The translations under genes were made by a program, and so were the position numbers. A stretch of 19,756 bases of DNA from Candidatus Odinarchaeota archaeon (lineage in GTDB: Archaea; Asgardarchaeota; Odinarchaeia; Odinarchaeales; Odinarchaeaceae): assembly GCA_038826135.1 (NCBI GenBank), contig JAWBON010000020.1, positions 1-19,756 on the forward strand, given 5' to 3'. Position 1 is the first letter of the stretch, and the number at the start of each line of letters is the position of its first letter. Below, in pieces: positions 1 through 19,756 of the stretch. The notes beneath the pieces are model-generated. The model saw nothing but the letters and a program-made list of their open reading frames with translations. It was not told the origin of the DNA and did not search any database.

Positions 1-20
1 ATCGGTTGCCTCTTAACCAA
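1..20 (-). CDS. infB: 5' end (7 codons, runs off the window) of probable translation initiation factor aIF5B/IF-2
   Basis: Minus strand reads SD-like AGGTGA, then TTG GTT AAG AGG CAA CCG AT = M-V-K-R-Q-P-I. RQPI is the motif that opens the aIF5B G-domain (RQPIVxVLGHVDHGKT). Position and strand match the canonical rpl24e-ndk-infB order. Only 7 codons are visible. Confidence 0.6.
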
Positions 21-101
21 TCCAGTTCACCTTCTAAAACATAAAAGATTTTTAAATAACATCTAAACAATAGTTTTACCATTAATAAAACTGTGGTGGA
101 T

Positions 102-758
102 ATGATACAGAAATCACTAGTCTTATTAAAACCTGACGCGTATTTACGGAGGTATATAGGCGCGTGCGTACTAAAAGAGTTTAGGGATAACGGTTTGCTT
201 AAAATTAAAGCGTTTAAAGAAGTAGCTGCCTCGCCGAGTTTAGCTGAAAAACATTATTCAGTTCACCGAGAGAAGCCTTTTTTTAAACAGCTTATAGACT
301 ATCTTACATTAGGGCCTGTGATCGCGATGGTGGTTGAAGGTGAAGACGCTATATCGTCTATTAGATTAATGCTTGGCAGCACCTTCAGTGAGAAAGCGGC
401 ACCGAACACGGTTAGGGGGAAGTACGGGATCTGGGATGGAATTAACGTTGTTCATGCATCCGACGGTGATGAAACGGCTAAATATGAGATTTCACTATGG
501 CAGAGAGAGGCGGGTCTTATTGAACAGCCTTCAAAAGTTGTTAACAAGTTAATAGACAAATACATAGATCAATGGTCTAAGCGGAGAGTAGATAACACTT
601 TAAAGTTGAGAGAAATATGCCATTTAATCGCTGAGGATAAAAGTAAAATGGAGATTTACATGAATGAGATCTTTAATTTACTTAGAGTTGAATGCTTAGA
701 CTCGGATGAGATAACGGTGCAAAGATTCGTGAAAGTGATATTGGCTACTTTAAAATAA
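102..758 (+). CDS. ndk: Nucleoside diphosphate kinase with ~85 aa C-terminal extension
   Basis: Motifs LLKPD, EKHY, KPFF, GPV, IRLMLGST, TVRG and NVVHASD (phospho-His), then YEISLW. ATG at 102 follows GTGGTGGA (SD-like); the ORF track starts at GTG 93. Confidence 0.93.
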   Translation: MIQKSLVLLKPDAYLRRYIGACVLKEFRDNGLLKIKAFKEVAASPSLAEKHYSVHREKPFFKQLIDYLTLGPVIAMVVEGEDAISSIRLMLGSTFSEKAAPNTVRGKYGIWDGINVVHASDGDETAKYEISLWQREAGLIEQPSKVVNKLIDKYIDQWSKRRVDNTLKLREICHLIAEDKSKMEIYMNEIFNLLRVECLDSDEITVQRFVKVILATLK

Positions 759-761
759 TAA

Positions 762-995
762 TTATTCGGTTTTCTTCGTCTCAGGTAGGCTCTCCGCTGT
801 TTTCCCAGTTGATTTTTCTTGCCTAGGATAATATTTAGTCCATTTAAATTTTCTAGGTTTCCTCTTATAGATTAACAGGTTCTTCTTACATTTAGAGGAG
901 CAGAAATGGAGAGCGGAACCGTCGATCTTAAAATACGTTAAGCCTGTGCCCACCTTAATATCCTCACCGCAGAAAGAGCATTTAAATATCTTCAT
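762..995 (-). CDS. rpl24e: 50S ribosomal protein L24e
   Basis: CSFCG..I..GTG...FCSSKC Zn-finger (TRASH) signature, RKPRKFKWT; sits after rps28e. Confidence 0.97.
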   Translation of the reverse strand: MKIFKCSFCGEDIKVGTGLTYFKIDGSALHFCSSKCKKNLLIYKRKPRKFKWTKYYPRQEKSTGKTAESLPETKKTE

Positions 996-1011
996 TTCAA
1001 TTACCTCTAGT

Positions 1012-1230
1012 TTAACGTATTTTTATTTTCCTAGCTTCCCTCTCAGTCTCTCTTAACATAAGTATGTCACCGACTCTCACAGGACCTTTAACATTACGGG
1101 TGAGAATTCTACCCTTATCTTTACCTGCTAATATGCGCACCTTAACTTGAATAATTTCCCCTGTTATGCCAGTGCGACCTGCTAGTTGAATCACTTCAGC
1201 GGGTATAGAAACATCTTCCTGTGAGCTCAT
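1012..1230 (-). CDS. rps28e: 30S ribosomal protein S28e
   Basis: [17 protein letters not shown]...[27 protein letters not shown] signature. Confidence 0.98.
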
Positions 1231-1244
1231 TTTTACACCTCAAG

Positions 1245-1613
1245 TTATTTTAACGAAGAGACTTTTTTAGCAATTTCACTGATTTGATCTTTAGCTTTAC
1301 CCTCGTCAACAACTGCTATAGCGGAGGAGCTTACATCTATCCCAACTGAGGCGCCTAGCTTCTGTTTACTTGGAACATACGTGTATGGGATTTTCTTCTC
1401 TTCGCAGAGTAAAGGTATATGTGCTACAACTTCAGGCGGGTCGACGTCAACAGCCATTACAACGAGTTTAGCAATCCCTCTTTCAATAGCTTTAGTTGTC
1501 TCATTAGTCCCCTTCCTAATCTTACCTGTATCTCTCACAATCTCTAATGCTTGATATGTTTTATCCACCAATTCAGACGGGACTTCAAACCTAACATGTA
1601 TCGGTTTAACCAT
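1245..1613 (-). CDS. rpl7ae: 50S ribosomal protein L7Ae (also the K-turn-binding core of C/D and H/ACA sRNPs)
   Basis: [17 protein letters not shown]...[20 protein letters not shown] signature; AGGAGG SD upstream. Confidence 0.98.
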
Positions 1614-1614
1614 T

Positions 1615-1653
1615 TATAATTCCTCCTTCAGGACCTAGCCTTCATCAATCATA
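1615..1653 (-). promoter_or_regulatory. K-turn/K-loop-like element in the rpl7ae 5' leader, next to the SD (putative L7Ae autoregulatory site)
   Basis: Minus strand: TATGATT-GAT-GA-AGG-CTAGGT-CCT-GA-AGGAGG-AATTATA. It contains box C-like TGATGA and box D-like CTGA, tandem GA/GA pairs closing an AGG/CCT stem, and a 7-bp TATGATT/AATTATA outer stem around the SD. Confidence 0.65.
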
Positions 1654-1802
1654 GTTATGAAACTTGAGTAACTGAATACAAACTATATTATTAATCTTTG
1701 CGTTTACATTCTTAGCGTAAATCCCTTATAAAAATTATCACATCCTATAGTATGTGTTAAAGATAGAATATTTTTAGCTTAGTATGCTCTGGTCTTGAAA
1801 GA

Positions 1803-2891
1803 TTAAGATCTATTAGCGTATTTGGATACGTCTACGCCTCTCAGCCTCAGCCACTCAGCTGTTTTACCTGTTATTATAAGAGGGCGCAGACGCAGCTCGG
1901 ATAGTGTTTTAGCCCCTACCAAGTACATTGCAACTTTAAGTTGCTGAATAATGTTATTTAGATAGCTTCTAAGATTATTAAGACCTTTAGCAGCCTCTCT
2001 GAGGAACGGTAGAGAAATGCTTGCAACACTTGCGCCTAAAGATAGGCTTTTAGCTACATCTATCCCTGTCCTCAAACCGCCTGACGCTATCACAGGGATT
2101 CTGGTTGACGTTACACACTCTATTAAACTTATAGCTGTCGGTATACCCCAATCCCAGAAGACTTTACCTAATTCGTTACCGCCTCGAATATATTCCACCG
2201 CAGACCAGCTGGTGCCGCCAGCACCGCTGACATCTATCGCTGAAACACCAGCTTCTTCTAATTTTTTAGCGTCTTCGCCACATATCCCGGCGCCTGTTTC
2301 CTTAACGATGACTGGGATTGCCAGTTCCCTGGTTATTTTTGCAAGGTTTTCAATGAATCTGTCAAAACTTGTCTCTCCCTCTAATTGAACGGATTCTTGT
2401 AAACAGTTAAGATGAATAGCTAACGCGTCTGCAGATATCATATTAACGATTTTTTTAAGTTCATTGTTTTTAAGGGAGGAGATTTGGGGGGCGCCTATAT
2501 TAGCTATGAGAAGGGATTTAGGTGCCTGTTCTCTAGCTATACGGTATGTTTCTACTAGACTTTCATTGTTTAAAGCAGCTCTCTGACTGCCCACACCCAT
2601 TCCTATCCCATATTCCTCAGCGACTTTTCCAAGCTTGCGATTAAGATCTAAAGCTTTAGGGTGACCGCCTGTCATAGACCCTATTATTATCGGATATTTT
2701 AAGCGGTGGCCGAGGAATTCTGTTTCTAAGCTGATTTCACTCATTTTAAATGCAGGGATAGCTCTGTGTATGAAAGAGATGTCTTCAAGCCCTGTGGTTT
2801 TTTCCCTACTTTCAACATCACTATTTAAACATATATCTATGTGATCCGATTTCCTGTTTTCTATTTTATAGCCAGGCATTTGTTGAAACAC
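1803..2891 (-). CDS. fni: Type 2 isopentenyl-diphosphate delta-isomerase (IDI-2, FMN-dependent)
   Basis: RKSDHI, SMTGGH, GMGVGSQR, IANIGA, HLNCLQESVQLEG, VIVKETGAG, GAGGTSW, FWDWGIPT, IASGGLRTG. The start may be ATG 2879. Confidence 0.97.
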   Translation of the reverse strand: MFQQMPGYKIENRKSDHIDICLNSDVESREKTTGLEDISFIHRAIPAFKMSEISLETEFLGHRLKYPIIIGSMTGGHPKALDLNRKLGKVAEEYGIGMGVGSQRAALNNESLVETYRIAREQAPKSLLIANIGAPQISSLKNNELKKIVNMISADALAIHLNCLQESVQLEGETSFDRFIENLAKITRELAIPVIVKETGAGICGEDAKKLEEAGVSAIDVSGAGGTSWSAVEYIRGGNELGKVFWDWGIPTAISLIECVTSTRIPVIASGGLRTGIDVAKSLSLGASVASISLPFLREAAKGLNNLRSYLNNIIQQLKVAMYLVGAKTLSELRLRPLIITGKTAEWLRLRGVDVSKYANRS

Positions 2892-2916
2892 CCATTAATA
2901 TTTGAAGATTTAAGGA

Positions 2917-3735
2917 TTAATTATTATTCGTTTTCCAGTCTTTAAACCGTGTACAAACAATTTCAAAACCGTTTAATATTCTGTTAAGATTACCCGGTTT
3001 TTTAGCGTTAATAATATATATGTCTATTCCATGTTTAGCAACTTTAACTAATTCTTTTACTTTACCGTACATTCCGCCGGTAACATCTATAGAGTTAGCG
3101 GCGGATGTCCTCAAGTTGATTAGAATCTTTCTGTAATTTTCTGGCGTTATCTCGGGGATTAGACGTGCGCTTTGACTTTTTTTAGGATCTGCTGAATATA
3201 TACCGTCAGTATCTGTTCCGAGGATTATTCTTTCAGTCTCAAGTTTAGTAGACAGATAGCTTATTATTTGATCACCTGAAAGTATAGCTGCTCCTTGAAT
3301 AATATCGTAAACAACATCGCCGAATAAAATTGGTATAAGCCCTATTTCCAGAATACTTGTTAAAGGTTGAATGAAGCTTCTATATATTCGCCCGCGCTTA
3401 GTGATAAAAATGTCGTGGGGGCTGAAAGATATAACTGGAAATTTTTCCTGAAGGAAGATATCCACGATTATTTTATTTAGTGTAAGCATGGCTTCACTGG
3501 TTTCAGCTACCCCGGGGATTTGAGCAGCGTTTTTAAGTCCTTCAGCTATCATATATTTTTTAGCTATCGGGTGACCGAACGATCCCCCGCCGTGAACTAT
3601 AATCGTCTTCTTCTTTTTAATTAAATCCATCTCGCGGGCTAGGGATCTGATTAATTTTTTATCAACAGATAATGGTTTACTCTTATCTGTTATAACGCTT
3701 CCACCAATCTTTATTATCGTTAATTTATCATTCAA
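2917..3735 (-). CDS. ipk: Isopentenyl phosphate kinase (amino-acid-kinase fold)
   Basis: KIGGSVITDK, IVHGGGSFGH (IPK-specific His), LFGDVV, SGD, DVTGGMYGK; lies between mvk and fni. TTG start overlaps the mvk stop. Confidence 0.93.
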   Translation of the reverse strand: MNDKLTIIKIGGSVITDKSKPLSVDKKLIRSLAREMDLIKKKKTIIVHGGGSFGHPIAKKYMIAEGLKNAAQIPGVAETSEAMLTLNKIIVDIFLQEKFPVISFSPHDIFITKRGRIYRSFIQPLTSILEIGLIPILFGDVVYDIIQGAAILSGDQIISYLSTKLETERIILGTDTDGIYSADPKKSQSARLIPEITPENYRKILINLRTSAANSIDVTGGMYGKVKELVKVAKHGIDIYIINAKKPGNLNRILNGFEIVCTRFKDWKTNNN

Positions 3736-4690
3736 TTCTCACACCTACGGGGGTTATATGTGTGGTATAGGCTTTACCACCGGCTTCGCATATTTTCAAT
3801 GCGATGGTTTCGCATCTTTCAGGGGGGGCTAACGCTACCATACACCCCCCTCCGCCGGCCCCTGTTAACTTTGCACCGTACGCGCCCGCCACTCTAGCTG
3901 CGTAAATTAATCTCTCCAGTTCTATAGTTGAAACCCCGAGAGATTCTAAAAGAGCCTGATTTATATTCATTAATTCACCTAGTTTAGCCGGATTAAAATC
4001 CTCTAAATAACGTTTAGCCTGTAGGCTGATTCTCCCGATGGCTGTTAATATAGGCTTAAATATTTCAGTGTATTTAAGATAGTTTTCGCGAACTTTTTTA
4101 ACCATTCCACCTGTATTCCTCTTCTTTAGTGTGTCACCTAAAATTAACGGTATATTGCTGGGGATACTTATTTTCGAAATCCTGCCGCTCTTAAATAAGA
4201 TTCCCCCACCGTAAACCGATACAGTGTTATCTATACCTGAAGGGGATCCGTGGACGATTTTCTCCGAGTGGAAGGCTAAATCAGATATTTCCCGCTCCTT
4301 AAGATGAATACCGAAGAGTTCGCTCACAGCTTTAACTGTGGCGACAGCCACCGCGGCTGATGACCCTAAGCCTGAAGCGTCGGGGATTTTTGAATCAATT
4401 AAAATCTCCACCCCGTCTTTAATTTTCAAGAATTCAAGCGTTTTCACAACACTTACATAGACGGGTTGAATGTTTTTTTCAATGTTAACATCCGTATTAT
4501 ATGTAATTGGTAGAATTGTTTTTTTATCGTATTGTTTAGCCTGAATTAGGGCTTTCCCTTTTTCATAAGGTTTAGCTGTGGCTTTAGCCCGGATGTCTAT
4601 AGCCACAGCTAAAGCGGGTAAACCGTAAACAACACTATGCTCACCAGTGACTATACACTTACCTGGAGCTGAAGCGGTTACCTCTCTCAT
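3728..4690 (-). CDS. mvk: Mevalonate kinase (GHMP family)
   Basis: SAPGK...GEHSVVYG, P-x-x-SGLGSSAA, HGSPSGID, AKLTGAGGGG; canonical rps2-mvk-ipk-fni context. Confidence 0.95.
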   Translation of the reverse strand: MREVTASAPGKCIVTGEHSVVYGLPALAVAIDIRAKATAKPYEKGKALIQAKQYDKKTILPITYNTDVNIEKNIQPVYVSVVKTLEFLKIKDGVEILIDSKIPDASGLGSSAAVAVATVKAVSELFGIHLKEREISDLAFHSEKIVHGSPSGIDNTVSVYGGGILFKSGRISKISIPSNIPLILGDTLKKRNTGGMVKKVRENYLKYTEIFKPILTAIGRISLQAKRYLEDFNPAKLGELMNINQALLESLGVSTIELERLIYAARVAGAYGAKLTGAGGGGCMVALAPPERCETIALKICEAGGKAYTTHITPVGVRIE

Positions 4691-4776
4691 AAGATCATGC
4701 CAAACAGATTAATTATGTTTTAAACTGTTAAATAATAAGCTGATTTTATTTATAATCTATGTTAAAGAGGTTAAAA

Positions 4777-4794
4777 AATCAGCGGCAGCTGATT
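4777..4794 (-). terminator. Perfect 7-bp hairpin followed by a T-tract downstream of rps2
   Basis: Minus strand AATCAGC-TGCC-GCTGATT then TTTTAACC, 24 nt after the rps2 stop. Function is inferred from position only. Confidence 0.4.
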
Positions 4795-4818
4795 AATATA
4801 AAGCAGGGGATGAATATT

Positions 4819-5463
4819 CTAGAATACTTTTATCGGGGTTTGAAACTCATCTATTTTCACAGGGAATTCAGCGTCGAAGGGTAGTTCCCCTCTCTCTCTG
4901 AGGATTTGCCTTGCGAGTAACCAGAAGATTGTGGATAGGGCTTTCCTGCCTTTATTATTTGTAGGAATTATTAAATCAACATTATATCCGTTATTATCTG
5001 TGTCACATAAGGCTATAACAGGCATTTTAGCACGGGTAGCTTCACTTATAGCTTGAGCGTCAGCTCTAGGATCGGTTGCGATGAGTAGTTTAGGTTCGAT
5101 GTATTTCTTATATTCAGGATTGGTTAAAGACCCTGGTATAAATCGGCCTGCTATACATCTAGTTCTAGTTATAGCGCAGAATCGTTCTACTGGTCGTTTA
5201 CCATACTGTCTGGCTGAAACCACTACAATCTCAGCTGGATCGTATCTGGCTATAAATTTAGCTGCAACCCTTATTCGCTCATCAGTTTTTTTAATATCTA
5301 GAACATACAATCCGTCTGGTCTGACACGATATATAAAAGGCATCATCGATTTTGTTTTAATCTGGGTTCCTATGTGAACTCCACTAGCCAGATACTGGTC
5401 TAACGGTATTAGAAGTTCCGCTTCTATTTGCTGCTCTGCATTATCTGTTGATAATTTTAACAC
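4819..5463 (-). CDS. rps2: 30S ribosomal protein S2
   Basis: YLASGVHIGT, FIYRVRPDGLYVLD, GRFIPGSLTNP, DPRADAQAI, IPTNNKGRKAL; GTG start after a GGAG SD. Confidence 0.98.
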   Translation of the reverse strand: MLKLSTDNAEQQIEAELLIPLDQYLASGVHIGTQIKTKSMMPFIYRVRPDGLYVLDIKKTDERIRVAAKFIARYDPAEIVVVSARQYGKRPVERFCAITRTRCIAGRFIPGSLTNPEYKKYIEPKLLIATDPRADAQAISEATRAKMPVIALCDTDNNGYNVDLIIPTNNKGRKALSTIFWLLARQILRERGELPFDAEFPVKIDEFQTPIKVF

Positions 5464-5494
5464 CTCCAGACTTCTATATTCATAATCTATGTGA

Positions 5495-5510
5495 TTTATA
5501 AAGCTTTTAT
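5495..5510 (-). promoter_or_regulatory. Putative internal BRE/TATA promoter for rps2
   Basis: TTTATAAA at 5495-5502, preceded on the minus strand by purine-rich ATAAAAGC, about 32 nt upstream of the rps2 start in the rpoN-rps2 spacer. Confidence 0.45.
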
Positions 5511-5512
5511 GA

Positions 5513-5710
5513 TTAGAATTTTATAACATCATCGATTAGGTTAACATGGGATAGTAGCATTCTTCTACAACAATATCTATCGACACCCATCTCGTCTAGC
5601 ACTTTTTTAGGATCTTCACCTTTAAGAACCCTGTCTTTGAATAACTCCCATTTATCAGCGATAAGCTTACCGCATGTGAAACATCTCACTGGAATAATGA
5701 TTTTGAACAC
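5513..5710 (-). CDS. rpoN: DNA-directed RNA polymerase subunit N (Rpo10)
   Basis: [11 protein letters not shown]...[12 protein letters not shown] Zn-binding signature. Confidence 0.98.
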
Positions 5711-5727
5711 CTCCGATAATAATTATT

Positions 5728-6132
5728 TTACCTATAAGATTTCTGCTTCTTAGCTCTAGCGCTTCTCCCTCCGAATTTTTTAGGCTCTGTTCTACGAGAG
5801 TCCCCTGCTAGCAGGGTTCTATCATATTCCAGAAACGCTTTACGCAGTGCTTCATCTTTCTTCCATTGAAAAAGCGCTTTAGCTATCGCTGTTCTCACAG
5901 CGTCAGCTTGACTCATAAAACCTCCACCGCTTACTTTAACATCTATATCTATTTTACTTAGAGGTTTTTCACCAACTAAAATTATAGGCTCCATTATCTT
6001 ATATCTTGCAATAGTGTTACCGTATAATTCTAAAGGTATGCTGTTTATTCGGATTTTACCTGTTCCCTCTTTAATAGTAGCGCGGGCTATCGCCGTCTTT
6101 CTTTTACCGCTTGTTAAAAGAACTTTAGTCAT
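5728..6132 (-). CDS. rps9: 30S ribosomal protein S9
   Basis: [64 protein letters not shown] 6132 preferred over the track start 6147 because of the GAGGGAG SD. Confidence 0.98.
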
Positions 6133-6133
6133 A

Positions 6134-6577
6134 TTAATCTCCCTCATAAACCCAGCCTAACTCTTTTGAAAGCTCTTTTATCGTAATATATTTATTTTTA
6201 AGTTTATCAGCGCTGATGTTTTTTATTGTTTCCACCTCGTTTAATTTCACATCTTCAGGCAAGCCTATGTAAACTCTTAATCTCTTATAGGCTTCTCTAC
6301 CTCTCGCTGTTTTGAAAGGGAGCATACCACGAACTGTTCTCTTTATAATTCTATCCGGTTGCTTATAATGAAATGGTCCTTTCCAAGGCGCTGTAGCTGT
6401 TCTTAAATTAGTTCGACCTCTATATTGCTCTAGCACCTGGTTTCTTTTACCGGAGATAACAGCTTTCTCAGCGTTAATTATAATTATCTTTTCCCCTTCT
6501 AGAAGTCTTTTAGCTATAATACTTGAAAGCCGTCCGAGAATAGCATTCGTAGCGTCAATAATTTTATATTCAGTCAT
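6134..6577 (-). CDS. rpl13: 50S ribosomal protein L13
   Basis: [47 protein letters not shown] 6577 likely; the track start is GTG 6586. Confidence 0.97.
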
Positions 6578-6586
6578 ATAGGCCAC

Positions 6587-6940
6587 CTATTTGAGTAATA
6601 ATACACCTTTCCCTTCAGGATTTTTCTCAACATACTCAGCTAGACTTATATATTTTGAACCTGATTTGGAGAGTTTGGTTAAAGCTGATTGAGATATGCT
6701 AACAGCGGTTAGGATGACTTTTTTAGTTAAATCGCCGCGCCCTAGAATTTTTCCAGCAACGGCTATAACAGAGTTGTCTACCGCAAGCCTGTTTATTTTA
6801 TCTAGGTTAACCTGGGGGCGAAGACGCCTAGGCTTGGATAATTGTTCCGCTATTGTAAGCCAGACATTCGCCTTCTTCTTTTTTAACTTTACTATTAATT
6901 CTTGAATATTTTGATCAGTTGGACCTGTAGGCTTAACCAT
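6587..6940 (-). CDS. rpl18e: 50S ribosomal protein L18e
   Basis: PRRLRPQVNLDKINR, VAGKILGRG, KNPEG; TAATG overlap with the rpoD stop. Confidence 0.95.
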   Translation of the reverse strand: MVKPTGPTDQNIQELIVKLKKKKANVWLTIAEQLSKPRRLRPQVNLDKINRLAVDNSVIAVAGKILGRGDLTKKVILTAVSISQSALTKLSKSGSKYISLAEYVEKNPEGKGVLLLK

Positions 6941-7773
6941 TATTTATCAACCTCGGCTTTTCCGGCCACTATACTACGGAGCTCTATTAATTTACTATCG
7001 AAGATGTTTAAAGCTTCTAAAACTATTCTTTCAGGCGGGAGCGCCCCCGTGGACTCTACTGTGAATATCAGCTTGTTTTTATCATATGATACGTTGATAG
7101 CCTTAGACTTGCATTTATTCACGCATTCAAGACAGAGTATACAATCATCTACATTTTCAAGTATGAGCTTGTTTTTTTCCATTTTAAATATTTTTTTAGG
7201 GCATTCGGAGACACAGTCACCGCATAGATTACATTTCTCGGTGTCTAATTCAATAATAGGTTTATATTTATAGAAACAGGCGGACACAGGCTCCCATTTT
7301 GCATGTTCTTTACCTGTCCCTAGTCTAGCATAGGCTTCTAGTGTAAGGCGCTGGCCACGCTGCATTTTAGTTATCGGTATATTAGGGCTCACGGGGATAA
7401 TATTATTATCATCCGATTTAAGATCACCTGAGAGAACGGTTTCATTTTCACCTTCAGCTTTTCTATCCAGTGATAGTGTTACCTGGCATCTAGAGCAGCC
7501 TACTCCTTGGCAGCTACACTTATCTTTAGGCACATAATTGTCAAGGTCTGTTTTCAAAGGGATTAAACCCAGTCTGTGAGCTATTATTTCATCGAATAGA
7601 GGGCTTGTATTCTCCGCTACGTATATTTCTTCTATAGCCATAGTTGGCACCTCCGAGATCATTATACGTCTCAGAGAGTTCGCTATAGAGGCGTCTAAAT
7701 CCTCTAGAGTGAAGCGGAGTTTATCGCCGTTTCTAACAAGATCTTTAACATTCAATACACGTTCACCATACAA
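6940..7773 (-). CDS. rpoD: DNA-directed RNA polymerase subunit D (Rpo3) with a 2x[4Fe-4S] ferredoxin-like insert
   Basis: ANSLRRIMISEVPTMAIE, NTSPLFDEIIAHRLGLIPL, GTGKEHAKWEP, FTVESTGALPP; two CxxCxxCxxxC motifs plus CSCQGVGCSRC. Confidence 0.98.
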   Translation of the reverse strand: MYGERVLNVKDLVRNGDKLRFTLEDLDASIANSLRRIMISEVPTMAIEEIYVAENTSPLFDEIIAHRLGLIPLKTDLDNYVPKDKCSCQGVGCSRCQVTLSLDRKAEGENETVLSGDLKSDDNNIIPVSPNIPITKMQRGQRLTLEAYARLGTGKEHAKWEPVSACFYKYKPIIELDTEKCNLCGDCVSECPKKIFKMEKNKLILENVDDCILCLECVNKCKSKAINVSYDKNKLIFTVESTGALPPERIVLEALNIFDSKLIELRSIVAGKAEVDK

Positions 7774-7807
7774 TAATAGTGTATGCGATAATCGTATAAA
7801 CTATATT

Positions 7808-8323
7808 TTAACTTTTCTGATTTAATCTATCAAACAGGGTTAATGCGCTACTCACACTGTCTGTTTGCGGTATGTACGGTTTGATATCTATAACAGGGGA
7901 GCCGTTAATCGCATCCAATCCTTTAACATACAGAATAGTACCTTTTCTATTAAGCAGTCTGACCACGCTTAAACCGATAGGGTTAGGTCTATTCTGGGCT
8001 CTTGACGCTAAAACACCAACTTCAGGAAGTGAAGGGTCGCCTTTTAAATGCACTTTTAAAGGTTTACCGAGTTCTTTTCTAAGATTGTGAAAATAGTATA
8101 AAACTATAATATGCGAGTGAAACTCTATTTTATAAAGCGCTTCCTCCAGATCAGGGTGGATTATAATTTCAACTGTTAAGTTTCTACTCTCCTCGGAATT
8201 TAACTGCCCACTGTTTTCAGAGCGTATGAAACCTATAGGCTTTAGCGCTATACGGGTTTTTTCAATTTTTCTAATATAATCAATTATAGATTGAGTGTTA
8301 GTAGACGCGGGCGGGTTACACAT
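7808..8323 (-). CDS. tsaA: tRNA m6t6A37 methyltransferase TrmO/TsaA family (true start probably downstream of 8323)
   Basis: LKPIGFIRS, HSHIIVLYYFH, GVLASRAQNRPNPIGLSVVRL, LDAINGSPVIDIKPY. Confidence 0.88.
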   Translation of the reverse strand: MCNPPASTNTQSIIDYIRKIEKTRIALKPIGFIRSENSGQLNSEESRNLTVEIIIHPDLEEALYKIEFHSHIIVLYYFHNLRKELGKPLKVHLKGDPSLPEVGVLASRAQNRPNPIGLSVVRLLNRKGTILYVKGLDAINGSPVIDIKPYIPQTDSVSSALTLFDRLNQKS

Positions 8324-8399
8324 AACATCACCTTTAAAACCGCTACCGTAATATAATTTCCCAGCTTAAACATTTAGAGTATTAAAATAACCTAGTATT

Positions 8400-9608
8400 T
8401 TAATCCGATGCAACCTTATAATCTGGTTTTTTCTTTATTCTAGCAACACCGCTTTTAATAGCCGCTTTAGCTGTTTCAGAGGCTAATCTAACAACAACTT
8501 TTTTATTCAGCATAGATGGTAAAATATTATCTTCCGAGAGCTCGCTATCTGGAATAATGCTTGCTAACGCCTTAACCGCCGCCATCTTCATCTCCATGTT
8601 TATAGTTTTCGCTCTAGTATCCAGAGCCCCCCGAAATATTCCAGGGAAAACCAGCGAATTATTTACTTGATTCGGTAGATCTGATCTGCCTGTTGCTACA
8701 ATTTTCGCACCTGCTTTTTTAGCTTTATCAGGCATTATCTCCGGCACAGGGTTGGTTAATGCGAATACTACAGCATCCCGGCTCATCACCATTATATGTT
8801 CCGGTTTAATCAAATTAGGGATTGTGCTTAACCCTATTACAACATCCGCGCCTTTTAACGCAACCTCGAAGTTTCCTTCCACACTCTCCTTATTTACAAT
8901 TTCAAGAATTTCTTTTTTCTCAGGGTCTAGGTCACTTCTCCCACGGTGAATTATACCTTTACTATCACATAGTATTATGTTTCTACACCCTGCTGTGTGA
9001 AGGTATTTAGTAACCGAGATACCTGCTGCACCTGCCCCTATGACAACAGCTTTGATACCGGTGATTTTTTTGCCGACTATTTTTAGACTGTTTAATAAGG
9101 CTGCTAAGGTTACAATCGCTGTACCGTGTTGATCATCATGGAATACCGGGATTTCAAGCCTTTTTTGAAGCTCGCTTTCTATCAAGAAGCATTTAGGTTT
9201 CTCAATATCCTCTAAGTTGATACCTGAAAAGTTGGGGGCTATTGCGAACACTGTGTTTATTATTTCAACAGGCTCCTTAACTTTCAAAGCGAGCGGGATT
9301 GCGTTTATTCCAGCGAATAATTTGAATATAACAGATTTACCTTCTAAAACAGGTATACATGCTAAATCTCCTATATTACCCAGACCTAAAACTCTTGACC
9401 CATCGGAGATAACAGCGATAGTGTTCTCTTTAGCTGTAAACTCATATACTTTATCGGGTTTTTCAGCGATTAAACTGCATGGGGCGGCTACACCTGGGGT
9501 GTATATTAAAGACAGGTCACGCATCGATTTCACGTCTACACGCGGTGTTAACTCGATCTTGCCTTTAAGGATTTTATGAAGCTTAATTGAATCTTTATAA
9601 GTGTCCAT
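8400..9608 (-). CDS. NAD(P)-dependent malic enzyme (short prokaryotic type)
   Basis: YTPGVA, SDGSRVLGLGNIG, EGKSVIFK, NLEDI, FHDDQHGTAIV, GAGAAG, ATGRSDLPNQVNNSLVFPGIFRGALD. Confidence 0.95.
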   Translation of the reverse strand: MDTYKDSIKLHKILKGKIELTPRVDVKSMRDLSLIYTPGVAAPCSLIAEKPDKVYEFTAKENTIAVISDGSRVLGLGNIGDLACIPVLEGKSVIFKLFAGINAIPLALKVKEPVEIINTVFAIAPNFSGINLEDIEKPKCFLIESELQKRLEIPVFHDDQHGTAIVTLAALLNSLKIVGKKITGIKAVVIGAGAAGISVTKYLHTAGCRNIILCDSKGIIHRGRSDLDPEKKEILEIVNKESVEGNFEVALKGADVVIGLSTIPNLIKPEHIMVMSRDAVVFALTNPVPEIMPDKAKKAGAKIVATGRSDLPNQVNNSLVFPGIFRGALDTRAKTINMEMKMAAVKALASIIPDSELSEDNILPSMLNKKVVVRLASETAKAAIKSGVARIKKKPDYKVASD

Positions 9609-9643
9609 TATTGATTCGCCTGTTAAATTATAAGAATTGTATG

Positions 9644-9651
9644 AAAAAAAA
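9644..9651 (-). terminator. Oligo(U) archaeal-type terminator after fibrillarin
   Basis: Run of 8 T on the minus strand, 8 nt past the flpA stop. Confidence 0.4.
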
Positions 9652-9659
9652 TCTAAAAC

Positions 9660-10352
9660 TCATTGTTTCTTTAATGAGCCGAGTATAAAAATGTGATCGG
9701 AAGTGTATGGTTCAAGTCTTAATTTCTGTTTTATGAGGAAACCGTTTTTCTCTAAAAATTCTATTTCACCTTTAAATATCTCCGCCGGGGGTTTCGTAAC
9801 ATCTATCGACCTTGCTTTTATCGTTATCATAATGTTTCCAGCAGGTTTAAGGTACAGGCGAGCGTTATCGACAAGTATTTTTGATTGATCCGGTTGAGCT
9901 ACATCGCAGTAAATTATGTCAACTAAGCCGCAGAGCGGGGAATATCTATCAGGGAACCGAGCGTCAGCTAATATGGGAAGCATGTTTTTCCTATCTTCAC
10001 ATATTGTAGTAAGATCTCGTATAGATCTGGGAGAGAATTCTATACAGTATAATCTACCCTGGTTTCCTATTATATCAGATATGTGACTGCATGTTGTACC
10101 TGAAGCGGCGCCGAGATATAATATATGAGAGCCTTCTCTTACAGGAAGCTCCTCCAGCCCGTTTAGAAGAGCGGCGGCTAATTTGCTTCTAAAAGGATCC
10201 CATGTTCTAAGCTCTTCATTTCTGAATTTTATTAATATTTCATCGTATACTTTTTTACCTGGTGTAAGGTTGATTGTAGCTAAGAAACGTTTACCTGTAT
10301 CGTTAACTTGATATATTCCAGTGAAATTTTTAAACTCTGATATCTCAATCAT
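9660..10352 (-). CDS. flpA: Fibrillarin-like rRNA/tRNA 2'-O-methyltransferase
   Basis: NLTPGKKVYDE, WDPFRSKLAAA, LYLGAASGTTCSHISD, DVAQPDQ, KARSIDVT, LEPY..DH; directly downstream of nop5. Confidence 0.98.
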   Translation of the reverse strand: MIEISEFKNFTGIYQVNDTGKRFLATINLTPGKKVYDEILIKFRNEELRTWDPFRSKLAAALLNGLEELPVREGSHILYLGAASGTTCSHISDIIGNQGRLYCIEFSPRSIRDLTTICEDRKNMLPILADARFPDRYSPLCGLVDIIYCDVAQPDQSKILVDNARLYLKPAGNIMITIKARSIDVTKPPAEIFKGEIEFLEKNGFLIKQKLRLEPYTSDHIFILGSLKKQ

Positions 10353-10362
10353 TTATTTCACT

Positions 10363-11604
10363 TCATCTCCTCTTTTTACTTAAAACTTTTTTAGAAAGTT
10401 TAATTTTTTCTTTCCGGCTTGTTTTTGTTTTCTTAGTTTTTTCAGGCGGATTCCTATATTTTTTCTTAATCTCCGATATTCTCTTATCTAGAGCGTCTGA
10501 GATGTTCATGTTAATATTAGGTGAATAATAGTCGAGGCGGGCGGCTATGGCGAGCTTCCCTGCTAATGCCCTAGCTATTTTCCCCCTCTGCCATTTCGGA
10601 GCATTATGGATAAGGGGATGCTGAAATATTATACCGTGTTTGGGTGGTCTATCACCTGATTTTAAATATGTGAAAAGAGCCTTCTCTGCACCTAGTATTT
10701 GAATTTTACTAGCTGGCATTTTTGCAAGGTTAGCTAAACCGCCTGCTAAGCTGATTAATCTAGCTCCAAGGGTTGAGCCGGCTAAAGACTTGATATTAGG
10801 TGAAACCTCCTCCATAGCTTGATCTATGTAGTCTTCTAGACGTGTTCTTGTTTCAAATTCGTTGACTATCATGTTAGCATATAATTTTATAATGTTGATA
10901 TCGTTCGGTATCAGATTGGCTCCTAAACTTTTAGAAACAGAGTTTATTATTAACTCAGCCCTTTTATCAGGGATACCTAATTCCACAAGTTTTTGAAGAG
11001 TGAGGTTTTCTTTAAACCCTATTTCACTTATAATTTTACTATATGTTTGATGGTTGGATACCAGGTCATTAATTTCAGGGAAGTGGAGACTAAACCATTC
11101 TCTAAGTCGGGATGCGTTTAAATTAAGGTTTTTATCTAGGTCGTTCAGCGCTTCTATAGCTTGAACGATTAGCATATCTCGCCTAGAGGCGGATACTTTA
11201 ATTTTCTCGCTAGTATATGTTAAGCAGATTTTATTAAGAAACTTGTTAACTTCAACAGAGCTTTTAAAACCACCGTAGCTGGTTAGTAGACTATCGTAAT
11301 CAGCTTTAACTTTTACGGTTACATTATTATTTTTTTCTAAGACTATTTTTAGGTCTTTAGCAGCCACGGTTTTTTTAATAAGCTCGTATAATTGTTCAGT
11401 GTCGCATATTATTGTTGAATAATTATTAGATAAAAGTTCACTCAAGATTTCTTCAGCTTCAGATAGTTTCTTACCGTTCTCAATATCTAGTATTTTATGT
11501 GCAATCAGCTGGGGGTTTAATTCAAATCTTTTAATCCCCACTAATATATTAGATTCGTTAAAAGCCATAAACCCTAGGGGTGTTAAAGACAGGTATGCTT
11601 TCAA
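10363..11604 (-). CDS. nop5: C/D box methylation guide RNP protein Nop5 (Nop56/58 homolog)
   Basis: RLREWFSLHFPE, SPNIKSLAGSTLGARLISLAGGL, PASKIQILGAEKALF, PPKHGIIFQHP, RGKIARALAGKLAIAARLD, Lys-rich tail; TTG start after a GGTGG SD. Confidence 0.97.
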   Translation of the reverse strand: MKAYLSLTPLGFMAFNESNILVGIKRFELNPQLIAHKILDIENGKKLSEAEEILSELLSNNYSTIICDTEQLYELIKKTVAAKDLKIVLEKNNNVTVKVKADYDSLLTSYGGFKSSVEVNKFLNKICLTYTSEKIKVSASRRDMLIVQAIEALNDLDKNLNLNASRLREWFSLHFPEINDLVSNHQTYSKIISEIGFKENLTLQKLVELGIPDKRAELIINSVSKSLGANLIPNDINIIKLYANMIVNEFETRTRLEDYIDQAMEEVSPNIKSLAGSTLGARLISLAGGLANLAKMPASKIQILGAEKALFTYLKSGDRPPKHGIIFQHPLIHNAPKWQRGKIARALAGKLAIAARLDYYSPNINMNISDALDKRISEIKKKYRNPPEKTKKTKTSRKEKIKLSKKVLSKKRR

Positions 11605-11704
11605 CTTTCAACCACCTTTCAATAGAGAAGTAATAATAGCTAATTAACTTTTACACGTTTTTTTAATCTTTATTTTAGTTAAGCCTATTTAATAACTTAA
11701 CAAG

Positions 11705-12586
11705 TTATAATTCTCTTAATCTATCTATCAATTTAATAAACTCATTAAATTTTCTATTATTATCTGCTATAGGGAAGCTGAATATAACCTCTGAGACACC
11801 GATTTTCTTTAATTCAATCACCCGTTTTTCAAAATCATCAATTGAGCCGGTTAACCCGAAGTAATCGGTTAAAAAGTCTTCCATATTTTTTATTCCCGTA
11901 ATATCCTTCTCTGAATAATGCTTCCTAATTTCTTGAATTTGTTCAACTATCTTTAATTCTAAGGCTATTCTGGCAGGCAACTCTGCAGCTATGAAGGCAC
12001 ATATCCTTAAAAACTTATTTAACCCGTTTTCACCGGGCAAATAAGATACGGGGCCTATTGCTAAAACCCTGTTTTTCAACCGGGTTCTTTCAATAACTAA
12101 TTTAATAATTTTAGGAGATAATGAATTAATTATCACCCCGTCAAATTCTTGGCCTAGTTTTTTTATAGTATTAAATCCGATAGCGCCCAAGTACACTGGT
12201 AGACCTAGATTGAAAACCTCTCTGTATATTTGTAGATAGCGTTCAAATAATTCAAGTGTTTTAACATTCGTCTTACCTATTTTTTCTAAGTGTTTATCAC
12301 CGCCTCTTCCTAAACCTATTATAAATCTTCGACCAAACGTATCCTGTAACAATTTGAAGGCTTGAAACAATTGGAATGGCCTATGCATGTGAACTGAGAT
12401 TATAGAGGTACCTATCATTATATTACTAGTTTTACAGGCTACTGTAGCTAGAACAGGATAGATATGACGGTGTTCCGGGCCTTCACCTAACCAGATACTG
12501 TCAACGCCAGCTTTCTCTATTATCACACATTTTTTAACCAGCGTTTTAATATCGCTTACCCCATCTATATTTAATCCTATTTTCAA
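11705..12586 (-). CDS. Divergent, shortened Mer-like LLM-class F420-dependent oxidoreductase
   Basis: Luciferase-like barrel pattern (AGVDSIWLGE, FIIGLGRG, PVYLGA, DGVIINS) with Mer-like C-terminal blocks (ICAFIAA, FGLTGSIDDF, GVSEVIFSFPI). The canonical Mer WITDH motif is absent. TTG start 1 nt after the upstream stop. Confidence 0.8.
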   Translation of the reverse strand: MKIGLNIDGVSDIKTLVKKCVIIEKAGVDSIWLGEGPEHRHIYPVLATVACKTSNIMIGTSIISVHMHRPFQLFQAFKLLQDTFGRRFIIGLGRGGDKHLEKIGKTNVKTLELFERYLQIYREVFNLGLPVYLGAIGFNTIKKLGQEFDGVIINSLSPKIIKLVIERTRLKNRVLAIGPVSYLPGENGLNKFLRICAFIAAELPARIALELKIVEQIQEIRKHYSEKDITGIKNMEDFLTDYFGLTGSIDDFEKRVIELKKIGVSEVIFSFPIADNNRKFNEFIKLIDRLREL

Positions 12587-12587
12587 T

Positions 12588-13586
12588 TTATTTTCTCCAC
12601 AAGTTTTCAGGTCGCATAATTTGAATGACTTTAAACGGTTTTGAACCGAATGGCGGGCCTATTATAACCTCATCTATACCCATATTTTTTATTTTAAAAA
12701 AAGTCTCTTTGATTTCATCTATAGCGCCGAAAATACAGAATTCACGGATTAGATCATCTGTTACATATTCCATAGCCGCGGCTTTATGACCTTTAAAAAA
12801 CTCTGAGCGGATTAGACTAGTTAATTCTTTATCTAAGCCTAGCTCATTTAATAGTGAACTACTCATACTGGAGATTATCGTTAAAACCACGTCTTTAGCT
12901 AATTTCAGGTCACCCGCATCTTTTGATAGAATGAATCCGTTCCAAAGTATTTTCCGGATGTGGCTAGGATTACGCCCCGCTTTAAAAGCTGATTTTTCAA
13001 CTATGTTTACGGATTTATTTAGTGTTTTTAAAGGGGTGCTGAAAATAACCCCGTCAGCGATTCGCCCAGCTAATTCAAGAAGTTTCGGACCTCTAACTCC
13101 TAGAAAAATCGGGATAGAGCATTTTGCAAATGAGAGTTTGAAATCCACTAGCTTCTCATCATGATCTTCGAAATCAACAGGCTCTTGATTGAATATTTTT
13201 TTTAGAGCAGTAACAGTGTTCTGGAGTTTGCTTATAACGTTTACCGGATTTAAGCCTGTTAAACTCTTCACTTCAACGCTTCCGCCAACTCCCAGTCCTA
13301 AAATAAAATTATTTTCAGTTATTTCACATAACGTAAGAGAGGCTGAAGCTATTGTGGAGAGAGGGTATACGTAGGGGCTTATAACCCCTAACCCTATTTG
13401 AATGTTTTTTACATGATTAGCTATTATAGAAGTGTATGTAAACACCTCTGCTTTAAGTATGTCGTCTCCAACCCATATCGTGGAGTAATTGCTTTTATCA
13501 GCCTTTACAGATAATTTTAAAGACAGGTCTACAGGTATACCCGTAGTTACCCCGAGCGATATATCAGGTAGATGAGTTTTTCTCAT
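12588..13586 (-). CDS. Mer-like (5,10-methylene-H4MPT reductase subfamily) LLM-class F420-dependent oxidoreductase
   Basis: IGLGVISPY, FILGLGVG, IPIFLGVRGPKLLELAGRIADGVIF, KAGRN, VTDDLIREFCIFG, GIDEVIIGPPFG are all collinear with Mer; WVGDD replaces WITDH. Confidence 0.85.
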   Translation of the reverse strand: MRKTHLPDISLGVTTGIPVDLSLKLSVKADKSNYSTIWVGDDILKAEVFTYTSIIANHVKNIQIGLGVISPYVYPLSTIASASLTLCEITENNFILGLGVGGSVEVKSLTGLNPVNVISKLQNTVTALKKIFNQEPVDFEDHDEKLVDFKLSFAKCSIPIFLGVRGPKLLELAGRIADGVIFSTPLKTLNKSVNIVEKSAFKAGRNPSHIRKILWNGFILSKDAGDLKLAKDVVLTIISSMSSSLLNELGLDKELTSLIRSEFFKGHKAAAMEYVTDDLIREFCIFGAIDEIKETFFKIKNMGIDEVIIGPPFGSKPFKVIQIMRPENLWRK

Positions 13587-13609
13587 TAAAAGAGTATTAT
13601 ATTATCTTA

Positions 13610-14377
13610 CTATTGATAAGATTTTTCAGATATCTGCAGTCTGAGAACATCCGTTTTGACAAGTGCAGTTATTATAAGAGCGGCGAATATGGATTGAGCT
13701 GCTCTTATTAAAATGTAAAGGTACGGGTATATTAAGAAGTAGAATCTAACTGTCTCAACCGACATGCCGAAGATTCCATTGTAAACTAACGGGTAGGAGA
13801 ACACGACGGTGCCTAGAAGATTATCTAGTATATTACCTACAAGGGCTATTAGGAAGATTACGAGGAAACCGTATTTAACAGGGTTGGTAGAGTTAAGCGG
13901 TTTAATCTTGTTAAAAACGTGTAGGGCAGGATAAAATAGGAGTAGACCGATTATTTTATCGTATAATACGGCTACTGTTTCAATCGGGTATGATGTTGGA
14001 GGCCATAGGGGTGGGGATATTATTTGCAGTATTATTAAAATAATATAGGTGAGGGTTACTGCTATTAACGCTGTTCTATGTTTCTTATAAACGATTACGC
14101 CTATGAAGAGAGCATTAACAGCAGGGTTGAATAAGAAGGGTAAGCCGAATATGCCGCTGCCGAGTATAAGCCATGAGACAACCGACCCTAGGAGGGCTGT
14201 TAGAAATCCGATGTACGGTCCTAGTAGAACTCCTATTACAACTGCGAATCCGGCTTCGAACTGGATTTCAACACCGGGGGCGACTGGGATCCCTGGTAGT
14301 ATTGATATTACAACATATAGTGCCGCTATTAACGCGATTAGGGTTATGTTATATGTAAAGTTATTTTTTCTAATCAT
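13610..14377 (-). CDS. ECF-type transporter substrate-binding (S) component, substrate unknown
   Basis: About 7 hydrophobic segments; TM1 has AxxxA (ALIAA), followed by VIGVLLGPYIGFLTALLGS, typical of ECF S-components. ATG 14377 preferred because the track start 14425 would cover the divergent promoter. Confidence 0.75.
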   Translation of the reverse strand: MIRKNNFTYNITLIALIAALYVVISILPGIPVAPGVEIQFEAGFAVVIGVLLGPYIGFLTALLGSVVSWLILGSGIFGLPFLFNPAVNALFIGVIVYKKHRTALIAVTLTYIILIILQIISPPLWPPTSYPIETVAVLYDKIIGLLLFYPALHVFNKIKPLNSTNPVKYGFLVIFLIALVGNILDNLLGTVVFSYPLVYNGIFGMSVETVRFYFLIYPYLYILIRAAQSIFAALIITALVKTDVLRLQISEKSYQ

Positions 14378-14423
14378 GTACAACACTATGTAAATTAATA
14401 CATTGCAGTGTAGTTTATTACAC
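14369..14423. promoter_or_regulatory. Array of three palindromic TGTA-N6-TACA sites with a 20-bp period (putative operator)
   Basis: TCTA-ATCATG-TACA (14369-14382, 1 mismatch), ATGTA-AATTAA-TACAT (14388-14403), GTGTA-GTTTAT-TACAC (14408-14423). They lie just before a TATATAAATA box (14428-14437) in the ECF-S/wHTH divergent spacer. Confidence 0.6.
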
Positions 14424-14458
14424 ATGATATATAAATATTTCCCAGATAAATATAGTAG

Positions 14459-14968
14459 ATGGTGGAAACTATGAGTAAGAACGACATATGGCCTTATGTA
14501 ATGATACTACCAGGCTCTAAAAACGAGCTTAAAAAAATGTTTAACATATTATTCAGATCCAATATACCTTTAGAGATAGTCGCATTATTCGATAATTTTG
14601 AAAAAATATACCAGTCGGATATTATAAAAAAATTTAAGTCGCATTCGAATAAATCCGTTTTAAACCATCTTAAACAATTAGTTGATACTAGAATTTTAGA
14701 AAGCGGGATAGAAAAAATTAAAAAAGATCATAGAAGTTTTTGGGCTAAATGGTACAAGCTCACCAGTATAGGTCGTTACATATTATCGATATTCAACCCG
14801 AAAATCGATAATGAAAGAGTGAGAGTTTTGATTAAAGAATTATTCAACATCTATGTTACAAAGGTGATAAAAATAGCCGGAGACTACGGGATCAGCTTAG
14901 ATGAGTTAAACAGTCTTTTTAAAGAAGCTTTAGAGAAATCGACAGGTGAGATAAAACATGTCAAGTGA
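14459..14968 (+). CDS. Winged helix-turn-helix transcriptional regulator (ArsR/MarR-like fold) with C-terminal helical domain
   Basis: IYQSDII...SNKSVLNHLKQLVDTRIL (recognition helix), wing WAKWYKLTSIG; overlaps mptD by 11 nt. Confidence 0.75.
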   Translation: MVETMSKNDIWPYVMILPGSKNELKKMFNILFRSNIPLEIVALFDNFEKIYQSDIIKKFKSHSNKSVLNHLKQLVDTRILESGIEKIKKDHRSFWAKWYKLTSIGRYILSIFNPKIDNERVRVLIKELFNIYVTKVIKIAGDYGISLDELNSLFKEALEKSTGEIKHVK

Positions 14969-15341
14969 AGATGAAGCGAAGAGGTTTTTCCCACAGGATT
15001 TAACGGATAGAGATAGAGCTGTTTTCGAAGCTGGAGTAAAAATCGGTGCGGTATACCATCAGTTTATTGGAGCGCCAATACCGCGTGAAAAAAAGAGTTT
15101 AAAAATATTAGAGGCCGCTATAGAGGAAAGCGTGAAAACACAGCCATGGGTTAAAAACGTTAAGGTGAGTTTAAAGCCGAGAATTCGAAGAGGAGCGTAT
15201 AGTTACGATGAAATCTCTAAAAATAACATAACTGTTTGGTTAAACATAAAATATAATACAGTTGAGGTTGAAGCCGTCTTAAAATATAATGAGGAACTAA
15301 AATATCCTTTAGCTTATATAAAAAATATTAAAAAATTTTGA
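14958..15341 (+). CDS. mptD: Archaeal dihydroneopterin aldolase MptD
   Basis: LTDRDRAVFEAGVKIGAVYHQFIGAP, LEAAIEESVKTQPWV, YNEELKYPL match the MptD (MJ0408-type) family signature. Confidence 0.9.
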   Translation: MSSEDEAKRFFPQDLTDRDRAVFEAGVKIGAVYHQFIGAPIPREKKSLKILEAAIEESVKTQPWVKNVKVSLKPRIRRGAYSYDEISKNNITVWLNIKYNTVEVEAVLKYNEELKYPLAYIKNIKKF

Positions 15342-15342
15342 A

Positions 15343-16167
15343 TCACTTAGGCTTCTCTAAAAGCTTCAGCTTCTTAAGAAGTTTACCGTTTACATCGTGA
15401 GGTTCTCTTAAAAGAGTGTCAGAGTTCTTCTCGATTTCCCTAGCCTCCTCTACTAGTTTAGCAGCTGAAGATAATATTTCATGAGCTGCCGCTGTTAAAA
15501 GCGTGTAATGCTGCCAATCATGAATTTTGAAACAAGCCTCATAATTAATTTTACCCACCAACTCCGCCATTTTAAAAGCGGCTACAGCCTTCACATTAGA
15601 GTAACTATTATTAAAAGGAAGGTTACCAAGCAGAAAAGAGGAGTCTATAACAATATACGGGAGGTTGAGAGATTTTTTATCAAGACTTTCAATCACACCG
15701 TCGATTATTTTAACAATAATTCTGAACACTCCCACGCCTGCCAGCACATCTATAATATTAGAGTTGAAAACCGTCATCTCTGTAGGGTCTAAAAACTCCC
15801 GTCTGGCACCTATCATCGGATCAGCTGTTATAATAATATATCCCACACCCTTATTTTTAAGATCTTCAATTATTTTTAAAGACGGAGAGTCGCTTATCAA
15901 TATCAACGGGCTGCCAGTACTTCTAAGCTTTTCAATAACGGTCACGCAATGGCTTAGAGTAGCGTTAGGTGTTATTAGAATAGTTAAATCATGCGGCCAC
16001 TTCACCAAGTCACTAATATTATCCTCTAAATGAGGCCCCACCATCTTAGAGCCTGAGCCGAAAACTCTGAATAGAATATTTTCCCGTTCAGCTCTCTCAT
16101 CGAATAGAAACTCGAACAGGGGAGATACTCCCAGATTACCCATTTTTAAAACAGCGATTTTAAACAT
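15343..16167 (-). CDS. mtd: F420-dependent methylene-tetrahydromethanopterin dehydrogenase
   Basis: KMGNLG, DERAERE, GSGSKM, ADPMIGARREFLDPTEM, AAHE, EAREIEK...LREPH. ATG 16167 preferred; the track start is 16185. Confidence 0.95.
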   Translation of the reverse strand: MFKIAVLKMGNLGVSPLFEFLFDERAERENILFRVFGSGSKMVGPHLEDNISDLVKWPHDLTILITPNATLSHCVTVIEKLRSTGSPLILISDSPSLKIIEDLKNKGVGYIIITADPMIGARREFLDPTEMTVFNSNIIDVLAGVGVFRIIVKIIDGVIESLDKKSLNLPYIVIDSSFLLGNLPFNNSYSNVKAVAAFKMAELVGKINYEACFKIHDWQHYTLLTAAAHEILSSAAKLVEEAREIEKNSDTLLREPHDVNGKLLKKLKLLEKPK

Positions 16168-16354
16168 GGATAAGATTATTCTCAAACTATTTTAAAAGCG
16201 TATTTCATACTTTAATTAATATTAACATTAAAGAAGGAACGTCTTCAGATAATAAGATAAATAAGATTTAGAAATAATTATTTACTATATTTGCTCCTGA
16301 TATTTAAGTGAAAAATCAGGGTAATACTTATTATCTATGGTGGGAGGGTTAAAT

Positions 16355-17212
16355 ATGCCTCTTAAAAACCAAGTGAACACGAGTGGGAGAAAGGGTTTAA
16401 TAGGTGTTATAGGAGGGTCGGGTTTCTATAAACTCTTAGAGGACGCCGAGTTAAAGATTATTGAAACACCTTTTGGGCCTTCCCCACCCTTATCAATAGG
16501 TTACATAGGAGAGGTTGAAGTTGTATTCCTACCCAGACATGCTAAGCCTTCTGATGATAAAATAAGCCATTCTATCCCGCCACATGCAATAAACTATAAA
16601 GCTAACATATTTTCATTACACAAGTTAAATGTTCAGAGAATTATCGCCACCCACTCCTGCGGTAGTATGAAAAAGATCATTAAGCCGGGTAGACTCGTTC
16701 TGCCGGATCAGTTCATAGATATGACTAAAAGAAGAGATTCTAGTTTCTTTAACGGTGATGGATATTGGAAACCGGATTTGAAAACCACGGTTGATGCCCT
16801 CCATGTGGATGTTACAAAACCATTCTGTCCTGAATTAAACCAAATAATATACAGTGTGTGCGGTGAGTTTGGCGCCAAACCTTTACTGAGAGGGGTTTAC
16901 GTTTGCACAGAGGGGCCTAGGTTTGAAACACCGGCGGAGATTAAATTCTTTAAGATGATCGGAGGGGATATTGTAGGCATGACACTTATACCGGAGCTTG
17001 TATTAGCCCGTGAGCTGGGCATCTGTTATTCTTCAATATCCCTTGTCTCAAATTACGCTGCAGGAGTCTCTGAGGAGAAGGTAACATTTAAAGAGGTTAT
17101 AACCGGATTTGAAAAAAACAGGGATTTACTATTTAAGATTTTAAAAAAGGCAATCACTAGAATACCGGTAGAGAAAAGCTGCGGATGTGGTAGTAACCTA
17201 AAAGAGTGTTAA
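16355..17212 (+). CDS. MTAP/PNP-family nucleoside phosphorylase, probably 6-oxopurine or methylthioinosine-specific
   Basis: IGVIGGSG, FLPRH, PPHAINYKANI, PDQFIDMT, EGPRFETPAE, VGMT, SNYAAG; GGGAGGG SD before ATG 16355. Confidence 0.9.
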   Translation: MPLKNQVNTSGRKGLIGVIGGSGFYKLLEDAELKIIETPFGPSPPLSIGYIGEVEVVFLPRHAKPSDDKISHSIPPHAINYKANIFSLHKLNVQRIIATHSCGSMKKIIKPGRLVLPDQFIDMTKRRDSSFFNGDGYWKPDLKTTVDALHVDVTKPFCPELNQIIYSVCGEFGAKPLLRGVYVCTEGPRFETPAEIKFFKMIGGDIVGMTLIPELVLARELGICYSSISLVSNYAAGVSEEKVTFKEVITGFEKNRDLLFKILKKAITRIPVEKSCGCGSNLKEC

Positions 17213-17233
17213 CAGTAATCCCGGAATATTTCA

Positions 17234-17953
17234 TCAAACATACATTCCCTTATTTCCTTCAGTGTCTCTAACTTCCTGCTGCTCTATTACCTCTCTCAAT
17301 TCTTTTTCAATAGTCTCTGCGTCGCTTAACAATTGCTCTGTGTTAATGTCCAAACCGCATATTTTATTAATAACTTTAATAGCGTTTGACGCAGCCCGTG
17401 GATCAGGTCTGCCCTGCTCAGCGTACGGTAACAGCGCTATTCCAGGAAAATTATTAATTTCAAAATACATTAACATAAGCGCTAAAGGACCGGTGACGAA
17501 GAGGCCTTTCTCCAGTGTCTGAACTCCGAGTTCACCGGAGTTTAAACTATATCTTTTAGTGTGAATGCATCTTACTATACTATCATCTTCCTGTTGGAAT
17601 CTATTATCTAAGCCGCCTACGAGAATAGCTTGTTTAAAACCAGAATTAACCACCCATTCAGCTATAACCTTACTGAATGCTTTCTGCTCTAGTCTATGAG
17701 GTTGGAAACGGCACATTAACAGTATAATATCCTTGTACTCGTAGAATTCAAATGGGAACACTAAACGCTTTTCATCCATACCTACAAAAGAGGGGTTCAG
17801 TTCAGAGTCAACATAGCCTATGTAACTGGCGTCTAAAGTCTCAACAATATGTCTTGTTGTAATGTAGCCTGTGACACCTATCCCGTGGAATCCGGTTATA
17901 AAAGTACAGTCTTTATAATTCCTCTGAGATTTAATATTTATAGATATACTCAA
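17234..17953 (-). CDS. PAC2-family proteasome assembly chaperone/activator (PbaA/PbaB-like)
   Basis: ITGFHGIGVTGYIT, ILVGGL, GPLALML, PDPRAASNAI...L.I.TEQLL..AE.IE; C-terminal GMYV (HbYX). Confidence 0.88.
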   Translation of the reverse strand: MSISINIKSQRNYKDCTFITGFHGIGVTGYITTRHIVETLDASYIGYVDSELNPSFVGMDEKRLVFPFEFYEYKDIILLMCRFQPHRLEQKAFSKVIAEWVVNSGFKQAILVGGLDNRFQQEDDSIVRCIHTKRYSLNSGELGVQTLEKGLFVTGPLALMLMYFEINNFPGIALLPYAEQGRPDPRAASNAIKVINKICGLDINTEQLLSDAETIEKELREVIEQQEVRDTEGNKGMYV

Positions 17954-18068
17954 TAAACCACCCCGGAAACAAAAAGGTTAAAATATTTTCTCTCATCTAA
18001 TTTTGTAAAGTTCAAAAAAGAAATCACTAATAATTAATATAAGAGTTTCTATTAGATGGTGCGGTTTA

Positions 18069-19331
18069 ATGGGTAAAATTACATGTTTAGGCGCTTGCCA
18101 AGAGGTGGGTGGTTCAGGTTTTCTTATAAACGCTAACAATCGAACTATTCTACTCGATTATGGAATCTATCTTAGAAGGAAAAACCCCTTCCCTATAACT
18201 GTAGCCCCGAAAGATGTGGATGCTATTTTTCTAAGCCACGCACACTTAGATCATTCAGGTGCACTTCCTCTGATGTATATTACCGGTAATCCTCCTATTT
18301 ACGCTACTAAAATTACTATGGAGGTTTTAAGAGTATTACTTGAAGACTACCTGAATATTTCAGAGGCGATTCTACCATATGATGAAAGTGAAATAGATAA
18401 TATTAGAGAAAACCTTGTTAAAACAATGTACGGTGACATGGTTAACGTGGGTGATGGTTTCAATATAACTATTATCGATGCGGGTCATATTCCTGGAAGC
18501 TATATGGCGTTAATCGAGGTGAATAATAGAAAAATCCTTTATACAGGGGATATGAATATTAAAGACACGCTTCTAGTAAACGGTACTAAACCTAATTTAC
18601 CTGAAATAGATTATTTAATAATAGAGAGCACTTATGCTTTAACTAATCATCCACCTAGAGAGGAGCTTGAAAGAGAGTTCGTTAATTCCATTAATGAAGT
18701 TGTCGAAGGCGGCGGGGTTGTTTTAGTCCCAGCCTTCGCTCTTAGTCGAAGCCAAGAGGTTTTATGTATTTTGAAAAAACATGGTTTTAAACATCATGTT
18801 ATACTGGATGGTATGGCTAGAGAAATAAGTAGCATATTTCTCAAGCACCCTAAATATTTCAGAGATTTTAAACTGTTAAGAGAAGCTCATAGCGCCGTGG
18901 ATTATGTTAACGGTCGTAAAGACAGGGAGATAGTTGTTAAACAGGGAGGGGTTATTATATCTCCAGCTGGGATGTTAAGCGGTGGTGCTGCATTATACTA
19001 TGCTAGGCAAATAGCTAACAGTGATAAGCATGCTATATTCATAGTAGGCTATCAGCTACCTAGCACTCCTGGAAGAATTTTATTAGAAACTAAGAAGCTG
19101 CCTTTCAACGGAGGATTATTAGACGTAAAATCACAGATTAAATATTTTGATTTTTCAGCGCATGCTGGACGTGAAGAGCTCACCGAGTTTATTAAAAACA
19201 CCCCTGGTAAACCAACAGTGATACCGATTCACGGTGAACCTGAATCCTGTAGAACATTAGCGGAGTTTGCGAGCGGGGAACTGGGGTTAAACACGTTTTT
19301 ACCGAAAAACGGTGATGTTATTGAAATATAG
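18069..19331 (+). CDS. KH-less beta-CASP metallo-beta-lactamase ribonuclease (aCPSF2/aCPSF1b-like)
   Basis: LLDYG, HAHLDHSG, AGHIPGS, YTGD, IESTY, PAFALSRSQE, GMLSGG, FSAHAG, IHGE; 420 aa with no N-terminal KH domains. Confidence 0.92.
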   Translation: MGKITCLGACQEVGGSGFLINANNRTILLDYGIYLRRKNPFPITVAPKDVDAIFLSHAHLDHSGALPLMYITGNPPIYATKITMEVLRVLLEDYLNISEAILPYDESEIDNIRENLVKTMYGDMVNVGDGFNITIIDAGHIPGSYMALIEVNNRKILYTGDMNIKDTLLVNGTKPNLPEIDYLIIESTYALTNHPPREELEREFVNSINEVVEGGGVVLVPAFALSRSQEVLCILKKHGFKHHVILDGMAREISSIFLKHPKYFRDFKLLREAHSAVDYVNGRKDREIVVKQGGVIISPAGMLSGGAALYYARQIANSDKHAIFIVGYQLPSTPGRILLETKKLPFNGGLLDVKSQIKYFDFSAHAGREELTEFIKNTPGKPTVIPIHGEPESCRTLAEFASGELGLNTFLPKNGDVIEI

Positions 19332-19374
19332 GTGTATAGGCTGATTTTAAATCACTGGTAAAGCGGGTAGTTGA

Positions 19375-19756
19375 ATGAATTATAAAAACCTGTTATCTAA
19401 ACTAGACCAGTGTTTTCTATTTTTAACATTTCCAGTTTTAAGTTTTCTAATATCATCCCTTTGGACAGCTCTACTAATACCCGCTGACATAACATATTTC
19501 ACACAACTTTTACCCGAGTATGGGTTAAATATCACATGGAGCATATTCTACGCTACGATATTTATTATAATAGCGTTAGTATCAGCTTTTATAATCTATT
19601 ATTTGATAGAGAAGAATAAGGAATTAATTTTAAAATATCTTCTGGGGTTCTGTATCTCCTTTGTTATAATTATAATACTTCCAATGTATACTTCAATTAT
19701 ACTCGGATGGCTTAACTTAGATCTGCTAGCCTCCATGATGATATTCTCATCATCTA
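19375..19756 (+). CDS. 5'-partial polytopic membrane protein, possibly a presenilin/SPP-like (A22) intramembrane aspartyl protease
   Basis: Own translation, not in the ORF track: open from ATG 19375 to the window end (127 codons), MNYKNLLSKLDQCFLFLTFPVLSFLISSLW...ATIFIIIALVSAFIIYYLIEKNKELILKYLLGFCISFVIIIILP...; about 4 TM segments. The CDS is well supported, the family call is tentative because catalytic motifs would lie beyond the window. Confidence 0.6.
   Translation, partial: MNYKNLLSKLDQCFLFLTFPVLSFLISSLWTALLIPADITYFTQLLPEYGLNITWSIFYATIFIIIALVSAFIIYYLIEKNKELILKYLLGFCISFVIIIILPMYTSIILGWLNLDLLASMMIFSSS

Follow-up and report, generated by a model that had tools for sequence, protein, structure and literature searches.

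A candidate importer, under repressor control, for salvage of a methanopterin-type pterin in Odinarchaeia

The locus and its place in Odinarchaeia

A stretch of 19,756 nucleotides from a Candidatus Odinarchaeota archaeon (contig JAWBON010000020.1 of assembly GCA_038826135.1; hereafter the window) carries side by side genes for an ECF S-component-like membrane protein (ECF-S), two Mer-like luciferase-like (LLM) proteins, a winged-helix (wHTH) regulator, and the pterin and C1 enzymes MptD and Mtd, raising the question of whether these genes serve a common purpose and, if so, what the S-component would import. The reading preferred here, at a probability of about 55%, is that the locus encodes an importer which is controlled by a repressor, salvages a pterin of the methanopterin type or one of its late precursors, and in Odinarchaeia is co-transcribed with two cargo-processing Mer-like F420 enzymes. 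The analysis establishes which genes are present, how they are conserved, the operator and where it occurs, the phyletic pattern and a modelled docking on EcfT; substrate, effector, direction of regulation and LLM chemistry are all matters that we infer.

All six open reading frames listed in a preliminary description of this DNA were confirmed to be present, as described. On the reverse strand the ECF-S gene (13610..14377) is followed after 23 nt by LLM_A (12588..13586; 332 aa), a full-length Mer-like F420-type LLM oxidoreductase, and after a further 1 nt by LLM_B (11705..12586; 293 aa), a shortened Mer-like LLM protein and the terminal gene of the operon, both gaps being those originally claimed. 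The ECF-S gene itself stood while its start was revised: the reading frame extends to 14425, but homologues and a 255-aa protein of 92% identity back a likely start at M17 (14377). On the forward strand the wHTH gene (14459..14968; 169 aa), its product modelled as a winged helix with a helical hairpin at the C-terminal end, overlaps mptD (14958..15341; archaeal dihydroneopterin aldolase, PF04038, 115 bits) by 11 nt, and because of this overlap the two are probably co-transcribed. The final gene, mtd (15343..16167, reverse strand; reading frame to 16185, with a probable ATG at 16167 as noted before), converges on mptD with the two stop codons 1 nt apart, and encodes F420-dependent methylene-H4MPT dehydrogenase (NF002162, 313.2 bits against a cut-off of 297; PF01993, 315 bits).

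The neighbourhood was found to be conserved, the block being kept throughout Odinarchaeia: it is wholly syntenic in three other Odinarchaeum genomes, and also syntenic on three more divergent Odinarchaeia contigs where ECF-S is only 49-60% identical, with the wHTH-mptD pair retained in all Odinarchaeia loci examined. This synteny across Odinarchaeia excludes a chance arrangement of the six genes.

A double operator and its regulator

Two perfect TGTA-N6-TACA palindromes lie between the divergent genes: O1 (14389..14402), located around the core promoter of the ECF-S operon, and O2 (14409..14422), exactly 20 bp from O1 and immediately next to the TATA/BRE region of the wHTH gene, where a TATA-like TATATAAATA (14428-14437) stands about 25 bp ahead of the wHTH start. 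A third, imperfect half-operator (TcTA-N6-TACA, 14369..14382; one mismatch), 20 bp from the next site, overlaps the probable ECF-S start codon. The double site occurs once in the 1.26-Mb host genome, in which single sites number 15 against some 40 expected, and it is found beside the S-component start in four Odinarchaeum genomes, three Baldrarchaeia and a second Asgard family; the position of O1 is conserved in all these groups and in Bathyarchaeia. Of 62 GTDB species loci belonging to Asgard archaea and Bathyarchaeia, 51 have the operator ahead of the S-component clade gene. Its density there is 3.2 sites per kb, compared with 0.005 per kb for the flanking sequence (812 kb), where all four matches sit ahead of a second S-component paralogue. 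Genome-wide pattern searches of a closed Odinarchaeum genome and of a 91%-complete, 20-contig Baldrarchaeia genome each returned one site, at the S-component promoter, and a closed Asgard genome with no S-component carries a perfect operator 20 bp upstream of mptG. The conserved core is the ECF S-component gene plus the double operator just upstream, with wHTH adjacent or elsewhere in the genome.

A Pfam search of the wHTH protein gave no supporting match; its assignment was nevertheless confirmed by an AlphaFold2 model (pLDDT 88.9), by Foldseek matches of that model to MarR, PadR and ArsR regulators, and by a profile match to AdcR (E 3e-4). About half of the 73 clusters in the family are fusions of 440-480 aa, the partner in other lineages being a PfkB kinase (best model the ribokinase TIGR02152, 150 bits, under its cut-off), and the Odinarchaeum protein is the stand-alone form of this domain. 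The wHTH-PfkB form is also found in Asgard families lacking the S-component, which counts against the importer reading. The earlier proposal that the regulator acts on these genes is strengthened by a conserved candidate operator that would link it to them. The sites overlap the ECF-S and wHTH-mptD promoters; mtd has its own converging orientation, and no operator was found before it.

That separate mtd gene, together with the highly syntenic housekeeping region surrounding the block (Nop56, fibrillarin, ribosomal proteins), could be taken to mean that the genes are inherited neighbours with no shared function, the palindromes being an ordinary promoter feature. Such a reading is scarcely credible, and is largely refuted by the distribution of the operator over species loci and its uniqueness in whole genomes: the pairing with the S-component gene holds in two phyla, whose loci differ widely in their surrounding genes, and wHTH accompanies that gene even from another contig or from about 1 Mb away.

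What the S-component clade travels with

Sequence comparison placed ECF-S within Pfam family PF07155, of riboflavin-type S-components, as its top match there (42 bits, cut-off 26.7), but under the thresholds of both the FolT family TIGR04518 (44.5 bits, cut-off 60) and the RibU equivalog (29 bits, cut-off 99). Its nearest solved relatives by sequence are FolT structures 4z7f (E 2e-4) and 5d3m, and when the AlphaFold2 model (pLDDT 86.5) was submitted to Foldseek, S-components made up 23/23 and 25/26 of the top matches, FolT ranking first. The protein does not, then, group with any family of unrelated specificity, a point on which the preliminary description had left itself open to refutation. 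The clade is distinct and archaeal, its members being of roughly 250 aa. ECF-S has additional helices at its C-terminal end, together with polar motifs under strong conservation (DK, GNQ.DN, VYNGIFG), features that are atypical for S-components of ~180 aa. An EcfAA'T module was located in the host genome with no S gene adjacent, and modelled docking of ECF-S on the host's own EcfT scored 0.76 against 0.00 for the best control, through helices 1 and 3, with runs sharing at least 91% of contacts and a partner pLDDT of 81. When the docking tool was calibrated, 58 of the 80 solved complexes attained the mark applied, as did 2 of the 110 mismatched pairs; since structures of ECF complexes already exist, passing it is a sign of likeness and no more.

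Over 68 species loci the neighbours recorded included CitG-like (30), nucleotidyltransferase-like (28) and wHTH (27) genes, alongside fwdDBAC (16-18), mch (13) and mptG (4). In Bathyarchaeia the S-component gene either diverges from DUF447-mptG-mptH or converges on DUF447-mptG-dmrX-mptH, with identities that lie above curated cut-offs (TIGR00144, TIGR02700 and TIGR00284). In Baldrarchaeia its neighbours are ftr, canonical mer (445 bits), mtd and fwd. The clade is thus found next to genes of methanopterin and methanofuran metabolism, namely DUF447-mptG-mptH, a CitG-like gene, fwd, mch, mer and mtd. Counting against the methanopterin reading, other clade members adjoin a mevalonate operon, thyA or ferritin-like genes. 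Some carriers without MptG retain the CitG-like and nucleotidyltransferase-like genes; should these be side-chain enzymes, import of an intermediate rather than of the finished cofactor would be favoured.

Among 61 Asgard genomes the clade is confined to three families (f1, f2 and f15), which have Mtd, and in which neither MptG nor an MptH-type enzyme was found (each 0/11 genomes, one closed genome included). In 121 Bathyarchaeia, among which 'strong' homologues were separated from 'second-tier' ones by a cut set after the scores were seen, MptG occurs in 2 of the 13 strong carriers but in 56 of the 108 other genomes (p = 0.017), and the wHTH family in 13/13 strong carriers, 26/31 carriers of any tier and 21/90 non-carriers; the carrier lineages are few and related, so these statistics overstate independence. 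In both strong carriers that have MptG the S-component gene adjoins mptG, an observation that counts against salvage. Two findings indicate a methanopterin-type pterin, which agrees with cofactor scavenging: the genes that surround the clade across the family, and the lack of MptG and MptH in carrier lineages.

The same adjacency to mptG in genomes able to make the cofactor, the tight pairing with CitG-like and nucleotidyltransferase-like genes (28-30 of 68 loci) and the extra C-terminal helices and polar motifs could instead denote a membrane part of methanopterin biosynthesis or handling, such as an anchoring subunit or exporter, working with those two proteins. We regard this as very unlikely, given that ECF-S matches S-components only, in fold as in sequence, that it has a shared EcfAA'T module on which it is modelled to dock with the usual helices, that the clade is enriched in genomes without MptG and MptH, and that the nucleotidyltransferase-like partner is absent from Odinarchaeia.

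Of the C1 and pterin genes of the host, Fwd, Ftr (two copies), Mch, Mtd and a Mer-like gene were all found. Those for cofactor synthesis proved incomplete in a genome that is 93% complete and was searched partly by tblastn with distant queries: MptA, MptD and an MptE-like protein are present but MptG and MptH gave no family match; CofD and CofE are present but not CofH; and Bathyarchaeial protein queries returned no DUF447, DmrX or nucleotidyltransferase-like partner. The host does have a canonical DHPS (TIGR01496, 235 bits, cut-off 162.6; neighbours SDR and GcvT) and therefore, with MptA, MptD and the MptE-like protein, can probably make a folate-type pterin. Since haloarchaeal Mch and Mer homologues have been argued to work with tetrahydrofolate (PMC8305020), import may be unnecessary.

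This precedent also lends itself to a folate-branch importer that would supply a canonical DHPS/folate route with folate, dihydropteroate, pABA or pABA-glutamate, with H4MPT-type C1 enzymes retooled to a folate-like carrier and wHTH a general pterin regulator. Besides the proximity of ECF-S to FolT by NCBIfam, PDB sequence search and fold, such an importer would account for canonical DHPS in all three S-component-bearing Asgard families, for the S-component gene directly after thyA in some Bathyarchaeia and for mptD, common to both branches, within the regulon. It is judged unlikely: operator and S-component gene are linked to the methanopterin-specific DUF447-mptG-dmrX-mptH genes, not to folate genes; DHPS is equally present in many Asgard families without the S-component, so that it does not predict that gene whereas the MptG/MptH-minus pattern does; and ECF-S lies under the FolT cut-off.

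The missing CofH, an FO synthase found in none of f1, f2 and f15, combines with the CofD and CofE of the host, the riboflavin-type Pfam match and the F420 requirement of Mtd, Mer and the LLMs to suggest import of FO, F420 or riboflavin, with both LLMs as dependent F420 users. This alternative, which the preliminary description had entertained for deazaflavins, gained no specific support and is most improbable. CofH is also absent from many CofD-bearing Asgard families without the S-component (f8, f10, f12, f13 and f18), its distribution in Bathyarchaeia shows no association (0/13 strong carriers against 14/108 others; p = 0.36), the RibU score is far from its cut-off, and the neighbours and shared operator indicate mptG, not cof genes.

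Proposed salvage and its known counterparts

The kinship of the two LLMs to Mer claimed earlier was upheld, although both fall far under the Mer equivalog cut-offs. LLM_A (PF00296, 95.8 bits) scored 139 bits with TIGR03555 (cut-off 348.7) and 160 bits with NF002619 (cut-off 276), and its nearest solved relative is Mer 1z69 (E 2.8e-35), ahead of an F420 LLM (1.6e-8). LLM_B, matching PF00296 over residues 12-125 only and TIGR03555 at 72 bits, has Mer without exception as its best solved relatives (E 3e-17), from which it differs by an internal deletion of ~27 residues and by 'WLGEG' in place of 'W.TDH'. A better Mer candidate (233 and 262 bits), itself just under the cut-offs, is encoded on another contig of the host genome. 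LLM_B invariably accompanies LLM_A in Odinarchaeia, and two loci of Bathyarchaeia (L080 and L116) have LLM_A-like genes close to the S-component. That their closest kin is a methylene-H4MPT-binding enzyme was counted in favour of the methanopterin reading.

On that preferred reading, the locus would be a module that salvages the C1 carrier methanopterin and regulates itself locally. Its S-component would take up from outside a pterin of the methanopterin type, or a late precursor that has already been coupled, and dock on the EcfA-EcfA'-EcfT motor, which is shared and has its genes elsewhere in the genome, and the co-transcribed, Mer-derived LLMs would probably pair to reduce or otherwise process the imported pterin, possibly as a dihydromethanopterin reductase, a role considered because no DmrX was found with the Bathyarchaeial query. 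The divergent regulator would bind as dimers the two palindromes 20 bp apart, overlapping both core promoters, and so repress the importer operon and its own wHTH-mptD operon until a pathway metabolite lifts repression; it may, as proposed earlier, balance de novo pterin synthesis against import. The cluster matters because Odinarchaeia lack key methanopterin-synthesis genes, and may rely for the cofactor on neighbours, conceivably the methanogens that the preliminary description had in mind.

The closest known system is FolT, the group II ECF folate S-component (Lactobacillus delbrueckii 5d3m/7nnt; Enterococcus faecalis 4z7f). Like FolT, ECF-S is a solitary S gene product using a shared EcfAA'T module, is modelled to dock on EcfT through helices 1 and 3, and has a proposed substrate of the same class, a pterin-arylamine cofactor; unlike FolT, it is archaeal, of ~255 aa, with its own motifs and extra helices, and its gene context and operator are linked to methanopterin rather than folate genes.

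Both LLMs share the TIM-barrel fold class of Mer, the F420-dependent methylene-H4MPT reductase (1z69, 8qpl), and probably bind F420 and a pterin, but in each the 'W.TDH' segment is changed, and LLM_B bears its internal deletion. By position, in the regulon beside the S-component, the pair is equivalent to DmrX in the DUF447-mptG-dmrX-mptH operon and by analogy might supply its function in Odinarchaeia, although DmrX (the MJ0208-type dihydromethanopterin reductase) is an iron-sulfur flavoprotein of unrelated fold.

Bifunctional vitamin regulator-enzymes, namely archaeal RbkR (wHTH plus riboflavin kinase) and bacterial NadR and BirA, control genes of uptake and biosynthesis. The wHTH family resembles them in joining, in its PfkB fusions, a DNA-binding domain to an enzyme, and in adjoining a transporter gene that bears a palindromic operator; it differs in that the kinase belongs to the PfkB family, and in that the Odinarchaeum protein, a putative DNA binder, has no kinase domain and is instead probably co-transcribed with mptD. 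Finally, AbgT takes up p-aminobenzoyl-glutamate in the salvage of folate breakdown products, which parallels the import and rebuilding of a pterin-cofactor fragment or breakdown product; unlike AbgT, ECF-S belongs to another transporter family, and Odinarchaeia are without the MptH-type coupling enzyme that recoupling of a fragment would need.

The gene block and its products

All six ORFs of the preliminary description (11705-16167) were present with the spacing claimed for them, including gaps of 23 nt and then 1 nt within the ECF-S/LLM_A/LLM_B unit, and the coordinates stand save for the start of the ECF-S gene, which is most probably M17 (14377), as in homologues. Conservation of the neighbourhood in relatives of this 1.26 Mb, 93% complete genome was equally borne out: three further Odinarchaeum genomes carry the entire block colinearly, with the shared order mtd, mptD-wHTH divergent from ECF-S-LLM-LLM, and nop56-fibrillarin, and so do three more divergent Odinarchaeia contigs in which the S-component is only 49-60% identical. 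The mptD product was confirmed as MptD across the whole length of the Pfam profile (PF04038, 115.3 bits; cut-off 25) and the mtd product as Mtd (NF002162, 313.2 bits against an equivalog cut-off of 297). Elsewhere in the window, a nucleoside diphosphate kinase ORF of 221 aa (93-758) carries a C-terminal extension of ~80 residues without assignment, its Pfam NDK match stopping at residue 139.

The description of LLM_A and LLM_B as two Mer-like enzymes survived in part. Mer models were the best curated matches of both proteins, and both fell far below the relevant cut-offs, LLM_A scoring 139.4 and LLM_B 71.8 bits on TIGR03555 (cut-off 348.7), with 160.0 and 85.9 bits respectively on NF002619 (cut-off 276). 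Membership of the LLM class (PF00296, cut-off 27.9) was recorded at 95.8 bits for LLM_A and, over the N-terminal part only, at 69.4 bits for LLM_B, which is shortened; the 'W.TDH' segment is altered in both. The pair may process the imported cargo, for example by F420H2-dependent reduction of dihydro- or oxidised methanopterin, and, more tentatively, could form a heteromeric F420H2-dependent reductase that would replace the function of DmrX in Odinarchaeia. A Bathyarchaeial DmrX query returned weak partial matches only in the window's genome.

The probable regulator and its operator

The 169-aa wHTH protein matched no Pfam family above cut-off. Its AlphaFold2 model, built from 36 homologues (pLDDT 88.9), comprises a helix bundle, a long beta-hairpin wing and a C-terminal helical hairpin, and Foldseek matched it to MarR, PadR and ArsR regulators with a probability of 1.0 and whole-chain TM values of 0.35-0.42; a profile search added a match to AdcR (E 3e-4). 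The winged helix-turn-helix fold originally assigned from sequence is thus well supported as a predicted structure. An exhaustive HMMER search placed the protein in a family of only 73 clusters, about half of them PfkB fusions. The divergent S-component/wHTH pair recurs, at 35-42% identity, in Baldrarchaeia and in a second family of the Odinarchaeum order, where the wHTH forms the N-terminal domain of a ~477-aa fusion with a PfkB kinase whose best curated model is ribokinase (150 bits, under its cut-off). The stand-alone PfkB of the window's genome belongs to a purine cluster that includes purE, purB and purD. Two ~170-aa ORFs beside S-component genes in other genomes (L030, L027) were rejected as wHTH homologues, their BLASTP E values exceeding 3 and one being an HD-domain protein.

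Between the ECF-S and wHTH genes lie two perfect TGTA-N6-TACA palindromes, O1 and O2 (14389-14402 and 14409-14422), spaced exactly 20 bp apart, and a third site with one mismatch overlaps the probable ECF-S start codon. O1 occupies the core-promoter region of the S-component operon and O2 abuts a TATA-like box of the wHTH gene, a geometry that would be the usual one for archaeal repression by promoter occlusion. A riboswitch or other RNA element was considered for the same interval and discarded: a search of 14200-14600 at E up to 1 gave no match to Rfam, and the element behaves as a pair of DNA palindromes. A bacterial-type promoter and terminator scan was uninformative, its model being unsuited to an archaeon.

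The double site is the sole one in the window's genome, a search there for extra double sites as regulon members finding none, and single sites are under-represented (15 against ~40 expected). Every Odinarchaeum genome and three Baldrarchaeia keep it with spacing and position unchanged, as does the second family of the Odinarchaeum order, there with a single mismatch in each half. Genome-wide pattern searches of the closed Odinarchaeum genome and of a 91%-complete Baldrarchaeia genome each returned one site, in both cases at the S-component promoter. Across the S-component clade, the operator was detected in 51 of 62 species-level loci, mostly Bathyarchaeia, at a density of 3.2/kb over the 260 bp surrounding the gene start compared with 0.005/kb across 812 kb of flanks, and all four hits in those flanks lie upstream of a second, paralogous S-component gene. 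The claim that the regulator acts on these genes is accordingly strengthened by a palindromic operator that stands beside both wHTH and target and is unique in whole genomes, binding itself being predicted.

The same operator was encountered at a biosynthetic gene in G040, a closed genome from a different Asgard family; it encodes a wHTH-PfkB fusion and has no S-component. Here a perfect double site (C1:1101558-1101591, equivalent to L133:1501-1534) lies 20 bp upstream of mptG, an ORF to which the beta-RFAP synthase (MptG) model gives 342 bits; the reaction of this enzyme is the first committed step in methanopterin synthesis (e.g. PMC8305020). A second site in this genome, with one mismatch, may be due to chance, as a reversed-pattern control also produced hits at that stringency. 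The G040 fusion gene is located at C1:2320621-2321064, ~14 kb from mtd. In the window's genome, a single TGTA-N6-TACA site (C16:284-297) precedes a second CofE-like (F420_ligase) paralogue (C16:320-1033) by 23 bp, and could be either a further regulon member or a chance occurrence.

The S-component, its neighbours and its distribution

The ECF-S protein passed the Pfam riboflavin-type ECF S-component family (PF07155, 42.0 bits against a cut-off of 26.7) and lay below the cut-off of PF12822 (26.4 against 30.7). Its best NCBIfam model was the FolT family TIGR04518, of which at 44.5 bits it is not a member (cut-off 60), RibU (NF010182) scored 29.2 bits against an equivalog cut-off of 99, and the closest solved sequences were the folate S-components 4z7f (E 2e-4) and 5d3m. 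Foldseek searches with its AlphaFold2 model (pLDDT 86.5) recovered S-components as all of the top 23 PDB matches and 25 of the top 26, FolT being first, these matches being weak (best E 4.8e-3; TM on target up to 0.68). Far from falling into a family of unrelated specificity, the protein therefore has FolT as its nearest relative, though below the cut-off. It is longer than classical S-components, with extra C-terminal helices in the model and invariant polar motifs of its own.

A search for ecfAA'T located two ABC ATPase genes and a CbiQ/EcfT gene on contig C43 with no S gene adjacent, a CbiMNQO set being separate on contig C6. In the predicted complex, helices 1 and 3 of ECF-S were set on the coupling helices of this EcfT with a score of 0.76, the best control scoring 0.00, a contact agreement between runs of at least 91% and a partner pLDDT of 81; the docking mark is reached by 58 of 80 solved complexes and by 2 of 110 mismatched pairs. 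Because ECF complexes have already been solved, a pass in this model shows likeness rather than binding. A membrane role other than transport for this extended S-component-like protein is considered less likely.

The S-component clade recurs with wHTH and with methanopterin-related genes in both Asgard archaea and Bathyarchaeia. Over 68 species loci of the clade, the neighbours comprised a divergent CitG-like gene (30 loci), a downstream NTP_transf_2-like protein of ~340 aa (28), wHTH (27), fwdDBAC (16-18), mch (13) and mptG (4). In Bathyarchaeia the S-component gene either diverges from DUF447-mptG-mptH or, where it is a second-tier paralogue, converges on DUF447-mptG-dmrX-mptH; curated models confirmed MptG (TIGR00144), DmrX (TIGR02700, 275 against 251 bits) and, in these operons, an MJ0301-type dihydropteroate-synthase-like protein (TIGR00284, 379 against 257 bits). 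In Baldrarchaeia the S-component/wHTH pair sits among a CofE-like gene (L022:3829-4728), ftr, a canonical mer (445 bits), mtd and fwdDB. Some contexts do not fit, certain clade members following thyA and others heading a mevalonate operon or lying near ferritin-like genes. Mere synteny without shared function is rated less likely. The S-component together with its operator and the wHTH forms the conserved core.

Several of these loci merit separate record. At L123:9434-10277, as at L055-L057 and L089 (Bathyarchaeia with adjacent mptG), DUF447-mptG-mptH is flanked by two S-component paralogues that are 28% identical, each with its own operator copy. At L073:6961-11874 and 27 other Bathyarchaeia loci (L054-L121), a conserved cluster runs from mch-fwdCABD through a CitG-like gene, which diverges from the S-component, to one to three NTP_transf_2-like paralogues (~340 aa) without an NCBIfam name. 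CitG/CitX chemistry consists of triphosphoribosyl transfer followed by phosphodiester formation, and by analogy the CitG-like and NTP_transf_2-like proteins are candidates for the ribose-phosphate and hydroxyglutarate steps of the methanopterin side chain. In a metagenomic ORF of 322 aa (L029:514-1482), followed by a CitG-like gene, a clade S-component is joined to the final ~70 residues of Mch; this ORF, probably a remnant or a miscall, still adds one more juxtaposition with an H4MPT gene.

Among 61 Asgard genomes, clade members (E below 1e-40) were confined to the three families f1, f2 and f15, all of which have Mtd. Neither MptG nor an MptH-type enzyme was detected in any of the 11 genomes of these carrier families, a closed genome included, absences from draft genomes being provisional; by way of contrast, Asgard families with MptG also have MptH and are missing the S-component. 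Of 121 Bathyarchaeia genomes, each at least 85% complete, 13 were strong carriers and 2 of these had MptG, compared with 56 of the remaining 108 (Fisher p = 0.017); the threshold for a strong carrier was chosen after a gap in scores had been seen, and in both surveys the lineages are few and related. In both exceptions, mptG and the S-component gene are adjacent. The wHTH was present in 13/13 strong carriers, in 26/31 carriers of any tier and in 21/90 non-carriers; each of five Bathyarchaeia genomes tested has exactly one, which in three is on another contig or ~1 Mb away. Regulator and S-component gene thus co-occur even when unlinked.

Import of FO or F420, the deazaflavin alternative of the preliminary description, was rejected on the same survey, its phyletic pattern not being specific. 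CofH (FO synthase) was not found in the carrier families (Odinarchaeum, its sister family and Baldrarchaeia), and is also missing from many non-carrier Asgard families, several of the lineages without it keeping CofD and CofE. In Bathyarchaeia it showed no association with the S-component (0/13 against 14/108, p = 0.36). Uptake of F420/FO or of riboflavin, the latter suggested by the Pfam family name, is a less likely role.

Pterin synthesis and the candidate cargo

The window's genome has MptA-like, MptD and MptE-like genes, and searches by family model found neither MptG nor an MptH-type enzyme in it. The MptE-like gene is split across two contig ends (C38:4-345 and C5:25-246), and downstream of its C5 part lie cofE and an NAD-kinase-like gene, with SDR-DHPS and gcvT farther along, which makes this a second pterin/F420 neighbourhood. 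Bathyarchaeial protein queries for DUF447 and for the nucleotidyltransferase-like partner of the S-component returned no match in this genome. Its C1 genes include Fwd subunits, two Ftr, Mch and Mtd, mer being represented by a Mer-like gene just under cut-off. This best candidate (C9:6050-7108) scored 233 against 348.7 and 262 against 276 bits; as it lies below both curated cut-offs, even the 'canonical' Mer of Odinarchaeum is divergent.

Since a methanopterin-branch coupling enzyme was not found, an uncoupled arylamine is unlikely to be what is salvaged, so that the simplest reading is uptake of a methanopterin-type pterin in coupled form. Salvage of ribofuranosylaminobenzene, with phosphorylation by PfkB and subsequent coupling, was considered as a role for the ribokinase-like kinase, and was weakened by the lack of an MptH-type coupling enzyme from f1, f2 and f15. 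The PfkB domain and the CitG-like and nucleotidyltransferase-like neighbours suggest, by analogy, that other lineages may rebuild the ribose-containing part of the side chain.

The main rival to a methanopterin-type cargo is an importer serving the folate branch. The window's genome does encode a canonical DHPS (TIGR01496, 235 bits), adjoining SDR and GcvT, FolT is the nearest relative of the S-component, and haloarchaeal Mch and Mer have been argued to use tetrahydrofolate (PMC8305020). However, Asgard families that lack the S-component have DHPS just as often, and both operator and gene context are tied to methanopterin-specific genes.

Returning to methanopterin, a joint reading may tentatively be drawn up, to which we would give, taken as a whole, perhaps three chances in ten. 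Odinarchaeia, Baldrarchaeia and a sizeable share of Bathyarchaeia would be methanopterin auxotrophs whose H4MPT-dependent C1 metabolism relies on cofactor obtained from the community, an ECF S-component being dedicated to its uptake; the wHTH, whether or not it carries PfkB, would be the first transcription factor to respond to methanopterin, and in two archaeal phyla one operator would serve both the importer genes and the mptG operon; and the Odinarchaeia LLM pair would return imported, oxidised pterin to the tetrahydro state in place of DmrX. If true, several uncultured archaeal lineages, relatives of the eukaryotic ancestor included, rely on neighbours for a central C1 carrier, a concrete nutritional requirement that could guide cultivation. 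The reading also defines a candidate regulator, 34-bp operator and regulon for methanopterin metabolism, together with candidates for pathway steps without an enzyme, namely the CitG-like and nucleotidyltransferase-like pair, the ribokinase-like PfkB domain and the Mer-like LLM pair.

The full-text literature, as far as its incomplete coverage extends, yielded no account of a transporter or regulator for methanopterin, none of the association seen here, and nothing linking an ECF transporter or CitG with methanopterin, or Asgard archaea with RFAP synthase. An ECF S-component with a local repressor is a kind of system already known; what would be new here is the predicted cargo, the regulator family, the putative operator and the implied auxotrophy.
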